Of a stretch of DNA of 64,000 nt, positions 1-64,000 are shown piece by piece; within the stretch, counting starts at the first letter, position 1, and each line of letters opens with the position of its first letter. The DNA is from an uncultured Gammaproteobacteria bacterium (GTDB lineage Bacteria > Patescibacteriota > Patescibacteriia > Magasanikbacterales > UBA922). The position numbers and the translations under genes are program-made. Below the pieces are notes generated by a model that saw only the letters and a list, made by a program, of their open reading frames with translations, had not been told where the DNA came from and made no database searches. The DNA lies in assembly GCA_964592785.1 (NCBI GenBank), contig CAZQHU010000004.1:72-64071 (forward strand), in the 5' to 3' direction.

Positions 1-53
1 ACCTACATTGCAAGATCCGCAATCTTGCGTCCTATCCATTGAACGACGGGTGC
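1..53 (-). tRNA. Partial tRNA, 5' two-thirds only, anticodon GCG (Arg); truncated by the window edge
   Basis: Read on the minus strand from position 53: acceptor GCACCCG, U8, D-arm GTTC-AATGGATA-GGAC, anticodon arm CAAGA-TTGCGGA-TCTTG, start of T stem. The acceptor and D-loop (TGGATAG) resemble bacterial tRNA-Arg. Confidence 0.45.
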
Positions 54-78
54 CTAATACACGTGAGCAATTATAATA

Positions 79-108
79 CAAAAAAACAGAATCGTCAAGA
101 CGATCCTG
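79..108 (-). terminator. Intrinsic terminator downstream of the 121..624 CDS
   Basis: Hairpin CAGGATCGTC/GACGATTCTG followed by a T7 run when read on the minus strand. Confidence 0.4.
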
Positions 109-120
109 TTTAATTCAAAA

Positions 121-624
121 TTAATGAATCCGCCAACTACGTCCTATCCTATCCGACAAAGGTTCGTCTTCTTTTTCTGAATGCTCTGGTAAAAATTCAC
201 GCAAACTATGTTTTATTTCAATGGGATTTTGATCAAGCAGTGGAATGCGCAATAATGGTTGCCAAAAACTCTTGGTTTCCAAAAATAGAGTTTTTACCTC
301 AGGAGGATTGTAAATCAAATAAAAACCTTCAAACTCAGAATAAGAGAAAAAACGCGTCCCTACCACAATACCGGTGTTGGTAATCTGAAATAAAACCTTG
401 GCAGGGTTTTGATGATTTTGTAAAAATAAAATAATTGAAAAAAGTACAATGATTACCGCAAACAAAAAATTACCAGTAAAAATGGCATAAAAAACCAAAA
501 ATAAACCAATGATAGCCATAAAAACATACCAGGATTTCCCACGTTCATAATGTTCATATTCTTGAAAACCCCATTCGTGAAGCACCTGCCCCAGATCCAA
601 ATCATCTTTTATAAGCTGCGGCAT
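121..624 (-). CDS. Hypothetical membrane protein (2 predicted TM helices)
   Basis: The ORF track gives 121..678, but its N-terminal 18 codons overlap the tRNA-like repeat. The internal Met (MPQLIKDD) at 624 is the likelier start. Hydrophobic segments are present. Confidence 0.45.
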   Translation of the reverse strand: MPQLIKDDLDLGQVLHEWGFQEYEHYERGKSWYVFMAIIGLFLVFYAIFTGNFLFAVIIVLFSIILFLQNHQNPAKVLFQITNTGIVVGTRFFSYSEFEGFYLIYNPPEVKTLFLETKSFWQPLLRIPLLDQNPIEIKHSLREFLPEHSEKEDEPLSDRIGRSWRIH

Positions 625-660
625 ATAAAAAAATATTAAAAAACAAAAAAGAAAAAGAAG

Positions 661-775
661 AAATATGAGTGGACCCAACTGGATTCGAACCCCGCCCGAC
701 TGGCCTGACGATAGTCAGGCGGGCGGGCAGTGACCTTCTCAATGTGAATGAGACCCCCCGCCTGCCATAGCTTCG
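661..775 (-). pseudogene. Degenerate partial duplicate of the adjacent tRNA-Val gene, carrying a 37-nt palindromic insertion
   Basis: It repeats the anticodon arm, variable loop and start of the T stem (GGTCTCATTCACATTGAGAAGGTCACTG) and the T-loop GGTTCGAATCCAGT of tRNA-Val. The T stem is split by CCCGCCCGCCTGACTATCGTCAGGCCAGTCGGGCGGG, and the acceptor strands do not pair. Confidence 0.5.
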
Positions 776-849
776 TAGCCACTACTGGATTCGAACCAGT
801 GACCTTCTCAATGTGAATGAGACGCTCTAACCAACTGAGCCAAGTGGCC
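776..849 (-). tRNA. tRNA-Val (anticodon CAC)
   Basis: Cloverleaf: GGCCACT, D-arm GCTC-AGTTGGTTA-GAGC, anticodon arm TCTCA-TTCACAT-TGAGA, T-arm ACTGG-TTCGAAT-CCAGT, acceptor 3' strand AGTGGCT, discriminator A. CCA is not encoded. Confidence 0.8.
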
Positions 850-982
850 ACGGCGGATAAGTCCAACCTCAGCCAGAGACTGGTTGGCCTTTTACTAAAA
901 CTGCCTGCCCGTCGAAGCTTTAGCGAAGACGGGAGCCATGGATCCATTATAGCACAAAAAATTATAACAAAAAAGCCCAATT

Positions 983-2473
983 TTGACAAGAGACTTTACA
1001 ATTGCCAAAAACTTAAATTTACATTATAATATGGGCAATATGCAGATTGAACCCATAAATTTTCTAGAAAAAGAAACTGAAAAAATAAAATCACCCAAGC
1101 CACGCTGGCTGGTTTTTTTGGTTATTTTTACTTTAATTTTTGTTGGCGGCTGCATTACCAGAGCTATTGTTGGCGAGTACGCCCCCAATGAACCAGAGGC
1201 CTACGATCCCGCCACCCTCAAACCCAAAAAACCTGAAGGCTTTTTTCAAACTGTTAAATACCTTATTTTTTCCCAAGACAATCAGCTGGCTGGAGCCAAA
1301 GATGATCGGATTAATATTTTATTACTTGGCATGGGCGGAGCCGGACACGAAGGTCCATATCTAACCGATACCATTATTATTGCCAGTATTGAACCTTCTA
1401 CTGGCAAAATCGCCATGATTTCTATTCCTCGTGATTTGGCAGTTTCCATACCCAAACAAGGAATAAAAAAAATAAATAATGCCAATGCCTATGGCGAAGC
1501 CAAAAATCCTGGGCAAGGAGGAGAATTTGCCTCAGAAATTATTAGTGAAACTTTTGATTTAGATATTCATTACTATGTCCGGATTGATTTCAAAGCTTTT
1601 GCAGAGATCATTGATGCTGTTGGCGGAGTGACTGTCGCTGTGGACAGATCATTCACCGACTATACTTACCCAGCAGAAAATTACGAATACCAAACGGTTA
1701 GTTTCAACCAGGGTATTCAAACCATGAATGGCGATACAGCTTTAAAATTTGTACGTTCCCGCCATGGCTCCAATGGCGAAGGTTCGGACTTTGCCCGTGC
1801 CCGCCGCCAACAAAAAGTCCTAGCCGCTCTCAAAGGCAAACTCTTATCATTTTCCACTTTGGCCAATCCTCTTAAAATAAATAATATTTTAAATAGTTTA
1901 GAAAAACATCTCACCACCGACTTACCTTTTGCTGACATTATCACACTCACAAAAATGATGCGTGAACTGCAAACAGATGCTATAATAAACTTAGTGCTTG
2001 ACGATTCTCCCCAGGGTTTCCTCAAATCCACTTTTGGTAGCGATGGTGCTTTCCTTTTGGTGCCAAAGACAGGTGATTTTACCGACATAAATAATACCAT
2101 CAAAAATATTTTTCAAACCGATGAAACTGTCAAGCATTTAGAAACTACTCCTGTACCTGTTCAAACCACTGCTCCACCTTTGCCCACCGCCAATATTGAA
2201 ATTCAAAATGGTACCTGGAGCGCCGGTTTGGCCGCTCGCATGAAAAAAAGATTAGAAGACAAAAACTTCTTAGTTGAAACCATTGGCAACACTGCTGAAC
2301 GTCCACAAAATCAGAGCGGTATTTATAATATTTCTAACAAAAATCTGAGTGATTTACTTACTGCTCTGCAAGAAGAACTTCGTTTGCCAATAAAAGAAAA
2401 ATTACCAATGGGAATCTCTGCCACCACTTCTACTGATATTTTGATTATTTTAGGCGAAGATCTTGCTGAATAA
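983..2473 (+). CDS. LytR-CpsA-Psr (LCP) family cell-envelope polymer transferase
   Basis: N-terminal TM helix plus an LCP core (DDRINILLLGMGG...DTIIIASIEP...ISIPRDL). Start is ambiguous among 983, 1031 and 1040. Confidence 0.8.
   Translation: MTRDFTIAKNLNLHYNMGNMQIEPINFLEKETEKIKSPKPRWLVFLVIFTLIFVGGCITRAIVGEYAPNEPEAYDPATLKPKKPEGFFQTVKYLIFSQDNQLAGAKDDRINILLLGMGGAGHEGPYLTDTIIIASIEPSTGKIAMISIPRDLAVSIPKQGIKKINNANAYGEAKNPGQGGEFASEIISETFDLDIHYYVRIDFKAFAEIIDAVGGVTVAVDRSFTDYTYPAENYEYQTVSFNQGIQTMNGDTALKFVRSRHGSNGEGSDFARARRQQKVLAALKGKLLSFSTLANPLKINNILNSLEKHLTTDLPFADIITLTKMMRELQTDAIINLVLDDSPQGFLKSTFGSDGAFLLVPKTGDFTDINNTIKNIFQTDETVKHLETTPVPVQTTAPPLPTANIEIQNGTWSAGLAARMKKRLEDKNFLVETIGNTAERPQNQSGIYNISNKNLSDLLTALQEELRLPIKEKLPMGISATTSTDILIILGEDLAE
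1002..1030 (+). promoter_or_regulatory. Candidate sigma70-like promoter (TTGCCA-17-TATAAT)
   Basis: Hexamers with 17-nt spacing directly upstream of the LCP gene. This implies a very short or leaderless 5' end. Confidence 0.3.
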
Positions 2474-2496
2474 ACTTAATTATTAAAAATTATAAA

Positions 2497-3891
2497 ATGG
2501 CTACTCCTGCGAAAATTATCACCGATAATTTACCAGTCATTGTTTTGGTGGGTCGTGTTAATGTTGGTAAATCCACTCTTTTCAATCGTTTGATTGAAGA
2601 AAAAAAAGCGCTGGTTTCCGATATCCCAGGCACCACTCGCACTGTCAATGAAGGTCTGATGCTTTGGCGAGGTAAATATTGTAAAATTATTGATACTGGC
2701 GGATTGACTTTTACCGATGAAGTGGTTTTGGAAAAAGAAATAAAAGAACAGACTGAAAAAGCTGTCCGCCAAGCTGATCTGGTTGTCTTTGTGACCGATG
2801 CTCAAGATGGAATATTGCCCCAAGAAAAAGAATTGGCCAAACTAATTCGCCGTACTACTGAAAAACCAATAATTTTCGTAGCCAATAAAACAGATAGCAA
2901 CTTTTTGGAAAAAAATCTTTACCAACCAGAATGGAAAAAACTTGGTCTAGGTGAACCTTTCCCTGTTTCCGCAGCCAACGGCAGAAATCTAGGAGATTTT
3001 TTAGATTTAATTTACAAACATTTAACCAAAATTAAAAAAACTCCCAAGAGAAAAATTACCACTGAAAAAATTATCAATATTTCACTTATTGGCAAGCCCA
3101 ATGTTGGCAAATCTTCTATTTTTAATAAGTTGATTGGAGAAGAAAAAGTGATTGTCTCTCCTCTGCCCCACACTACTCGCGAACCACATGACACTTTGGT
3201 TGATTATCACTATCAAATTGATGGCAAAGAAGAAATTATGAAGATAAATTTCATAGATACAGCCGGTATTCGTCGCAAAACCAAAGTGGAAGGTGGGCTA
3301 GAAGGCCAAGGAGTGATGCGAAGTATCAAAATAGCTGAAGAATCAGAGATAATCCTTTTTGTCATTGATGGCACCGAAACCATTTCCACCCAAGATCGCC
3401 AACTGGGCGGACTTTTGGAAAAAAGGGTAAAAAGCGTGATCATTCTTGTCAACAAATGGGACCTAGCCGAAGACAATAGTGACTCGGCTCGCAATGAAGT
3501 CAAAAAAATGGTTTATAGTTATTTTCCACATCTAGATTTTGCCCCCATACTTTTTGTTAGTGGCAAAAATGGTTATCGAATCCATAATATTTTTCCAGAA
3601 ATTATCAAAGCCCATGAAGCCAGACGCACTGTCATTCCCGAAGATGCCCTACACCAATTTATCAAACACACTATCAAAGAACATTTGCCCAGTCGCGGCA
3701 AAGGCACCAGACACCCAGAAATTTTGGGGTTCAAACAATTGGATATCAATCCACCGGTTTTTGAAATGTACATCAAACCCAAAACTTCCCTTCATGAATC
3801 TTATGTGCGCTTTGTCGAAAGAAGGTTAAGAGAACAATTTGACTTCTACGCTACGCCTATTATAATAAGACTAACTAAACTAAAACGTTAG
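2497..3891 (+). CDS. der: GTPase Der/EngA (two tandem GTP-binding domains)
   Basis: Two P-loops (GRVNVGKST, GKPNVGKSS), two DTAG motifs, NKxD, and a C-terminal KH-like domain. Confidence 0.9.
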   Translation: MATPAKIITDNLPVIVLVGRVNVGKSTLFNRLIEEKKALVSDIPGTTRTVNEGLMLWRGKYCKIIDTGGLTFTDEVVLEKEIKEQTEKAVRQADLVVFVTDAQDGILPQEKELAKLIRRTTEKPIIFVANKTDSNFLEKNLYQPEWKKLGLGEPFPVSAANGRNLGDFLDLIYKHLTKIKKTPKRKITTEKIINISLIGKPNVGKSSIFNKLIGEEKVIVSPLPHTTREPHDTLVDYHYQIDGKEEIMKINFIDTAGIRRKTKVEGGLEGQGVMRSIKIAEESEIILFVIDGTETISTQDRQLGGLLEKRVKSVIILVNKWDLAEDNSDSARNEVKKMVYSYFPHLDFAPILFVSGKNGYRIHNIFPEIIKAHEARRTVIPEDALHQFIKHTIKEHLPSRGKGTRHPEILGFKQLDINPPVFEMYIKPKTSLHESYVRFVERRLREQFDFYATPIIIRLTKLKR

Positions 3892-3895
3892 TTTT

Positions 3896-4444
3896 ATGAA
3901 ACTCATCGTTGGTCTTGGTAACCCCGGTAAAACCTATGCCAAAACCCGTCACAATTTCGGGTTTATTGTGCTTGATGCTCTTCATAAAAAACTCCAAGAA
4001 GAAGGGATCAATAACTGGGAATTATCCAAAAAATTCAATGCCCAAGTTTCAGGACTCACCCTTAACAATGAAAAAATTATTCTGGCCAAACCCATGACTT
4101 TCATGAATAATTCTGGAATTGCGGTTCAACTTTTGGCTCACTTTTACAAAATTACTGCTGGAGATTTGCTAGTTGTTCACGATGATAAAGATCTCAAACT
4201 TGGCGAAATAAAAATTCAAACCGATCGCTCCTCAGCCGGACACAATGGCGTCCAATCAATCATCGATCACCTCGGTACACAAAATTTTACTCGCATTCGC
4301 CTCGGTGTCGCACCTGAGAAAGAAAGTAAGATGAAAGATACTGCCGACTATGTCCTCGGCAAGTTTGGCTTGTTTGAAAAGAAGAAAGTAGATGAAGTGA
4401 TAGAGAAAGCAGTGGAAGAAATAATAAAATTAATCTCCTCTTGA
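3896..4444 (+). CDS. pth: Peptidyl-tRNA hydrolase
   Basis: MKLIVGLGNPG...TRHNxGF signature and typical length. Confidence 0.9.
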   Translation: MKLIVGLGNPGKTYAKTRHNFGFIVLDALHKKLQEEGINNWELSKKFNAQVSGLTLNNEKIILAKPMTFMNNSGIAVQLLAHFYKITAGDLLVVHDDKDLKLGEIKIQTDRSSAGHNGVQSIIDHLGTQNFTRIRLGVAPEKESKMKDTADYVLGKFGLFEKKKVDEVIEKAVEEIIKLISS

Positions 4445-4570
4445 GAGGAGTGTCTCCGACCCGCAGGTCGGAGACGAGGTGTGTTACCGTTGTTTTCAGT
4501 TCTTACCACTGTTACACACCCCACCTCCCCGCTGAATTGGCGGGTCGGCACCCCTCTCAAGAGGGGATTA
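4430..4570. other. GC-rich block of four consecutive hairpins, a candidate structured RNA or complex terminator
   Basis: Hairpins GTCTCCGACC/GGTCGGAGAC, GGTGTGTTAC/GTTACACACC, CCGC-TGAATTG-GCGG and CCCCTCT/AGAGGGG in an AT-rich context. The pth stop codon lies inside the CTCCTCTTGAGAGGAG palindrome. Confidence 0.35.
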
Positions 4571-4579
4571 CAAATATCA

Positions 4580-4607
4580 AAAAATCCGCTGATAAAGCGG
4601 ATTTTAA
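4580..4607. terminator. Bidirectional terminator hairpin between convergent genes
   Basis: AAAAAATCCGCT-GATAA-AGCGGATTTTAAT. Confidence 0.45.
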
Positions 4608-4623
4608 TATGTATTTTATTCTT

Positions 4624-5160
4624 TTACTTTTCAACATTAAATACTGTATTAAGATTTACAACAGGACCCTTTGCAAATGCTTCTAATGACTTCCTTAAAT
4701 ATTCTGCACTTTGTTGAGAATCATAACCAGCCTCAACAGTTCTATCAAAATAAGCAACGAAACGTTCAGGATATCTTTCCACATCAGCCAACTCTTCAAA
4801 AGTCTGTTTCAAAGTACCTCCAAAATTTGTATTATAAAATTCAAGTCTTGTTTTCAAAGTAGCAATTCTTTCTTTCAAACCATCAACAATTTCTTCTAAC
4901 CTTTTTTTATCAAATATTCCATTATCTGTATTTTCTGCTGTTAAAGTTTCTTCTAAACCATGCAAAAAATCTTGTAAACCTACTATTGAATTCTGAACAT
5001 CATATTCTGCCTGATTTCTATCTTCTAACTTTTTTTCTTGGTCATTTGTAGTTTCAGATGCTCTCCAGTCAACATCTCTTTGTCTTGGATCTAAATTATC
5101 TCCTGTACCCATATATTTTAATATAAAAATTAATTCTCCTTTTACTTTGAATATTCCCAT
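4624..5160 (-). CDS. Hypothetical protein
   Basis: Long ORF with protein-like composition. No family recognised. Confidence 0.45.
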   Translation of the reverse strand: MGIFKVKGELIFILKYMGTGDNLDPRQRDVDWRASETTNDQEKKLEDRNQAEYDVQNSIVGLQDFLHGLEETLTAENTDNGIFDKKRLEEIVDGLKERIATLKTRLEFYNTNFGGTLKQTFEELADVERYPERFVAYFDRTVEAGYDSQQSAEYLRKSLEAFAKGPVVNLNTVFNVEK

Positions 5161-5213
5161 TATAACACATTTTTACCCTTTTGTCAATCTAAATTTTGTG
5201 ATAAAATAATCAC

Positions 5214-6293
5214 ATGAAAAAAGAAATTCTCTTCTCCTACTTCCCCAAAAACACTGTCAAACGCTACCAAGAACTGGTGGCGGTTTTTGATAATCTAGAA
5301 AACGCTTGGAATACAAGTATTGAAGACCTAATTAAAATCGGCTGGGAAGAAAAATTGGCACAAGAATTTACTGACTGGAAAAATAAAATTGACGAAGAAA
5401 AAATTGCCAAAGTCTTGCAACAAGAAAATATACATTGCCTCACCAGAGATGATGAAGCTTATCCAGCCAGTCTAAAAGAACTTTATGATCCACCTTTTTG
5501 TCTTTTTGTCCGAGGTAAACTACCAAAAGATGGATTCAATCTGGCAGTGGTCGGAACGCGAAAATATACTACCTATGGCAAACAAGTGACTGAAGAATTG
5601 GTCACTGAACTTACCCAAAATGGTCTAAATATTATTTCTGGCCTAGCTCTGGGGATTGATGGTATCGCTCACGAAACTTGTTTACAAAATAATGGAAAAA
5701 CTGTTGCTATTCTTGGTACAGGAATAAATAATAACCACATCTACCCAAGTATACACAAAAATCTTGCCAATAGAATTATTGAAAACAATGGCGCGCTTAT
5801 TTCTGAATATCCGCCCGGGGCTCTGCCTTCCAAATTTGGTTTTCCCAAAAGAAATAGAATTATTGCCGGGCTTTCGCTTGGTGTCCTCGTCACCGAGGCA
5901 CCCGAAGACTCTGGGGCGCTCATCACCGCTCAAGTAGCCAATGACCTGGGGCGAGAAGTATTTGCTGTTCCTCATGCCCTTACTTCACCCAATGCCACTG
6001 GCACCAATAACTTAATAAAAAACGGCGCCCACCTGATAAACTCTGCCAAAGATATTTTGGAAATTTTAAATTTACAAGAGATCAAACAATTTATCGGCAA
6101 TCGCCAGATTTTACCCGACTCTCCTACTGAGGCCAAACTTCTGGAACATCTCGGTAAAGAACCTCACCATGTGGATGAAATAATCAAACTTACACAACTT
6201 GACAGCCCTACTGTAAATGCTACACTTACTATGATGGAAATGAAGGGAAAGGTGAGAAATCTTGGAGGAATGATGTATATTCTTGGTAAGTGA
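5214..6293 (+). CDS. dprA: DNA processing protein DprA/Smf
   Basis: Rossmann-like DprA core (VVGTRKYTTYG...GLALGIDGIAH...GSLITA-like) and a C-terminal winged-helix region. Confidence 0.85.
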   Translation: MKKEILFSYFPKNTVKRYQELVAVFDNLENAWNTSIEDLIKIGWEEKLAQEFTDWKNKIDEEKIAKVLQQENIHCLTRDDEAYPASLKELYDPPFCLFVRGKLPKDGFNLAVVGTRKYTTYGKQVTEELVTELTQNGLNIISGLALGIDGIAHETCLQNNGKTVAILGTGINNNHIYPSIHKNLANRIIENNGALISEYPPGALPSKFGFPKRNRIIAGLSLGVLVTEAPEDSGALITAQVANDLGREVFAVPHALTSPNATGTNNLIKNGAHLINSAKDILEILNLQEIKQFIGNRQILPDSPTEAKLLEHLGKEPHHVDEIIKLTQLDSPTVNATLTMMEMKGKVRNLGGMMYILGK

Positions 6294-6713
6294 GTAAGTT
6301 TGTAAGTGTATAAGTTTATAAGTATGTCATTAGTAAAAAACTGGACTGATCTCAATGCCTGGAAAAAAGCTCATCAACTAGTAATTGAAATTTATAAAAT
6401 AACAAAAACTTACCCTAAAGATGAACTTTATGCTTTAATTTCACAAATTCGACGTGCCTCTGTATCTGTAGCGGCCAACATAACAGAAGGTTTTCATCGA
6501 GAAACTAAAAAAGATAGATTACATTTTTATACAATGGCTTCAACTTCATTAGAAGAAGTAAAATATCATATAATTCTATCAAAAGACTTAGAATATATAG
6601 ATGTAAACAAAGCAAGAGAAATTTATTCTTTAGCAAATGAAGTTGGTAGACTACTCAGACGTTGGATGCAAACCCAAAAATAACTTACTCACTTACAAAC
6701 TTACATACTTAAT
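6286..6713. mobile_element. Cassette bounded by inverted GTAAGT/ACTTAC repeat arms and carrying a four-helix-bundle gene
   Basis: Left arm TAAGTGAGTAAGTTTGTAAGTGTATAAGTTTATAAGT (6286-6323). Right arm CTTACTCACTTACAAACTTACATACTTAAT (6684-6713). The arms share the 15-mer GTAAGTTTGTAAGTG in inverted orientation. Confidence 0.4.
6306..6683 (+). CDS. Four-helix-bundle protein (23S rRNA intervening-sequence protein / Avd-like family)
   Basis: ELYALISQIRRASVSVAANITEGF motif typical of TIGR02436/PF05635. The ATG at 6324 is more likely the start than the GTG at 6306. Confidence 0.75.
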   Translation: MYKFISMSLVKNWTDLNAWKKAHQLVIEIYKITKTYPKDELYALISQIRRASVSVAANITEGFHRETKKDRLHFYTMASTSLEEVKYHIILSKDLEYIDVNKAREIYSLANEVGRLLRRWMQTQK

Positions 6714-6724
6714 AACTATACCCT

Positions 6725-7402
6725 ATGTCAAAACTAAATATGACTACAAAAAAACTCGTCTTTCTCACCGCCTTCGTTGCAACAGGCTTCACCCTCATGC
6801 AAATCCCCTTCACTCAAATCATTGGTTCCAGTTTGAAATTCAGTTTATTTGATTTCTATGGTCCAATCGCTGGTGCTTTTGTCGGCTCTATCTGGGGACT
6901 GATAACTGTCGGCGTGATGCAATTCGCCAACTGGGCTTGGCACGGTTTCGCTCTGGATGCTTCCACTCTCATCCGCCTTTTGCCAGTCTTATTCTCTGTC
7001 CTTTATTTCGCCCGCAAATCCAGGTGGCTCACCCTTGTTCCGGCTACTGCCATGATTGCTTTTTGGCTTCACCCAGAAGGTCGCCAGGCTTGGTACTATG
7101 CTCTATATTGGTTGATTCCAGTTATTGCTTATTTCTGGCATGAAAAATCCCTGCTTCTCCGTGCTCTCGGCACTACCTTCACTGCCCACGCGGTTGGTAG
7201 CACACTATTCCTCTATGTGTTAAATCTTCCGGCTTCTGTTTGGACCGGTCTTATCCCTGTGGTTTGGAAAGAAAGAATTATTATGGCTTTTGGTATTACT
7301 GTCACTTACATTGCTTTCAACTATCTTCTAAGTTTCTTGGAAAGAAAATATCATATTCAGTTGCCGTTTGTGAAGTTGAACCACAAGTATTCTGTTAAAT
7401 AA
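6725..7402 (+). CDS. Polytopic membrane protein, possibly an ECF-transporter S component
   Basis: About 6 hydrophobic helices and ~220 aa, lying immediately upstream of folC. Family assignment is tentative. Confidence 0.4.
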   Translation: MSKLNMTTKKLVFLTAFVATGFTLMQIPFTQIIGSSLKFSLFDFYGPIAGAFVGSIWGLITVGVMQFANWAWHGFALDASTLIRLLPVLFSVLYFARKSRWLTLVPATAMIAFWLHPEGRQAWYYALYWLIPVIAYFWHEKSLLLRALGTTFTAHAVGSTLFLYVLNLPASVWTGLIPVVWKERIIMAFGITVTYIAFNYLLSFLERKYHIQLPFVKLNHKYSVK

Positions 7403-7424
7403 ACTTTCCACCGGCATTCAGCCG

Positions 7425-8810
7425 GTGGCTCAGTTTATGACACATGCACAAGCCCAAAAATTCATCCTTTCCTGGACCAAACTAGGAAGAAAAGAATACC
7501 TAAAAGACCCCAAAAAATGCGGTGTTTATCTTCAGCGTCTGCAATATTTTCTTGATTTAATTGGCAATCCGGAAAAACAAATCCCTCATTATATCCATGT
7601 CACTGGCACCAGTGGCAAAGGTTCAGTGTGTTTGATGCTAGATTCAATCTTACGTGCGGACAAACGAAAAGTAGGAACCATGACTTCTCCAGAAATTGGA
7701 CCCACTCAAACTCGTTGGCAAATAAACGGCCAAAAAATGACTGATAAAGAACTAGCAGAGATTATTACTAAATTAAAACCAAAGCTGGATCTATATTTAA
7801 AAACTTCACCCTACGATCCTATCTCACATTTTGAACTCATGACTGCCATCGGACTTTATTGGTTCGCGCAAAAAAAAGTAAAGTGGTGTATTTTGGAAGT
7901 AGGACTCGGTGGACGGTATGACTCAACTAATATAATTCCCCATAAAGATATTGCTGTCATTACTAATATCGGACTGGATCATACGGAAATACTAGGAAAA
8001 ACCAAAGCCAAGATTGCTTATGAAAAAGCAGGAATTATTAAGCCGGGATGTAAAGTATTCACCAATGAACAAAATAAAAAACTATTAAAAATATTTGAAA
8101 AAGAAATTACAAAAAACAAAACAAATACTAAACAAATACTCAAATTATCATGCCAAAAAAACTTACAAACTTACAAACTTACAAACTTACAAACTATTTT
8201 TAAATATCAAAACCATACTTACAATTTAAATACACTTGGGGAACATCAAGTTGGCAATGCTATTCTCGCAATTGAAATAACTAAATCACTCAAAATCCCC
8301 TACTCAACTATTAAACGTGGTTTAGAAAAAGTAAAACTACCACTGCGCATGGAGATAATTTCCAAAAATCCGCTGATAATTCTTGATGGCGCCCATAATC
8401 CTGATAAAATGAAAACGACAGTAGAAACAGTGCGTAAGTTAATAAGTATGCAAGTGAGTAAGTATAAAGAAAAATCACACTTACACACCTATACACTTAT
8501 ACACTTACTCACTGGATTTTCTGCTGACAAAGACCTAAAAACAATGTGTCAACAACTAAAAACCCTAAACCCAAAAACAATCGCCATCACCAAATTCACC
8601 TCCCCTTTCAAAAAATCTGCCAAACCAAAAGATATTGAAAAATTGGCTAAAAAATATTTCAAAAATACCAAAATCAAAATTTTTAGCAACCCTCAAACCG
8701 CTTATACCACTACAAAAAATAAACTCAAAAAAAATGATCTATTATTGGTCACTGGTTCACTATATTTGAGTGGTGAAATTCGCGCTAAATTGACAAAAGC
8801 AAAAAAATGA
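7425..8810 (+). CDS. folC: Folylpolyglutamate synthase / dihydrofolate synthase (Mur-ligase family), with two in-frame repeat insertions
   Basis: Motifs HVTGTSGKGS, EVGLGGRYDSTN, ITNIGLDHTEILG and DGAHNP. Start is GTG 7425 or ATG 7437. Confidence 0.75.
   Translation: MAQFMTHAQAQKFILSWTKLGRKEYLKDPKKCGVYLQRLQYFLDLIGNPEKQIPHYIHVTGTSGKGSVCLMLDSILRADKRKVGTMTSPEIGPTQTRWQINGQKMTDKELAEIITKLKPKLDLYLKTSPYDPISHFELMTAIGLYWFAQKKVKWCILEVGLGGRYDSTNIIPHKDIAVITNIGLDHTEILGKTKAKIAYEKAGIIKPGCKVFTNEQNKKLLKIFEKEITKNKTNTKQILKLSCQKNLQTYKLTNLQTIFKYQNHTYNLNTLGEHQVGNAILAIEITKSLKIPYSTIKRGLEKVKLPLRMEIISKNPLIILDGAHNPDKMKTTVETVRKLISMQVSKYKEKSHLHTYTLIHLLTGFSADKDLKTMCQQLKTLNPKTIAITKFTSPFKKSAKPKDIEKLAKKYFKNTKIKIFSNPQTAYTTTKNKLKKNDLLLVTGSLYLSGEIRAKLTKAKK
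8161..8194 (+). repeat. Tandem octamer (ACTTACAA)x4, in-frame within folC
   Basis: Direct reading. It encodes LQTYKLTNLQT. Confidence 0.7.
8430..8514. repeat. Palindromic GTAAGT-type element inserted in-frame in folC
   Basis: Left arm GTGCGTAAGTTAATAAGTATGCAAGTGAGTAAGTATAAAG. Right arm CACTTACACACCTATACACTTATACACTTACTCAC, which is the inverted complement of GTGAGTAAGT(G/A)TATAAG. Confidence 0.5.
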
Positions 8811-11128
8811 AGTACACTCATTTCTATATGAGTAAAACTCTGGTAATTGTAGAATCTCCTACTAAAGCCAAAACTATAAGTAAATTCCTTGGTAAAGACT
8901 ACGCTGTAGAGTCTTCTTTTGGTCATGTTCGCGATCTACCCAAGAGCAAAATGGGCATAGATATAGAAGGTGGTACTTTCTTGCCCCAATATATTGTTTC
9001 CAAAGAAAAACAAAAGCAAGTAGCAACACTAAAAAAAGCTGCCAATAAAAAAGAAATCATCTTCGCTACTGACGAGGACCGCGAAGGTGAGGCTATTTCT
9101 TGGCATTTGGCAAACCTGCTAGATGTTGACCCCAAAAAAGCCAAACGTATAGTCTTTCACGAAATCACCAAAAGTGCTATTGAAGAAGCGTTGTCTAACC
9201 CTCGCTCAATTGATTTAAAATTGGTTGATGCCCAACAAGCCCGCCGTATCTTGGATAGATTGGTTGGCTATGAACTTTCTCCATTACTTTGGAAAAAAGT
9301 CGCTCGCGGACTTTCAGCCGGACGGGTGCAGTCTGTAGCTGTCAGATTGATTGTGGAAAGGGAAAGGGAAAGAATCGCTTTCAATTCAGAAGAATATTGG
9401 AGTCTCGAAGGAATATTTAACAAACAAAATAATCCACAAAATTTCAAAGCCCAACTACAGGCCATTAACGATAAAAAACTTGATAAACTGGATTTAAAAG
9501 ACAAAGAACAGGTTGAAGAAATTTTAAAAAATTTAGAAAAAGCTGAATACCAAATTAGCGATCTCAAGAAGTCAGAGACCAGACGTACTCCCCCACCACC
9601 CTTTACCACTTCTACTCTACAACAAAATGCTAGTAATCGTTTCGGATTTTCTGCCAAACAAACAATGGTTTTGGCACAACAACTTTATGAAGGTGTGGAA
9701 CTTGGTAGTGAAGGTTCCATCGGTCTAATTACCTACATGCGTACTGATTCAGTAAATCTGTCTGCCAAATTTCTTTCCGAAGCCAAAGAATTGATTAACA
9801 AAGAATTTGGTTCAAAATATAATCTAGAAAAACCTCGCTATTACGCCAACAAATCCAAAGGCGCTCAAGAAGCCCATGAAGCTATTCGTCCAGCCGATGT
9901 CTTTCGCACTCCAGAATCAGTAAAAGATTACTTATCACCTCAACAATACAAGCTCTATTCTCTGATTTGGAACCGAGCTGTTGCCACTCAAATGGCCGAA
10001 GCCAGATTAAATAAAACCACAATTGATATTCAAAATTCTTTAAACTCCGAACTCCGAACTCCGAACAATCTCTACACTTTCCGTGCCAATGGCCAAACTA
10101 TGATTTTTGATGGTTGGCTCAAGCTTTTCCCCGGCATGCTCAGTGAAGAAATACTGCCAGAATTAAAAATAAATGATAAATTGGAATGCCAAGAACTAAA
10201 ACCAGAACAACATTTTACCGAACCGCCAGCTCGTTATTCTGATGCTACTTTGGTCAAATCTTTGGAAGAATATGGCATCGGCCGTCCTTCCACCTATGCT
10301 CCGACTATCGCTACTATTGAAGATCGTGGCTACGTAGAACGGGATGAAAACAAAAAATTATTCCCCAAAAAAATCGCTTTTATTGTCAATGATTTATTAG
10401 TGGAACACTTCCCGCAAATTGTTGATTATAAATTCACAGCCCAAATGGAAGAAAATCTTGATGATATTGCCGAAGGCAAAAAAGATTGGCAACCAATCAT
10501 TGCCACTTTTTACTCACCTTTCCATGAATTAATTGAACAAAAAACTACTGCCATATCCAAGTCTGAAACTACTGGTCAACGCGAGCTGGGGCTTGACCCC
10601 AAAACCGGCAAAAAGGTTTCAGTAAGAATTGGACGTTATGGGGCTTTCGCCCAATTAGGCGACAAAGACGATGAAGAAAAACCTAAATTTGCCAAACTTA
10701 AAAAAGGCCAAAATCTGGACACCGTTACACTGGAAGAAATTCTACCACTTTTTGAATTGCCAAAAATCTTGGGAAAAAATGAAAATGGCGAAGAAGTCAC
10801 TGTTGCTATTGGCCGTTTTGGACCCTATGTAAAAATTGGGACTAACAATTTTTCTATCAAAGGCCATGATCCATATGCTATTACTCTAACTGAAGTACTG
10901 GAAATTACCAAAGAACAAGCAGAAAAAAAAGCCAGCGCTGAAATAAAAACTTTTCCTGATTCAGAGATTAAAATTTTAAATGGCAAATACGGACCTTATA
11001 TCACTGACGGAAAAAAGAATGCCAAAATTCCTACTGATAAGGAGCCGGCGGAACTAACTCTATCTGAATGTGAAGAACTAATAAAAAACGCTCCGATGAG
11101 AAAAAAAAGGTTTTACAAGAAAAAATAA
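8807..11128 (+). CDS. topA: DNA topoisomerase I
   Basis: TOPRIM (LVIVESPTKAKTI), the active-site YMRTDS region, and C-terminal Zn-ribbon-like repeats. Confidence 0.9.
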   Translation: MKYTHFYMSKTLVIVESPTKAKTISKFLGKDYAVESSFGHVRDLPKSKMGIDIEGGTFLPQYIVSKEKQKQVATLKKAANKKEIIFATDEDREGEAISWHLANLLDVDPKKAKRIVFHEITKSAIEEALSNPRSIDLKLVDAQQARRILDRLVGYELSPLLWKKVARGLSAGRVQSVAVRLIVERERERIAFNSEEYWSLEGIFNKQNNPQNFKAQLQAINDKKLDKLDLKDKEQVEEILKNLEKAEYQISDLKKSETRRTPPPPFTTSTLQQNASNRFGFSAKQTMVLAQQLYEGVELGSEGSIGLITYMRTDSVNLSAKFLSEAKELINKEFGSKYNLEKPRYYANKSKGAQEAHEAIRPADVFRTPESVKDYLSPQQYKLYSLIWNRAVATQMAEARLNKTTIDIQNSLNSELRTPNNLYTFRANGQTMIFDGWLKLFPGMLSEEILPELKINDKLECQELKPEQHFTEPPARYSDATLVKSLEEYGIGRPSTYAPTIATIEDRGYVERDENKKLFPKKIAFIVNDLLVEHFPQIVDYKFTAQMEENLDDIAEGKKDWQPIIATFYSPFHELIEQKTTAISKSETTGQRELGLDPKTGKKVSVRIGRYGAFAQLGDKDDEEKPKFAKLKKGQNLDTVTLEEILPLFELPKILGKNENGEEVTVAIGRFGPYVKIGTNNFSIKGHDPYAITLTEVLEITKEQAEKKASAEIKTFPDSEIKILNGKYGPYITDGKKNAKIPTDKEPAELTLSECEELIKNAPMRKKRFYKKK

Positions 11129-11144
11129 ACGTCCTCAAAACATT

Positions 11145-11172
11145 AAAATCCCGATTTTATCGGGATTTTAAT
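11145..11172 (+). terminator. Terminator hairpin after topA
   Basis: AAAATCCCGATTTTATCGGGATTTTA. Confidence 0.4.
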
Positions 11173-11330
11173 GTAGCGGCGAGGAGGTAGCCTCAACGCC
11201 AATTGGTGATACTAAGGCTCTCTTACCGCTACAGAATTATTCTAACATAACCTTAACAAAAAGAAAACCCCCGTCTTTTGAACTGGAGTTTTCTTTAGGC
11301 TTTAAAGTTACCTAAACCTTAGTATCACTG
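11173..11330 (+). other. Structured intergenic region upstream of the RSH gene; candidate leader or ncRNA
   Basis: Nested and mutually exclusive stems: GTAGCGG..CCGCTAC, GGTGATACTAAGG..CCTTAGTATCAC, AGAAAAC..GTTTTCT. Confidence 0.25.
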
Positions 11331-11430
11331 GTCTAAGTATAGCAAAAAATATTAACTTTGTCAAGTTTTTTTATGTTTAATTGACTTATCCGCTTGCAAA
11401 AATGGCTAAAATATAGTAAAAATATAATAA

Positions 11431-12927
11431 GTGCTTTTTATGACCAAAAAACCAACTATAGACAATTTACTGAAGAAAATAGAAGAATACGCTCCCCAAG
11501 CCGATTTGAATTTAATCCAGCTTGTTTATGATTTTGCTGAAGAAGCCCACAAAGGTCAACTTCGTAAATCTGGTGAACCCTATATCAACCATCCTTTGGC
11601 GACAGCTCATATTTTGGCTGACATGCGCATTGACCCGGTGATTATCTGCGCTGCGCTTTTGCATGATGTACCAGAGGACACATCTATTACTTTGGAAGAA
11701 ATCAAAAAAAACTTTGGTAGTGAAATTGCTTCTCTGGTTGAAGGTATCACCAAACTTGGTAAATTGAAGTATCGCGGTGTAGAACGTTATATAGAAAATT
11801 TACGAAAAATGTTTATTGCCATGGCCGAAGATATCCGAGTAATGATCCTCAAATTTGCCGATCGTATTCATAATTTACAAACTCTGGATGCTCTACCCCC
11901 TCAAAAACAATATCGAATCGCTTTGGAAAGTTTGGAAATTTACTCAGCCATCGCCAACCGGCTAGGTATGGGTGAAGTAAAAGGCATGTTGGAAGATCTT
12001 TCTTTCAAATACATTTATCCCAAAGAATACGCCGAAACCAAAAAAATTCAAGATGAAAAACTCAAAGACAAAAAACAATTGCTAGAAAAAATACAAAAAA
12101 TGGCTGAGGAAGGGCTAACTGATTCTGGAATTCCAGTTATTTCTCTGCATGGAAGAAGCAAAAGATTATATAGTCTTTATCAAAAATTACAAAGAAAAGA
12201 AAATGACATCACCAAAATCTATGATCTAGTGGCTATTCGCATACTGGTCCCAACTATTGCCGACTGTTATGCTTCGCTCGGTATCCTCCACAAGATTTGG
12301 AAACCGCTCAAAGGACGGATCAAAGACTATATTGCTCAACCCAAACCCAATGGTTATCAATCTCTTCATACCACGGTCTTTGTGGGAGAAGGTGAAGTGG
12401 TGGAATTTCAAATTCGTACCGCTGATATGCACGAAGAAGCAGAATATGGTGCAGCGGCTCACTGGCACTATGATGAGCATGGCTCGCGTTTACCTGCAAA
12501 AGAAATAAAATGGGTCAAAGAATTGGCCAATATTCAACGTGATTTTTTGAGTCGATTGTCTGATTTAGAAGTTATAAAAGTAGATTTTTTGGAAAGTAGA
12601 ATTTTTGTTTTTACGCCTCGTGGTGATGTGATCGATCTCCCCGAAAATGCCACCCCTATAGATTTTGCTTACCACATTCACACTAATATTGGTGATAAGT
12701 GCGGTGGCGCCCTGATCAATGATCAAATGATGAGTCTAGATACCAGTTTAAAAAATGGCGATGTAGTAGAAATCATCACTGACAAAAATCGCAAAGGACC
12801 AAGTCCAGATTGGCTGAAATTTGTGAAAACTCATACTGCCAAAAATCATATAAACAACTACATCAAAAACCAACATCATTCACAAATTTCCAATTGGTTC
12901 AAATACATTAACCCCAAAAAAGAATAA
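11431..12927 (+). CDS. Short RelA/SpoT homologue: (p)ppGpp hydrolase (HD) and synthetase domains plus a TGS domain
   Basis: HD motif HDVPEDT, synthetase motif RIKDYIAQPKPNGYQSLHTTV, and TGS VFTPRGDVIDLP. The ATG at 11440 is the likely start. Confidence 0.85.
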   Translation: MLFMTKKPTIDNLLKKIEEYAPQADLNLIQLVYDFAEEAHKGQLRKSGEPYINHPLATAHILADMRIDPVIICAALLHDVPEDTSITLEEIKKNFGSEIASLVEGITKLGKLKYRGVERYIENLRKMFIAMAEDIRVMILKFADRIHNLQTLDALPPQKQYRIALESLEIYSAIANRLGMGEVKGMLEDLSFKYIYPKEYAETKKIQDEKLKDKKQLLEKIQKMAEEGLTDSGIPVISLHGRSKRLYSLYQKLQRKENDITKIYDLVAIRILVPTIADCYASLGILHKIWKPLKGRIKDYIAQPKPNGYQSLHTTVFVGEGEVVEFQIRTADMHEEAEYGAAAHWHYDEHGSRLPAKEIKWVKELANIQRDFLSRLSDLEVIKVDFLESRIFVFTPRGDVIDLPENATPIDFAYHIHTNIGDKCGGALINDQMMSLDTSLKNGDVVEIITDKNRKGPSPDWLKFVKTHTAKNHINNYIKNQHHSQISNWFKYINPKKE

Positions 12928-12976
12928 AAAAACCAGGTTTTGTAAAAACTCCACCTGGTAAAATAAATTTTTAATA

Positions 12977-13012
12977 AAACCGATAATCCAAACTGGGATA
13001 AATCGGTTTTTT
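12977..13012. terminator. Bidirectional terminator between the RSH gene and parB
   Basis: AACCGAT...ATCGGTT hairpin with T runs on both strands. Confidence 0.5.
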
Positions 13013-13862
13013 AGGTAAGTTCGGACAATAAACGTCGAAACTCTTCACGAGAGTAATATTCAATTTCAATTTTTCCTCTCTCCCCTTTTTGACTAATGAA
13101 GACCTTGGTCCCCAAACGCTCTTCCAAAAGTTTTTCTGCTGCCAAAAGATTGGGGTCACGACGCACAGAACCTTTTAATGAACTTGCTGGCTTACGAGCT
13201 ATATTTTGTGTCAAATCACGAACTGTCATTTTCTCGCCCTGCATACTAGCAAACATTTCCAACTGTTCTTTTTCATTTTTTAAAGACAATAATGCCTTAG
13301 CCTGTCCCACATTTATTTTTCCATCAGCCAAAGCTTTTTGTACCAGCTCTGGCAAATCCAAAAGACGAACCATATTGGCCACCGTCGGCCTCCCCTTACC
13401 CACCTTTTTGGCCACTTCTTCTTGGGTCAAATTGAATTCATCCAAAAGTCTTTGATAAGCAAAAGCTTCTTCAATAGGATTCAAATTTTGTCTTTGGATA
13501 TTCTCAATCAAGGCAATTTCTAATTTTTCCTGTTGAGTGGCACTTCTGACAATCGCCGGGATATTTTCCAAACCAGCTATTTGCGAAGCCCGAAAACGTC
13601 GTTCGCCGACAATCAGTTCATAACCACCTTCAGATCTTTCGGTAACGACTACCGGTTGAATCACCCCATGTTCTTTTATGGAAGCCACTAGATCTTCCAA
13701 TTCTTGATGTGAAAATTCCTGGCGTGGTTGTTCAGGATTGGGAGTAATTTCTGAAAGAGGAATCTGCCAAATTCGGTGGTTATCCAAAATTCCAGTTTCT
13801 TTACGAATTATTTTGCGACTGGTTTGTGGAAGAAGAGAATTTAAACCTTTGCCTAGAGCCAT
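13011..13862 (-). CDS. parB: Chromosome partitioning protein ParB/Spo0J
   Basis: ParB N-terminal box (GERRFRAS), HTH and dimerisation domain. Confidence 0.9.
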   Translation of the reverse strand: MALGKGLNSLLPQTSRKIIRKETGILDNHRIWQIPLSEITPNPEQPRQEFSHQELEDLVASIKEHGVIQPVVVTERSEGGYELIVGERRFRASQIAGLENIPAIVRSATQQEKLEIALIENIQRQNLNPIEEAFAYQRLLDEFNLTQEEVAKKVGKGRPTVANMVRLLDLPELVQKALADGKINVGQAKALLSLKNEKEQLEMFASMQGEKMTVRDLTQNIARKPASSLKGSVRRDPNLLAAEKLLEERLGTKVFISQKGERGKIEIEYYSREEFRRLLSELT

Positions 13863-13863
13863 A

Positions 13864-14637
13864 TTAAAAATTATGATTATGTTTATCTAAAATTTCTTTG
13901 GTCAATCGTTCATAAGCGCTAGCTCCCTTACCTCCCGGTTCATAATGAAAAATTGATTTACCAAAACTAGGAGCCTCGGCCAAACGTACAGTGCGTGGAA
14001 TCACACTGCGAAAAATAGTATCGGGAAAATATTGATAGAGCTCATTCATAATATCTTCAGAAAGTCGAGTACGTTTATCAAACATGGTGATCACTGCTCC
14101 CAAGATTTTTAATTCTGGTTTAACATGAGTTTGAATCAAATTGATAGTTTGTAATAATTGACCCAATCCTTCCAAAGCATAATATTCTGCCTGAACAGGA
14201 ATCAATAATTCATCGGCTGCCACCAAACTATTTACAGTCAAAAGACCAAGAGAGGGAGGACAATCAACCACTACGTAATCATAAGCGTGTTTGATCTCAG
14301 AAAGTAAATCCGAAAGCTGATGTTCACGGCGCTCCACATCCACCAGCTCAATATTGGCCCCGGCCAAATTGGCAGTAGCAGGAGCTACCCGCAAACCTTG
14401 ATGAGCAGTATTCCTTACTACATCATGAAAACGTCTTTGTTTGGCCAAAGCTTCATAAATCCCATATTCTACTTTGTCCCGACCCAAACCAAGACCACTA
14501 GAAGCATTACCCTGTGGATCCATATCCACCAAGAGCACGAACTTGCCCATTTCAGCCAAAAAAGCCGCCAAATTGATCGCTGTGGTGGTCTTACCTACTC
14601 CTCCTTTTTGATTAACAACAGAAATTATTTTTGTCAT
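13864..14637 (-). CDS. parA: Chromosome partitioning ATPase ParA/Soj
   Basis: Deviant Walker A KGGVGKTT. Confidence 0.9.
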   Translation of the reverse strand: MTKIISVVNQKGGVGKTTTAINLAAFLAEMGKFVLLVDMDPQGNASSGLGLGRDKVEYGIYEALAKQRRFHDVVRNTAHQGLRVAPATANLAGANIELVDVERREHQLSDLLSEIKHAYDYVVVDCPPSLGLLTVNSLVAADELLIPVQAEYYALEGLGQLLQTINLIQTHVKPELKILGAVITMFDKRTRLSEDIMNELYQYFPDTIFRSVIPRTVRLAEAPSFGKSIFHYEPGGKGASAYERLTKEILDKHNHNF

Positions 14638-14656
14638 GCAAGTATTATAACAAATA

Positions 14657-14685
14657 TTGACAAAAAAAAGAATATTCTATATAAT
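14657..14685 (+). promoter_or_regulatory. Promoter TTGACA-17-TATAAT for tRNA-Leu
   Basis: Consensus hexamers at 14657-14662 and 14680-14685. The tRNA begins about 16 nt downstream. Confidence 0.5.
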
Positions 14686-14701
14686 ATACCCACTTTTTAA
14701 T

Positions 14702-14786
14702 GCCGCTGTGGTGGAACTGGTAGACACGCACGACTCAAAATCGTGTGCCGTAAGGCATGTCGGTTCAAGTCCGACCAGCGGTACCA
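14702..14786 (+). tRNA. tRNA-Leu (anticodon CAA), type II with long variable arm, CCA encoded
   Basis: GCCGCTG..., anticodon arm ACGAC-TCAAAAT-CGTGT, variable arm GCCGTAAGGCATGTC, T-arm GTCGG-TTCAAGT-CCGAC, acceptor CAGCGGT, then A-CCA. Confidence 0.9.
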
Positions 14787-14843
14787 GAAGCCCTAATTAA
14801 AATCAAAGGGCAATACCATAAAAAATCTCCATTCAGGAGATTT

Positions 14844-15353
14844 TTATTTTGCCAATAACCAACGTAAAGAACTGCCAGCAAACAAAGTAATGCCCGTAAC
14901 TATCAAAGCTGCCAACAAAATTCCTCCAAAAATTGCTGGCCAAGATTTTTTGAAAGGAATATTAAAAACAAAAGCTGCCAAAGATCCTGTCCAAGCTCCA
15001 GTGATTGGCAAAGGAATACCCACAAAAATCACCAAACCTAAGAGTCCCCAACGAGCAAAATTACCTTTAAATTTTTTTTCTGCTCTTTCCAAAAAATGAG
15101 TAAAAATTCTTCCTAAAATTTTCTTTTCAACCAACCAATCGTGTAATTTGGGAATGATTAATAAAATAAAAGTTGGTGGAACTAAATTTCCCAATACTGA
15201 CCAAAAAACCGCCGACATAAGCGGTAGTTTATAAACCTCCAACGCCAAAGGAATCGCTGCTCGCAATTCACCAATCGGCGTCATAGCAATTAAAAAAACA
15301 GAAAGTTCACTGGAGAAATTCATAATTTTATTCTGGCCAAGAATAATTTGCAA
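14844..15353 (-). CDS. Small multidrug-export-like membrane protein (COG2426 family)
   Basis: About 4 TM helices and a GELRAAIPLA motif. Confidence 0.45.
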   Translation of the reverse strand: MQIILGQNKIMNFSSELSVFLIAMTPIGELRAAIPLALEVYKLPLMSAVFWSVLGNLVPPTFILLIIPKLHDWLVEKKILGRIFTHFLERAEKKFKGNFARWGLLGLVIFVGIPLPITGAWTGSLAAFVFNIPFKKSWPAIFGGILLAALIVTGITLFAGSSLRWLLAK

Positions 15354-16341
15354 AAACCCATTCTGCTATCTCTTTGGCTTCAGTAAAACGCGCTTCATGA
15401 GTGCTAGCACCCAAAATTACCAGATTAATTTTATGACCCCACTCATCAGCAACCTGCATGGTAAAATTATAACCCGAAGCTCCAATAAAGCCGGTTTTAC
15501 CCAATACTGATCCAGTAAAATTATTTGGCACCCAACCGAGCAACAACCAATTGGTATTCCAAAGATGATGCTGTTTTTTACGTTCTTTAGAATAAAGATT
15601 CAATTCTTTCAAAGCCAAAGTTTCACGAATTTTGTCATGACGCAGAGCTTCATTCAAAAGTATAACCACATCCGAAGCACTGGCAGAATCTTCACTTTCC
15701 AAACCAGTAGAATCCACAAAATAAGACTGACTCATTCCCAATTCCAAAGCTTTTTGATTCATTCTCTCCACAAAAGCATCTTCCGGCCACCCCAAAGCAT
15801 TACTCAAAGTCAAAATCGCTTTATTGGAAGACCCTACCAAAGCTGCTTGCCAAAGCTCCTCAAAACTATAAGTATCACCAGCGTACATATGAGTATCCAA
15901 AGAATCAGCGCCAATAACAGTGGTAGTAGCTGTCCAATCAGGATTTTTTTCCAAAATTACCAAAGCACTCAAAAGCTTGGTAATACTGGCAATTGGCCTC
16001 ACTGTGTACTCATTTTTACTCAGTAAAAGTGCACCAGTTTTTTGATCTTTGACCAAAATACTCAAAGCACTGAACTTGTCCAAGGACAGCATTTCTCCTT
16101 TAAGCTCAGGGAGTTGAGGTTTAACAACAGTTGGTGGTGGTAAATTTAAATCGCCACCATGTTCATTGGAAAAAACTAAGGGTTGAATAATTCTTTCTTT
16201 TACCAAATCTAACTTGGGTGAAGACCAATCTTTTTGACTGAAAAAAAACATAAACCCTGCTACAAACAACATCAAAATCGCAACTAACGAACGCCATTTA
16301 TTACCCTTATTATTAATGTTACTTTCCAAAAAATTTCCCAT
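15328..16341 (-). CDS. D-alanyl-D-alanine carboxypeptidase (PBP5/6-like serine peptidase)
   Basis: Motifs SxxK (ASITKL), SxN (SSNKA) and KTG (KTGF). Confidence 0.75.
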   Translation of the reverse strand: MGNFLESNINNKGNKWRSLVAILMLFVAGFMFFFSQKDWSSPKLDLVKERIIQPLVFSNEHGGDLNLPPPTVVKPQLPELKGEMLSLDKFSALSILVKDQKTGALLLSKNEYTVRPIASITKLLSALVILEKNPDWTATTTVIGADSLDTHMYAGDTYSFEELWQAALVGSSNKAILTLSNALGWPEDAFVERMNQKALELGMSQSYFVDSTGLESEDSASASDVVILLNEALRHDKIRETLALKELNLYSKERKKQHHLWNTNWLLLGWVPNNFTGSVLGKTGFIGASGYNFTMQVADEWGHKINLVILGASTHEARFTEAKEIAEWVFANYSWPE

Positions 16342-16342
16342 A

Positions 16343-16888
16343 TTAATCTTCTTTATTCTCTAAAGTTTTTTCTATAAATTCATGACTGTGCAACTCCTGA
16401 TAATTGGGTAATTCCTTTGGAGAAACTATACCCAAATGTCGTAAGGCCTCAAAAGATAATGAAAAAGTTGGTAATATTTTATTGATATTTTCTTCGCTTT
16501 CTTCGATCAAACCACGTAATAAAAGATTCCTCAAAATCAAAGCACAATTAACCCCCCGAATTTGTTCCAATTCTGGACGAGTGATTGGCCCACGATAAGC
16601 AATCACCGTCAAAGTTTCCAACTGAGCTTTGGTCAATTCACCACTTGCCTCTTCTTTGATAAATAATTCAACTACCTCAATATTTTCAGGATCTGTTGCC
16701 ATCTGTACTTGATTGTCAATTTGTAAAATTTTCAAACCAGAAGAGGGATTATTATATTTCAAAACCAATTCTCCAATAGCATTTTTCACCTCTTCTTCTT
16801 TTTGTTGCACAGCTTTGGCAATCTCACGATAAGAAAGTGGCTTGGAAGCCACAAACAATATTGATTCAATTTGTGAAACTAAATTCAT
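16343..16888 (-). CDS. scpB: Segregation and condensation protein B
   Basis: Tandem ScpB winged-helix domains (VIAYRGPITRPELEQIRGV). Confidence 0.85.
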   Translation of the reverse strand: MNLVSQIESILFVASKPLSYREIAKAVQQKEEEVKNAIGELVLKYNNPSSGLKILQIDNQVQMATDPENIEVVELFIKEEASGELTKAQLETLTVIAYRGPITRPELEQIRGVNCALILRNLLLRGLIEESEENINKILPTFSLSFEALRHLGIVSPKELPNYQELHSHEFIEKTLENKED

Positions 16889-16912
16889 AGTTACAATATA
16901 ATAACAAAAAAA

Positions 16913-17617
16913 TCAAAATTTTTCCACTTTTATATCTGTAAAAACTTTACTCTGTTTCAAAATTATTTCCCGATTCTTGACCAATTCCAGTAAAGCCAAA
17001 AAAGTAATAATCACTTCTGTACGGTTAGCTGTATTATTTAAAATTTCTGAAAAACTAAAGCTCTTGGTTTTTTTTAATAAACTGGAAATATTTTTTATTT
17101 TCTCTTCCAAAAGCACGGTTTTGTCAATACTGGTTTGAGGTAAGGGTTTGGGAGGTTGTAAACGATGCAATAATTTTCTTAAACTTTCTTCCAAAGCAGT
17201 AAAAGACAAATCTTTGGGAGGAACAAAAGTTTCTGGCCGACGCGGTGGTTCTATTCTAAAAATTGATTTTTTCTGGCTCAACCAACTATGATCCAATTTT
17301 TTGGCTGTCTCTACAAACATTTTATAAAGACGTAGCTGTTCTTCCAAACTCGGACTTTCTTCTTCCTCAGGAGCAAACTGGGGTAAAAGATTTTTTGATT
17401 TCAAAAGTAACAAACGAGCCGCTACTACCAAAAAATCTGCCAATTCCTCAGGATTTTTATTTTCAATTTTTTCCAAATAATTCAAAAACTGTTCAGTGAC
17501 AGCCGAAAGTGAAACCTCACTAATATTTAATTTCTCTTCATCAATTAGAGACAAAAGTAAATCTAGTGGTCCAGAAAATTGTTCCAGTTGAAAATCTTTC
17601 ATGTTTTTAAATGTCAT
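16913..17617 (-). CDS. scpA: Segregation and condensation protein A
   Basis: ScpA N-terminal signature FSGPLDLLLSLIDEEKLNISEVSL. Confidence 0.85.
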   Translation of the reverse strand: MTFKNMKDFQLEQFSGPLDLLLSLIDEEKLNISEVSLSAVTEQFLNYLEKIENKNPEELADFLVVAARLLLLKSKNLLPQFAPEEEESPSLEEQLRLYKMFVETAKKLDHSWLSQKKSIFRIEPPRRPETFVPPKDLSFTALEESLRKLLHRLQPPKPLPQTSIDKTVLLEEKIKNISSLLKKTKSFSFSEILNNTANRTEVIITFLALLELVKNREIILKQSKVFTDIKVEKF

Positions 17618-17700
17618 TCCTGCGAAAGCAGGAATCTAATACTACCAGCGAGACCCCTGCTTCCGCAGGGGTGACACACTACTTTAGTGGCAACTTCGCT
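17613..17700. repeat. GTCATTCC-family short palindromic element; the scpA ATG lies inside its terminal GGAATGACA
   Basis: TGTCATTCCTGCGAAAGCAGGAATC hairpin with GAAA loop, plus a second hairpin CCCCTGC-TTCC-GCAGGGG. Near-identical to the copy at 30641. Confidence 0.5.
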
Positions 17701-18026
17701 TGTCTCTCCTCAAGCAAATTTTGGCTAATCTTAGCTCCTTTTTTTGTTAAACTAATATGTGTTATGAACCATTTGTGGGGTGTTCTCTTGCCATATCCGG
17801 TAAGTAATTCTCGGTCAATCAGATGTTCCAAACTCTTGGTAATAATACTTTCCTGATATTTATCCTGAGCGACTCGCTCCGAGTCAAGCCGAGAGGAGCC
17901 GAAGGATTTATCTTTGGCTGGGTCAAAAACTTTATGATAAAAATTTCGAAATATTTTTCGATCAAGTTTGTTGCCTTTTTGCAAACACTCCAACAAGATA
18001 TACTTTTGGAGCGTGCTTAATTTCAT
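17679..18026 (-). CDS. Hypothetical protein (C-terminus runs into the repeat)
   Basis: ORF only. The true 3' end is uncertain. Confidence 0.35.
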   Translation of the reverse strand: MKLSTLQKYILLECLQKGNKLDRKIFRNFYHKVFDPAKDKSFGSSRLDSERVAQDKYQESIITKSLEHLIDRELLTGYGKRTPHKWFITHISLTKKGAKISQNLLEERQAKLPLK

Positions 18027-18032
18027 ATCAAA

Positions 18033-19463
18033 TTATTTAATATCTGTTTTAATTTTCAATTCTTTTAATTGTCCTTCACTAACTTCGGCAGGGGCTTCCA
18101 TCAGCAAATCTTTGGCATCAGCAGTAAGCGGAAAAGCAATTACTTCACGAATGGTATCTTCACTTTGCAAAATTGATAATAATCGATCAAAACCAGGCGC
18201 CATACCACCATGAGGTGGAACACCATAAGTAAAAGCCTCTAATAAATGATTGAAATCCTGTTTTTGTTTTTCATCAAAACCAATAAGATCAAAAACTTTT
18301 TCCTGAATTCCCCTATCATAAATACGTAAAGCCCCCCCACCCACTTCAATACCATTTAAAACCAAATCATGCTGATATGATTTCACTTTACCGGGATCAG
18401 AATCTAAAAAATGTAAATCCTCATCTTTTGGTCTAGTAAACATGTTGTGAGATGGCGCCCAAGCTCCTTCTGAACCGTGGAAATGGTCTTCGGAGTTTTT
18501 ATCTTTGGCTTGCTCTTGAAACAAAGGAAAATTTACCACAAAAGCAAAAGCTAATTCATCTTTGTCATCCTTATTTTTTCTCAAATCAGGTTTATCTGTA
18601 CCATATTTATCCATCACCTCTTTCCAGTCTAACCTTGGCCATTTATCAAAAGTCATTTTCTTTTCTGGCCACAATTCTCTTATCATTTTTGTAAACATTT
18701 CTTCTACTAACTGCAAAATATCCTCTTGTTCTACAAAACTCATCTCCATATCAACTTGATAAAATTCTCCTGGCGAACGATCAGCCCGGGCATCTTCATC
18801 ACGAAAACAAGGCGCAATTTGAAAATATTTTTCCATACCAGCGACCATGAGCAATTGTTTATATTGCTGTGGAGCTTGTGGTAAAGCAAAAAATTTACCC
18901 GGAAATTTACGAGAAGGTACTAAATAATCTCTAGCTCCTTCTGGTGTAGATTTGGATAGTATGGGAGTATGAATTTCCTTGAAATCCTGACTATGTAAAT
19001 AATTACGTACAAAATTCATCATCTGAGAACGCATTACCAGATTATTTTTCATTCTCTCCGAACGTAAATCCAAATAACGATATTTTAATCGTAACTCTTC
19101 ATTAATTACTTTAGTATCTTTATCAATTTCAAAGGGCGGAGTTTTACATTCATTCAAAACTTTTATTTCTTTCGCCAAAATTTCTACTTTGCCAGTTGGC
19201 ATATCTGGATTTTGTTGTTTTTCACCACGTGCTTGAACCAAACCTCGAATCTCTACCACCCACTCTGGACGAATACGAATAAGTTCGCCTTGTGATGTTT
19301 CATTGATTTCAGCTGGAACGCCCACAACCTGAACAATACCTTTCATGTCGCGTAGATCTAAAAAAGCAATCTTACCCATATTGCGCCTGGCATTCACCCA
19401 ACCCTTGAGTAAAACTTCTTGACCCACCAAATTGGCGGTTTCTATTGAATAGATTCTGTTCAT
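18033..19463 (-). CDS. aspS: Aspartyl-tRNA synthetase, short form lacking the GAD insertion domain
   Basis: N-terminal OB fold and class II motif 2 CFRDEDARADRSPGEFYQVDME (compare E. coli FRDEDLRADRQPEFTQID). 476 aa. Confidence 0.8.
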   Translation of the reverse strand: MNRIYSIETANLVGQEVLLKGWVNARRNMGKIAFLDLRDMKGIVQVVGVPAEINETSQGELIRIRPEWVVEIRGLVQARGEKQQNPDMPTGKVEILAKEIKVLNECKTPPFEIDKDTKVINEELRLKYRYLDLRSERMKNNLVMRSQMMNFVRNYLHSQDFKEIHTPILSKSTPEGARDYLVPSRKFPGKFFALPQAPQQYKQLLMVAGMEKYFQIAPCFRDEDARADRSPGEFYQVDMEMSFVEQEDILQLVEEMFTKMIRELWPEKKMTFDKWPRLDWKEVMDKYGTDKPDLRKNKDDKDELAFAFVVNFPLFQEQAKDKNSEDHFHGSEGAWAPSHNMFTRPKDEDLHFLDSDPGKVKSYQHDLVLNGIEVGGGALRIYDRGIQEKVFDLIGFDEKQKQDFNHLLEAFTYGVPPHGGMAPGFDRLLSILQSEDTIREVIAFPLTADAKDLLMEAPAEVSEGQLKELKIKTDIK

Positions 19464-19524
19464 AAATAAACCTAAAATAAGTTAGAAATATAGTAATATT
19501 TTAGCAAAAATAATTAATTTTGGC

Positions 19525-19572
19525 AATAAAAATGGAAGACCCCCGTCCTGACGTGAAGTCGGAACGAGGGTC
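19525..19572 (-). terminator. Intrinsic terminator for the GC-rich ORF
   Basis: Hairpin AGACCCCCGTCC..GGAACGAGGGTCT followed by TCCATTTTTATT when read on the minus strand. Confidence 0.45.
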
Positions 19573-19634
19573 TATTTTACACCTCCCTTTTGAAAACCAA
19601 ATGATCAGATATCGAACAAATTTTCACTTTCCTA

Positions 19635-20462
19635 TCAACCCAGGGTCACCACCCCCAGAGCCAGACAACCAAGATCGTCTTCGCTCGAGTCATCAAAACG
19701 CCAAATACAATCAAGGCCACCCTGGGCATCACGTCTCAAACTGAAATGCTGAGCATCATCAAACTTGGTACTGGTTCGCACGTACTTACCTTGGAGTGGC
19801 TGTGGTTCGCCAGTAATGAACTCATGGCTCTGGATGACGAGAGTGCCCAGAGACACGCTGCCATGGATAAGCTTGAAGTTCAAACCCAATTTCTGACCAA
19901 CAGTAGCAAGCAGATCTTTCTGCTCCTTCAAGGTTTTCCCGATACTGCCAGGCAACACGAACGGTGCACCAATGATGAGATGTCTGCCTTTTCCACGAAG
20001 CTCATTGGGGAGACTGCCGTGGGCAAACAACCTCATAAGATTCAAGTTATTGTGGCAGGGACCACAATACTTGGATGCCACCTGCACGTTGAACGGTAGA
20101 TGGAATTCCGTATCCACGAAACGTACGATGGGGGTGACCGGTTGTACACCATTGTCCGCGACAAAATCCCGCATGTGGCGCAAGTTCCCAGAAAGCCAGT
20201 TTGGCACACCTGGTAATTCCCCAATATCCAAATCTCTAAGTGGCTTGACAAACATGGACAAAGTCTCACCACGGAATCTACGCTCCACATTCATGGATGC
20301 GACTTGTAAGGCAGTGGGCGAAACGGTGACGAGATTTCTGGCTTGCAGATCACGAGCCACCCCCCAGTTACCCATCAACCAGTCGAACACTCGTTCGGCT
20401 TCCTCTGGTTTCTGCCTATCAATCCTTGCCAATTCATGGAAACTTCTTGGAAACAGTGACAT
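19635..20462 (-). CDS. Hypothetical protein encoded in a GC-rich, compositionally foreign segment
   Basis: Markedly GC-rich. Strong RBS GGAGGAAACCAAG-ATG, unlike native genes. No family recognised. Confidence 0.45.
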   Translation of the reverse strand: MSLFPRSFHELARIDRQKPEEAERVFDWLMGNWGVARDLQARNLVTVSPTALQVASMNVERRFRGETLSMFVKPLRDLDIGELPGVPNWLSGNLRHMRDFVADNGVQPVTPIVRFVDTEFHLPFNVQVASKYCGPCHNNLNLMRLFAHGSLPNELRGKGRHLIIGAPFVLPGSIGKTLKEQKDLLATVGQKLGLNFKLIHGSVSLGTLVIQSHEFITGEPQPLQGKYVRTSTKFDDAQHFSLRRDAQGGLDCIWRFDDSSEDDLGCLALGVVTLG

Positions 20463-20615
20463 CTTGGTTTCCTCCTGCCAACAAGCAATTCATCTTGGCA
20501 AAAAACGCCAGCCCGGCATTTCCCCCCAAAGATGGTAAACTTGTTAGCAAATTGCCGGAGACCTCCCCCGACTTCTTGTCTTAAAATTAACACTTTTTTG
20601 AATTTTTGTCAATAC

Positions 20616-20645
20616 AAAAAAATCGCTTAATTAAGCGATTTTTTT
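20616..20645. terminator. Perfect 30-nt palindrome; bidirectional terminator after rsmB
   Basis: AAAAAAATCGCTTAATTAAGCGATTTTTTT. A candidate promoter TTGACA-17-TAATTT on the minus strand at about 20560-20592 would drive the GC-rich ORF. Confidence 0.5.
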
Positions 20646-20668
20646 AATAATTTCCCAATTTCCTAATT

Positions 20669-21745
20669 CTATAATTTCTTCAATTTCACCACAAAAAATC
20701 CTTCAATCTCCTTTGTCGGCATTATCCGCAAAGCTTTTTTCTGTACATCTTTATTTACTTCTTTATTCTTCCAGTTTTTAACGACTGACAGACGTTTCAT
20801 TTCTCCCAAATCAATATCAAGTAAACTACAATCTGGATTGCGTTCCATAAATTTTGTTATCTGCAATTCATTTTCTTCCGGGGAAAAAGTGCAAGTAGAA
20901 TACACTAGTGTTCCGCCGGGCTTAAGCGCGCTCCAGGCGGCGAGAAGAAGCTGCCACTGTTTATATGCCATTTCTTTTATTTTTTGTTCTTTCCAATAAC
21001 CATAAGTTTTAGAATCACCCTCTATAAATCTCGCTTCGGCACTGCACGGTGCGTCAAGAAGAATTTTATCAAAATATTCTGGGTACTCACGGGTCAAAGC
21101 TGCACCGTGTTCCATGCGGAGGATAAATTGCCAGTCGTCATTCTGAGCGGATCCGCCTATTGGCGGAGGAGTCGAAGAATCCCATTCATCTTCGACGAGA
21201 TCCTTCGACTGTGTCCCTTTGGGACTTTGCTCAGGATGACGGAATACTCCCAACACTTCCATATTGTGTTTCAGTTTGAAAAAACGAATCTTATTATTGT
21301 CATTCGCCACTAATTCCCCTGTTCCGCCCATCAACGCTGCAATTTGCGAAGTTTTACTACCTGGAGCAGCTGTGAGATCCAAAACCTTCTCCCCTGGCTG
21401 AGGATCCAATATCAATGGTGGCACCATACTGGCCAAACTTTGGATATAAATTTTACCTTCTTTGTAAATTTCCAAATCTGTCAATTCACGTTTTGATTTA
21501 TTTTTTAAAATGAAAGCATCTTTGTACCAAAGTACTCGTTCAAATTTAAAACCATTTTGATTTAAAATTTCTATTATATCTTCCTTTTTTGTTTTCAAAG
21601 TATTAATTCTAAAAGTTGTCGGTCGTTCTGTAAAAGTTGATTGTATTTGAATAGATAAAGAAGAACCCACAATTTCAGTGAGTCTTTCTAAAAATCTTTT
21701 GGGAATACCAGATAGTTGTTTTCTATTTTTCTTCATATAGAACAC
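20669..21745 (-). CDS. RNA cytosine-C5 methyltransferase (RsmB/RsmF/NOP2-Sun family) carrying an in-frame element insertion
   Basis: Motif IV DAPCS, motif VI VYSTCT, and the AdoMet-binding DLTAAPGSKT. Confidence 0.8.
   Translation of the reverse strand: MFYMKKNRKQLSGIPKRFLERLTEIVGSSLSIQIQSTFTERPTTFRINTLKTKKEDIIEILNQNGFKFERVLWYKDAFILKNKSKRELTDLEIYKEGKIYIQSLASMVPPLILDPQPGEKVLDLTAAPGSKTSQIAALMGGTGELVANDNNKIRFFKLKHNMEVLGVFRHPEQSPKGTQSKDLVEDEWDSSTPPPIGGSAQNDDWQFILRMEHGAALTREYPEYFDKILLDAPCSAEARFIEGDSKTYGYWKEQKIKEMAYKQWQLLLAAWSALKPGGTLVYSTCTFSPEENELQITKFMERNPDCSLLDIDLGEMKRLSVVKNWKNKEVNKDVQKKALRIMPTKEIEGFFVVKLKKL
21137..21240. mobile_element. GTCATTC-family palindromic element inserted in-frame in the methyltransferase CDS
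   Basis: TIRs GTCATTCTGAGC and GCTCAGGATGAC (11 of 12 positions complementary). Internal CCGCCTATTGGCGG, GATCCTTCGACT and TCAGGATGACG are identical to the intergenic copies at 29233 and 47341. The segment is locally GC-rich and the ORF reads through. Confidence 0.55.
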
Positions 21746-21819
21746 AGATTTAACGAATTTAACGGATACAAACGAATCTGTTAAAATTCGTTCAATCCGT
21801 TTAATTCGTGTTCTATAAT

Positions 21820-23115
21820 TTAAGGCTTCAATCTATTAATCGTCCTAGGAAAGGTAATACACTCACGAATATGCTCCGTACCAGAAATCCAGCGTACTGC
21901 TCGCTCTACACCTATACCAAAACCAGCATGAGGGACTGAACCATATTTACGCAAATCTGTGTACCATTCATAATCTTTTTCACTAAGGCCTTCGTGACGA
22001 ATGCGCTCCATAAGTAAATCAAAATCATCTTCACGCTGACTGCCACCAATCAATTCCCCGGCTCCTTCAATACCAATCAGATCATCATTTAAAACCCGAG
22101 AATTATCCTCTGGATCAATCTTCATATAAAATGGTTTGATACTCTTAGGCCATTTTTCAATAAAAACAGGAACATCACTATCTTTGGTAAGGAGACCCTC
22201 ATCATCATTCCCCAAATCTTCACCATGTTTAATATCACTGCCAAGTTCATTTAATTTTTTAATCGCCTCATCATAAGTATAACGAACAAAAGATTTGTTC
22301 AAAAGTTTTTCCAAAGGTGCCGGATCACGTTCCAAAATCTTAAATTCTTGTTGACAATTATCTAAACACTTCTTAACTATGGCTTTGACCAAACCTTCTT
22401 GCCAACGTAAATTATCCTCATGCCCAGCAAAAGCGGCCTCGGCATCCATCATCCAAAATTCTGTTAAGTGACGTTTGGTGGCTGATTTCTCTGCCCTAAA
22501 TACTGGACCAAAGTCATAACACCGGCCAACACTGGCGATGGCAGCTTCAATATACAGTTGCCCAGACTGAGATAAATAAGCATCCCCTAAATCAAAATAT
22601 GGTACAGGAAAAAGCGTGGTAGTACCTTCACAAGCATTGGGAGTGAAAATTGGTGAGTCAGTACGAATAAAGCCTTCACTATGCAAATATTCATTGATGG
22701 CTGTTTCTACAGTATCGCGAATCCGTAAAATCGCCCACTGTCTTTTGGAACGAAGCCAGAGATGACGATTATCCATAAGAAAATCTGGTCCATGCTCCTT
22801 GTTAGCTATAGGGTAATCAACGGCTAATTGGATAAGATTATAGCTTTTAGCTTGTAGCTCATAGACTCCGTCCTGTTTTGGATGCTTTGAAACAATACCA
22901 GATATTTCAATTGATGATTCCTGAGTAATTTTTTCCACAGACGACCAAACTTCTTCGCTAACTTCTTTTTTACTTACTACACACTGGATAAATCCACTAC
23001 CATCACGAAGTTCCAAAAAAGCAATAGAACCACTGGACCGGCTATTGCTCACCCAACCACGCAAGGTGACCTCCTGATCTACAAACCCAGATAAATCTTT
23101 GATAAATGTTTGCAT
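21820..23115 (-). CDS. asnS: Asparaginyl-tRNA synthetase
   Basis: Class II motif 2 FRAEKSATKRHLTEFWMMDAE, characteristic of AsnRS, plus an N-terminal OB fold. Confidence 0.85.
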   Translation of the reverse strand: MQTFIKDLSGFVDQEVTLRGWVSNSRSSGSIAFLELRDGSGFIQCVVSKKEVSEEVWSSVEKITQESSIEISGIVSKHPKQDGVYELQAKSYNLIQLAVDYPIANKEHGPDFLMDNRHLWLRSKRQWAILRIRDTVETAINEYLHSEGFIRTDSPIFTPNACEGTTTLFPVPYFDLGDAYLSQSGQLYIEAAIASVGRCYDFGPVFRAEKSATKRHLTEFWMMDAEAAFAGHEDNLRWQEGLVKAIVKKCLDNCQQEFKILERDPAPLEKLLNKSFVRYTYDEAIKKLNELGSDIKHGEDLGNDDEGLLTKDSDVPVFIEKWPKSIKPFYMKIDPEDNSRVLNDDLIGIEGAGELIGGSQREDDFDLLMERIRHEGLSEKDYEWYTDLRKYGSVPHAGFGIGVERAVRWISGTEHIRECITFPRTINRLKP

Positions 23116-23119
23116 AAAA

Positions 23120-23215
23120 TTTTGTAATCCTCCCTCTCTTTGGGAAAGAGATTAAAGTGGGTTAATATTAACAATAAATACTAACTCTTCCACCCCTTTG
23201 ATAGACCCTCCAACA
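23120..23215. repeat. Family-C structured repeat; a second copy lies at about 46405-46520
   Basis: Shares TCCCTCC..AAAGAGA..GG hairpins and the motif CCCTTTGATA with the second copy. Confidence 0.3.
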
Positions 23216-23279
23216 AGGTGAAAATTATTTAAATTTTAACAAATTTTGCTTATTTTAGCAAGTTTATAAGAAGTTAAAA

Positions 23280-24254
23280 TTATTTAATAAAAATATTAAA
23301 TAAATAACCAATAATAATAATATTCACTGTGGTAATGGTAAAAAAATAGACCAATAACTTTATTTTCATGACTTTTTTAAGAATTAAAGCTTCTGGCAAA
23401 GATAAGCCAACCACTGCCATCATAAAAGCCAGGGCTGTACCAAGCGGTATACCTTTTTCCACAAGTGATTGCATAATTGGAATAACACCAACCGCGTTGG
23501 CATACATCGGTACCCCCAAAACTGTCGCCAAAGGTACCGCAAAAATATTTTCTGCTGTAATATAATGTTCAAAAAAACCGGCTGGCACAAAACCATGAAT
23601 AGCCGCCCCCACTGCCACACCTAAAAATACATAAAAAATAATTTTTCTAGTTAATTGCCAACCTTCCTTCCAAAATATTTTCAATAAATTTTTCCATGAA
23701 TCTTTTTTGGATTCAAGCTCTAATTTTTTACCCCTAATCTGCCAAACATAATCAGCCACATATTTTTCTAATTTTAATTTACCAATGATAAAACCACCTA
23801 CTACACCGAGAAGAATAGCGGAAATCACATATAAAATAGTTATTTTCCAACCAAATAAACTGACAAACAATACTACCGCTACCTGATTGACCAAGGGCGA
23901 AGTAATGAGAAATGACATTGTCACCCCAAGCGGTATACCAGCCTCCAAAAAACCAATAAAAAGTGGGATAGAAGAACAAGAACAAAAAGGGGTGACCGTG
24001 CCAAAAAATGAGGCAAGAAAATGGTCCATACCATACCAACGACGTGAAGCAAGAAAATCTCGTAATTTTTCCACTGGTAAATAATAACGAATAATGGCCA
24101 TTAAATAATTGACAATTACCAGTAAAATAACAATTTTAAAAAAATCGTAAATAAAATAATGTACTGAATCAGCCAGATGAGTATTTTGAGTCAATCCCAA
24201 AAGACCATAAACCAACCAATCGGAAAATAATTTAATAGGATAAAACATATACAA
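23280..24254 (-). CDS. Permease of the COG0701 (ArsP-like) family
   Basis: Polytopic protein with a TPFCSCSSIPLF motif, paired with the adjacent redox-active disulfide protein. Confidence 0.7.
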   Translation of the reverse strand: MYMFYPIKLFSDWLVYGLLGLTQNTHLADSVHYFIYDFFKIVILLVIVNYLMAIIRYYLPVEKLRDFLASRRWYGMDHFLASFFGTVTPFCSCSSIPLFIGFLEAGIPLGVTMSFLITSPLVNQVAVVLFVSLFGWKITILYVISAILLGVVGGFIIGKLKLEKYVADYVWQIRGKKLELESKKDSWKNLLKIFWKEGWQLTRKIIFYVFLGVAVGAAIHGFVPAGFFEHYITAENIFAVPLATVLGVPMYANAVGVIPIMQSLVEKGIPLGTALAFMMAVVGLSLPEALILKKVMKIKLLVYFFTITTVNIIIIGYLFNIFIK

Positions 24255-24560
24255 TTAACATTGACCTCCACAAGCGCAGCCCCCGGATTTTATCGGACCA
24301 TTTCCAATTTTCGTTTTATCTGATTTTGTTTCAGACAACATTTCTTTAATTTCTTGAACGCTTAAAATTTTTCCATAGCTCACGACTTCTTCATCCACCA
24401 CCAAAGCTGGAAAACCCATAATCCCATAATTCATAATCAAACCAATATCTGTCACTTTTTCAATAATAGCTTGAAATTCAAGCTCTTCCACAGCTTTTTG
24501 GACATTATTTTCCAATCTCTGACAATTGGAACAACCTGAACCCAAAATTTTAATTATCAT
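24255..24560 (-). CDS. Thioredoxin-like redox-active disulfide protein 2 family
   Basis: MIIKILGSGCSNCQRL..., a C-terminal Cys-rich tail, and the conserved pairing with the COG0701 permease. Confidence 0.7.
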   Translation of the reverse strand: MIIKILGSGCSNCQRLENNVQKAVEELEFQAIIEKVTDIGLIMNYGIMGFPALVVDEEVVSYGKILSVQEIKEMLSETKSDKTKIGNGPIKSGGCACGGQC

Positions 24561-24644
24561 AGCATTTAAGGTTTAAAAAAAGCAATTATTATTGAATCTA
24601 ATATATAACAAAGGTCAACTTAAAACAAATGTGGATAATTGGAT

Positions 24645-24826
24645 TGGCTGCCAGGGCAGGATTTGAACCTGCGATATCCTCGTTAACCCGCCTACCAATC
24701 GCCTTGCTCTCCCGGTAGGATTTGAACCTACAACATCTGCATTAACAGTGCAGTGTTCTACCAATTGAACTACAGGAGAGCATGGCGGGCAGGCAGCGAG
24801 GCGTTGTACCACTCAACTACCCGGCA
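24645..24826 (-). tRNA. Outer tRNA-Asn-like gene (anticodon GTT after joining) interrupted in its anticodon loop by about 107 nt that contain a whole tRNA-Asn
   Basis: 5' half 24826-24794: TGCCGGG-TA-GTTG-AGTGGTA-CAAC-G-CCTCG-CTG. 3' half 24685-24645: TTAA-CGAGG-ATATC-GCAGG-TTCAAAT-CCTGC-CCTGGCA-G-CCA. All four stems pair perfectly once the intervening sequence is removed. CCA is encoded. Confidence 0.5.
24707..24779 (-). tRNA. tRNA-Asn (anticodon GTT), nested inside the interrupted tRNA
   Basis: TCTCCTG-TA-GTTC-AATTGGTA-GAAC-A-CTGCA-CTGTTAA-TGCAG-ATGTT-GTAGG-TTCAAAT-CCTAC-CGGGAGA-G. Closely resembles E. coli tRNA-Asn. No CCA encoded. Confidence 0.8.
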
Positions 24827-24989
24827 ATTAAAAAACCCGCTTCTACGGCGGGGTAATTATCTATTATATGAAAAACTACACCTCACCGTTTGAGAGTCAA
24901 CAAATTATTATTGTTATTTAAATGCAGTTTCATACAAAATCATTATAACACATTTAATAAACTATGTCAATATTGGTGTTAATTAGTGT

Positions 24990-25547
24990 TTAAATTAGTG
25001 TTCCCCAATCCCCCACTTTCCTGTCAGTATGATGAATTAAAAATTTATAAATAAAATTATGATCAGGATTTTTATTTATTTCCAAAATATCGTACCCCAA
25101 ACAATGCAGCAATTTGACAACATAATTATCTACTAGCTCAGAGCTAACAGCTGTTAGCTTGTAGCTTTCTAAAATTTTTAGCCATTCCAACGTCAAATCA
25201 AATATACTCTCATCTTTCTCACCTTCATGCAAAACTTTATCAAGTAAACTCATCACATAACCAGCAACTAAACTTTTTTGTAAATCTTGCCTAATGTTTA
25301 CAAAATAATTTATTGACTGGACAGTGCCCAAATGTGATAGTTCTTTGCCAGAAATTATTTCTGCCTCCACTAAAGAAAACGGCTCAAGATGAGCCGAATT
25401 TTTACTAGTTATTTTTTTTACTCCTCGTACCAAAACTTCCAATTTCCCTTTTTCTAGAGTGTACAAAGAAATAATCTGATCATTTTCCCGAAAATCACGA
25501 CGAGAGAGGATAAAAGATTTCATACAATAATTTACATCAAAAACCAA
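24990..25547 (-). CDS. recO: DNA repair protein RecO (short form)
   Basis: N-terminal OB-fold signature (ILSRRDFRENDQIISLYTLEKGKLEVLVRG). 185 aa. Confidence 0.5.
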   Translation of the reverse strand: MVFDVNYCMKSFILSRRDFRENDQIISLYTLEKGKLEVLVRGVKKITSKNSAHLEPFSLVEAEIISGKELSHLGTVQSINYFVNIRQDLQKSLVAGYVMSLLDKVLHEGEKDESIFDLTLEWLKILESYKLTAVSSELVDNYVVKLLHCLGYDILEINKNPDHNFIYKFLIHHTDRKVGDWGTLI

Positions 25548-26890
25548 CTAGCAATACTAAAATAAACCAAGATACCGCCAATATCTGAAATTGAAGCGAT
25601 CAATGGTCCACTGGCAGTAGCAGGATCTTTTTTAAATTTGGTAAGTATAAAAGGTAAAGAAGCACCTATCACACTACCTAAAACAACTATAGAAATCATG
25701 GACAAAGCTACCACCCACACCAACTCTATACCACCTCTAGCAAAGCCCAACAAAGCTACACCCGCACCCATGGTAACACCCAAAAGACCAGAAACCAAAA
25801 CTTCTTTGCCAATCATTTTGAACCAATCACTAACTCTAACATCACCTGTGCCCAAACCACGAATAACCAAAGTAGCTGCCTGAGAACCAGCATTACCACC
25901 GCTACCAATAAGCAGAGGCAAGAAGAATACTAACTTTACCACGTGGCTAATGATATCTTCAAAATGTGCCAAAGCGGCCCCAGAAAAAACATTCATAAAA
26001 ACCAAAATTAAGAGCCACCAGATACGTCTTTTGTAAAGAAAAGTTGCCGGAGCATCCAAAATATTTCCAATATAAACCGAATCACCCACGCGCGAACTCA
26101 AACCAGCAATCTTATGAAAATCCTCAGTCACCTCTTCTTCTTCAATATCCATCAAATCATCGACAGTAACTATACCCAATAAAACATCATCCGAATCAAC
26201 CACTGGTAAAGCCACTCGATTGTATTTTTTAATCAACCTAACAGCATTTTCTTGATCATCAGTAGCCAAAATTTTCTGCAAATGAAAATCACCAATTATT
26301 TCACTTACCTTTTTCCCCGGTTCAGCTAAAATAAGCTTATGCAATTTGATTTCATTAAGTAACTTGCCCTGACTGTCAACAATATAAACAATATCTGCTG
26401 TTTCGCTTTTTTTGGCATTTTTTTTAATATGTTGTAAAGTCTCCTCTACTGTCCATTCTGGTCTAATAGAAATATAATCTGGAGTCATCACTCTACCAAC
26501 ACTATCAGGAGGATAACCCAATAAGTGACGAGTTTCTTTTAAATCTTCTGGGGACAATAAAACAAAAATTCTTTTGGTTACTTCGGCGGGCAATTCTTCG
26601 AAAAGTTCTGTTCTATCATCAGGAGACATGTCTTCCAAAAGCATGGCCGTCTCTTCTTTTGTTAAGGCTTGCAACAAATCATCCTGCTCATCCGGATCTA
26701 GATAAGAAAAAACTTTAGCAGAAAATTTTCTTGGCAAAGAACGAAAAATCAGCGGTCTAAAACTAGAATCAATTTCTTTGAGCAGTTCGGCTGCTTCAGA
26801 AGCATGTAGTAGAGAAATATATTTTTTTATCTGTAACCAACTCTTTTTTTCTATCATTTCCTTCACTTTATCAATAGGATGACGACTCAT
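25532..26890 (-). CDS. mgtE: Magnesium transporter MgtE
   Basis: MgtE N-domain, a CBS pair and a TM domain with GGNAGSQAATLVIRGL. Confidence 0.85.
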   Translation of the reverse strand: MSRHPIDKVKEMIEKKSWLQIKKYISLLHASEAAELLKEIDSSFRPLIFRSLPRKFSAKVFSYLDPDEQDDLLQALTKEETAMLLEDMSPDDRTELFEELPAEVTKRIFVLLSPEDLKETRHLLGYPPDSVGRVMTPDYISIRPEWTVEETLQHIKKNAKKSETADIVYIVDSQGKLLNEIKLHKLILAEPGKKVSEIIGDFHLQKILATDDQENAVRLIKKYNRVALPVVDSDDVLLGIVTVDDLMDIEEEEVTEDFHKIAGLSSRVGDSVYIGNILDAPATFLYKRRIWWLLILVFMNVFSGAALAHFEDIISHVVKLVFFLPLLIGSGGNAGSQAATLVIRGLGTGDVRVSDWFKMIGKEVLVSGLLGVTMGAGVALLGFARGGIELVWVVALSMISIVVLGSVIGASLPFILTKFKKDPATASGPLIASISDIGGILVYFSIASWFLM

Positions 26891-26894
26891 ATAA

Positions 26895-27275
26895 TTATTT
26901 TTTATCTAAATAATTTTGTAAAATAACCATGGCTGCTTTTTCATCACGACTTATAGTACCACCCATCTGATCTGCCAAACGCGAAGTAAATCTCTCATCC
27001 AGTAATTCTGTTTCCACCCCGCATAAGGCCGAGAGCTTTTCAGCAAAAAGTCTCACCCTATCAGTATTATCATTTTCTTCACCTTTGAGACCTAGGGGTA
27101 GCCCGATGATAATCTTATCAATCTTTCTTTCTTCAACAAGTCTTTTTATTTTCTCCCGTTTCAGACGATCATCACTACCGGCAATTTGACCTAAAGGCAA
27201 AACTAAATCCAAACCAGTCTGTGCAAAAGCCAAACCAATTTTCTTTTTACCATAATCAATGGCTAATATATTCAT
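26895..27275 (-). CDS. ruvX: Holliday-junction resolvase-like YqgF/RuvX (pre-16S rRNA nuclease)
   Basis: MNILAIDYGKKKIGLA...KIIIGLPL signature. Confidence 0.85.
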   Translation of the reverse strand: MNILAIDYGKKKIGLAFAQTGLDLVLPLGQIAGSDDRLKREKIKRLVEERKIDKIIIGLPLGLKGEENDNTDRVRLFAEKLSALCGVETELLDERFTSRLADQMGGTISRDEKAAMVILQNYLDKK

Positions 27276-27332
27276 AATAAAAATTCAAAACGCAAAACTC
27301 AAAAATAAAAACTTAATCTAAAAACTTTCCAA

Positions 27333-28172
27333 CTAGTTTTGTGGTTTTAAATTGTTAGTTTTGAACTTTGATGTTTGAGTTTTGAGTTGATTTTCTCCAG
27401 GTCTTCTTGTCACCACTATCGGTTCTCCTTCAGTAATAATCACTGTATGTTCAAAGTGAGCGCATAGAGATTTATCAGCAGTAGAAATACTCCAGCCATC
27501 ATCAGCAGTTATCACTTGGTGACTCCCCAAAGTAAGCATTGGTTCTATAGCAATAACGACCCCTGGACGCAACTCCCATTTTTCCAAATTAGGATCATAG
27601 TAATTGGGGACTCGCGGATCTTCGTGCACTTCATGTCCTACCCCATGGCCTACTAAATCACGCACTATTCCATAATTACCTTTATTTTTTACATATTTTT
27701 CTATAGCCCGACCGATATCAGCCACAGTCTTACCTGCCACACACTGTTCAATACCAACTTCCAAGGCCTCCTGTGTTGTCCAAAGCAATTGTTTTGTCTT
27801 TTTGGGAACATCACCAACAATCACTGTAATGGCAGTGTCTGTGAAATATTGCTCATATTCCATGCCGATATCAATAGTAAAAATATCACCATTTTTAAAA
27901 ACTTTATCCTTAGTGGCTATACCATGAACCAATTCTTCATTAACACAAGCGCAGATGGTAGTGGGAAAAGGCGGATCATGTTTACGACTTTTATAACCCT
28001 TAAAAGCCGGTCGTCCACCAGCCAAACGAATCAATTTTTCAGCCTCCAAATCAATCTCAAAAGCACTTACGCCTGGCTTGGCCATAGACGAAAGTTTTTC
28101 AAGTATCTCTCCAATAATTTTTCCACCAACAATAATTTTTTCAATTTCTTCCTGTTTTTTGATATAAGCCAT
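27333..28172 (-). CDS. map: Methionine aminopeptidase type I
   Basis: Pita-bread fold motifs (FKGYKSR..., DIGMEYEQYFTD, GHGVGHEVHE). The ORF-track start at 28214 is probably too long; the Met at 28172 fits orthologues. Confidence 0.85.
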   Translation of the reverse strand: MAYIKKQEEIEKIIVGGKIIGEILEKLSSMAKPGVSAFEIDLEAEKLIRLAGGRPAFKGYKSRKHDPPFPTTICACVNEELVHGIATKDKVFKNGDIFTIDIGMEYEQYFTDTAITVIVGDVPKKTKQLLWTTQEALEVGIEQCVAGKTVADIGRAIEKYVKNKGNYGIVRDLVGHGVGHEVHEDPRVPNYYDPNLEKWELRPGVVIAIEPMLTLGSHQVITADDGWSISTADKSLCAHFEHTVIITEGEPIVVTRRPGENQLKTQTSKFKTNNLKPQN

Positions 28173-28220
28173 ACATCTACATTTTACAATAAAAAAATGG
28201 CTTTTACAAGCCATTTTTAA

Positions 28221-28877
28221 TTAAAACAACTTTTCGATTTCTTCATCTACTCGATCAATATTTTCTTCACCATCCACACTTGTCAAAAGCCCCAAATCTC
28301 GATAATAATCCAAAATTGGTTTAATAGCCACATTTCCTTGGTCTTGAATACGTTGTTTAATAGTTTCTGGATTGTCGTCTTTTCTAATTATCAATTCTCC
28401 ACCACACTCAGGGCATTTATTTTCAAATTCACTGTCCGGTGAATAAGGAAGAATAAAACCACAAGCTGGACAAATCTTTCTTTTGGTTAGACGATTCCAG
28501 CTAGTTTCATCACTTAATTTAATTTCAATCACTATGACCTCACTGGCCAAATTTTTACTTTCAAAAAATTCCTGATATTTCTTGGCCTGATCAAGATTTC
28601 TAATAGCGCCATCTAAAATGACTCCTTGATTATTATTCAAATATTTTTCTATTTCGGCAAAAGCTAATTTGTAAATTAAACTGTCAGAAACCAACTTACC
28701 AGCTTTCATATCAGCCAACATTTTTTTATCTTCTGGATCAGCAGTAGGATTGGCGTCTAAAGAGCGCAGTAAATCACCTGTAGAAATATGAGCATAGGCA
28801 TGACGTTGGGCCAAAACTCGTGCTTGCGTCCCTTTACCTGAACCAGGAACACCCATGAGAATAATGATTTTTTTCAT
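28221..28877 (-). CDS. adk: Adenylate kinase with a Zn-ribbon lid
   Basis: P-loop GVPGSGKGTQ and lid CPACG...CPECG. Start is at MKKIIILMG rather than the ORF-track 28904. Confidence 0.9.
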   Translation of the reverse strand: MKKIIILMGVPGSGKGTQARVLAQRHAYAHISTGDLLRSLDANPTADPEDKKMLADMKAGKLVSDSLIYKLAFAEIEKYLNNNQGVILDGAIRNLDQAKKYQEFFESKNLASEVIVIEIKLSDETSWNRLTKRKICPACGFILPYSPDSEFENKCPECGGELIIRKDDNPETIKQRIQDQGNVAIKPILDYYRDLGLLTSVDGEENIDRVDEEIEKLF

Positions 28878-28878
28878 A

Positions 28879-29178
28879 TTATTTATTTTTAAAATATTCC
28901 CCAAAAACTTTCATTAAACTTGCCTTGTCTTCGTGACTAATTTTGTAATTATCTTTGAGTTTGGTCAAAACCTGGTAAATTTGTCGAAGAGAAATTTTAC
29001 CATCTCCACGACGCCGAGCCATTATAGCTTGTTCGACTTCAGTCTCATCATTTTTACTTAAACTAATCACATTAGCCGCTGACACCAACTTTTTAATTTC
29101 TCCTTCACTAAACGTTTGTTCGTGATCAGAATATTGACTACCAGCAACAGACCCAAAAATAGTGCTAAATAAACCCAT
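28879..29178 (-). CDS. Hypothetical small protein between secY and adk
   Basis: ORF only. Confidence 0.35.
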   Translation of the reverse strand: MGLFSTIFGSVAGSQYSDHEQTFSEGEIKKLVSAANVISLSKNDETEVEQAIMARRRGDGKISLRQIYQVLTKLKDNYKISHEDKASLMKVFGEYFKNK

Positions 29179-29232
29179 ATTTTTGCTAATTTAAAACAAA
29201 AATATCATATCACTTTTTTATTTTTAAGTCAA

Positions 29233-29362
29233 CAAAAACCGCCTATTGGCGGTTTTATTAATTTCTTAATTTCCTAGTTTTTAAATTTCTTCGTTACTGC
29301 AAAGGGATCCTTCGACTTCATTCGGCTAACGTCTCACTCCGTTCAGGATGACGCTCCCCTCG
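29233..29362. repeat. Family-B palindromic element / composite 3' module directly after the secY stop codon
   Basis: CCGCCTATTGGCGG terminator hairpin, AATTTCTTAATTTCC, GGGATCCTTCGACT, CATTCGGCTAACG, and TCAGGATGACGCTCCCCTCGTC. The same motif order occurs at 47341 and inside rsmB. Confidence 0.5.
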
Positions 29363-30634
29363 TCACATCCGATCATATTCATGCACCTCAATCTGTGCGT
29401 CAATTTGTTTAGCGGTTTCAATAGCTACTGACACCACGATTAACAGCGAAGTACCACCAATTACCAAAGATTGAGTACCAGTGAAAGCACGTAAAATAAG
29501 TGGCAGAATAGCAATAAGACCTAAAAACAAAGCCCCCACAAAAATCAACCGACTCATAGTATGCCCCAAATATTCTTCTGTCTGTTTGCCTGGACGAATG
29601 CCAGGAATAAAACCACCTTGTCTTTGCAAATTTTCGGCAATTTTTTGTGGATGAAAAATAACTGCCGTGTAAAAATAAGTAAAACCAAATACCAAAACAA
29701 AATACAGAACAGCGTAAAATAATTGATTATTAAATAAATCTACCACCCAACGTGATAAAGACCCAATAAATCCAGCTTTATTAACCAAAAACTGGGCAAC
29801 CATAGAAGGAAAAACGATAATGGAAATCGCAAAAATAATCGGAATCACTCCAGCCATATTTACACGTAAGGGTAAATGGGTACTTGAACCACCATACATT
29901 TTATTACCTCTCACTTGTTTGGCATAAGAAACCGGAATATTTCTTTGACCTTCACTAATAACTACCACACCAACTACAGTAACAACGGCGATAAAAATAA
30001 ACAATAAATATGTATATAAATCAGCCGGATTATAATTTATTACAGCTTGTTGAATAGTACTAGGAAGACTAGCAACTATACCAGAAAAAATCAAAAGAGA
30101 AATACCATTGCCAATCTTTTGTTCAGTAATAAGTTCACCAATCCACATCAAAAAAACTGTGCCAGCAGTAATAGTGATCATTATCAAGGTCAACTTGACA
30201 GCTGTAAGATCGGGAATAATTCCATATTGTGACTGGCCCAAAAGTTTTATCATACCAAAAGCTTGCAATAAAGCCAAAGGTACAGTGGCCAAACGGGTAT
30301 ACATGCTAATTTTTTGTTGCCCACTTTCACCCTCTTTGGACAATTCTTCCAAACTGGGAACAATCATGGTCAAAAGCTGAAAAATAATAGAAGCAGTAAT
30401 ATAAGGTGCCACACCTAACATCACTATGGAAAAATTTTCCATAGTACCACCAGAAAAAACATTGAGCAAACCCAAAATTTGATTACTGGAAAGAAATTGT
30501 TTCAAAGCATCGGCATCAATACCCGGAACCGGAATATGTGCCACCAAACGAAAAACAACCAACATCCCCAAAACAAAAAATACTTTATTTCTCAAATCTT
30601 TAATTTTCCAAACTCGAAGAATTTTTTCCCACAT
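29363..30634 (-). CDS. secY: Preprotein translocase SecY
   Basis: 10-TM SecY fold and its position after rplO. Confidence 0.9.
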   Translation of the reverse strand: MWEKILRVWKIKDLRNKVFFVLGMLVVFRLVAHIPVPGIDADALKQFLSSNQILGLLNVFSGGTMENFSIVMLGVAPYITASIIFQLLTMIVPSLEELSKEGESGQQKISMYTRLATVPLALLQAFGMIKLLGQSQYGIIPDLTAVKLTLIMITITAGTVFLMWIGELITEQKIGNGISLLIFSGIVASLPSTIQQAVINYNPADLYTYLLFIFIAVVTVVGVVVISEGQRNIPVSYAKQVRGNKMYGGSSTHLPLRVNMAGVIPIIFAISIIVFPSMVAQFLVNKAGFIGSLSRWVVDLFNNQLFYAVLYFVLVFGFTYFYTAVIFHPQKIAENLQRQGGFIPGIRPGKQTEEYLGHTMSRLIFVGALFLGLIAILPLILRAFTGTQSLVIGGTSLLIVVSVAIETAKQIDAQIEVHEYDRM

Positions 30635-30640
30635 AGCTAT

Positions 30641-30740
30641 TTGTCATTCCCGCGAAAGCAGGAATCTAATTAAATATTTCTGGATCGTTGTCTTGCACCA
30701 CCACTAAAGTCTTAGCAATACACGATCACAGGGATGACAA
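30641..30740. repeat. GTCATTCC-family MITE-like element between rplO and secY
   Basis: TIRs TTGTCATTCCCG and CAGGGATGACAA. Internal GAAA-loop hairpin CATTCCCGCGAAAGCAGGAATC. Its terminus GGAATGACAA lies 9 nt upstream of the secY ATG. Confidence 0.6.
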
Positions 30741-30742
30741 TC

Positions 30743-31186
30743 TTAAAAAGTGATCTTTCCACCAGCTTTCTCAATGGCTTCTATAGATTTCTTGCTAGCT
30801 ACACAACCTTTAATCACTACTTTTTTGGTCAATTCACCGCTTGCCACAATCTTCACCCCATTTTGAGGACGAGAAATAATACCTTTTTTATCCAAAAATA
30901 TAGGAGTAATTTCCTTACCTTCTTCAGCCACACGATTCAAAACTGACAAAGTAACTGTCTCGGCCTTAGGATACATACTCTTGAAACCACGGACTTTGGG
31001 AATTTTTTGTAAATAAGCTTTAAAGCCACGGATTTGAGTGCGTTTTTTACCACCTGATCTGGCTGTTTGACCTTTACCACCGCGTCCAGAGTAAGTACCT
31101 TTACCAGAAGCATTACCGCGACCAAGACGTTTGGATTTTTTTCTAGAACCTAAAGCAGGTTTAATTGTTGCTGGAGTCAATACCAT
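30743..31186 (-). CDS. rplO: 50S ribosomal protein L15
   Basis: Gly/Arg-rich N-terminus and conserved operon position. Confidence 0.9.
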   Translation of the reverse strand: MVLTPATIKPALGSRKKSKRLGRGNASGKGTYSGRGGKGQTARSGGKKRTQIRGFKAYLQKIPKVRGFKSMYPKAETVTLSVLNRVAEEGKEITPIFLDKKGIISRPQNGVKIVASGELTKKVVIKGCVASKKSIEAIEKAGGKITF

Positions 31187-31197
31187 ATTTTTTAAAA

Positions 31198-31788
31198 TTA
31201 TTTCTCTTCTTTCTTATCTATTTTTTTATAAATTTTTTTATCGGTTTTTTCTATCTTTTTTTCTTCTTCTACTTCATTCGTAGTTTCTTTTTTGACCTGA
31301 ACCCTAGGTTTAACTTTAAAAGACTGCAAAGCTGAAAAAGTGGCTTTGATATTGTTCATTTTATTACCACTCTTACCCAACATCTTGGCAGAAGCATTTG
31401 GCACGCCAGCCATTTCCAAAACAGCTCGTATTGAACCACCGGCAATAATACCAGAACCACGTGGAGCTGGCTTTAAAAGTACTTTTGCGGCTTTATACTT
31501 GGCTATTGTTTGATGAGGAATAGTTTCAAAACGAAAAGGGATGTTTATCAAATTTTTCTTAGCTTGATTGACAGCTTTTTCCACTGCCAATTGAACATCC
31601 TTACCTTTGTCTACTCCATAACCAACTCGGCCACGACGATCGCCAATCAAAACTGTAGCTCGAAAACTCAATTGTTTACCACCTTTGGTAACACGAGTCA
31701 CACGAGCCAAATCAATAATTTGTTGGTCAAATTCTGGCTTTTCTTTTTTAAATTGTTCTTTGCCTTTGCCTTTGCCTTTAAATGCCAT
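31198..31788 (-). CDS. rpsE: 30S ribosomal protein S5 with a Lys/Glu-rich C-terminal extension
   Basis: S5 dsRBD-like and C-terminal domain motifs (GRRFRFRALVVVGD-like). Confidence 0.9.
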   Translation of the reverse strand: MAFKGKGKGKEQFKKEKPEFDQQIIDLARVTRVTKGGKQLSFRATVLIGDRRGRVGYGVDKGKDVQLAVEKAVNQAKKNLINIPFRFETIPHQTIAKYKAAKVLLKPAPRGSGIIAGGSIRAVLEMAGVPNASAKMLGKSGNKMNNIKATFSALQSFKVKPRVQVKKETTNEVEEEKKIEKTDKKIYKKIDKKEEK

Positions 31789-31821
31789 ATAATTTATTCA
31801 ATCTTTTTACAAAAATAAAAA

Positions 31822-32190
31822 CTAAAATTGTAAACCAGCTTCGCGAGCACCTTCGGCGACTGCTTGCACGCGACCATGATAACGATAACCAGCACGATCA
31901 AACACTACTTTGGTAATCCCCTTCTCCTTGGCCTGAACGCCCAAAGCTTTTCCCACAGCAAAAGCTGCTGCTGCTTTACCGTTATATTTTTCATTTTTTT
32001 CAGATTTGATATTCACACTGCTCACTCCCACCAAAGTAACCCCTTTTTCATCATCGATCAACTGTGCAAAAACACTCTTCAAGCTACGAAAAACATTAAG
32101 CCTGGGGCAATCAGCTGTACCAAAAACCTGAGCCCTCACTCTAGCGCGACGTCTCTCTCTGGAACTCTCTTTTTTAATAATCTTTTTCAT
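31822..32190 (-). CDS. rplR: 50S ribosomal protein L18
   Basis: Conserved L18 motifs and operon context. Confidence 0.9.
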   Translation of the reverse strand: MKKIIKKESSRERRRARVRAQVFGTADCPRLNVFRSLKSVFAQLIDDEKGVTLVGVSSVNIKSEKNEKYNGKAAAAFAVGKALGVQAKEKGITKVVFDRAGYRYHGRVQAVAEGAREAGLQF

Positions 32191-32220
32191 ATTTTTTAAA
32201 GCTTTTTAAGAAAAATCGGA

Positions 32221-32766
32221 TTAAGAACCGCCTTTTACTGCTTTACCAGCTTTACGACGAATAACTTCTTCCAAATATTTAATTCCTTTGCCTTTATAAG
32301 GTTCTGGTTTTTTAACTTCACGTAATTCGGCCGCGATTTTACCCAAAAGCTCTTTATTCGCCCCCTCTAAAGTAATAAGATTTTTCTCAACACTAGCCTT
32401 GACACCTTCCGGTATTTGAAAAATCACTGGATGTGAATAACCAACTTCCAACTTCAAATCTTTACCTTGCATCGCAACTTTGTAACCAACTCCATTAATT
32501 TCCAATTGTTTTTTGAAACCCTCACTAACTCCGACTGTCATATTTTTCAAATGGGCTCCAAAAGTACCCCAAAGTGATCTTTCTTTTTTGTCTTCTTTAT
32601 TTTTTACATCTACTGTCAAAACACCATCAACCAGTTTAACTTCAACTCGAGAATCCAAAGCTCTCTCCCATTCACCTTTGGGACCTTTCATACGAATGGA
32701 ATCATTTTTTAATTCAACTGTCACTCCTGCTGGCACTTTGATTTGTTGTTTTCCTATTCTAGACAT
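32221..32766 (-). CDS. rplF: 50S ribosomal protein L6
   Basis: Two-domain L6 fold in operon context. Confidence 0.9.
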   Translation of the reverse strand: MSRIGKQQIKVPAGVTVELKNDSIRMKGPKGEWERALDSRVEVKLVDGVLTVDVKNKEDKKERSLWGTFGAHLKNMTVGVSEGFKKQLEINGVGYKVAMQGKDLKLEVGYSHPVIFQIPEGVKASVEKNLITLEGANKELLGKIAAELREVKKPEPYKGKGIKYLEEVIRRKAGKAVKGGS

Positions 32767-32767
32767 A

Positions 32768-33157
32768 TTAGTATACTGAACAAATTATTTCTCCACCAAT
32801 ACCCAATTCTCTGGCTTTTTTATTAGTCATAAGACCTTGAGAAGTGGAAACAATGGCTATACCATAATCGTTTAAAATTTTTGGTAAATCCTTACTGGTG
32901 CAATACTGACGATGACCTGGCTTACTAGCGCGTTCCAAATTACGAATTACTCCTTGACGGCCTTCGTATTTCAAAGTCAAAAGCAATTGGCTAGGTTTGC
33001 CCTCTTGTTCTTCTACCTTGGCTAAATAATTTTCAGCTAACAAAATTTCGGCCACAGCTTTTTTCAATTTTGAAGCAGGCACCATTACTTCCGCTTTCCC
33101 AGCTCGCTGGGCATTGCGGATGCGTGTAAGCATGTCAGCAATAGGATCAGTCATCAT
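32768..33157 (-). CDS. rpsH: 30S ribosomal protein S8
   Basis: MTDPIADMLTRIRNA signature. Confidence 0.9.
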   Translation of the reverse strand: MMTDPIADMLTRIRNAQRAGKAEVMVPASKLKKAVAEILLAENYLAKVEEQEGKPSQLLLTLKYEGRQGVIRNLERASKPGHRQYCTSKDLPKILNDYGIAIVSTSQGLMTNKKARELGIGGEIICSVY

Positions 33158-33204
33158 AAATATTGTTTATTCAATTCAAAAATTTTATTAAATTATTTAT
33201 AAAT

Positions 33205-33390
33205 TTACCAACTAGATTTCCTCACACCCGGTAACTTACCTTGATTGGCCAACTCACGGAAACAAATACGGCAAAGATTGAACTTGCGCATATAGCCATG
33301 CTTACGACCACAGCGCCAACAACGACGCACCTCTCGGGTACTATACTTAGGAACTCTTTTTGATTTTGCAATTTGCGATTCTGTCGCCAT
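33205..33390 (-). CDS. rpsN: 30S ribosomal protein S14 type Z (zinc-binding)
   Basis: 61 aa with CxxC...CxxC (CWRCGRK...CRICFRE). Confidence 0.9.
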
Positions 33391-33394
33391 AAAA

Positions 33395-33940
33395 TTAATC
33401 CTTTTTAAATGGAAAACCTAATTTTTCAAGTAAAGCCAAACCTTCGGCACGATTCTTGGCATTGGTATTGATCACGACCTGTAAACCATGCAACTTATCC
33501 ACGGCGTCACTCTTGATCTCTGGAAAAGCAATGTGTTCTTTAAAACCAATGGAATAATTACCTTGTTTATCAAAACTTTTAGTAGAAATGCCACGAAAAT
33601 CACGCACTCGAGGAAAAGTAATACTAATTAACTTATCCAAAAAATCATACATTCTCTTGCCACGCAAAGTCACTGAAACTCCAATATTCATACCTTCTCT
33701 AATTTTGAAGTTGGAAATAGATTTGCTGGCTTTATTATGTACTACTTTTTGACCACTAATCGCTTGCAAGGTTTCTACTACATTATCTATAAAAGCAGCT
33801 TCTTTTACATGTTTGCCATAACCAACATTCAAAACCACCTTCATCAATTTTGGTACTTGTAAAATACTCCTATAACCAAAATCTTTTTGCAAAGCTGGCA
33901 CTACTTCTTTTTTGTATTTTGTATATAATCTAGATTCCAT
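33395..33940 (-). CDS. rplE: 50S ribosomal protein L5
   Basis: L5 signature in operon context. Confidence 0.9.
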
Positions 33941-33949
33941 AATATTTCA

Positions 33950-34270
33950 TTAATCAATATATTCTCCACTTACCTTGGCTACACGTTTCTTTTCTTTACC
34001 TTCTTGCTTATAACCTACTCTGGTTGGTTTGCCAGACTTAGGATCAAGAAGCATCACTTTACTAACATGCAGAGGAGCTGGTAATTCTATGATCTGACCT
34101 TTTTCTCCTTGACGGCGAGGACGAATATGTTTTTTCAATAAGTTGAGACCTTCAACCACCACATAAATTTTATTATTCTTTTTATTGGTCAAAACCTGAA
34201 TCACCTTGCCTTGTTTGCCTCGGCTTTTTCCAGATAAAACTTTTACTTTGTCACCTGTTTTTATTTTCAT
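33950..34270 (-). CDS. rplX: 50S ribosomal protein L24
   Basis: KOW motif (KIKTGDKVKVLSGK). Confidence 0.9.
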   Translation of the reverse strand: MKIKTGDKVKVLSGKSRGKQGKVIQVLTNKKNNKIYVVVEGLNLLKKHIRPRRQGEKGQIIELPAPLHVSKVMLLDPKSGKPTRVGYKQEGKEKKRVAKVSGEYID

Positions 34271-34271
34271 A

Positions 34272-34643
34272 TTACAAAACTTCAGGAGCTAAGGAAATAA
34301 TTTTTTGAAAACCTTCATTGCGCAACTCTCTGGCCACTGGTCCAAAAATACGAGTGCCTTTGATTTCTTTGGTTTTTTTGTCAACAATCACCGCAGCATT
34401 ATCATCAAAACGAATATAAGTACCATCTGGACGACGCATTTCTTTATGTTGACGCACAATAACCGCATGCACCACTTCACCTTTTTTCACGCCAGCACGA
34501 GGTACAGCTTCTTTGACACTGCAAGTAATAATATCACCAATCCGGGCGTAACGTTTTTTATAACCACCCAAAACACGGATGCACATCAATTTCTTGGCGC
34601 CACTATTGTCTGCTACTTGTAACATGGTGCGATGTTGAATCAT
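34272..34643 (-). CDS. rplN: 50S ribosomal protein L14
   Basis: [17 protein letters not shown] signature. Confidence 0.9.
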
Positions 34644-34648
34644 ATAAT

Positions 34649-34915
34649 TTAAGCTTGTTTTTGTATTTTAACTAAACGCCAACGTTTCATCTTGGACAGA
34701 GGGCGACATTCCTGAAAAATAACTAGATCTCCAATTTTAGCCAAACCTTGTTCATCATGAACAGCATATTTTTTACTCACTGGATATTGTTTTTTATATT
34801 TGGGATGAGTGACTTTTGTCTTTACCAAAACCTGAATGGTCTTCATACCGCTTTTTTTTATCACCTCTCCATTGAACTGGCGATGAATAGAATTTGTTTT
34901 CTTTGTCTCGGCCAT
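34649..34915 (-). CDS. rpsQ: 30S ribosomal protein S17
   Basis: S17 OB fold in operon context. Confidence 0.9.
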
Positions 34916-34921
34916 AAACTA

Positions 34922-35131
34922 TTAATTATCTTTTTTAACTTGGTCTTCTTTTTTTAATTTTAACAAAGTCAAAACCTGCGCTACTGCCAAACGAGTTTTC
35001 TTGATGGCTCGAACATTTTTCAACTGTTTCTCACCAACTTTAAATTTCAATTCGTGCAATTCTTGACGTTTTTCAGCCAAAAGTTCTTGTAATTCTTTGA
35101 TTGATTTGTGTTTTAAATCTGCAAAATCCAT
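34922..35131 (-). CDS. rpmC: 50S ribosomal protein L29
   Basis: Helical L29 in operon context. Confidence 0.85.
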   Translation of the reverse strand: MDFADLKHKSIKELQELLAEKRQELHELKFKVGEKQLKNVRAIKKTRLAVAQVLTLLKLKKEDQVKKDN

Positions 35132-35132
35132 A

Positions 35133-35549
35133 TTAAACTAATTTTTTAGAAAATCTTGTCTTAACTGGTAATTTGTACCCAGCTTCAGTAAGGGCCTGGC
35201 GAGCAGATTCTTCAGTGATGCCATCCATTTCAAACATAACTGTACCTGGTTTAACAGTGATTACATAACGATCAGGAGAACCTTTACCCCCACCCATTGG
35301 CACTTCTGCACCCTTTTTGGTAACTGGACGATCGGGAAAAATTCTAATCCAAACCTTTCCCCCACGACGCACAAATCTGGTAAGCACGCGACGTGCTGCT
35401 TCAATCTGACGAGAAGAAACCCAAGCTGTGCTCAAGGACACCAACCCATAACTACCAAAAGACACTTTGTTGGTACGAGTAGCCACACCTTTTTCTCTAC
35501 GTCTCAATTTATGCCATTTTCTGTGTTTTACTTTTTTCGGTAATAACAT
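35133..35549 (-). CDS. rplP: 50S ribosomal protein L16
   Basis: L16 signature ([13 protein letters not shown]). Confidence 0.9.
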
Positions 35550-35564
35550 ACTATAATTCTCCTA

Positions 35565-36290
35565 TTATTTTTCTTTTCTAATTTCTTTTTTCTTTTCACC
35601 TTCTTTATTTTCTTCAAGATTTTCAGCAAATTTGTCCTTGCGTCCAAAAACTTTGCCATGACAAATCCAAACTTTAATGCCGATCTTGCCATAAATAGTA
35701 TGGGCTTCGCTAAAGGCATAATCCACATCACTACGCAAAGTAATCAATGGCACTGTGCCAGTAGCCAACTTTTCACGGCGAGCAATCTCTACTCCATTTA
35801 GACGACCAGACATCATTACTTTCACTCCTTGAGCGCCAGCTTTCATTACTCTCTCCATAGTCTGTTTCATCACTCGGCGAAAAGGAATACGACGTTCAAT
35901 GTCACCAGCCATGGTATCGGCCACTACTTGAGCAGATAAAGCTGGAGAATGAACTTCTTTTATATTCAATTTTACTCTCAACGACATTTGTAAAAATTTC
36001 TTTTCAATTTCTTTTTTTAAATCTTCCAAACCCTTACCACCACGACCGATCACAAAACCCGGCTTAGCGGCAAAAATATTAACCACCATTTCTTTAGGGC
36101 TGCGCTCAATACTTATTGAATCAATATGAGCTTCTTTCAATTTCTTTGTCAAAAAATCACGAATCTTGTTTTCTTGTTCAGCAAACTTAGCATAGTTATT
36201 TTTGGAAAACCAGCGTGAATCCCAAGTATAAATTACTTGTAAACGGTGAGCTTTTGGATGGACTTTATGACCCATATTAACAATTTTCAA
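35565..36290 (-). CDS. rpsC: 30S ribosomal protein S3
   Basis: KH domain and S3 C-terminal domain. Confidence 0.9.
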   Translation of the reverse strand: MKIVNMGHKVHPKAHRLQVIYTWDSRWFSKNNYAKFAEQENKIRDFLTKKLKEAHIDSISIERSPKEMVVNIFAAKPGFVIGRGGKGLEDLKKEIEKKFLQMSLRVKLNIKEVHSPALSAQVVADTMAGDIERRIPFRRVMKQTMERVMKAGAQGVKVMMSGRLNGVEIARREKLATGTVPLITLRSDVDYAFSEAHTIYGKIGIKVWICHGKVFGRKDKFAENLEENKEGEKKKEIRKEK

Positions 36291-36301
36291 TTTTCAAAAA
36301 T

Positions 36302-36748
36302 TTAATCTTTTAACTTTTCTTCCTTTTTTGAAGTTTTTACTTCTTTTTTAACTTCTTTTTTAACTTCTTTAATTTTTTTATCTTCAGAATTTTTAGATTT
36401 TTTTTCTTGAGCTTCACCTTCCAAAACCAAAGTGATGTGTGAAGTGCGCTTACGAATCGGAGTGGCACGACCCATGGCTTTGGGCATCCAACGATAAAGA
36501 ATCGGACCGCCATCTACCATGATTGATTTGATTCGCAAAGTTCCTTTGTCAATTTTAAAATCATTGATAGCATTGGCAATGGCTGACTGTAATAATTTCA
36601 ATACTGGACGTTTAGCTTCTTTATTCAAAGTCTGTAAGCGCATCAAAGCTTGATCCACTTTCAAACCACGAATAAAATCAGCTACCAATCTCACTTTTCT
36701 CGGAGCCATGCGCAAATGTCTCAATTTTGCTGTTGCTTGTGTTTTCAT
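36302..36748 (-). CDS. rplV: 50S ribosomal protein L22 with a Lys-rich C-terminal tail
   Basis: L22 core followed by a KEVKKEVK repeat tail. Confidence 0.9.
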   Translation of the reverse strand: MKTQATAKLRHLRMAPRKVRLVADFIRGLKVDQALMRLQTLNKEAKRPVLKLLQSAIANAINDFKIDKGTLRIKSIMVDGGPILYRWMPKAMGRATPIRKRTSHITLVLEGEAQEKKSKNSEDKKIKEVKKEVKKEVKTSKKEEKLKD

Positions 36749-36753
36749 AAACT

Positions 36754-37086
36754 TTATGCCTTTTTAGCCGCTGCCGCAGCAGGAGCTGCAGCCGGTGCGG
36801 CACTGGCCTTGGCTTGTTCCTTGGCCATCTTGCCACCATGAACAACAAACTTACGAGTTGGGGCAAATTCTCCCAATTTATGTCCCACCATATTTTCTTC
36901 TACAAAGACTGCCAAAAAATCACGGCCATTGTGCACAGAAAAATTCATTCCCACCATTTCTGGGGTAATCGTAGAGGCGCGAGCCCAAGTTTTGATGGGT
37001 TTGCGATCTCCACTGACTTTGGCTTTAGTGACCTTTTGCATCAATTTTTCATCTACATAAGGTCCTTTTCTCAAACTTCTAGACAT
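36754..37086 (-). CDS. rpsS: 30S ribosomal protein S19 with an Ala/Pro-rich C-terminal tail
   Basis: S19 core ([11 protein letters not shown]). Confidence 0.9.
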
Positions 37087-37100
37087 AAATTATCAAAAAA

Positions 37101-37943
37101 TTAGTTTTTCTTTTTTCTTCTCTGAATAATAAATTTGTTGCTCCATTTACCTGGCTGTCTGGTCTTGACACCCATGGCCTTCTTACCCCATTTGGTCTTA
37201 GGACCACCTTTCAAACCGATTGGTGAATGACCCTCACCACCACCATGTGGGTGATCAACTGGGTTCATATTTTTACCTTTCACTGTCGGACGAATACCGC
37301 GATATCTCATGCGACCAGCTTTACCCCAACGAACCAAATTGTAATATTCATTACCAACAAGACCAATACTGGCAGCACAATTTTTCTTAATCAAACGCAT
37401 TTCTCCAGAAGGTAATTTCAATTGAGCATAGTCTCCTTCAATTACTTGAAGCTGAGCTCCATTACCTGCACCACGCACCATTTGTCCACCTTTACCAGCA
37501 GTCATTTCTACATTATGTACAAATAAACCGATTGGCACATATTCCAATGGCATACGATTGCCAACCTTAGCTTCAATTTTTCCAGAACTAGACATGACTT
37601 TATCACCAACTTTTACACCCTGAGGTGCCAACCAATAAGCCTTTTGACCGCCAACATACTCAACAAGCATCACTCTCGCACCACGATTTGGATCATATTC
37701 AATGGCTTTTACTTCGGCTTCTACATCAAAATTTTGTTGTTTAAAATCAACTAAACGATATAACCTTTTGACCCCACCGCCCTGATGACGAACAGTGATG
37801 TTACCAGTGTTATTTCTTCCTGATTTCTTTTTTAAAACTGTCACCAAACTCTTCTCTGGATAATTCTTGGTAATATCAGAAAAATCCTGAACGCTTGATT
37901 TACGTCTTCCAGGAGTAGTTGGTTTGTAAACTTTAATTCCCAT
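37101..37943 (-). CDS. rplB: 50S ribosomal protein L2
   Basis: L2 signature (GGGQMVRGAGNGA..., HPHGGGEG). Confidence 0.9.
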   Translation of the reverse strand: MGIKVYKPTTPGRRKSSVQDFSDITKNYPEKSLVTVLKKKSGRNNTGNITVRHQGGGVKRLYRLVDFKQQNFDVEAEVKAIEYDPNRGARVMLVEYVGGQKAYWLAPQGVKVGDKVMSSSGKIEAKVGNRMPLEYVPIGLFVHNVEMTAGKGGQMVRGAGNGAQLQVIEGDYAQLKLPSGEMRLIKKNCAASIGLVGNEYYNLVRWGKAGRMRYRGIRPTVKGKNMNPVDHPHGGGEGHSPIGLKGGPKTKWGKKAMGVKTRQPGKWSNKFIIQRRKKKN

Positions 37944-37957
37944 ATTTTCTTAAAAAA

Positions 37958-38428
37958 TTACACACCTTCATGGATATTGATAGACTGTCCCTTTGGCAAA
38001 GTAACCACAGCTTTTTTCCAGTCACTACGTCTACCATAAGAGCGACCCTGACGCACAAACTTACCATTGATATTGATCACCCGCACACGAGTCGGTCTAA
38101 CTTTATAAATCGCTGCAATTGCTTCTTTGATTTGAAATTTATTAGCGTCCTTATCAACTACAAAACTATAAACTCCTCGGCTTTCTTCAGCTGCTGCCTT
38201 TTCACTAACCAAAGGTCTCACCAAAACCTGATAAAGAGAAGACTCTTTTGTTACTGATTTTTTATTATTTTGTTCTTTTTTGATTTCTTTAACAACAGAG
38301 TTGGTTTCTACATTTTCTGTCTTTTCTACTTTTTTATCTGATTGTTTTTTCTTGGATACTAAAGACTTGGCTGTTTGAGGAGCTGTCTGTTCTCTACTAT
38401 CTTTTTTAAATCTGTCTAATAAACCCAT
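37958..38428 (-). CDS. rplW: 50S ribosomal protein L23 with an approximately 60-aa N-terminal extension
   Basis: L23 core at the C-terminus. The N-terminal Lys-rich extension may reflect an over-called start. Confidence 0.8.
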   Translation of the reverse strand: MGLLDRFKKDSREQTAPQTAKSLVSKKKQSDKKVEKTENVETNSVVKEIKKEQNNKKSVTKESSLYQVLVRPLVSEKAAAEESRGVYSFVVDKDANKFQIKEAIAAIYKVRPTRVRVININGKFVRQGRSYGRRSDWKKAVVTLPKGQSINIHEGV

Positions 38429-38432
38429 ACTT

Positions 38433-39062
38433 TTAAGCTAAACGGTTTTCTAAAACTTTTAAAGCCTCTTTGGTAACAATTACATATTCATGATGCAATA
38501 GATCCACCACATTGACATCTTTGGCCATCTGTACGGAAAGCTTAGGAACATTCTTTACGGCACGTAACAAATCTTTTTCTAATTTTTCTGTCAAAATAAT
38601 AGTGGTTTTACCAGCACCTGCCAAGGCCTTGCGAAAATTTACCAAAACTTTAGCTTTGCCATCAAGAGGTAAATTTTCAACTACTAAAAATGAATCGTTA
38701 TTAAACTTATCAGACAAACACATTCTCACTGCCAATTGTTTCATTTTTTGATTGATTTTTTGTAAATAATTGCGATCGGTCTTTGGTCCAAAAACCACAC
38801 CACCGCCTCTCCAAATAGGAGAACGAATAGAACCATGACGAGCCCTACCAGTACCTTTTTGCTTCCAAGGTTTTTTACCGCCACCACGAACTTCACCTTT
38901 GCCTTTGGTATCAGCCCATGGCTCTCTGGCGTTGGCCAAAAGAGCAGTATAGACTTGGTGAATCACAGAGGTGTTGATCTTAACACCAAAAATAATTTCA
39001 GATAATTTTAAAGCTTCCTGTTCTTTACCTTCTAAATTGTAAACTTTAACTTCAAGGGACAT
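38433..39062 (-). CDS. rplD: 50S ribosomal protein L4
   Basis: L4 family in operon context. Confidence 0.9.
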   Translation of the reverse strand: MSLEVKVYNLEGKEQEALKLSEIIFGVKINTSVIHQVYTALLANAREPWADTKGKGEVRGGGKKPWKQKGTGRARHGSIRSPIWRGGGVVFGPKTDRNYLQKINQKMKQLAVRMCLSDKFNNDSFLVVENLPLDGKAKVLVNFRKALAGAGKTTIILTEKLEKDLLRAVKNVPKLSVQMAKDVNVVDLLHHEYVIVTKEALKVLENRLA

Positions 39063-39067
39063 ATTTA

Positions 39068-39874
39068 TTATTTACTATTTTCTTCACTCTCAACTTCTGT
39101 TAAACTCTCAACAGCCGGAACTTCAACTTGAGATTCTTCTGTTTTGGTTTCTTCAGAAACATTTTCAACAGTTTTTACTTCTTCGTTTACTGTTTCTTTT
39201 ACTTCAATTACCGGTTCTTCTGTAGAAATTTTTTCAATCTCAATTTTTCCTTCAGTAGAAATAAGTAATAAACCACCACGTGCTCCTGGAACAGCACCCT
39301 TAATCAATAATTCATTGGTTTCTGGTTTAATAGATACAACTTCTAAATTTTTGACAGTCACTCTGGCATCACCCATATGGCCAGCCATGCGCTGTCCTTT
39401 GAAAACACGCTGTGGGCCAGTCGAACCAATGCCACCAGGCATACGCAAGTTGTCTTTATGACCATGAGAGGCTGGACCACCGGCAAAACCATGACGTTTT
39501 ACTACACCCTGAAAACCTCTACCTTTGGAAGTGCCTACTACCTGCACTTTTTCCCCAGGAGAAAAAACTTTAACTGTAAAAACATCACCGCGTTTTAAAT
39601 CATTATCATTTTTAAAATCACGCACTATTCTCACTGTCAATCCTTCTTTATCTTCCAAACCTTTCAAATGTCCCTGCATAGCTTTATTCAGACGGAAAGA
39701 CTTTTGCTTACCAAAACCAATCTGTACAGATTGTACTTGATCTTTTTCTTTGGTTTTAACTTGTGTAACTACACAAGGACCAGCATTGACAATGGTGACT
39801 GGCACAACTGTACCATCATCCTTGAAAACCTGACTCATGTGTTGTTTCGTTCCAAGTATAAATTTCATAAACAA
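39068..39874 (-). CDS. rplC: 50S ribosomal protein L3 with an acidic C-terminal extension
   Basis: L3 core followed by a Glu-rich tail. Confidence 0.9.
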   Translation of the reverse strand: MFMKFILGTKQHMSQVFKDDGTVVPVTIVNAGPCVVTQVKTKEKDQVQSVQIGFGKQKSFRLNKAMQGHLKGLEDKEGLTVRIVRDFKNDNDLKRGDVFTVKVFSPGEKVQVVGTSKGRGFQGVVKRHGFAGGPASHGHKDNLRMPGGIGSTGPQRVFKGQRMAGHMGDARVTVKNLEVVSIKPETNELLIKGAVPGARGGLLLISTEGKIEIEKISTEEPVIEVKETVNEEVKTVENVSEETKTEESQVEVPAVESLTEVESEENSK

Positions 39875-40050
39875 CCAAATTTTAATTTACTGATATAATT
39901 AATTTAACAAAAAACTAGAAAGAATAACTAATCATTATCTTATCCCGACTTGGTCGGAATGTTTTAAAACTAGTAACTCTTTCCAGCCTTTTACTCTCTT
40001 TTGGAGAGAAATGGCCTTTTTGTAATGGTCCAATTTTGTATGGTGGCCTT

Positions 40051-40079
40051 ATTTTAGCTTAAATCTTATTTTTTGTCAA
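40051..40079 (-). promoter_or_regulatory. Candidate internal promoter TTGACA-17-TAAAAT in the rpsJ-rplC spacer
   Basis: Read on the minus strand: TTGACA-AAAAATAAGATTTAAGC-TAAAAT. Confidence 0.35.
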
Positions 40080-40136
40080 GAGCCAAAAAGGGTATAACTT
40101 CCAAAAATATTTTGGCTAAAAATAGCCAAAAATTAT

Positions 40137-40484
40137 TTATGACATTTTTATTTCCACATCTACTCCAGCTGGTAAATTCAAATTCATCAAAGCATCTATA
40201 GCTCTGGGGGTGGGATTCATAATATCCAACAAACGCTTATGAGTACGCATTTCATATTGCTCAGCAGATGTTTTGTGCACAAAAGTTGAACGGTTCACAC
40301 TGTATTTTCTAATCTCAGTTGGCAGTGGCACTGGACCAACTACTTTAGCATTATTACGTTCAGCAGTTTCCACTATAGTCTTCGTGGCCTTATCAATAAT
40401 CTTGTTATCATAAGCACGAATCTTGATTCTAATCTTTTGACTCACTTCTTCTTTTTTGACTTCTTTGATATCAGTTTTTGTCAT
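40137..40484 (-). CDS. rpsJ: 30S ribosomal protein S10
   Basis: S10 signature (IRIKIRAYD...). Confidence 0.9.
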
Positions 40485-40499
40485 AAATAATAATGAACG

Positions 40500-40536
40500 A
40501 AATAAAGGAGGGCCCAGTGTGTTACCAGACCCTCCT
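40500..40536 (-). terminator. Hairpin with T tract between tuf and rpsJ (attenuator or partial terminator)
   Basis: AGGAGGG-TCTGGTAACACACTGGGC-CCTCCT followed by TTTATT when read on the minus strand. Confidence 0.4.
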
Positions 40537-40543
40537 CATGATT

Positions 40544-41731
40544 TTACTTAATAATCTTGGTTACTGAACCAGCACCAACAGTTCTACCACCTTCACGGAT
40601 AGCAAAACGCATTTTTTCTTCCAAAGCTACTGGAGTAATCAATTTGATGGTCAAATTGACTTGGTCGCCTGGCATCACCATTTCAGTACCAGCTGGCAAA
40701 GTAATATCACCAGTCACATCGGTAGTACGAATATAAAATTGTGGCTTATAACCATTGAAAAATGGTTTATGACGTCCACCTTCCTCTTTGGTCAAAGCGT
40801 AAACTTGAGCTTCAAATTCGGTATGAGGGGTAATAGAACCTGGTTTGGCCAAAACCATACCACGTTCAACATCATCTTTCTTGGTACCACGAAGCAAAAT
40901 ACCAGCATTATCACCAGCTTGACCTTGTTGTAAATTCTTGTTAAACATTTCCACACCAGTAACAGTGGTTTTTTGTGTATCTTTAATACCAACAATTTCA
41001 ACTTCATCACCAACTTTGACAATACCACGTTCAATCCTACCAGTAACCACGGTTCCACGACCTTCAATAGAGAAAACATCTTCTACTGGCATGAGAAAAG
41101 CTTTGTCCAAATCACGAACTGGATCTGGAATATACTCATCCAAAGTCTTCAATAATTCCAAAATTGGTTTGGAAGCAGCTTCATCTTTAGGATTTTCCAA
41201 AGCTTTCAAAGCAGAACCACGAATAATAGGAGTGGTATCACCAGGAAATTCATATTTTTTGAGCAAATCTCTAACTTCAGCTTCTACCAAGTCGATAAGC
41301 TCTGGATCAGAAACTTGATCAACTTTGTTCAAGAAAACCACAATATAAGGCACACCTACCTGACGAGCAAGTAAAATGTGTTCACGAGTTTGAGGCATTG
41401 GACCATCAGCAGCAGAAACGACTAAGATAGAACCATCCATTTGAGCGGCACCGGTAATCATGTTTTTGACATAGTCAGCATGGCCTGGACAATCCACATG
41501 AGCATAGTGGCGTTTTTCTGATTCATACTCCACATGAGCGGTATTGATGGTAATACCACGAGCTTTTTCTTCTGGAGCATTGTCAATTTGATCAACACTC
41601 TTGGTTTGCGCAGTAAATCCGTGCGCACCAGCAACTGCAAGAATAGCAACTGTTAAGGTTGTTTTACCATGATCTACGTGACCAATGGTACCAACATTTA
41701 CGTGTGTTTTGACACGTTGAAATTCTACCAT
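40544..41731 (-). CDS. tuf: Elongation factor Tu
   Basis: [21 protein letters not shown]. Confidence 0.95.
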
Positions 41732-41739
41732 ACGAATTA

Positions 41740-41830
41740 ATCTGCCGCACCGCCCCGAGTGGTCGGGAGGGATTTGTGATCCAGCGGCCTTTACCCTGTA
41801 CCTAAGTTCAGGGTTAAATTTGTTTATTTT
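41740..41830 (-). other. GC-rich structured 5' leader of tuf
   Basis: Hairpin CCCTG-AACTTAGGTA-CAGGG and a GC-rich stem CCCGACCACTCGGGGCGG. Not a tRNA. Confidence 0.3.
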
Positions 41831-41915
41831 TAATAAAAAAAATGACGCTATTTAAGCGCCATGATTATATAATAATTTAAAAAATAAGTCAAGAGGGATA
41901 AATTGGGGACAAATC

Positions 41916-42473
41916 CTAAACCGGCTCTTCATAAAACACTGGCTCGCCATCTGACAAAGGTTCCTCTTTCCAAACTCCAGAATTTTCATGTTCTTGGTAT
42001 GGAACAGCCACTGGTTCTTCATTTTCCCGAACTCCACCTTGAATAGGTAAATCAAAATCCGGTATTTCATCAGTCTCCGCTTCATCTTCAAATTCAGCCG
42101 AAGAATTTTCAGAAAAATTACTATTATAACGATCCCCCAAAACACTGCCAGCACTATGCCACTCGGGTAAATGAGAATCATATTCAGCAAAAGGGTCAAA
42201 AGGTTCTTCATTTTCAAATTCATCCTCCAGCATCATTTCTCTTTCCCATTCTTCATCCATTTCTTTATTGGCTCGCCAAGCGGCAATATCACGATTTATT
42301 TGGTCAATAAGTTGACCACTGGAAAGTGAACGTACATCTTTTTTGCCCAAAACTAACCTTTCATAATCGTCAACGCTCATAATCACCACATCCTGATTTT
42401 CCAAAGGATTGTGAACAATAAGACGATCCCCTGTTTTTTGAGATAATTCTATTAAATGTTCAAGTGATGACAT
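41916..42473 (-). CDS. Hypothetical acidic protein
   Basis: Glu/Asp-rich C-terminal half. A terminator hairpin GGCGCTTAAATAGCGTC plus a T run follows at 41834-41862. Confidence 0.45.
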   Translation of the reverse strand: MSSLEHLIELSQKTGDRLIVHNPLENQDVVIMSVDDYERLVLGKKDVRSLSSGQLIDQINRDIAAWRANKEMDEEWEREMMLEDEFENEEPFDPFAEYDSHLPEWHSAGSVLGDRYNSNFSENSSAEFEDEAETDEIPDFDLPIQGGVRENEEPVAVPYQEHENSGVWKEEPLSDGEPVFYEEPV

Positions 42474-42545
42474 AAAAAATTTAGTTTATTTTGTTATTTG
42501 TGATAGAATTATATAAGTTATATTAAAAACCGTCAAGCGAAAAAT

Positions 42546-43631
42546 ATGGATCTAAATAAGCTCGAGGAAAAACAGATTTCTCTCACAGAATGGCTGGAAA
42601 AAATTGGCTTTAGGAAAACCGAAGAATTTAGAAAAGAAGACAATAAAAAAAGAAAAACTCTAGCTATTCTAAATCGAATAATTGGACTGCCTTTTGATAA
42701 ACCAATAGAATTTTCAGCTACTGAAATAAACAATAATTCATCAGCTTTCCAAAATTTTTTTCAAACACACCAGAATGAGCTTTGTGCTTATCGCTTAATT
42801 CCAAATGAAGAAAACCTACCTAAACTCCGCATGCGTGGTTACACAGTATCAGAAACTCTGGACTGGTTTTTGAGGCAAAATATTGATCCAAACAAATACC
42901 ACGTAGATATCATTCCTCACTCAGAAAATTATGACTGGTCAACAATCTTTGTGGTGAATAAAAATGGCATTTTTGGTGAAATCATTCAAGGAAATCCTTT
43001 CATGCTCACCCAGGGATTTTATGCTAAAAACAAACCTATCACTTTTGCCTTTGATTTTGAAAATTGGCAAATGGATACTGCAAACAGCCAAGCAGAAGAG
43101 CACTTAAAAATGTTAGTAAGAAAAATAAAAGTAGAAAATTTAAATCAACAAAAAGAAATCCAAGAAAAACTTGGTGGTATTTTTTTTCAAAACTACTTGG
43201 CTGGATACTTCGAAACCACCTCTTCTCCACAGTTTGGACTTTGGTTTATAGATTGGAATAAAATTTTGGGAGAAATGTACGGTGATTACCAGATAATACC
43301 AACTGAAAAACCTAACAATGATACTTTACAAGGTACAGTAGCTTACCCAGGCAATATTAGTGGAAAAGTTAAAATCATTAACAACTCAGACACAAAAACG
43401 ATAAACCCAAATGAAATATTGACATGTAACATGACCACTCCTGAACACATACCCTTAATGAAAATTTGTTCTGGAATAATTACCGAACAAGGCGGAATTC
43501 TCTCTCACGCAGCCATTGTAGCACGCGAACTCAAAAAACCTTGTATCGTTGGAGTAGAGAAAGTATTAGAAAAATTGAAAGATGGAGACCTATTAGAAAT
43601 TAAGGATGGAATAATTAAAAAAATTAAATAA
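42546..43631 (+). CDS. Protein with a C-terminal PEP-utilising-enzyme mobile (phosphohistidine) domain
   Basis: C-terminal GGILSHAAIVARELKKPCIVG, as in PEP synthase, PPDK and rifampin phosphotransferase. The N-terminal ~260 aa are unassigned. Confidence 0.6.
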   Translation: MDLNKLEEKQISLTEWLEKIGFRKTEEFRKEDNKKRKTLAILNRIIGLPFDKPIEFSATEINNNSSAFQNFFQTHQNELCAYRLIPNEENLPKLRMRGYTVSETLDWFLRQNIDPNKYHVDIIPHSENYDWSTIFVVNKNGIFGEIIQGNPFMLTQGFYAKNKPITFAFDFENWQMDTANSQAEEHLKMLVRKIKVENLNQQKEIQEKLGGIFFQNYLAGYFETTSSPQFGLWFIDWNKILGEMYGDYQIIPTEKPNNDTLQGTVAYPGNISGKVKIINNSDTKTINPNEILTCNMTTPEHIPLMKICSGIITEQGGILSHAAIVARELKKPCIVGVEKVLEKLKDGDLLEIKDGIIKKIK

Positions 43632-43633
43632 TC

Positions 43634-43659
43634 AAAAAACTCCCTTTTGGGGAGTTTTT
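43634..43659. terminator. Bidirectional terminator
   Basis: AAAAAACTCCCTTTTGGGGAGTTTTT. Confidence 0.5.
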
Positions 43660-43808
43660 AATTTGTTTTCACAGCAAAAATGTGACAAAGAGCTTGTACA
43701 ACGCCATATTCTGATAATCTGATCCTGAGTCACCATTCCAAATCTCTTGCGAGATTGAAATAATGAGGATCACTTAAGTATCACAGTCTTCCGACTGAGT
43801 TACTCCAG

Positions 43809-45341
43809 AAAGGAGGTGATCCATCCCCAGCTTCCGCTAGGGATGCCTTGTTACGACTTCACCCTGATCACTGACCCTGCCTTAGTCCCCATAAGGAGCC
43901 TTTGGGCGTTGCCAGCTTTCGTGGTGTGACGGGCGGTGAGTACAAGACCCGAGAACGTATTCACCGCGCCGTATCTGATGCGCGGTTACTAGCGAATCCA
44001 ACTTCATGAGGACGAATTTCAGCCCTCAATCCGAACTGAGGCTAGCTTTTTGGGATTAGCTCCATCTCGCGATTTAGCAACCCTTTGTACTAGCCATTGT
44101 ATCATGCGTGTAGCCCTGGACGTAAGAGCCATGCTGATTTGACGTCGTCCCCGCCTTCCTCCCGTTTAAACGGGCAGTCTCGTGTGTACATTTAACACAC
44201 AATAGGGGTTGCGCTCGTTACCAGACTTAACTGTACACCTCACGGCACGAGCTGACGGCAACCATGCAGCACCTATCTAACACCTTCGAAAGCGGGCAAT
44301 GTTTCCATCGCCTTGCAGTTAGTAGTTGAGCCCAGGTAAGGTTCGCCGCGTACCGTCGAATTAAACCGCATGATCCTCCGCTTGTGCGGGTCCCCGTCTA
44401 TTCCTTTGAGTTTTAACCTTGCGGCCGTACTCCCCAGGCGGTGTACTTAACGCGTTTGCTTTTTAAAACGGCACTGAGAGGGTCGATACTCCCAATACCT
44501 AGTACACATCGTTTAGGGCGTGGACTACTAGGGTATCTAATCCTATTCGCTACCCACGCTTTGGTCCATGAGTGTCAGGCATGTTATAGCAAGCTGCCTT
44601 CGCCTTTGGTGTTCCTATCGATATCAGCGCTTATTACGACTACACCGATAGTTCCGCTTGCCTCTCCCAGCCTCCAGTCTGATAGTATCAACAGCAGTCC
44701 CGGAGTTAAGCCCCGGGATTTAACCATTGACTTTTCAGACAACCTGCGGACGCTTTACGCCCAATGAATCCGGATAACGTTTGAGGTCTCTGTATTACCG
44801 CTGCTGCTGGCACAGAGTTAGCAACCTCTTATTCCTAGGGTACCGTCACAAATTCGTCCCCTATAAAAGCAGTTTACACCCCGAAGGGCTTCATCCTGCA
44901 CGCGGCGTCGCTCCATCAGACTTTCGTCCATTGTGGAATATTCTTGACTGCAGCCTCCCGTAGGAGTCTGGGCAGTATCTCAGTCCCAGTGAGGCAGGTC
45001 ACGCTCTCACGCCTGCTACCCGTCATAGCCTTGGTGGTCTATTACACCGCCAACTAGCTGATAGGACATAGGCCTTTCTCCAAGTGATAAATCTTTAAAT
45101 GCGAATGACTTTTGTCCCCGCATTGCCATCGGGTATTAATCCACCTTTCGGTGGGCTATCCCCGTCTTGGAGGTAAGTTACCAATGTGTTACTCACCCGT
45201 TTGCCGCTCGTAACCCGTCCAACACTCTACCAACATTTATAAAAAATATTTTTAGAGTGTTGGTCGGGCACGTCGCTCGACTTGCATGCCTTAAACACGC
45301 CGCCAACGTTCATCCTGAGCCAGGATCAAACTCTCAGTAAA
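43809..45341 (-). rRNA. rrs: 16S ribosomal RNA, about 1.53 kb, not linked to a 23S
   Basis: 5' end GAGTTTGATCCTGGCTCAG (rc at 45315-45334). 3' end GGATCACCTCCTTT (rc at 43809-43822). Internal universal segments such as GTGCCAGCAGCCGCGGTAATAC (rc at about 44790) are present. Confidence 0.9.
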
Positions 45342-45823
45342 GAGTTTGAATCCGATCTAACTAAATTAATAGTTAGAGGTTTATGATTCTAATTTGAATA
45401 GACATTGACAATGATCTTTGTCACGTTCTTGTTGTGAATCCTTACTTTTTTTGGATTTGGTTGATCTTGTAATTTTAAATTGTCAAAGTACATCTTTCTT
45501 TTTTAAGAAAGAAAAAAGAGGAACCAAAATTTTGAGTTACTCTTTTTTCTTTCCAGTATCCGGGTTTCACTTCGTTACGCCCGGTAAACCCGTTCTTTTT
45601 CAAAAAGATGGTTTACCCGGCGTAGTCCGCTTTGAGCGGACGAAGTCGGGACTTAGAAAAAGCGTTTGATTGTGAAGGGGTTGTTTAGTTTGCTGGGCAA
45701 TTGTACATTTATTTAAAAGAGTTGTCAAGAGCAAGATATGCACAGGAATGGGGATAAAAAAACAAAATACATAGAAAACGGAATAAAAAAAAACAAAATA
45801 TTTTATTTATCCACACCTTACCC

Positions 45824-45851
45824 TTGAAATCTCTCTTTTTTTTGTTATGAT
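45824..45851 (+). promoter_or_regulatory. Candidate promoter TTGAAA-16-TATGAT for the GC-rich ORF
   Basis: Hexamers upstream of a GTGC/GCAC hairpin and the GGAGG RBS. Confidence 0.3.
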
Positions 45852-45891
45852 ACTATGTCGTGCAAAGTCGCACGCATCAATGGAGGAAACC

Positions 45892-46236
45892 ATGAGCTTG
45901 TCAAGTGAACTTCAAGATGCAAGCAGTGACGCCCAAAGAAAACAGGAAGAAAGAAAGAGACAGGAGCAGAAGAATCACGAAATTCTTGAGCATACAATCA
46001 TGCTCAGAAGAATTGAAGAAATCCAGAGACACATGAAGGTGCGTGCCGACCAAGGATACAGTCATATTGTCGTTGAACTAGAGTACGATTTCCGAGGTTG
46101 TACCGAACGCTTCGGATCCGAAGCGGTAAGGGAACTGGTGAACTGGGCACATGCCCAAGGATTCCAAACCAAGGAAGATTGGTGTAACGGAACCCAATTC
46201 ACTCCAGGGTGTAGAATTCTTTACATCATGTGGTAA
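45892..46236 (+). CDS. Hypothetical protein in a moderately GC-rich foreign-looking segment
   Basis: Strong RBS GGAGGAAACC-ATG. The ORF-track start at 45847 lies upstream of the RBS; 45892 is preferred. Confidence 0.4.
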   Translation: MSLSSELQDASSDAQRKQEERKRQEQKNHEILEHTIMLRRIEEIQRHMKVRADQGYSHIVVELEYDFRGCTERFGSEAVRELVNWAHAQGFQTKEDWCNGTQFTPGCRILYIMW

Positions 46237-46561
46237 ATCCTTCCTAATACTGGTAGGCAATCTACCCTGCGGGCTTCCCAACGCTCTTTTCATTCACACT
46301 CCAGCCCGTCAGAATGTTTGCAAGGTTTGCAACTATTCAAAAATGCTGGGGTGATGAAAAAATAAAAACACCACAATGAAAGTTGGGTGTTTTTTATTAT
46401 TTATTTTTGATGCATTACGTCCCTCCCTTAGTAAAGAGAGGACAGGAGGGATATTGGCCAACATCCCCCTTACTCCCTCTTTGATAAGGGGAAAATATTT
46501 TGTCGCCACTTCTTTATTTCTTCATGATCACCCCGTCTTCGCTAAAGCTACGCCGGATAAA

Positions 46562-47308
46562 CTAGTCATTCTTTCTTTCACGCCATCTTTTAATTTTCGC
46601 ATGATCTCCACTTAATAAGACCGGAGGCACTTTCCACCCACGAAAATCTGCTGGTTTTGTGTACTGCGAATATTCAATTTCAATTTCATTTGATTTTTTG
46701 TTTTCTTGATTTTTTGTTTTCTTGTTAAACGTTTCTTCACTCAAACTCTCTTCATTCCCCAAAACTCCGGGGATCAAACGTGACACAGCTTCAATAATAA
46801 TCAAAGCCCCCAACTCACCCCCAGCCAAAACATAAGGCCCAATCGAAATCTCTTCATCTACCATATAGTCTGTCACTCGCTGATCAACACCTTCATAACG
46901 CCCACAAACAAAAGTTATTTCATCCAACTTGGAAAATTGTTCTGCCATTCGCTGATCAAACTGTTTACCACGAGGACTTAATAAAACTGTCTTTTTGGAC
47001 TTCGGACTACGGACTACAGACTTAAAAATTGCTTTTAATCGTCCCAAACCATTAGTCTGTCGTCTGTAGTCTGTGGTCAAAGCATCGAGCGAAGCGAGCG
47101 CTTTAAATATGGGCTCTGGTTTCATGACCATCCCCGCTCCCCCGCCATACGGTGTATCATCTACAGTTTTGTGATTATCAGTTGTAAAATCACGCAAATT
47201 GACTGGATTAATTTTGATTAAATTATTTTTCTGCGCACGATGAATAATTGTTTCGTCACAGTAGTCGGAAATTATTTTGGGGAAAATGGTGATGACATTA
47301 AATTTCAT
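46562..47308 (-). CDS. trmD: tRNA (guanine37-N1)-methyltransferase TrmD carrying an in-frame palindromic insertion
   Basis: MKFNVITIFP...DDTPYGGGAGMVMKPEP signature. An extra ~25-30 aa lie between PEPIFKALASL and VLLSPRGK. Confidence 0.85.
   Translation of the reverse strand: MKFNVITIFPKIISDYCDETIIHRAQKNNLIKINPVNLRDFTTDNHKTVDDTPYGGGAGMVMKPEPIFKALASLDALTTDYRRQTNGLGRLKAIFKSVVRSPKSKKTVLLSPRGKQFDQRMAEQFSKLDEITFVCGRYEGVDQRVTDYMVDEEISIGPYVLAGGELGALIIIEAVSRLIPGVLGNEESLSEETFNKKTKNQENKKSNEIEIEYSQYTKPADFRGWKVPPVLLSGDHAKIKRWRERKND
46996..47101. mobile_element. Palindromic element inserted in-frame in trmD
   Basis: Inverted repeats GGACTACGGACTACAGAC / GTCTGTAGTCTGTGGTC. CATCGAGCGAAGCGAGCGC resembles the CGAGCGTAGCGAGG core of the GTCATTCC family. 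Confidence 0.5.
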
Positions 47309-47340
47309 AACAAACGTATCTTAACAAAAAATAAACAAAA

Positions 47341-47437
47341 AATCAACCCGCCTCATCGGCGGGTTTTGAATTTCTCAATTTCTTAGTTTCTTTTAAAACC
47401 ACGGGATCCTTCGTTTCACTCAGGATGACGCTACGCG
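47341..47437. repeat. Family-B composite element directly after the fusA stop codon
   Basis: CCCGCCTCATCGGCGGG terminator hairpin, AATTTCTCAATTTCTTAG, GGGATCCTTCGTTTCACTCAGGATGACGCTACGCGTC. Confidence 0.5.
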
Positions 47438-49513
47438 TCACTTCTTCCCTTCAGCAATCTGTGCCTCAATATTTTTTGGCACATCTGCATAATGATCAAA
47501 TTCCATAGCATAAGTAGCCCGGCCCTGTGACATGGAGCGTAAATCTGTAGCATAACCAAACATTTCTGAAAGAGGAACCATGGCGCGCACCACTTTGGCA
47601 GTACCACGCTGAGTCATCTCCAAAATCTGTCCGCGTTTGGAATTAAGATTGCCGATCACATCACCCATGTATTCTTCTGGAGTGGTCACTTCTACTTTCA
47701 TTACTGGTTCCAAAACTACAGGACTAGCTTTTTTGGCAGCCTCTTGAAAGGCCATAATACCAGCCATTTTGAAAGCGATTTCTGAAGAGTCAACTTCATG
47801 GTAAGAACCATCAAAAACAGTCACTTGCAAATCCACCACTGGGAAACCAGCTACCACACCTTTATCAATTGCTTCTTTCACGCCTTTTTGAATGGCTGGA
47901 ATATATTCGCGAGGAATAACACCACCTTTGACTTCATCAATAAATTCAAATCCTTGTCCACGTTCACGAGGTTCAAGTTTGAGATAGCAATGACCATATT
48001 GACCGCGTCCACCAGACTGTTTGATGTATTTACCTTCAGCTTCGGCACTCTGGCGAATAGTCTCTTTATAAGCTACTTGTGGCTTACCAACTTTGGCCTC
48101 CACTTTAAATTCACGCTTCATGCGATCCACAATGATTTCCAAATGCAATTCACCCATACCAGAAATAATAGTCTGTAATGTTTCTTGATCAGTATGAACT
48201 CGAAAAGTCGGATCTTCTTCAGCCAACTTTTGTAAAGCCAAGCTCATCTTCTCAGCATCAGCTTTGGTGTTTGGTTCAATGGCAATATCAATCACTGGTT
48301 CAGGGAAAACAATTTTTTCCAAAAGTACCGGACGATTTTCTGCGCAAAGAGTATCTCCAGTAGTGGTAGATTTAAGTCCTACTGCCGCAGCAATCTCTCC
48401 AGCATAAACTTCATTTACATCTTCTCGATGATTGGCATGAAGTCTAACAATACGACTAATACGTTCTTTTTCTCCATTGGAAGTATTGATTACATAGCTA
48501 CCAGCAGTCAAAACACCGGAATAAACTCGAAAAAAAGCCAACTTTCCCACAAAAGGATCAGTGGCTATTTTGAAAGCCAAAGCAGTAAAAGGAGCACTGT
48601 CATCAGCTTTAACAATTATTTCTTTGGTTTCATCATTAGGATCATGAGCTTTGATATCTGGCACATCCAGAGGTGAAGGTAAGAAGTAAGTGACAGCATC
48701 CAACACCAACTGCACCCCCATATTTTGCAAAGCTGAACCACACATTACAGGGTACATCTCATCTTGCAAAACCAAAGCGCGAATGCCAGACTTTATTTCA
48801 ACTTCAGTAAATTCTCCACCATTTAAATATTTATTCATGAGTTCATCATTAGCTTCAGCCACTTTTTCCAACAATTGAGCCCGATAAGTTTGAGCTCTTT
48901 CCAATTCTTCAGCTGGAATTTCCATTTCCACGATATTTTCACCGCTCTTACCTTCAAATTTATAAGCTTTCATTTTGATAAGATCAATGATCCCGGAAAA
49001 AGAAGATTCAGCCCCGATTGATAATTGAATAGCAAAAGCTTTGGGGGATAATCTTTCTTTAATGGAATTTAAACTCATATAAAAATCCGCACCCATCTTG
49101 TCCATTTTATTGACAAAACAAATTCTTGGCACGCGATATTTATCAGCTTGACGCCAAACTGTTTCAGATTGTGGCTCCACACCTTGGGAACCATCAAAAA
49201 CAGCTACTGCGCCATCGAGTACGCGCAAAGATCTTTCTACTTCCACAGTAAAGTCCACGTGGCCGGGAGTGTCAATAAGATTGATACGATGATCTTTCCA
49301 AAAACAAGTGGTGGCAGCTGAAGTAATAGTGATACCACGTTCTTTTTCTTGTTCCATCCAATCCATTTCAGCGGCTCCTTCATGTACTTCACCAATCTTA
49401 TGTTTCTTACCAGTATAAAAAAGAATACGTTCTGAAACAGTAGTCTTACCGGCATCAATATGAGCGGCAATACCAATGTTCCTGGTTTTGTCTAATGAAT
49501 ATTCACGAGGCAT
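47438..49513 (-). CDS. fusA: Elongation factor G
   Basis: [17 protein letters not shown]. Start at [15 protein letters not shown] (49513) matches orthologues. The upstream ATG at 49525 lies inside the repeat terminus. Confidence 0.9.
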
Positions 49514-49520
49514 AAGTTTA

Positions 49521-49646
49521 TTCATTCCGAGCGTAGCGAGGAATCTTTCTCACCTCGTACATATCGGAGTGTTTAGTTATTGATTTAAAAAAGTTTGTAA
49601 TAGGAAAGATTCCTCACCCTCGCTTGAACTCGGGTTCGGAATGAAC
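49521..49646. repeat. GTCATTCC-family MITE/REP-like element filling the rpsG-fusA spacer
   Basis: TIRs TTCATTCCGAGCGTAGCGAGGAATCTTTC and GAAAGATTCCTCACCCTCGC...CGGAATGAAC, with a central GATTTAAAAAAGTTT. Its terminus CGGAATGAATAAACTT lies immediately 5' of the fusA ATG. Confidence 0.6.
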
Positions 49647-50120
49647 CTACCGACGAGCGAAGTGAGCAAAAGCTTTGTTGGCTTCAGCCATGCGCACCAC
49701 ATCTTCTTTTTTCTTCATCGCGCCACCGGTTCCTGCCAAAACATCCAACATTTCACTAGAAAGTTTTTCAATCATGTTTTGACCTTTACGTTCACGCGCA
49801 GCACCAATAATCCAACGAAAGGCCAAAGCATTTTGACGCTCTGCTGGTACTGGCATTGGCACTTGGTAGTTCGCGCCACCGACACGACGAGAGCGGACTT
49901 CAACTGAAGGCCTGACTGTGTCCATCACTTGTTCAAATAAAACTACAGCATCAGCTTTTTTAACTTCTTGAAGTTTTTCCAAAGCACCATAAACAATTTC
50001 TTGAGCTCGGGTCTTTTTTCCGCTTTCCATGATCATGTTAATAAATTTGGCCAACAAAACACTATTATATTTTGGTTCTGGAGCCAAAACTCTTTTTGGT
50101 ACACTTTTTCCTCTAGGCAT
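49647..50120 (-). CDS. rpsG: 30S ribosomal protein S7
   Basis: MPRGKSVPKRVLAPEPKYNS signature. Confidence 0.9.
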   Translation of the reverse strand: MPRGKSVPKRVLAPEPKYNSVLLAKFINMIMESGKKTRAQEIVYGALEKLQEVKKADAVVLFEQVMDTVRPSVEVRSRRVGGANYQVPMPVPAERQNALAFRWIIGAARERKGQNMIEKLSSEMLDVLAGTGGAMKKKEDVVRMAEANKAFAHFARR

Positions 50121-50128
50121 ATAGTTCG

Positions 50129-50262
50129 TTCATTCCGAGCGTAGCGAGGAATCCTTCTTGCCTCGAACGTAGTCGGAATGTTTATTTTATGATTTAAAAA
50201 AGTTTTAATTTAAGAAAGATTCCTCGTTTAGTCCGTGCGAACGGACTCACTCGGAATGAACC
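50129..50262. repeat. GTCATTCC-family MITE/REP-like element filling the rpsL-rpsG spacer
   Basis: Near-identical to 49521-49646: TTCATTCCGAGCGTAGCGAGGAATCC...GAAAGATTCCTCG...CTCGGAATGAAC. Its terminus lies 9 nt upstream of the rpsG ATG. Confidence 0.6.
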
Positions 50263-50267
50263 TAAAA

Positions 50268-50693
50268 TTATTTACCAGCTTTCGGTCTCTTGGCTCCGTA
50301 GATAGAACGACCTTTACGACGGGCTTCTACACCCTGGGTGTCATAAACACCGCGAACAATATGATAACGAACACCTGGCAAGTCTTTTACACGGCCACCG
50401 CGAATAAGCACAATAGAGTGCTCTTGAAGATTGTGTCCTTCACCAGGAATATAAGCGATTACTTCCAAACCATTGCTAAGTCTAACCTTGGCGACTTTAC
50501 GCAAAGCTGAGTTTGGTTTCTTTGGAGTAGTGGTATAAACCTTGGTACAAACTCCACGTTTAAATGGGCAACCGCGACGCAAAGTGGTCTTGGCGCGATG
50601 CAAACTATCGTAGGTAAATTGCAAAGCCGGTGACTTGGATTTCACTGTCTTTGGATGTCTTCCCTTACGAATGATTTGATTCATTGTAGGCAT
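50268..50693 (-). CDS. rpsL: 30S ribosomal protein S12
   Basis: [12 protein letters not shown]...[11 protein letters not shown] signature. Confidence 0.95.
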
Positions 50694-50699
50694 AAGATT

Positions 50700-50817
50700 T
50701 ATTCATTCCGAACGAAGTGAGGAATCTTTTCCAACACGTACGTTCTTAAATAAAATTAAATAAAATAAAATTATTTTTTCTTAATAAAGATCTCTCACCC
50801 TTTGGGCTCGAGATGAA
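50700..50817. repeat. Degenerate third copy of the GTCATTCC-family element upstream of rpsL
   Basis: TTCATTCCGAACGAAGTGAGGAATC...GATCTCTCACCC...CTCGAGATGAAC. Confidence 0.45.
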
Positions 50818-51009
50818 CAAAAAAACGTCCTTTAAAGACGCTAGAAAAAACTATTTTTTCAAACGTCTGCACCTCTTCGGCGCACATTCACCTTGTCCGC
50901 CATAATAGCGGGGGTTACTACGTTGACCACATTCTACAACAAAGCCAAAAACTTGTCAAGTCCCACCCGCAACGCCTGAGCAAGCTCATGCTTACGATGG
51001 CGGGCCGGC

Positions 51010-51038
51010 TTGACAAAATCCAATAAATGTACTATACT
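51010..51038 (+). promoter_or_regulatory. Candidate promoter TTGACA-17-TATACT for the lipoprotein gene
   Basis: Consensus hexamers with 17-nt spacing about 100 nt upstream of the ATG. Confidence 0.35.
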
Positions 51039-51140
51039 TATCAGTCATTACTGTGTCTGTCTTGGACACGATTGACAATCTAGGCACTGGCAGGAAGCCA
51101 GGCTAGTGAATTCATTTCACGGAAGTGAGGAGGAAACACA

Positions 51141-51653
51141 ATGATCCGCATCATCTTGGCCATGACCATGATCCTGTCCCTGGCCGCCTGCAACGACGAC
51201 ATCAAGGCCGAGCTGGCCCAGACCAAGGCCGATCTGGCTCGGGTCCAGTCGGATCTCAACCAGGTGGTCGAGTACCACCGCCTGACCCAGGCGATCCAGG
51301 AGGAGACCATGCTCCTCCAGGATCTGCGCGAACAGACCCAGACTCTGAACAAGGACCTGGACTCCCTGGCCAATCGCGCCATCCTGGCACGGTCAGCACT
51401 GCCTGCGCAGGCCTACCTCTGTAAGGGCAACCGTTCTTGCGAGGAAGAGACGGCAGCCAAGGCCAAGATCGAGGCTGTGAAGATGAATGAGGAAGTCGAC
51501 ACCCTCAATGCCCGATCCAAGCAACTGGGCGAGGAGACCAGCCTCCACATCACTCGACACAAGCAGGCGGAGACGGCCATGAAGGTCGCACGGGCGGCGC
51601 TCCCACCCGATCTGCAAGAACGCCTCCTCGGAGTAAGGGAGTCTTCCCACTAG
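51141..51653 (+). CDS. Coiled-coil lipoprotein encoded in a strongly GC-rich foreign island
   Basis: Signal peptide with lipobox LSLAAC. Strong RBS GAGGAGGAAACACA-ATG. GC content is far above the background. Overlapping antisense ORFs are artefacts of high GC. Confidence 0.6.
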   Translation: MIRIILAMTMILSLAACNDDIKAELAQTKADLARVQSDLNQVVEYHRLTQAIQEETMLLQDLREQTQTLNKDLDSLANRAILARSALPAQAYLCKGNRSCEEETAAKAKIEAVKMNEEVDTLNARSKQLGEETSLHITRHKQAETAMKVARAALPPDLQERLLGVRESSH

Positions 51654-51772
51654 CTCTTTCGCCGTGACGACATACAGTGTCTCTCTGTACCCCGACCCAG
51701 TCGGGAACGCCAGAGGACCCGTGTCACTCACGGCTCACCCTCTATATTTTTCACGAAGAATATTGAGGATAA

Positions 51773-51804
51773 TAAAAAATTCACCTCATCGGTGAATTTT
51801 TTAT
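51773..51804. terminator. Bidirectional intrinsic terminator
   Basis: AAAAAATTCACC-TCATCG-GTGAATTTTTTATTTC. Confidence 0.55.
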
Positions 51805-51832
51805 TTCTGTGTAATCTGTTATTAATCAGTGT

Positions 51833-52450
51833 TTAAAAATACACTCCCCCACCCGTAAACAAACTAGTAAGGAAATAAATAATCGGCTGAATAAAACGAA
51901 AGCCAAAAAATATAAAAGCTATTAAAATTACAAAACCATATTGTTCCAGCATCATTTTGATCTTATACTGGGAATCGGGTAACAAAGCATAAAGCAACTT
52001 GGAACCATCAAGTGGTGGAATCGGCACAAGATTGAATACTGCCAAAAGCACATTGGCATAAACAATAATATAAAGAAAAACTGTCATGTTGGAAATAGGT
52101 AAATAACGAACCAAGAGCCCAAAAACAAAAGCCAATGTCAAATTACTAAGTGGACCGGCTAGAGCCACCCACACCGGTCCCCATTTTTGATCTTTCAAAT
52201 TGTAAGGATTGTAGGGCACTGGCTTGGCATAGGCAAAAAGAAACCTCCCGGCTGTGAAAAAAAATAACAATAGTGGCATTATGATGGTGCCCCATTTATC
52301 TATATGAGCTCGTGGATCCATGGTCAACCGTCCAGCATAGCGCGCTGTCGGATCACCCAGCATATCTGCCATCCAACCATGAGAATACTCATGAATAATG
52401 GAGGAAGGAATAATAACAACGAGAAAAAATAATAAGGGTAAAAAATCCAT
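51833..52450 (-). CDS. Peptidase M50 (site-2 protease-like) membrane metalloprotease
   Basis: HEYSHG (HExxH) in the first TM helix; polytopic. Confidence 0.7.
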   Translation of the reverse strand: MDFLPLLFFLVVIIPSSIIHEYSHGWMADMLGDPTARYAGRLTMDPRAHIDKWGTIIMPLLLFFFTAGRFLFAYAKPVPYNPYNLKDQKWGPVWVALAGPLSNLTLAFVFGLLVRYLPISNMTVFLYIIVYANVLLAVFNLVPIPPLDGSKLLYALLPDSQYKIKMMLEQYGFVILIAFIFFGFRFIQPIIYFLTSLFTGGGVYF

Positions 52451-52529
52451 AATTAGATTAAAATTGAAAAATTAATAAACTAAAAAATTTTAATTTCTTA
52501 ATTTTCCAATTTCCGAATTTCTCTGTATA

Positions 52530-52558
52530 TTGACAACTTTTTAATTTTAAGTTATAAT
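52530..52558 (+). promoter_or_regulatory. Promoter TTGACA-17-TATAAT for rpmB
   Basis: Consensus hexamers. The ATG lies about 45 nt downstream. Confidence 0.5.
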
Positions 52559-52602
52559 TCAGCCACTTTTTATTATACTATCATACTTAAACAAAAAATA
52601 CT

Positions 52603-52767
52603 ATGTCTAGAATTTGTTCTACCTGTGGCAAAACTGCTATCAAAGCTGCCAACCGCAGTCACTCCAAAGTAAAAACTTTACGTCGTCAAAAACCAAATCT
52701 GCAAAAAGTTGGCGGAAAAATGGTTTGCACACGTTGTATCAAGACCACAGCCAAGAAAAACAAATAA
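52603..52767 (+). CDS. rpmB: 50S ribosomal protein L28 (54 aa). This ORF is below the ORF-track length cut-off
   Basis: MSRICSTCGKTAIKAANRSHSKVKTLRRQKPNLQK matches the bL28 N-terminal signature (MSRVCQVTGK...GNNRSH...RR..PNL). Confidence 0.7.
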   Translation: MSRICSTCGKTAIKAANRSHSKVKTLRRQKPNLQKVGGKMVCTRCIKTTAKKNK

Positions 52768-52772
52768 TCTTA

Positions 52773-52798
52773 AATCCGCCTATTCGGCGGATTTTTTG
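52773..52798 (+). terminator. Intrinsic terminator after rpmB
   Basis: AATCCGCC-TATT-CGGCGGATTTTTTG. Confidence 0.55.
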
Positions 52799-52871
52799 TC
52801 GGGCTAGCGGGACTTGAACCCACGACCTCATGCACCCCATGCATGCGCGCTACCAACTGCGCTATAGCCCG
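52799..52871 (-). tRNA. tRNA-Pro (anticodon GGG)
   Basis: CGGGCTA-TA-GCGC-AGTTGGTA-GCGC-G-CATGC-ATGGGGT-GCATG-AGGTC-GTGGG-TTCAAGT-CCCGC-TAGCCCG-A. Has the C1-G72 pair typical of tRNA-Pro. No CCA encoded. Confidence 0.85.
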
Positions 52872-52950
52872 TCCGACAAATTATAACAGGATAACATAAA
52901 AAATCAAGGTAAATAAACCAACCGCGTCTGACGCGGTGGGTTTTGTATTA

Positions 52951-53214
52951 TCAATTTGCTTCCTCTTTAGGAGGATCTTTAAAAAGAGCATCTAAAGGAT
53001 TTTTACCTTTTACAAAACCACCACCTTTTCTATTTTCAGGGTTAGAAACAGTCATACCTGCTGTTAAGTCAGGTGCTCTATAAACACCCCTGCTGGCATT
53101 ATATTCTTCTGGAGTCAAACGACGACTAGAAGATTTACCACCACCTCTTTGGTGCCCCATTCTTTGATCGACACGATCTGCTGGATTTTCTCCATAACGA
53201 AAAATTTCTCGCAT
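52951..53214 (-). CDS. Hypothetical small basic protein
   Basis: ORF with a terminator hairpin downstream at about 52895-52925. Confidence 0.35.
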   Translation of the reverse strand: MREIFRYGENPADRVDQRMGHQRGGGKSSSRRLTPEEYNASRGVYRAPDLTAGMTVSNPENRKGGGFVKGKNPLDALFKDPPKEEAN

Positions 53215-53225
53215 AAATTTTAAAA

Positions 53226-53738
53226 TTAAGAATTAAATAAAATACTTTTTAAATCATTCACAAATATTCCCCTCAAATTATCAGATAAATTATCCAAGAG
53301 CAATTTGACAAACTTTTTATAATTAACCAATTCTCTCTCACCTCTTTCATTTTTCAATTCTGCATAATAACAACAACTATCCACTACATCAGCTATTTTT
53401 ACTGCCAAAGCGTCATCCCCCACTTCTCGGCATCTGGTAATCATGTCCTCTGCTCTATTCATAGTACCCTCTATATTTTTATTTTTTGAATTTGCCTTCA
53501 CAATAGCCAACACTTTACTGCCAAATCTCTCTTCCAGTTCACTCTCTGTTGTCTCGGACCACTCCAGAGAATCGTGGAGTAAACCAGCATTGACTATATC
53601 ATCCGAAAAACCTTTCTCATACAAATATTTACCTACTCTGTTTACATGTGGCAAAGCCGGCTTATTTGGGCTACACATGTTTGAATTTTTCAAAAAATCT
53701 AGAGTAAATTCAAATTTTTCTTCAAATCGCTTTGGCAT
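53226..53738 (-). CDS. HD-domain phosphohydrolase
   Basis: H...HD motif (HVNRVG...AGLLHDSLE). Confidence 0.55.
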   Translation of the reverse strand: MPKRFEEKFEFTLDFLKNSNMCSPNKPALPHVNRVGKYLYEKGFSDDIVNAGLLHDSLEWSETTESELEERFGSKVLAIVKANSKNKNIEGTMNRAEDMITRCREVGDDALAVKIADVVDSCCYYAELKNERGERELVNYKKFVKLLLDNLSDNLRGIFVNDLKSILFNS

Positions 53739-53774
53739 ATAACTTTATGAACTTTTTACTTTATGGACTTTCAA

Positions 53775-54896
53775 CTACTGTATAAACATCGCGTCGCCAA
53801 AACTGTAAAAACGATATTTTTCTTCCACTGCCTCACTATAACATCTTAACATAAACTGCCGGCCTTCGCCAAAGCTTCGGCCGACAAGCCTATCATCTAC
53901 AAATGCCGACACTAACATTAATAATGTAGACTTGGGTAGATGAAAATTGGTAATCATGGCATCCACCACCTGAAATCTGAAACCGGGCTTAATAAAAATA
54001 TCAATATCACCTTGAAATGCTTCAAATTTCTTATCGGCATATTCTTTTAGACGGACAATTCCTTCCAAAGTTCTCACTGTGGTTGTCCCTACAGCGATCA
54101 CTCTTCTACCCTCGGCTTTGGCATTATTTATTTTCTCAGCATTTTCTTGAGACAATTCCACCCACTCGCTGTGCATAGTGTGGTCCTCTATATTTTCTGA
54201 TTTTATCGGCAAAAAAGTACCAAGCCCAACATGCAGAGTCACTTCAGCAAATTCCACGCCTTTATTTTTTAATTTTTCAATAAGTTCTGGAGTAAAATGA
54301 AAACCAGCAGTCGGTGCTGCCACTGAACCTTCCTGTTTGGCATAAACTGTTTGATAAATCTCCAATTGATCTGGTTCATTTTTTACATATGGTGGTACAG
54401 GAATATGCCCATATTTATTGGCTTTTTCTCTTACCTGCTCGGCATTGTCAGGAAATTGAACCAAAATTGTACCATCATTTTCTTTGACCAGAGCATCACA
54501 ATAAAAATTCGGGGCGAAACGCACTCGCATACCAGCACGCAAATGACGGCCGGGCTTGGCCAATACCCGCCAAACTCCTTGGTTGGGCATTTCGCGAATT
54601 AAAAAAATTTCCAATTTTTTAGATTTTAACAAAGGTTTATCTGGAACGCCATCTTTATTTATATCTTTTTCTATTGGTTCCAATGTCCCTAAAAGTCGAG
54701 CTTTAAAAACTTTGGAATTATTCCAAACCAATAAATCTCCAGACTGGAGATAATCCAAAATATCAAAAAAATGTTTATGTTCTATAGCTTTATTTTTTTT
54801 ATCCACCACCATGAGACGAGAGTGATCACGTGGTTCAACAGGTTTTTGGGCAATAAGTTCTTCGGGTAAATTGTAATCAAAATCAAGAGTCTTCAT
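53775..54896 (-). CDS. queA: S-adenosylmethionine:tRNA ribosyltransferase-isomerase
   Basis: MKTLDFDYNLPEELIAQKP...VGTTTVRTLE signature. Confidence 0.85.
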   Translation of the reverse strand: MKTLDFDYNLPEELIAQKPVEPRDHSRLMVVDKKNKAIEHKHFFDILDYLQSGDLLVWNNSKVFKARLLGTLEPIEKDINKDGVPDKPLLKSKKLEIFLIREMPNQGVWRVLAKPGRHLRAGMRVRFAPNFYCDALVKENDGTILVQFPDNAEQVREKANKYGHIPVPPYVKNEPDQLEIYQTVYAKQEGSVAAPTAGFHFTPELIEKLKNKGVEFAEVTLHVGLGTFLPIKSENIEDHTMHSEWVELSQENAEKINNAKAEGRRVIAVGTTTVRTLEGIVRLKEYADKKFEAFQGDIDIFIKPGFRFQVVDAMITNFHLPKSTLLMLVSAFVDDRLVGRSFGEGRQFMLRCYSEAVEEKYRFYSFGDAMFIQ

Positions 54897-56041
54897 AAAT
54901 ATTTTTGTCTGTTCAAATTATGTTCCTCCAAAGTCTTGGCATAATATACTTTACCATTCTTATCAGTTAGAAAGTACCAATAATTATTTTTTTGGGGATA
55001 AAGCGCAGCTTGAATGGACACTAAAGAAGGATTGCAAATCGGACCCAGAGGAAGACCGGGATATTTATAAGTATTCCAAGGTGAATTGGAGTCTCTATCT
55101 TCGGTAGTAGTAAACACACTACCGGATTTGCCAACTGCGTAGTGGATTGTTGAATCAGCCTGGAGTGCCCAATTGATATGGTAACGTCGCCAAAAAATAT
55201 CAGCTACCATTTTCTTATCTTCTAGACTTCTCACTTCTTGCTCCAAAATACTGGCCATAGTTAAAATTTCAAAAAAACTTCTCCCACTCTTCTCAATATC
55301 ACCCCACATTTCCGAAGTAATTTGTTTTTCTCGCTCCTGCAAAAGTTTATTAATAATATCCGGAACTGAAGAATTTTTGTATATACGATAAGTGTCTGGC
55401 GCTAGATAACCCTCATAACTTACATACCACGGTTTGTTTTGTAAAATTTTTAGATCCAAATCAATCTTTGGCGCGCCTTCTGCCCAAGTTTTATAATTAA
55501 CTGCTGGCAAACCCGCATATTCAGTAATTTCCTCCTGTTGGAATTTACCTAAATTTTCCAAATAAATTGCTATGTCGCGGATTGTCCAACCAGGAATGAT
55601 AGTGATCACTTCTTCACTTAAACCAGGTTGACCCAAAGCTTGGGCTACCCGCGCCAAAGTAATTGGTGCCACCACTTCAAACTCACCGATATTGATTTTT
55701 TTGTCTATTCCAGCCAAAGCCAAGTACTTCTTAAAAAACCAAGCACTACGAATAATATTTTCTTGTTCCAAACGTTTTGCCAAAGCACTCACACTTTCTC
55801 CTTGTTTAACCTCAAACTTCACCGATTCTGCTTTCTGTGTCGAAGCCGTATAAATTTCCGTATACAAAAACCAAAACCCAATTACCAGACAAGTAATTAA
55901 AATAACAAAACTTAATTTAAAAATTTTAAGATTGTTTATAAATTTAGAATTAAAAATTAAAAATTTTATAATTCTCTCTCGCCCACTCCAATCTCTCTGG
56001 TACCCCAATATCCACCCAAGCCCGGTCTGACTCATAAACAT
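54893..56041 (-). CDS. mltG: Endolytic murein transglycosylase MltG/YceG
   Basis: N-terminal TM helix and YceG domain (MASILEQE...ALQADSTIHYA). Start is uncertain; the ORF as called overlaps the upstream gene by about 90 nt. Confidence 0.7.
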   Translation of the reverse strand: MFMSQTGLGWILGYQRDWSGRERIIKFLIFNSKFINNLKIFKLSFVILITCLVIGFWFLYTEIYTASTQKAESVKFEVKQGESVSALAKRLEQENIIRSAWFFKKYLALAGIDKKINIGEFEVVAPITLARVAQALGQPGLSEEVITIIPGWTIRDIAIYLENLGKFQQEEITEYAGLPAVNYKTWAEGAPKIDLDLKILQNKPWYVSYEGYLAPDTYRIYKNSSVPDIINKLLQEREKQITSEMWGDIEKSGRSFFEILTMASILEQEVRSLEDKKMVADIFWRRYHINWALQADSTIHYAVGKSGSVFTTTEDRDSNSPWNTYKYPGLPLGPICNPSLVSIQAALYPQKNNYWYFLTDKNGKVYYAKTLEEHNLNRQKYL

Positions 56042-56663
56042 ACAAGTCTTTCATCTGGGGAAAAACATCATATTCAATGCTAAATTCGGCTGAGGTCGGA
56101 AAATATTTTTCAATCTGCGGATTGAAAATATATACTCCACCATTAATAAACCCTGGTTCTTTTTTACCTTGTTTTTCCAAAAATTTTTCCAAATGATAAT
56201 TTTTATCATATTGTAAAGTTCCATAAACTGAGGCATCTTCTACAAAACTCCCCAAAATCAAACCATCACTTTCCGGTTTCAAATAATGGAGCATTTGTGA
56301 AAAATCCACAGTAGTCAAAACATCACCATTCAGAATAATTGTCGGCTCGATTTTTTTTTCTGTATAAGATAAGCCGTGTTTGATCGCCCCCCCTGTCCCC
56401 AATTTTTTGTCTTCAATAGCGTAAATCAATTCCAAACCGTTCCTCATATTCCCCGCTCGGTCGTACAATTCTTTGGCCAAGTGACCAGCTGCCAAAATAA
56501 CTTTTTCAATGCCAATTTTTTTCAATTTTTCCAATTGCCAATCCAAAACGGTTCGACCGCCAATCTCCAATAAAATTTTAGGAGTAGTCTTGGTGATCTC
56601 ACCCAAACGAGTAGACAAACCCCCACAAAGAATAATCGCGTTCATAATAAATTTATCAGCCAA
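55950..56663 (-). CDS. Sugar-phosphate nucleotidyltransferase
   Basis: MNAIILCGGLSTRLG...TPKILLEIGG signature of the NTP-transferase family. Confidence 0.7.
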   Translation of the reverse strand: MADKFIMNAIILCGGLSTRLGEITKTTPKILLEIGGRTVLDWQLEKLKKIGIEKVILAAGHLAKELYDRAGNMRNGLELIYAIEDKKLGTGGAIKHGLSYTEKKIEPTIILNGDVLTTVDFSQMLHYLKPESDGLILGSFVEDASVYGTLQYDKNYHLEKFLEKQGKKEPGFINGGVYIFNPQIEKYFPTSAEFSIEYDVFPQMKDLYVYESDRAWVDIGVPERLEWARENYKIFNF

Positions 56664-57208
56664 ACATAAACTGGTTGAGTAAAATTACCCAAAAGCCAAG
56701 AAGACACCAAAACAAAAACCAAAGCATACAACATCCCACCGACAACATCTCTAGGGTAATGCACACCAACGTAAATACGCCCCAGAGCGACCAAACTGGC
56801 ACAAATAAAAAAGAAAAAAATCCAAAACCAACCAGCACCGGCTAACACCGCCAAGAGATAAAAAATAAATGACATCATAGTATGATCAGAAGGAAAAGAT
56901 TTGAAAACTTGCAAAGGCCTAATCAATTCTTTTATTTCAGGAAAATCCATCACCGGACGTGGATTTTTGAAAATTAGCGCTCCCAGCCAACTAACGGCCA
57001 AAGCCACTGCCGAAGAAGTGAGAATCAATTTGATAAATAATTTAAATTCTACTGGTGGCAAAACTACCAAACCCCAAGCTAAAACTAAAAAAATTAAAAA
57101 ATAAATAAGATACTGAGCAAAAAAAACCATAACCACATCCAGCCAACGACGAACGCCTGTTTGTTCATTTATTTTCAAAAATAATTTTTGAGACCAAGAC
57201 AATTTCAT
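56642..57208 (-). CDS. PAP2-family lipid phosphatase
   Basis: KxxxxxxRP (NPRP), PSDH (FPSDH), SRxxxxxHxxxD (GRIYVGVHYPRD). Confidence 0.7.
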   Translation of the reverse strand: MKLSWSQKLFLKINEQTGVRRWLDVVMVFFAQYLIYFLIFLVLAWGLVVLPPVEFKLFIKLILTSSAVALAVSWLGALIFKNPRPVMDFPEIKELIRPLQVFKSFPSDHTMMSFIFYLLAVLAGAGWFWIFFFFICASLVALGRIYVGVHYPRDVVGGMLYALVFVLVSSWLLGNFTQPVYVWLINLL

Positions 57209-58176
57209 AAAACTTTTTTTAAAAATTGATAAATTTTATATTGAACCGGCCTAAATATTATATCATAAGCTGGCGGATATTCGTGATAAATACCACCAAA
57301 ACCAGCTTTGAAACGAGTGACACCAGTCCAACGATCATTGACCGCCCAACAAAAATTATGAAAACAAGTATTTTGCCCATTGCCAAATTCTTGACGAGGC
57401 GACACGCCCCAAAAATCATAATAATCACAATTTAATTTTTTAGCCAGTTTGATACCTTCCCATTGTAAAAGATAAGGCGCCATTAAATTTCTAAATTCAT
57501 TACTTGAAGCCCCATGCAAATAAACCGCCGTCTTACCTTGAATCAGCAAAATATTAGAAGCCAAAGCTCGTCCCTGATAATAAGCTGTGAGCTGGTGACA
57601 GATCGACAAGGCCAACATCTTTCGATAATATTTTTTTTCATGACTTTTAAATTTGTCACGCAAAATAGTTTTTTCATTCAATTCCCAAAAAATATCAGAA
57701 TTTTTTTCTGATTTTATTTCTAAACCATTTTTTTCGGCTAAATGAATATTATAGCGAGTTTTTGCGTGCATTCCTGCCAATAAATTTTCCTCTGATTTAT
57801 CCAAAGCCAAAATTAATGTTTGCCGTGGTTGTCTGTTTTTGGTTGTCGTTGATTGATAAAAATTAAATTCCGGTAAAAAATTTACTGGCTCCAAACGTAA
57901 AAATAAATAACCTTGCTGCAAAAAATATTCCAACAATTCTTGAGGTAATTTGCCATCCGGCATTTGCACTCTAGGTAAATATAAATATTTACCAAGGCCT
58001 GGCAAACGATGTTCAAAACCTTGAATAAAATTTTGTCCAAACTCCACTCGGACTGCCTTTCGGCCAAAATCAGATTGAAATTCTCCCCAGTCCCAAGATT
58101 GCAAAAATTCACTTAAATTATGCTCTTTTTGGCATTTTTCCCATTTATCTCTATTTTGGCAAATTTTGATTTCCAT
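57205..58176 (-). CDS. FemAB-family aminoacyl-tRNA-dependent peptidyltransferase (peptidoglycan cross-bridge)
   Basis: C-terminal GVTRFKAGFGG and LHGASS motifs typical of the FemAB/FemX fold. Confidence 0.5.
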   Translation of the reverse strand: MEIKICQNRDKWEKCQKEHNLSEFLQSWDWGEFQSDFGRKAVRVEFGQNFIQGFEHRLPGLGKYLYLPRVQMPDGKLPQELLEYFLQQGYLFLRLEPVNFLPEFNFYQSTTTKNRQPRQTLILALDKSEENLLAGMHAKTRYNIHLAEKNGLEIKSEKNSDIFWELNEKTILRDKFKSHEKKYYRKMLALSICHQLTAYYQGRALASNILLIQGKTAVYLHGASSNEFRNLMAPYLLQWEGIKLAKKLNCDYYDFWGVSPRQEFGNGQNTCFHNFCWAVNDRWTGVTRFKAGFGGIYHEYPPAYDIIFRPVQYKIYQFLKKVL

Positions 58177-58228
58177 GGTCTTATTTTAGCGGAAAAATCT
58201 CAATTTGGCAATTATCCGCCATTGGCTC

Positions 58229-58257
58229 TTGATTTTATTTAATATTTGATGTATAAT
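58229..58257 (+). promoter_or_regulatory. Promoter TTGATT-17-TATAAT for rpmF-nusB-rnc
   Basis: Hexamers with 17-nt spacing. Confidence 0.45.
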
Positions 58258-58325
58258 ATGCCCAGTTTTATTACAGTCTCCAACCATTTGGAAAAGTTTT
58301 AAAATTTAAAATTAAAAATTTAAAA

Positions 58326-58559
58326 TTGACTAATATGGGTCTCCCATCCAAACAAAGAACCAGTCGTTCCAAACGCGAAAGAGCTTCACATTTTGCTCTC
58401 AAAACCAAAACCAGTGGTAAATGTGAAAAATGCGGTTCAACCACCACCCCACATCGTGCTTGCGCCAGCTGTGGTCACTATCGTGGTCGCCAAGTAATAA
58501 AAGTGGAAAAACGCGCCGCTCGCGCCACTCGTCGAAAAAAATTGATTGGCAAAAAATAA
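58326..58559 (+). CDS. rpmF: 50S ribosomal protein L32
   Basis: [14 protein letters not shown]... plus a CxxC...CxxC zinc ribbon. Start is at 58326 or 58335. Confidence 0.8.
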
Positions 58560-58573
58560 TTAGTTTATATATT

Positions 58574-59002
58574 ATGCCCAATCGCCATCTTGCTCGCTGT
58601 ATCGCCATGCAAACACTCTATGAGTGGGACTTTCGTGGTCAACCAACAGCAGTTTTACCAGCAATGATGGAAAATAATTTACAAGAATTTGGCAGCGGTC
58701 TAGATGATGAAAAAAAATACGTAATTGACACAGTAGATGGAGTAGTAAAAAACCAAAAAGCCATTGATGAAATAATCGGTCAATTTGCTTCACACTGGCC
58801 CTTGGAGCAGATCACTATAGTGGACAGAAATATTTTGCGCATTGGAGTTTATGAGCTTAAATTCAGTCAAGAAATACCTGACAAAGTAGCTATCAACGAA
58901 GCTATTGAAGTTGCCAAGACTTACGGTGGCCCAACTTCTGGTAAATTTATCAATGGAGTTCTCGGCGCCATCTATAACAGCATGAATAAAAAAGAGAAAT
59001 AA
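58574..59002 (+). CDS. nusB: Transcription antitermination factor NusB
   Basis: [18 protein letters not shown]... The ORF-track entry 58430.. is in the wrong frame; the correct frame starts at ATG 58574. Confidence 0.85.
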
Positions 59003-59011
59003 TAAAATAAT

Positions 59012-59779
59012 ATGGAAACAGTCCCAGCTTACCAAGAAAAAAAATTTAAAAATTTAGAAAAAATTATCGGAATCAAATTTAACAATCCCAATTACTTGGT
59101 GCAAGCTTTGGTACATAGATCATATTTAAATGAAAACCGAGAATTTCCTTTGGGACACAATGAACGTTTGGAATTCTTGGGAGATGCTGTATTGGAATTG
59201 GTCGTAACAGAATTTCTTTTTCAAAATTACTTAAACCCCGAAGGAGAACTTACTTCTTGGAGAGCAGCTCTGGTAAACGCTATCATGTGTGCCCGAGTAG
59301 CCAAAGAATTAGGTTTTGAAGAATATTTATTCTTAAGTCACGGAGAAAGTAAAGATGCCGGCACCAAAGCTCGAGAATACATTTTGGCTAATGTTTTGGA
59401 AGCGGTTATCGGCGCCATCTATATTGATCAGGGTTGGGAAATAGCTAAACAATTTATTTTACGCTTTGTAGTAACCAAATTACCAGAAGTTTTAGAAAAT
59501 GGACTTTGGATGGATGCCAAATCACGTTTTCAGGAATCAGCTCAAGAGATTATTGGTATAACCCCCAATTACAAGGTATTGGAAGAAGCCGGTCCAGACC
59601 ACGCCAAAGAATTTGTAGTGGGAGTTTATTTAGACAAAGAAAAAATTGCCGAAGGCCGAGGCACCAGTAAACAAGAGGCTCAAACTGATGCTGCAGAAAA
59701 TGCCCTAAAAATTAAAAAATGGAAAGGTCCTCATGTAGAAATAGAAGAAAGAAAATTGGGTGATGAATATTTAGGTTGA
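59012..59779 (+). CDS. rnc: Ribonuclease III
   Basis: ERLEFLGDAVLELVVTEFLF signature and a C-terminal dsRBD. Confidence 0.9.
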   Translation: METVPAYQEKKFKNLEKIIGIKFNNPNYLVQALVHRSYLNENREFPLGHNERLEFLGDAVLELVVTEFLFQNYLNPEGELTSWRAALVNAIMCARVAKELGFEEYLFLSHGESKDAGTKAREYILANVLEAVIGAIYIDQGWEIAKQFILRFVVTKLPEVLENGLWMDAKSRFQESAQEIIGITPNYKVLEEAGPDHAKEFVVGVYLDKEKIAEGRGTSKQEAQTDAAENALKIKKWKGPHVEIEERKLGDEYLG

Positions 59780-59798
59780 AAAATACTTCAAGACACCA

Positions 59799-59875
59799 GC
59801 GCTGCTAGCTCAATTGGTTAGAGCAGGGGCCTCTTAAGCCCAAGGTTCTGGGTTCGATTCCCAGGCGGCGCACCA
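59799..59875 (+). tRNA. tRNA-Lys (anticodon CTT), CCA encoded
   Basis: GCGCTGC-TA-GCTC-AATTGGTTA-GAGC-A-GGGGC-CTCTTAA-GCCCA-AGGTT-CTGGG-TTCGATT-CCCAG-GCGGCGC-A-CCA. Confidence 0.85.
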
Positions 59876-59952
59876 GGCTCCGTTTCACTGCGCCTGGCAA
59901 GCCAGTGACAAACACTACAATTAGCTTGCTCAGTAAAACAAAATAGGATCAA

Positions 59953-60027
59953 GCCTCTGTGGTGTAATGGATAACACAACGGTCTTCGGAACCGTTGATC
60001 CGGGTTCGATTCCTGGCGGAGGCACCA
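59953..60027 (+). tRNA. tRNA-Arg (anticodon TCG), CCA encoded
   Basis: GCCTCTG-TG-GTGT-AATGGATAA-CACA-ACGGT-CTTCGGA-ACCGT-TGATC-CGGGT-TCGATTC-CTGGC-GGAGGC-A-CCA. Confidence 0.85.
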
Positions 60028-60099
60028 TGTAGTGAGCGGTTCTGGGCGACCTAGAGGGTTACCTCTCTAGTACAAGTCGCCAACTGACCGAGACACTTA

Positions 60100-60128
60100 A
60101 AAAGACACCAGTTTTAGGTGTTTTTTTG
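60100..60128 (+). terminator. Intrinsic terminator isolating the tRNA pair from the downstream island
   Basis: AAAAAGACACC-AGTTTTA-GGTGTTTTTTT. Confidence 0.6.
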
Positions 60129-60166
60129 ATTGACTTAGTGGCTCAGTAAAGGTAAACTTAAGGCAT

Positions 60167-62086
60167 ATGTTAGATAATAAACAAGGAGAAATAATTAAAA
60201 AATTATTTGAAGATGCTCAAAAAAATGGGATGCTAAATTATATTTTTTGTTTATTAAGAGTTGGGAGTATTGAAAATGAAATAGAAGATATATTTGTTAC
60301 TATCAACCAATTAAGCAAGAAATTTAATAAGGCCGAATATGGTAAGTTATACAACTTAATAACACTAGAGAAATCTCTCGAACTTTTTGTAAATCTAATA
60401 CGTGGTAAAAAAGACCAAAGGTATGATCCCCATCCTTTCAGATCACTTTATAAGTTGGATGGCCAACAATATAAAAGACCGGACAGATTTGATATGTTGA
60501 ATTTTCTAATAAATATATATAAGGAAGAAAATTTGACTTTATTTTGTGATTTCTTTAATTCTCTTAAACGGGAAACATCTTCTGACAGTGATAATAAACT
60601 CAATATATGTAATTTTATATTAGATTTTAGTGATACATATTTTGAGGAATTAAAAAAGTTTAATCAATATCCAAAGATATATAATATATCAAGTGGTTTT
60701 ACCACCCTTGAATTGCTGACGGGGGGAGATTTTGGTTTAGTCGGTTTTAATTTGCACCATTCAAATGGATCAGTTTCTACTTTTACCAGGGAAAACGGTA
60801 AAGCTCTTTGTCTCAATTTAGACATATCAGAAGAAGTTATACCTTTCGTAGGTGACCTTGGTAAATTACAACCGATGTGGATGTATAATGGTAGACCATT
60901 ATATGAATTTGGTGTTTCTGGTCGTTATAATAAAATTGGTGAGTGGAAACCGCTGGTCTACCCAGGAGAAAGTCAATTAATTTATGACAAAGTTCAAGAA
61001 ATGAGGAATGCTGGAGTTGATGATAAAATTGTGTCCTGCTTCTTCTATATGATGATTACTTGTCATCATTGTATAGAATTTATTGTTACAGGCAATTTTT
61101 CATTGCCAGACGATTACAGCCAGATGAATTTTTCTAGCACAAACAAAGAAAAGGAATTTATAATGCATATAAATAAAATTGAACTACCGGAGGTTGACAA
61201 TTATTCAGCCAACTTAAAAGTATACGATTGCACCATGCAACTACCAGGTATTGATACAGAAGACATAAAAGATGCTTTAATCGCCATAGACACATTTTTA
61301 GCCAGACTTTCTTTTCATTTTTCTGCAAAATATGATTGGTTACTAAAATATAATATTGTTGACAGTGATCCCGGTATGGCTCATATAAAAGATAACGACC
61401 TTATTGATAAATTTTTGAAAAATTTTAATACTAAAAGTTCTTTAATTGCCGACGTTGCCATTCATTGGTATAACAGCGCAAAACAAACAAAGAATGTTTT
61501 TCAAAAATTTTTAAGCTACTGCATTTCAATAGAGTCAATTCTTGTTCCTTACAGTAATAATGAAATTAATTTAAGTACTGTAACACAGGAAAGGCTTGGA
61601 TCCAATTTAATTAATGATAAGTTAGCATGTATACGAAACAAATTTAGTTTATATGAAACAGATCCTGAAAAATTTATTCGTGAGAGTTACTTTGAATGTA
61701 TAGTCGGCTTAAAAAAAAGAATAACTCAGTCATTAAAAACTATATTTGGAGAATCTGATCAGTGTTATATTTTATTCTGTACAAAATCTGACAAATTGGA
61801 TATTTATGATATAAGGAGTGGTTTGGCCCACGGAAATTTGAAGAATTATGAAGAAAAAGATATTGAGATAGTCTCAAAAAGAGTAGGAGACGTAGAATAT
61901 ATTTCTCGCAAACTTATTTATAGAATATTGATAAATGATCAAGAAACCAATGACGAAAACACATACTCCCATTTGAATTTTTCTCTCAGTAGAATGACCA
62001 ATGACCCCAGAACCACAGGTTTGTGCACATCGTTATCTATGATACCCAATAAGGATTGGAAAATTAAACTGGATTGGCTTCTTTAA
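60167..62086 (+). CDS. Hypothetical 639-aa protein in a very AT-rich island (no recognisable domain)
   Basis: Long uninterrupted ORF, distinctly lower GC than neighbours, downstream of two tRNAs and a terminator. No Walker or nuclease motifs found by eye. Confidence 0.5.
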   Translation: MLDNKQGEIIKKLFEDAQKNGMLNYIFCLLRVGSIENEIEDIFVTINQLSKKFNKAEYGKLYNLITLEKSLELFVNLIRGKKDQRYDPHPFRSLYKLDGQQYKRPDRFDMLNFLINIYKEENLTLFCDFFNSLKRETSSDSDNKLNICNFILDFSDTYFEELKKFNQYPKIYNISSGFTTLELLTGGDFGLVGFNLHHSNGSVSTFTRENGKALCLNLDISEEVIPFVGDLGKLQPMWMYNGRPLYEFGVSGRYNKIGEWKPLVYPGESQLIYDKVQEMRNAGVDDKIVSCFFYMMITCHHCIEFIVTGNFSLPDDYSQMNFSSTNKEKEFIMHINKIELPEVDNYSANLKVYDCTMQLPGIDTEDIKDALIAIDTFLARLSFHFSAKYDWLLKYNIVDSDPGMAHIKDNDLIDKFLKNFNTKSSLIADVAIHWYNSAKQTKNVFQKFLSYCISIESILVPYSNNEINLSTVTQERLGSNLINDKLACIRNKFSLYETDPEKFIRESYFECIVGLKKRITQSLKTIFGESDQCYILFCTKSDKLDIYDIRSGLAHGNLKNYEEKDIEIVSKRVGDVEYISRKLIYRILINDQETNDENTYSHLNFSLSRMTNDPRTTGLCTSLSMIPNKDWKIKLDWLL

Positions 62087-62093
62087 GTATATT

Positions 62094-62741
62094 ATGGCAG
62101 ATATTAAAAATAAAATTATCGTGAATAGAGCATCATTTTTATATAAGGATGGTTTATTTATTAATGACTATAATTTAATATATTTTTTAGTTGATAAAAT
62201 TGTTGTGGGTGATAGGAAACACAAAGAATTTTGTACAGAAAAAATATTATCAAAGTTACAAGAAAAAGCATGGCGAAAAAAATATAGTTCTTATAACTTT
62301 ATTTTTTTAATGCAAGAATATTTTATTAATAGCAAAATTCTAGATATAAATTTTATAATGGCCTGCCAAGTTTTAGAAAATATGTATTTTTATACTTTTG
62401 ATGATGATCCAAATTTCGGCACCAAAGTAAAAAATTTCTATAATTTACTTTTTAAATATAAATTTAGAAAAGATTCTAAAAATATCATCCGAATTTTGAG
62501 AAATAATGTAGCACATTCAGGTTTAATTGAAGGAGTGCCAAATAAATTACCGCGTGAATTAAAAGATATCAAAAAAGTAAAGGAGTTTTTGGACAAGGAA
62601 AAGGGTGGATTAAGAGCATTGGCATTTGAAACCACGTATCTTATAGAAAACATTTTTATTCGTATAATTGGTCTTAAGGACGAAGATTTGGGCAGGAATG
62701 GAAGACCACCAGAGCACAGTATCTTTTTTAAAGTAAATTAG
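62094..62741 (+). CDS. Hypothetical 215-aa protein with a HEPN-like Rx4H motif (putative RNase/Abi-like effector)
   Basis: ILRNNVAHSG at residues 134-143 fits the HEPN R-x4-H consensus (Abi_2, Csm6 and Cas13-type RNxxxH). It starts 8 nt after the upstream gene, so co-transcription is likely. Confidence 0.5.
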   Translation: MADIKNKIIVNRASFLYKDGLFINDYNLIYFLVDKIVVGDRKHKEFCTEKILSKLQEKAWRKKYSSYNFIFLMQEYFINSKILDINFIMACQVLENMYFYTFDDDPNFGTKVKNFYNLLFKYKFRKDSKNIIRILRNNVAHSGLIEGVPNKLPRELKDIKKVKEFLDKEKGGLRALAFETTYLIENIFIRIIGLKDEDLGRNGRPPEHSIFFKVN

Positions 62742-62767
62742 AAAGAGAGGCCTAACACCTCTCTTTT
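62742..62767. terminator. Bidirectional terminator
   Basis: AAAGAGAGG-CCTAACA-CCTCTCTTTTAAA. Confidence 0.55.
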
Positions 62768-62779
62768 AAATTCATATTG

Positions 62780-63730
62780 CTAATCCATCGGCCAGTTCTC
62801 TTTAAATGCTTCACTAACTATCGTTGCTTCCTGATCCTTATTCACCCCGTACTTCTGCATCACCTGCCCTCTATAAATATCTGCTAGTCGGTTATATTCA
62901 TCAGTATTCTTTTGGAAATTATTCACATTATCCATTGGGTACTTTTTCTCGGCTTCGTTTCTTGCTTTATCCTCAGCGGCCACAATTTCTTTAAAAAATT
63001 GTCTACGTTGGCTTTCACTTAGACCAAACTTGTCTTCGCTCTTACTTTTTTGTGCTAAATATTCTTCCAGCTTATCTTTAATTTGTATCGTCGTTTTGTA
63101 CCCAGAGCGATTATTGGAACTGGCGATACTGGCATTCACATTACCAAGCTCGCCACCTGGTGCCCAGATTGCACTAGCAACATCATACATGCCATTTATT
63201 GATTCCTTATCCGAATACAGATTTAAAATTATTTCATCAATATCTTTGTCCTTGTTGGTTAAATCAGAAATAATTTTATCTACCGTCGGTTTTACTTGCT
63301 CAACCTTAATTGTTGTTGGCACCACCACCTTGTAAGACATTCTTTTGTTGGTAGGTAACTTTTTTAGTTCAGCAGTAGTGTAATCAGACAAACTTTTATC
63401 GCCCATAGCCTTACGACTCATGTCTTCGGTTTTTACAATCTCATAACTCACAGCACTTGTAGTAGTGTCTATTTTTTCTTCTGGATTGTTTGGCTTATTG
63501 TCCGTATTTTCAACGCTTACAACTTCTTTGTTTTCATCTGGCAGTTTTTCTACTGGCGGAGCGATTGCTACAATCGCTATAAAATCTATCACCCATAAAG
63601 AAATAAATATAATCGAAATTATTCTTCTTGTTGCTTTGTCTCTCAGCAACATTTTATATAGTGTCGGCTTTATCATACCTACTATCCACAAAATAGGTAT
63701 AATTACTAACAACAGAACCAAGATAGTCAT
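62780..63730 (-). CDS. Hypothetical membrane-anchored protein (2 N-terminal TM helices plus a large soluble domain)
   Basis: Hydrophobic N-terminus MTILVLLLVIIPILWIVG... and IISIIFISLWVIDFIAIVAIAPP. Confidence 0.45.
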   Translation of the reverse strand: MTILVLLLVIIPILWIVGMIKPTLYKMLLRDKATRRIISIIFISLWVIDFIAIVAIAPPVEKLPDENKEVVSVENTDNKPNNPEEKIDTTTSAVSYEIVKTEDMSRKAMGDKSLSDYTTAELKKLPTNKRMSYKVVVPTTIKVEQVKPTVDKIISDLTNKDKDIDEIILNLYSDKESINGMYDVASAIWAPGGELGNVNASIASSNNRSGYKTTIQIKDKLEEYLAQKSKSEDKFGLSESQRRQFFKEIVAAEDKARNEAEKKYPMDNVNNFQKNTDEYNRLADIYRGQVMQKYGVNKDQEATIVSEAFKENWPMD

Positions 63731-63757
63731 ATTGTTTGTTAAGTTAATAATTACTTA

Positions 63758-63930
63758 GGCCGAAGAGTTTTTGTATATAACAAAAACGGACGCCCGACCT
63801 GCGAAACAACATTTGGCGTCCGAAGATGCCTCTTGTGTTTTGGTCGGAACGCCCGTTCCAACTCACAAGAAGGCACAAAAACTAGTAAGCTTTTGGTTTG
63901 CTCTTCGGACTATAATAATGTTGTTTCGCA
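63758..63930. other. About 170-bp imperfect multi-arm palindrome at the island boundary
   Basis: GGCCGAAGAG/CTCTTCGGAC, GCGAAACAACATT/AATGTTGTTTCGC (13 bp perfect), GCCTCTTGTG/CACAAGAAGGC, and a central GGAACGCCCGTTCC. Confidence 0.5.
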
Positions 63931-64000
63931 TTAATAATATACTAGATTTTAGCTAAATTGTAAAGAACAACCGAATTTTTAACCCTGTAATATAAGCTCT

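Follow-up and report, generated by a model that had tools for sequence, protein, structure and literature searches.

The locus raises the question of how a single GC-rich gene came to lie between rpsL and an M50 protease gene in the AT-rich genome of a member of Candidatus Magasanikbacteria. Across the window, by which we mean the whole 64-kb stretch of DNA analysed, the GC content of 500-bp segments averaged 0.379 (sd 0.047) and peaked at 0.618 in the segment starting at 51151, a value that exceeds the mean by about 5 sd and also surpasses the 16S rRNA gene. The 170-aa ORF at 51141-51653 (+) is 61% GC, with GC1/2/3 of 0.65/0.38/0.81, compared to 37% GC and a GC3 of about 0.30 for the host genome and a GC3 of 0.26-0.36 in nine neighbouring housekeeping genes. 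It is overlapped by four ORFs on the antisense strand (each >=50 aa) and by one in an alternative sense frame, and we consider them by-products because GC-rich DNA is poor in stop codons. The 170-aa ORF itself is a real protein gene, since GC3 greatly exceeds GC2 in its frame, the ORF and 24 invariant residues, including a C-K-x4-C motif, are kept in its database homologues P0004 and P0005, and dN/dS relative to the allele at locus L085 is below 1 (0.49/0.84, NG86).

Comparison between strains defined the unit to which this gene belongs. Loci L087, L088 and L089, which are assemblies from three sequencing runs, were reached via exact-protein look-ups of L28 and RpsG; the same look-ups with the window's cassette protein, M50 and RpsL found no contigs. 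In all three, the alignment to the window runs to 50963 and restarts at 51835 with 99.4-99.7% identity, six nucleotides (TGTATC) stand in place of 871 bp, and the gap from M50 to rpsL is 283 bp. The right end falls within the M50 stop codon, which is TAA in the window and TGA in the empty allele. Segment 50964-51834 (GC 0.549) is an accessory cassette that varies between strains, flanked by fusA-rpsG-rpsL on one side and M50-rpmB-tRNA-Pro-queA on the other. Its parts are as follows.

50964-51834 (+): the cassette, 871 bp, with limits taken from presence/absence between strains
50964-51008 (+): GC-rich left-end segment, 45 nt (alignment A1, L086 sequence)
51010-51038 (+): promoter-like site, TTGACA - 17 nt - TATACT, 11/12 match to consensus
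51046-51140 (+): putative 5'UTR of about 95 nt, its start placed from the position of the -10 box
51129-51137 (+): Shine-Dalgarno sequence GGAGG plus AAAC, with a GGAGG-ATG gap of 7 nt
51141-51653 (+): CDS, 170 aa, stop codon TAG at 51651-51653, homologues P0004 and P0005
51661-51734 (+): 3'UTR hairpin, 27 pairs, MFE -36.3 kcal/mol, z = -4.3
51771-51805 (both strands): bidirectional intrinsic terminator, perfect 15-nt arms at 51771-51785 and 51791-51805
51806-51834 (+): AT-rich spacer between the terminator and the M50 stop codon, from the comparison of filled and empty alleles

The first-pass annotation had drawn the GC-rich unit at 50840-51804. The gene unit stands, with its limits moved to 50964-51834; positions 50840-50963 lie outside the cassette because they are also present in strains without it, and part of the apparent 'island' is the conserved, native promoter and leader of rpsL.

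50931-50959 (-): rpsL promoter-like site, TTGACA - 17 nt - TAGAAT, consensus match
50824-50926 (-): structured, conserved rpsL leader, AACGUAGUA - hairpin - GGUGAAK - hairpin - ACGUUUGAA

The rpsL promoter-like site lies back to back with the cassette promoter, is retained in the empty allele and is conserved across species, and a terminator-like hairpin (50842-50824) follows the leader.

Absence of the gene is not confined to the window species. Locus L134 is 99% identical to L086, yet about 806 bp covering the 5'UTR, CDS and 3' hairpin are deleted from it, while the cassette -35 box and terminator are retained, and a second species has its own deletion polymorphism of the gene. The compact M50-rpsL junction is the common state, with gaps of about 200-450 bp across Patescibacteria and a promoter 5-60 nt past the M50 stop in L005, L011 and L020. 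On the left of the junction, filled and empty strains share 93.6% identity over 210 bp versus 99.7% further left; this lower-identity stretch is a possible import tract, or, as the extra mismatches cluster in two small hairpins, it may consist of fast-evolving sites. The 45-nt left-end segment is missing from the L085 cassette, and an AT-rich spacer of about 75 nt is found there in L086. The cassette came with no recombinase, and neither terminal repeats nor a target-site duplication could be identified. An IS, MITE, transposon or att-site reading was rejected in view of the lack of terminal inverted repeats and of in-register direct repeats at the indel boundaries, the sole boundary repeat being an imperfect 11-mer (50962-50972 / 51848-51858) whose register does not coincide with the junctions. 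Integron cassettes consist of a promoterless ORF followed by an attC site and are arrayed beside intI; this candidate was also discarded, as the unit has its own promoter, carries a 3' hairpin without R''/R' GTTRRRY cores, and is single, with integrase absent from the neighbourhood.

The earlier description of a protein gene with its own promoter, Shine-Dalgarno sequence and terminator agrees with the 11/12 promoter match, the GGAGG and the perfect 15-nt hairpin arms listed above, and several of these elements are kept in related cassettes. The -35 context CTTGACAAAA is found in L085, L086 and L134, and the 5'UTR of the window is homologous over its full length to that of L086 (AGTCATTA, CTAGGCA, TTCATTTYAC), with GC-rich insertions in addition (alignment A4). 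The terminator arms are flanked by an A run and a T run (hairpin z = -6.4, which is energy evidence), the terminator is predicted to serve both the cassette gene and the convergent M50 gene, and the adjoining motif AATATTGAGRATAATAAAAAA is kept in L085, L086, L098 and L134. The 3'UTR hairpin is common to the window and the AT-rich alleles of L086 and L098 and does not occur in L085. Three of its pairs are altered on both sides, and these stem changes are compensatory, replacing AU with GC pairs. A covariance model of this hairpin (R1) matched only the window, L086 and L098 cassettes, 600 kb of related loci containing none beyond these, and a search of 50650-51850 against Rfam 15 returned nothing at gathering score and only chance-level matches (E >=0.1).

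The ribosome-binding site GAGGAGGAAACACA-ATG is present upstream of the 170-aa ORF. The host 16S rRNA retains the anti-Shine-Dalgarno CCUCCU and native genes nearly never carry a Shine-Dalgarno sequence; GGAGG lies upstream of 4 of 70 ORFs, two of these four being GC-elevated ORFs, and the remaining GC-elevated ORF has GGAGG ahead of an internal ATG. The sequence GGAGGAAAC occurs three times in the window (20467-20475 (-), 45882 (+) and 51129 (+)) compared to 0.39 expected copies, each time 1-4 nt ahead of the ATG of a GC-elevated ORF, and also precedes the cargo gene of L007 at the same rpsL/M50 site. These counts bear out two claims of the first-pass annotation, namely that composition and Shine-Dalgarno sequence are atypical of this genome (GC3 0.81 vs about 0.30; GGAGG before 4/70 ORFs) and that the three GC-rich ORFs have a ribosome-binding signature in common. 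The GC3 values of these three ORFs are 0.81, 0.53 and 0.46, and by this measure they do not look like the contribution of one donor.

The family is very small and confined to a few loci. An exhaustive HMMER (phmmer) search of 1.84 billion representative proteins returned two true relatives only, P0004 (E=6e-32) and P0005 (E=6e-8); word-indexed and profile searches gave no true relatives beyond these, and P0006 was discarded as a repetitive low-complexity match. Both relatives lie on AT-rich Magasanikbacteria contigs at the rpsL/M50 site. The order rpsG-rpsL(-) / cassette gene(+) / M50(-) is found in L085 (SRR25621790), L086 (DRR438529) and L098, the last of which came, together with L134, from a metagenome DNA-pattern scan that returned 76 loci, these two being the only relevant ones. 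Among the 1.8 billion representative proteins, the family consists of three alleles, two GC-rich and one AT-rich (GC3 0.24), with a share of G+A+R+P residues of 0.25 in the GC-rich alleles vs 0.07 in the AT-rich one. All alleles retain a strong Shine-Dalgarno sequence, and the AT-rich L086 allele has promoter, 5'UTR, 3'UTR hairpin and terminator in common with the window cassette.

The relationships of the gene and of its flanks differ. In their flanks, L085 and L086 are closely related (RpsL 99%, M50 92%, dS 0.3-0.7), yet their cassette genes are 24% identical, with GC3 of 0.79 vs 0.24. The flanks of the window are distant (M50 79%, dS >1; flank dS 1.0-1.6), yet its gene is 45-51% identical to that of L085; its third-codon-position identity to the L086 allele is 0.23. 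At the DNA level, the window matches L085 in the CDS and L086 in the 3'UTR, terminator and spacer, and within the L085 CDS the GC content jumps, from a GC3 of 0.44 for the TM anchor to 0.85 for the remainder. The cassette is a mosaic whose gene tree conflicts with that of the flanking genes, and the conflict and the mosaicism argue for allele replacement among relatives and against a direct jump from Actinobacteria or Proteobacteria. Other cargo is found at this position: in L007, L008, L009 (two genes), L024 and L037 it is occupied by unrelated GC3-rich ORFs (0.62-0.85) in the same antisense orientation, and the cargo of L007-L009 and L024 encodes secreted, lipobox or membrane proteins. The window cassette has no DNA similarity to the GC-rich genes of L007-L009 and L024. 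The M50|rpsL junction is a recurrent site for variable cargo in this group.

We examined the encoded protein for its likely location and fold, and two of its segments are of particular relevance.

51141-51191 (+): signal peptide with lipobox L-A-A-C, Cys17, by a rule-based test
51420-51440 (+): codons for C94-K-G-N-R-S-C100, with invariant columns in alignment A2

The N-terminal sequence MIRIILAMTMILSLAAC satisfies a PROSITE PS51257-type lipobox rule with Cys17 and R3, the rule being a positively charged N-terminus, a hydrophobic stretch and [LIVMFWSTAG]2-[LIVMFYSTAGCQ]-[AGS]-C with the Cys at residue 15-35. P0004 and P0005 fail this rule and have uncleaved TM anchors. The initial description as a coiled-coil lipoprotein consequently needs dividing: lipobox and a long helical, coiled-coil-like domain are present in the window protein, but the lipobox is not family-wide. 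No LGT or Peptidase_A8 match, indicative of Lgt or LspA, was found among ten candidate membrane ORFs of the 64-kb window. An AlphaFold2 model (pLDDT 88) consists of helix 2-92, turn 93-97 and helix 98-153, and we predict that the product forms an antiparallel helical hairpin anchored at its N-terminus. C-K-x4-C (C-x5-C) is invariant in the family, and in the model the Cys pair flanks the turn at the hairpin tip. Neither the 170-aa protein nor either of the other two GC-elevated ORFs had a significant match in Pfam, PHROGs or NCBIfam; the best Pfam match of the protein, DUF2756 (E=0.02), was short of its cutoff, and NCBIfam lipo_EMYY (E=0.013) and lipo_Ag473 (E=0.076) were both far short of theirs. 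Foldseek against the PDB gave generic helical hairpins only (p85 iSH2, Rad50, Vipp1/PspA; E >0.07). The product would be exported, with a lipid anchor at Cys17 probable in the window allele, and its helical hairpin would project by about 10 nm, the Cys pair at the tip likely forming a disulfide staple. We infer export, lipidation and a function as a variable surface protein, which could take part, for example, in contact with a host cell or phage.

Together, these results suggest, as the reading we hold to be on balance probable, that the locus carries a self-contained cassette of a lineage-restricted family that is swapped among relatives, that the GC-rich allele was imported, and that the product is a variable surface protein. 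In Candidatus Magasanikbacteria the cassette has the M50 stop codon on one side and the rpsL promoter's -35 box on the other, and is gained, lost and swapped among relatives as a very small family that has turned up at no site but rpsL/M50. Exchange most likely occurs by homologous recombination in the conserved flanks, with breakpoints that may sometimes lie inside the cassette. The GC3 of 0.81 and the shift towards G, A, R and P residues would most simply be the unameliorated mark of a long higher-GC past. The GC-rich background may be that of a relative or element, as yet unsampled, with the same cassette, from which the allele would have been imported recently, and we infer that the direction of change in the window species was gain. 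This proposed reservoir is hypothetical, because no GC-rich genome or element with a homologue was found in the 1.84 billion representative proteins, IMG/VR, INPHARED phages or PLSDB plasmids.

A broader possibility, which we consider rather improbable, is a so far unrecognised exchange system in Magasanikbacteria, of which the cassette would be one example and in which small GC-rich promoter-to-terminator units come from an unsampled high-GC reservoir, or in which the GC is generated at the sites. Such units, led by a Shine-Dalgarno sequence (often GGAGGAAAC), would encode secreted or anchored proteins; the reservoir could be a sister lineage or an extrachromosomal element, and recombination would swap the units into a small number of set intergenic positions, M50|rpsL among them.

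It seems unlikely that the GC enrichment arose, and was kept, in an old resident gene by GC-biased gene conversion at a hot spot of recombination or by mRNA/codon selection. GC-rich alleles were seen only in AT-rich genomes, with no GC-rich donor found, and the locus clearly recombines. The dS of 0.84 between the GC-rich alleles is not above the flank dS of 1.0-1.6, so that vertical descent with active GC maintenance stays a candidate, and the strong Shine-Dalgarno sequence of all alleles suggests selection for high expression. However, the compositional boundaries are sharp, with that of L085 inside the CDS, a sister genome with a 99% identical RpsL carries an allele with GC3 of 0.24, the flanks beside the cassette remain AT-rich, and the GC shift extends beyond the codons to the UTRs. 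We know of no mechanism in bacteria that raises GC3 from 0.3 to 0.8 over 0.6-0.9 kb, which also argues against GC enrichment in place.

Direct transfer from a high-GC donor outside the CPR (an actinobacterium, a proteobacterium or possibly the host cell) is improbable in our view. It would account for a GC3 of 0.81 with a codon choice typical of high-GC bacteria and for a strong Shine-Dalgarno sequence among host genes without one, and CPR bacteria acquire islands by horizontal gene transfer (PMC12455944). But homologues occur at three Magasanikbacteria loci only (1.84 billion representatives, 5.8 billion clusters), insertion point and orientation are identical in different species, and the AT-rich L086 allele has homologues of the promoter, 5'UTR, 3'UTR hairpin, terminator and spacer. 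The origin in Actinobacteria or Proteobacteria first suggested for this gene thus gives way to HMMER relatives that are found only in Magasanikbacteria at rpsL/M50, one of them with native AT-rich composition.

We are similarly doubtful that the cassette is a remnant or moron of a Magasanikbacteria phage or mobile element, encoding for instance a spanin-like or superinfection-exclusion lipoprotein. Its own promoter and terminator, deviant composition and place between genes that are adjacent in relatives are consistent with this idea, as is the resemblance of anchored coiled coils with Cys to i-spanins, but the flanks contain no phage genes, no holin, endolysin or o-spanin partner is present, and sequence searches of IMG/VR and INPHARED and a fold search of BFVD all failed to produce a relative. 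The weak PHROG match to an Rz-like spanin (E=0.0014, residues 5-80) spans the signal peptide and generic coiled coil only.

A chimeric or contaminated assembly, with high-GC DNA of another organism joined into the contig, which had been named as the finding that would overturn the first description, is very unlikely because diverged homologues hold the same rpsL | cassette gene | M50 place and orientation on independently assembled contigs (L085, L086, L098): although three assemblies of near-identical strains are without the segment and the exact protein is known from one NCBI contig only, two precise false joins would be needed, the AT-rich cassette ends (promoter, terminator, spacer) are homologous to L086, and island 1 of the same contig recurs in four other assemblies. 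A GC-rich island in an AT-rich genome is often a structured RNA, the window's other GC peak is the 16S gene and the 3'UTR has a conserved hairpin, but a structured non-coding RNA with an incidental ORF is just as hard to credit, as the GC is concentrated at codon position 3 of the ORF frame, the protein is conserved while the nucleotides diverge, no Rfam family was found at E up to 1, and the AlphaFold2 fold is confident.

The preferred reading of a swapped cassette has several consequences. CPR bacteria live attached to other cells, and to our knowledge almost nothing is known about the surface molecules of this attachment and their variation between strains. The locus is a cleanly delimited case, a one-gene cassette that at a single conserved position can be filled, empty, deleted or swapped, and could mark strain-level surface variation and recombination among Magasanikbacteria; papers dealing specifically with GC-rich cassettes or lipoprotein processing in this group did not turn up in the literature search. 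Positional orthologues with GC3 of 0.8 vs 0.24 in sister genomes provide a small natural test of how composition is imported, retained or lost when genomes are streamlined and AT-rich. If the exchange-system possibility were true, these episymbionts would have a rapidly changeable cell surface. In addition, GC-rich DNA in a metagenome-assembled CPR genome should not be taken for contamination by default.

Known systems resemble the cassette and its product in different respects. The protein is similar to Rad50/SMC zinc-hook hairpins in fold class (Foldseek Rad50 TM about 0.57, E=0.2) and in its apical Cys pair, but has C-x5-C instead of CxxC, is membrane-anchored with predicted export, and lacks an ATPase head; this likeness is generic for helical hairpins. 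With Rz-type i-spanins it has in common an N-terminal membrane anchor, an extracytoplasmic two-helix coiled coil and conserved cysteines; in contrast, the match to PHROG 739 is restricted to the signal peptide and first helix and scores just 19.8 bits (E=0.0014), and the neighbours are rpsL and M50, with no lysis cassette or o-spanin partner. Like Braun's lipoprotein Lpp and other small coiled-coil lipoproteins, the window protein has a lipobox followed by an Ala/Leu-rich helical rod (C-NDDIKAELAQTKADLARVQSDLNQ...). Where Lpp forms a parallel trimer, the prediction here is an antiparallel hairpin whose tip is stapled by Cys; the window protein is without a C-terminal Lys for peptidoglycan linkage and without a Pfam or NCBIfam match, and its homologues use a TM anchor.

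Morons, in the definition of Hendrix and Juhala, are phage units of promoter, gene and terminator, with lambda bor and lom as examples. The cassette shares with them the autonomous promoter, single gene and terminator placed between genes that are adjacent in relatives, the deviation of base composition from the surroundings (0.55-0.61 vs 0.37 GC), and a cargo that in morons is often a lipoprotein or surface protein. It differs in that its location, between M50 and rpsL, is on a cellular chromosome and outside any prophage, and in being exchanged as alleles at a fixed site, with no phage-gene homology found. Compared to replacement-type flexible genomic islets ('metagenomic islands'), which are loci for surface structures that vary between strains while keeping a conserved position, the cassette is very small (one 170-aa gene) and its alleles are dimorphic, with GC3 of 0.8 vs 0.24; the literature searched has no description of such a locus for CPR bacteria. 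In both, nevertheless, the position is fixed, close strains differ by presence/absence and by highly divergent alleles, GC is deviant, the cargo is surface-exposed, dedicated mobility genes are lacking and exchange presumably proceeds via homologous flanks.

The window derives from a genome of about 37% GC within Candidatus Magasanikbacteria (CPR/Patescibacteria), and the closest species-level GTDB relatives of its M50 protease are Magasanikbacteria genomes (65-81% identity). When GC was measured in 500-bp windows, the interval between rpsL and the M50 protease gene, 1140 bp long, gave the highest value of the entire 64 kb (0.618; mean 0.379, sd 0.047), exceeding even the 16S rRNA gene. A 178-aa ORF at 4624-5160 (minus strand), for which Pfam gave no match, deviates in composition the other way, with an extremely low GC3 of 0.13. 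The features of the locus and of two further GC-elevated units are:

19520-20610, minus strand, second GC-elevated autonomous unit: promoter, 5'UTR of ~110 nt, GGAGGAAAC and a 275-aa ORFan (GC3 0.53)
45800-46360, plus strand, third GC-elevated unit, adjoining the 16S rRNA promoter region: CTTGAAA…TATGAT, GGAGGAAACC-ATG and a terminator
47438-49525, minus strand, fusA
49647-50120, minus strand, rpsG
50268-50693, minus strand, rpsL
49515-49620, 50123-50230 and 50696-50801, repeat of ~105 nt directly upstream of the fusA, rpsG and rpsL start codons, respectively
50842-50824, minus strand, terminator-like hairpin downstream of the rpsL leader
50824-50959, minus strand, rpsL promoter-like site (TTGACA-17-TAGAAT) followed by a leader motif, conserved across species
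51010-51038, plus strand, promoter-like site TTGACA-17-TATACT, a consensus match
51141-51653, plus strand, ORF of 170 codons (X), preceded by the ribosome-binding site GAGGAGGAAACACA-ATG as read from the sequence and encoding the lipobox MIRIILAMTMILSLAAC
51771-51805, terminator hairpin with perfect 15-nt arms, an A run on one side and a T run on the other
51833-52450, minus strand, M50 protease gene

X is a real protein gene. Its codon-position GC is 0.65/0.38/0.81 in the ORF frame, whereas nine genes nearby have a GC3 of 0.26-0.36. When 1.84 billion representative proteins were searched exhaustively with HMMER, 2 true relatives emerged, namely P0004 (163 aa; E=6e-32) and P0005 (200 aa; E=6e-8). 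X can be aligned with both over ~130 residues, and 24 positions are invariant, C-K-x4-C among them; the dN/dS of X and P0004 is 0.49/0.84. The promoter, ribosome-binding site, 170-aa ORF, lipobox and hairpin terminator described in the first-pass annotation were found in the sequence in every detail, and the antisense ORFs that it called spurious are indeed by-products of stop-poor GC-rich DNA, several opposite-strand ORFs overlapping X. No Rfam family matched the rpsL-M50 region.

P0004 and P0005 are encoded on contigs assembled independently from other sequencing runs (L085, SRR25621790, and L086, DRR438529), where X has the identical place and orientation, lying on the strand opposite to rpsG-rpsL and followed by M50; a JGI contig, L098, has the rpsG-rpsL/X/M50 arrangement again. 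The AT-rich cassette ends are homologous across contigs, comprising the promoter context CTTGACAAAA, the terminator with its adjoining motif AATATTGAGRATAATAAAAAA, and the spacer. Because homologues with homologous AT-rich ends occupy the same site and orientation on independent contigs, the cassette is not a chimera; the chimeric assembly that the first-pass annotation had named as fatal to its reading was not borne out, and it is not credible that two precise false joins would recreate the rpsL/X/M50 architecture. The GC-elevated ORF at 19635-20462 of the same contig was reproduced in four other assemblies with 99.1-99.5% identity.

Exact-sequence look-up of the L28 and S7 proteins of the window retrieved empty alleles on 3 contigs from 3 runs, whose identity to the window is 99.4-99.7% towards M50 and 98.8% towards rpsL. 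Each of them joins window position 50963 to 51835 via six bases, TGTATC, which defines the cassette unit as 50964-51834 (871 bp). The right boundary of the unit falls within the M50 stop codon (TAA in the window, TGA in the empty allele), and the left boundary is separated by 4 nt from the -35 box of the minus-strand TTGACA-17-TAGAAT site facing rpsL. The GC-rich island originally placed at 50840-51804 thus corresponds to the cassette from 50964 onward, while 50840-50963 belongs to the rpsL promoter and structured leader, which empty strains also have, and lies outside it. No cassette remnant was seen in the empty allele of the window species, and filled and empty strains are 93.6% identical over the 210-bp left-junction flank compared with 99.7% further away; tentatively, the cassette could be a recent gain in this species. 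A second, independent polymorphism was found in the L086 species, where contig L134 is 99% identical to L086 minus ~806 bp; the loss takes the 5'UTR, CDS and 3' hairpin, and the -35 box and terminator are retained. The cassette is accessory and strain-variable.

The M50|rpsL junction is a hot spot. The gene order rpmB/M50/rpsL/rpsG is conserved across Patescibacteria with a usual M50-to-rpsL gap of 200-450 bp, and the rpsL promoter lies within 5-60 nt of the M50 stop in three relatives (L005, L011 and L020). Several Magasanikbacteria have the gap enlarged by unrelated antisense-strand genes with raised GC3 (0.62-0.85), which encode a membrane protein (L007), a secreted protein (L008), a lipobox protein (L024), a 73-aa ORF (L037), and, at 6934-8849 in L009, two paralogous secreted proteins (GC3 0.78-0.85) whose 5' regions are near-identical; one of the two is a lipobox protein in which Pfam recognises four thrombospondin type-3 repeats (E=6e-31).

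The history of X differs from that of its flanks. L085 and L086 have close flanks (RpsL 99%, RpsG 96% and M50 92% identical; dS 0.3-0.7) and X alleles with only 24% identity and GC3 of 0.79 and 0.24, respectively. The window flanks are much more distant (M50 79%, dS ~1 to 1.6), but X of the window and X of L085 share 45-51% identity. The window cassette is also mosaic. When DNA is compared, L085 alone matches its CDS (65% over 362 nt), L086 and L098 match it in the 3'UTR hairpin, terminator and spacer (81% over 164 nt), and L086 has a co-linear 5'UTR. Within L085 X, GC3 shifts from 0.44 in the TM-anchor codons to 0.85 beyond. These sequence comparisons are consistent with recombination between related genomes that replaced one allele by another, some breakpoints falling within the cassette; a single transfer from a distant phylum, as implied by the foreign origin first proposed, does not fit the discordance and mosaicism.

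The G+A+R+P residue fraction is 0.25 in the GC-rich X alleles compared with 0.07 in the AT-rich allele, and three pairs of the 3' hairpin stems are altered on both sides; this GC-adapted protein composition and the two-sided stem changes imply that these alleles evolved for a long time under GC pressure somewhere. The protein, viral, phage and plasmid collections searched yielded no GC-rich carrier of the family. The GC of X might be actively maintained by biased gene conversion or selection. Recent separate imports of the two GC-rich alleles are favoured, since divergence of dS ~0.8 inside genomes with an equilibrium GC3 of ~0.3 would be expected to bring GC3 well below 0.8. The cassette is informative for CPR strain variation, and its base composition is a genuine puzzle.

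Native genes almost never carry a Shine-Dalgarno (SD) sequence. The anti-SD motif has been lost in parts of Parcubacteria (PMC9297842), but the 16S rRNA 3' end of the window genome (43809-43830, minus strand) retains CCUCCU (…GGAUCACCUCCUUUCU). GGAGG occurs within 22 nt of the start in only 4 of the 70 ORFs of the window, two of which are GC-elevated, and the third GC-elevated ORF has it ahead of an internal ATG at 45892; all X alleles, the AT-rich one included, have a strong SD. The ribosome-binding signature said to unite the three GC-elevated ORFs is real, the 9-mer GGAGGAAAC preceding each start and also that of the unrelated L007 hot-spot gene; across 880 kb of related loci it occurs 8 times, half of them (4/8) as such ribosome-binding sites. 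It could reflect either a common source or convergent selection favouring strong initiation, and no single donor is indicated because GC3 differs among the three ORFs (0.81, 0.53 and 0.46). The third unit encodes a 114-aa ORFan (GC3 0.46) with no significant family match. The second was reproduced in four Logan assemblies, and its ORFan has homologues of 35-37% identity, of which that of L166 is also GC3-elevated (0.65) and has 5'UTR sequence in common with it (aagaagYcgggg…aaatgccggg…ggcgttt), a possible cis-regulatory leader.

The rpsL leader motif, AACG(U/G)AGUA - hairpin - G(G/A)(U/A)GAAG - hairpin - ACGUUYGRA, was found at 11 Magasanikbacteria loci, with covariation at the base of the first hairpin (AU in 7 sequences, UA in 4); it had no Rfam match and is a candidate ribosomal-protein leader or attenuator. 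The ~105-nt repeats, the 'degenerate repeat' of the first-pass annotation, are 78-86% identical over their first 49 nt, contain the hairpin CATTCCGAGCGTAGCGAGGAATC and occur also in L085.

AlphaFold2 with a three-sequence alignment predicted X to be an antiparallel helical hairpin (pLDDT 88; helix 2-92, turn 93-97, helix 98-153 and a short C-terminal helix) with C94 and C100 flanking the turn. Fold searches returned only generic hairpins (p85 iSH2, Rad50 coiled coil, Vipp1/PspA) with non-significant E-values. The lipoprotein signal noted at first is present in the window allele, whereas P0004 and P0005 have an uncleaved hydrophobic anchor; membrane tethering is therefore the common feature, and lipidation is not. 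Stalk length is variable, as L086 (1671-2273) and L098 (1351-1911) differ by one 42-nt (14-aa) tandem unit, LTAQIKVQEESNKD, and otherwise by one synonymous change. X may be an exported, membrane-tethered rod of ~10 nm that acts at the cell surface and whose tip is stapled by a disulfide.

Judging from its signals, a strong promoter of sigma-70 type, arranged back to back with that of rpsL, would drive a ~760-nt transcript, and the SD would give X efficient initiation in a genome where SDs are rare. The product would be exported and anchored, the probable role of the conserved 3' hairpin is to bind a factor or to stabilise the 3' end of the mRNA, and the bidirectional terminator would insulate the cassette from the convergent M50 gene, which it may also serve, the empty allele being without such a terminator. 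The cumulative GC-skew minimum lies at ~58200-58400, where the coding strand changes from minus to plus, and this is probably the replication origin; if so, X, on the plus strand ~7 kb to its left, is transcribed head-on to replication. In view of the presence/absence and allele-swap behaviour, the most plausible reading is that X would take part in contacts with host cells or with phage.

Among known systems, the cassette has the anatomy of a phage moron but sits in the chromosome, and in populations it behaves as a replacement-type flexible genomic islet does. The likeness of X to Lpp-like helical lipoproteins and i-spanins is confined to architecture, and comparison with Lpp, spanin, integron-cassette, transposon and Rfam families placed neither X nor the cassette among them. 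The cassette is best classed as a small horizontally exchanged accessory gene for a putative surface protein, and X founds a new, very small protein family.

Follow-up and report, generated by a model that had tools for sequence, protein, structure and literature searches.

In the 64,000-nucleotide stretch of DNA that was analysed, hereafter the window, two genes that encode proteins of 639 and 215 amino acids lie directly downstream of a tRNA-Lys/tRNA-Arg pair, and a sequence-only reading had suggested a single module composed of a large partner and a HEPN effector. The question that this locus raises is whether the two genes constitute one system or are independent, and what they would do for the DNA that carries them. 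With moderate confidence we favour the reading that they are two separate single-protein HEPN abortive-infection candidates, stacked in the cargo slot of a mobile element at tRNA-Arg.

The layout of the island (Table 1) agrees largely with what had been described. Both open reading frames are as claimed and the tRNA pair was recovered at the expected place, whereas the gap between the two genes measures 7 nt (62087-62093) and not 8. The noted AT-richness also holds, as the GC content of the gene pair is 0.291 (window mean 0.379, sd 0.027), making it the lowest-GC 2.6-kb stretch in the 64 kb, with equally low values in 0.08% of the sliding windows. The terminator reported 3' of tRNA-Arg is real, the spacer folding at -41.4 kcal/mol (z -5.1) and comprising a terminal 13-bp hairpin that is followed by a U-run, and so is the bidirectional terminator downstream of the small gene. 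Between the promoter-like site around position 60130 and the terminator around 62750, the 639-aa and 215-aa genes would here be co-transcribed.

Table 1. Features of the island and its borders (window coordinates)
Feature	Position	Strand	Evidence or remark
tRNA-Lys(ctt)	59799-59875		ARAGORN, Rfam
tRNA-Arg(tcg), integration target	59953..60027	+	ARAGORN, Rfam; blastn of empty-site contigs
Conserved left end of the element	60026..60136	+	strong hairpin (60045-60081), terminator hairpin with U-run, -35 box
Promoter-like site	60130-60158		-35 box TTGACT at 60130-60135
Gene of the 639-aa protein	60167..62086	+	ORF; family alignment; AlphaFold model
HEPN domain of the 639-aa protein (~aa 420-590)	61424..61936	+
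R550-x4-H555 motif of the 639-aa protein	61814-61831	+	nearly invariant E456 helix upstream
Gene of the 215-aa probable small HEPN protein	62094..62741	+	ORF; 8-member alignment; weak HEPN profile matches
R136-x4-H141 motif (RNNVAH) of the 215-aa protein	62499-62516	+	invariant C91-Q92-x2-E95 helix upstream
Bidirectional terminator hairpin, common to the convergent genes	62736..62772	both	fold z -4.0/-3.7
Gene of the membrane-anchored 316-aa protein	62780..63730	-	ORF; tblastn
Highly structured intergenic element with nested palindromes	63731..63978	-	between recombinase stop and membrane-protein gene start
3' end of large serine recombinase gene, running off the window	63979..64000 (22 nt)	-	ELILQG and stop (last six codons)

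The tRNA pair beside the island had been called an integration hotspot, and the island is a genuine insertion. Three near-identical contigs (L023, L024 and L025) have the empty site: up to position 60025 their identity to the window is 99.3-99.8%, and beyond it they are unrelated (blastn). The break falls exactly at the 3' end of tRNA-Arg, past which these contigs have a terminator followed by a response-regulator/histidine-kinase operon. From 60026 to at least 64000 the window covers the left arm of an integrative element that is strain-specific, is inserted at the 3' end of tRNA-Arg(TCG) and has its right end beyond position 64000. The left end of the element (60026-60136, 111 nt, or about 115 nt with the last bases of the tRNA) aligns at about 96% identity with that of a close relative, locus L008, where it abuts a different tRNA-Arg isoacceptor in a different neighbourhood. 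The left end is not directly repeated, over 10 nt or more, in 62742-64000, and contig scans with the left-end 37-mer gave no matches. The claim that the window contains no integrase is nominally correct, yet the 3' end of a recombinase gene sits at its very edge, and the C-terminus that it encodes is identical to that of the L008 recombinase, a protein with Resolvase, Recombinase and Zn_ribbon_recom domains that is encoded beside a terminase large subunit. Judging from this relative and from the 22 nt within the window, the element is probably a prophage; the large serine recombinase, encoded by a gene that begins outside the window, would drive it, and the two separate HEPN-domain genes would occupy a cargo slot just inside its conserved end.

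The part of the element that adjoins the recombinase gene contains two further features. The convergent gene does encode a membrane-anchored protein, a 316-aa product with hydrophobic N-terminal segments; it adjoins the small gene also in L008 and L009, at 71-73% identity (tblastn), and windowed identity reveals it to be mosaic and hypervariable. The palindrome of about 170 bp is confirmed as nested inverted repeats at 63756-63930, and the whole intergenic stretch that holds it, which has no match in Rfam, reaches a folding energy of -82.8 kcal/mol (z -7.6). Its conservation in L008 and L009 is 97-100%.

The large protein, in which no motif had been assigned, in fact carries IRSGLAHG, whose R550 and H555 are invariant in 64/64 sequences of its family, the wider pattern R...AHG being kept in 52 of them. 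The AlphaFold model (pLDDT 90, pTM 0.83; an earlier one, built from 7 sequences, reached a pLDDT of 49 and was unusable) predicts three domains: a helical accessory one at the N-terminus (~aa 1-167), a beta-rich one in the middle (~aa 171-400) and a C-terminal HEPN domain that forms the last third of the protein, with insertions around a core in which the four-helix up-down bundle is present. As modelled, the 639-aa protein thus has the HEPN fold as well as the motif. Five middle-domain residues, R208, Y254, E304, D354 and K394, are likewise invariant in the 64-sequence alignment. None of the three island proteins had a significant match in Pfam, NCBIfam, PHROG or PADLOC, and Foldseek found no significant match to the large protein in the PDB and BFVD.

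The family of the large protein is patchily and sparsely distributed, its 499 cluster representatives at 50% identity being spread over at least six phyla, with hosts among Clostridia, Planctomycetota, Acidobacteriota, Gammaproteobacteria, Saccharibacteria and Patescibacteria. Some 20 members are genuine short forms of about 385 aa that lack the N-terminal domain. We also considered an effector swap, in which the N-terminal and middle domains would be carried on other C-termini, and rejected it because the N-terminal-only matches vary continuously in length, as is typical of gene fragments. In 11 other loci the gene is solitary and has no conserved neighbour; among the genes found nearby are BREX, SIR2, an Avs-like STAND protein, DruA, PDC-S65, methyltransferases and a type IV restriction enzyme, as well as recombinases, a T4SS pilin and housekeeping genes. 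The non-HEPN domains would hold the enzyme off until a cue of infection is sensed, as in ApeA, whereupon two HEPN domains would pair, and RNA would be cut at the composite R-x4-H site that they form; cleavage by this dimer would bring translation to a stop, which amounts to abortive infection.

The small protein contains, as had been noted, ILRNNVAHSG with R136 and H141, and the R-x4-H is invariant in all eight members of its family, whose identity to the window protein is about 40%; indeed RNNxAHxG is kept throughout, with R136, N137, N138, A140, H141 and G143 unchanged. Matches over the motif region are to HEPN families alone, and they are weak, all below the family thresholds: the best per-member Pfam matches are HEPN_AbiU2 (0.011) and HEPN_Apea (0.02), and CARF_HEPN matches the window protein (0.017). 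Alignment of the family to the HEPN helices H3-H4 of the large protein by hhalign (E 0.022) reflects motif-level similarity only, and PDB sequence searches with the small family returned no match. These comparisons point to the 215-aa product as a probable small HEPN protein, which would act as a self-contained HEPN RNase in the size class of RAZR and AbiV, with a different, non-zinc N-terminal region. The family is so far known from Patescibacteria-type contigs only, where its genes lie beside DpnII restriction-modification and GmrSD genes, phage-like genes or a KAP NTPase. That it counts only eight members weighs against the reading that we prefer.

Whether the two proteins belong together was addressed by comparing their occurrence elsewhere. 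The two families never co-occur outside this locus, neither in the other large-family loci (0/11) nor in the other small-family loci (0/5), and in L008 the slot of the large gene is taken by a KAP NTPase gene. Small proteins of 208 and 217 aa encoded next to large-family genes (L003 and L001, respectively) are not relatives of the small family, and the gene upstream of the L022 small-family member is related neither to the large protein nor to the KAP NTPase. What remains of the earlier proposal is that, given the gene contexts, a role in defence or abortive infection is plausible; a module made of a large partner and a HEPN effector is not supported, and the large protein has a C-terminal HEPN domain of its own. 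For both proteins we infer RNase activity, an anti-phage role, the mode of activation and independence of one another.

Some observations count against independence: the genes are only 7 nt apart under a promoter and a terminator that are common to both, and in L008 the small gene is constant while the gene upstream is swapped, the stop of the KAP gene overlapping the start of the small one. The constancy of the small gene means that its product could work with whichever partner is encoded upstream. A true two-gene system would have the exchangeable upstream protein, be it the 639-aa protein or the KAP NTPase, serve as a sensor that controls the small HEPN protein or is controlled by it, for example by HEPN-HEPN heterodimerisation or by NTP-dependent release, and the L022 small gene, which also follows an unrelated upstream gene at 4 nt, would fit such an arrangement. 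It is nevertheless unlikely, though not negligibly so, given that the large family does without the small protein in all 11 other loci, has a complete HEPN motif of its own and keeps no conserved neighbour, that the small protein has no close preceding gene in L006/L007 and L019, and that hhalign between the families aligns nothing beyond the motif helix and the next helix. Distinctly unlikely in our estimate is a bolder version, in which the small HEPN protein is a resident plug-in effector or regulator and the R208/Y254/E304/D354/K394 cluster in the beta-rich domain of the large family is a new ligand-sensing or second catalytic site. The KAP NTPase and the 639-aa protein, interchangeable upstream, would then, in the phage-like elements of Patescibacteria, dock onto the small protein, possibly giving a HEPN heterodimer whose active site is asymmetric.

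A further question is whom the two proteins would serve. They could be HEPN RNases that work for the phage itself, in host takeover, in the exclusion of competing phages only or in processing of the element's own RNA, and indeed the genes sit beside a recombinase at a prophage-like end, next to a hypervariable membrane protein that could be a superinfection-exclusion factor. We consider this very unlikely, as the large family is mostly chromosomal and found in settings that resemble defence islands, while neither protein was found by tblastn in the 50,697 phage records of GenBank and neither family on IMG/VR viral contigs; metagenome contigs likewise yielded neither family. In practice, superinfection exclusion by a prophage gene is defence, hence this explanation overlaps with the one that we favour. 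Remoter still is an addiction module of the toxin-antitoxin type that stabilises the element, with one HEPN protein as the toxin, neutralised either by the second protein or by an unseen small RNA: the genes are on a mobile element and the top structural matches are the HEPN toxins of HEPN-MNT systems, but family scans of the three island proteins revealed neither an MNT nucleotidyltransferase nor any other recognisable antitoxin, both families occur as solitary genes and both proteins are far larger than minimal HEPN toxins. Finally, housekeeping RNA-processing enzymes tied to the RNase III and tRNA genes that lie upstream, an idea suggested by the proximity of rnc, nusB and the two tRNA genes, are practically untenable, being contradicted by the empty sites of near-identical strains, from which the whole island is absent, and at odds with the patchy, sparse occurrence across phyla and the foreign composition.

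Two separate HEPN candidates in one cargo slot do not reveal a new principle, since it is well established both that HEPN proteins act in abortive infection and that prophage ends carry defence cargo. Rather, what the locus adds is a large family that is covered by no Pfam, NCBIfam, PHROG or PADLOC model and combines a HEPN fold, borne out by the structure model, with two domains that have no detectable structural relatives; its occurrence beside BREX, SIR2, Avs-like and Druantia genes recommends it as a candidate for a new single-gene anti-phage system. The locus also offers the exact junctions and the empty sites of an integrative phage-like element with an exchangeable cargo slot in an apparent Patescibacteria (CPR) genome, and to our knowledge little is known of mobile elements and immunity in this group.

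Among known systems, the 639-aa protein most invites comparison with ApeA, an anti-phage system that consists of one HEPN protein (Gao et al. 2020; structures in bioRxiv 10.64898/2026.01.26.701840). In both cases a single gene, solitary in defence contexts, encodes a product of about 600-640 aa; the HEPN domain lies at the C-terminus, its four-helix core surrounded by insertions, and neither the N-terminal nor the middle domain belongs to a known family. The only PDB sequence match of the large-family profile is Ec4ApeA (9hxm; E 1.4), at the helix with the conserved Glu; Pfam HEPN_Apea matches 3 of the 64 large-family members, at best with 8.5e-4 and below the gathering score, whereas the PADLOC ApeA model matches none of the 64 at E<=1. 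ApeA monomers are described as predominantly alpha-helical, unlike the beta-rich middle domain of the large protein; for the model of this protein Foldseek found no full-length match in the PDB.

For the 215-aa protein the comparison is with RAZR (PD-T7-4), a ring-activated zinc-finger RNase with a C-terminal divergent HEPN domain (PMC13017515). Here again one protein makes up the system, and its size is similar, with 211 positions in the PADLOC PD-T7-4 model; its homologs often lie beside an integrase gene (Vassallo et al., preprint), as does the small gene here. The PD-T7-4 model is collinear over the motif region in three of the eight small-family members (E 8e-4 to 0.04), in the HEPN part only, and does not match the window protein; neither this protein nor its family matches Pfam DUF4145. 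RAZR differs in its Cys4 zinc ribbon, absent here, where the 215-aa protein has two cysteines, and family members one to four, without any CxxC motif, and in its motif, R146/H154 (R-x7-H) as opposed to R-x4-H.

The HEPN domain of the 639-aa protein has as its top structural matches minimal HEPN toxins, the HepT proteins of HEPN-MNT systems (PDB 8xdj, 7ae2 and 5yep). Unlike these, it is embedded with insertions in a much larger protein and has no MNT antitoxin partner, no nucleotidyltransferase family being matched by any of the three island proteins. The L008 slot recalls Tmn, a single-gene defence system formed by a transmembrane KAP NTPase, as it holds a 1014-aa KAP NTPase with hydrophobic N-terminal segments and a GMGKS Walker A motif. 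As regards the defence hotspots of prophages and satellites described for E. coli, the slot here is known from only two alleles and its host appears to be Patescibacteria-like and no enterobacterium, but the arrangement is the same, with alternative cargo genes at one position near the end of an integrated element.

The island is an insertion at the 3′ end of a tRNA gene. The RNase III protein encoded just upstream of it is also found on five other contigs, and three contigs from different samples (L023, L024 and L025), which carry the empty site, are 99.3–99.8% identical to the window up to exactly position 60025, the 3′ end of tRNA-Arg, thus bearing out the suspicion of the sequence-only reading that the tRNA pair marks an integration hotspot. 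Beyond this break the three contigs lead into another terminator and a response-regulator/histidine-kinase operon in convergent orientation, GGCGGAGGCAC being followed by CATGTAGTG in the window and by AAAAAACCC in L023. The same element is also present in L008, a relative at greater distance (82–85% DNA identity), beside a different tRNA-Arg (gcg) and in another neighbourhood, the homolog of the L008 upstream gene lying ∼59 kb away in the window. The tRNA-Arg genes of the window and L008 are divergent over their full length, whereas the ∼115 nt reaching from the tRNA 3′ end as far as the −35 box TTGACT (60130–60135) are about 96% identical; no coding sequence of the element is as well conserved (about 80%). 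This left end includes a perfect 37-nt compound hairpin (60045–60081), of which no second copy was detected, either in the rest of the window or in the searched collections of viral and metagenome contigs. At the other side, the minus strand of 63979–64000 encodes ELILQG and a stop, identical to the C-terminus of a large serine recombinase in L008, where the gene next to it matches the large subunit of phage terminases (1,126 phage records). The empty sites, the comparison with L008 and the recombinase 3′ end therefore indicate that the island forms the left arm of an integrative element of prophage-like character, with its right end outside the window.

Features of the island, of its counterpart in L008 and of the modelled large protein
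Feature	Location	Strand	Remarks
tRNA-Lys(ctt)	59799-59875		just upstream of large gene
tRNA-Arg(tcg)	59953-60027		just upstream of large gene
Element left end, ∼111 nt	60026-60136; L008 711-821		conserved between window and L008
Large-protein gene	60167..62086	+	ORF, 639 aa
Small-protein gene	62094..62741	+	ORF, 215 aa
Membrane-anchored protein gene	62780-63730	-	convergent ORF, 316 aa, hydrophobic N-terminal segments
Structured intergenic element, 248 nt	63731-63978	-	between recombinase stop and membrane-protein gene start
KAP-family NTPase gene	L008 852-3896		1014 aa, several N-terminal hydrophobic segments, GMGKS Walker A
Large protein, N-terminal domain	about aa 1-167		helical (model)
Large protein, middle domain			beta-rich (model)
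Large protein, C-terminal domain			helical (model)

The two co-directional genes, separated by 7 nt, share a promoter-like site and a terminator in the window. Their AT-richness had been remarked on from the sequence, and indeed the pair is the lowest-GC 2.6-kb stretch of the entire 64 kb (GC 0.291; mean of the window 0.379, sd 0.027). The structures reported along with it (post-tRNA hairpin, bidirectional hairpin, convergent membrane ORF and palindrome) were all recovered by folding and ORF analysis: the spacer 3′ of tRNA-Arg has a folding energy of −41.4 kcal/mol (z −5.1) and terminates in a hairpin with a U-run, and the hairpin 3′ of the small gene folds on both strands. The three proteins of the island have no significant match in Pfam, NCBIfam, PHROGs or PADLOC.

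To the right of the pair, the intergenic element folds at −82.8 kcal/mol (z −7.6) into nested palindromes and is 97–100% identical in L008 and in L009, a relative carrying the membrane-protein gene, while the adjoining gene reaches just 51–90%. It has no match in Rfam and may act as an attachment site for the recombinase, as a regulatory site or as an uncharacterised structured RNA. The 316-aa gene is itself a mosaic: compared to L009 its 3′ half is 100% identical and its 5′ half 51–76%, the pattern against L008 being the other way round. This suggests localised recombination or diversifying selection, as would be expected for a surface-exposed or superinfection-exclusion protein.

Elsewhere in the window there is a second strain-specific insertion of ∼870 bp (50964–51834; GC 0.56–0.60, the genome being at 0.38), which L023 lacks though it is otherwise 99% identical. 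The product is a 170-aa lipoprotein-like coiled-coil protein (51141–51653) having a signal peptide with a LAAC lipobox, and no Rfam family reaches gathering score within the insertion. A complete 16S rRNA gene is present at 43809–45341 on the minus strand and no 23S rRNA was detected within the 64 kb; the two rRNA genes therefore appear unlinked. Relatives of the small protein suggest that the organism belongs to the Patescibacteria.

A word-index search returned six homologs of the 639-aa protein, and an exhaustive profile search 499 cluster representatives at E≤1e-3, 161 of them at E≤1e-30; members found by genome scan belong to Clostridia, Pirellulales, Phycisphaerae, other Planctomycetota, Blastocatellia, Gammaproteobacteria, Saccharibacteria and Patescibacteria. 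Invariant in a 64-sequence alignment are R208, Y254, E304, F305, D354, K394, G528, R550, H555, P614 and W631. R550-x4-H555 (IRxxLAHG) is a HEPN-type motif, overlooked when the protein was initially described as having none assignable. Scanning each of the 64 members against Pfam yielded subthreshold matches only, to MauJ (PF17419; 41 members, on the HEPN region), HEPN_RiboL-PSP (8), HEPN_Apea (3) and HEPN_MAE_28990 (2). Using the same alignment, AlphaFold returned a three-domain model (pLDDT 90, pTM 0.83), and at the level of this prediction we consider the HEPN fold and motif and the modular domain structure established. Around 20 representatives are genuine short forms of ∼385 aa in which the sequence starts with the invariant GRYNKxGEWKPLVYP region, and one representative carries another N-terminus, which makes the first ∼250 residues accessory.

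The small family has eight known members, the single one with a named source coming from a Patescibacteria MAG; outside the close relative of the window protein, they are about 40% identical to it. C91, Q92, E95 and IIRIxRNNxAHxG are invariant, so that the R-x4-H signature previously noticed (R136, H141) is firmly conserved. Profile matches are all subthreshold and all point to HEPN: Pfam HEPN_AbiU2 (E 0.011, best per-member match), the HEPN part of PADLOC CARF_HEPN (E 0.017), Pfam HEPN_Apea (E 0.02) and, in three of the eight, PADLOC PD-T7-4 (E 8e-4 to 0.04, collinear over the motif region). In hhalign, the motif helix and the next long helix align with the HEPN domain of the large family (E 0.022). 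A HEPN fold is thus probable for the small protein. In RAZR (formerly PD-T7-4), a Cys4 zinc ribbon is joined to a divergent HEPN domain that uses R146 and H154; the small family has no CxxC motif and is therefore not RAZR.

The initial proposal that both genes form one module found no support: tblastn detected the small-family gene in none of 11 other large-family loci and the large-family gene in none of five other small-family loci. Small-family genes occur behind DpnII R-M and GmrSD, as a solitary gene following a GIY-YIG gene, surrounded by phage-like genes (SNase, ParB-methylase, and an M78 peptidase together with an HTH protein), 4 nt downstream of the gene for an unrelated protein rich in zinc ribbons and, in L008, overlapping the stop of the membrane KAP NTPase gene. 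Homology between the window and L008 stops at 60136 and restarts at about the small-gene start, so that the 639-aa gene and the KAP NTPase gene occupy one slot as alternatives. Most simply, the end of the element would be a cargo slot that accumulates independent defence genes, KAP NTPases being already a known single-gene defence type (Tmn), to which the L008 protein may belong. That the small gene is kept while its upstream gene changes, with tight or overlapping junctions to whatever precedes it, would also suit a resident effector with an exchangeable partner; given the missing co-occurrence, the swap in L008 and the single-gene nature of Tmn, we consider this unlikely.

The large-family neighbourhoods are rich in defence and mobile-element genes, as judged from their uncorrected gene content. 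In three loci (L003–L005) the gene has a BREX cluster (PglX, PglZ, BrxL) on its upstream side and a SIR2 gene on its downstream side, and a SIR2 homolog recurs near the copy in L010. Nine further loci hold an Avs-like STAND NTPase with a PD-DExK domain, DruA (E 8e-181), PDC-S65, a type IV restriction enzyme and methyltransferases, together with two serine recombinases, an rve integrase, T4SS pilins, a topoisomerase and likewise ordinary metabolic genes. No neighbour family is conserved across the loci; such contexts are typical of a single-gene defence candidate that moves horizontally. The SIR2_2-domain proteins of L003 (14210–15991) and L010 (13331–15088), from two unrelated genomes, are 40% identical and encoded 1.4–4.2 kb downstream of the large-family genes, a pairing that might recur within defence islands.

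By dimerising, HEPN domains create a composite R-x4-6-H RNase site (Anantharaman et al. 2013, PMC3710099; ApeA and RAZR studies). In single-protein systems other domains keep the enzyme inactive until a phage-derived cue arrives, deoxydinucleotides for ApeA and ring-shaped phage proteins for RAZR, and RNA cleavage then results in translation arrest (abortive infection). By analogy, the HEPN domains of the large and small proteins would each pair into such a site, held off by the non-HEPN parts until a phage-derived cue, upon which RNA cleavage would arrest translation; in the middle domain of the large protein, the polar residues that are invariant may line a ligand pocket. In none of the model libraries searched does either family reach threshold, and both are solid candidates for experimental follow-up, if no surprise to a specialist. 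Abortive-infection proteins of the HEPN type are already known, as is defence cargo at the ends of prophages; the non-HEPN domains of the large family and the N-terminal region of the small one, by contrast, are without annotated relatives.
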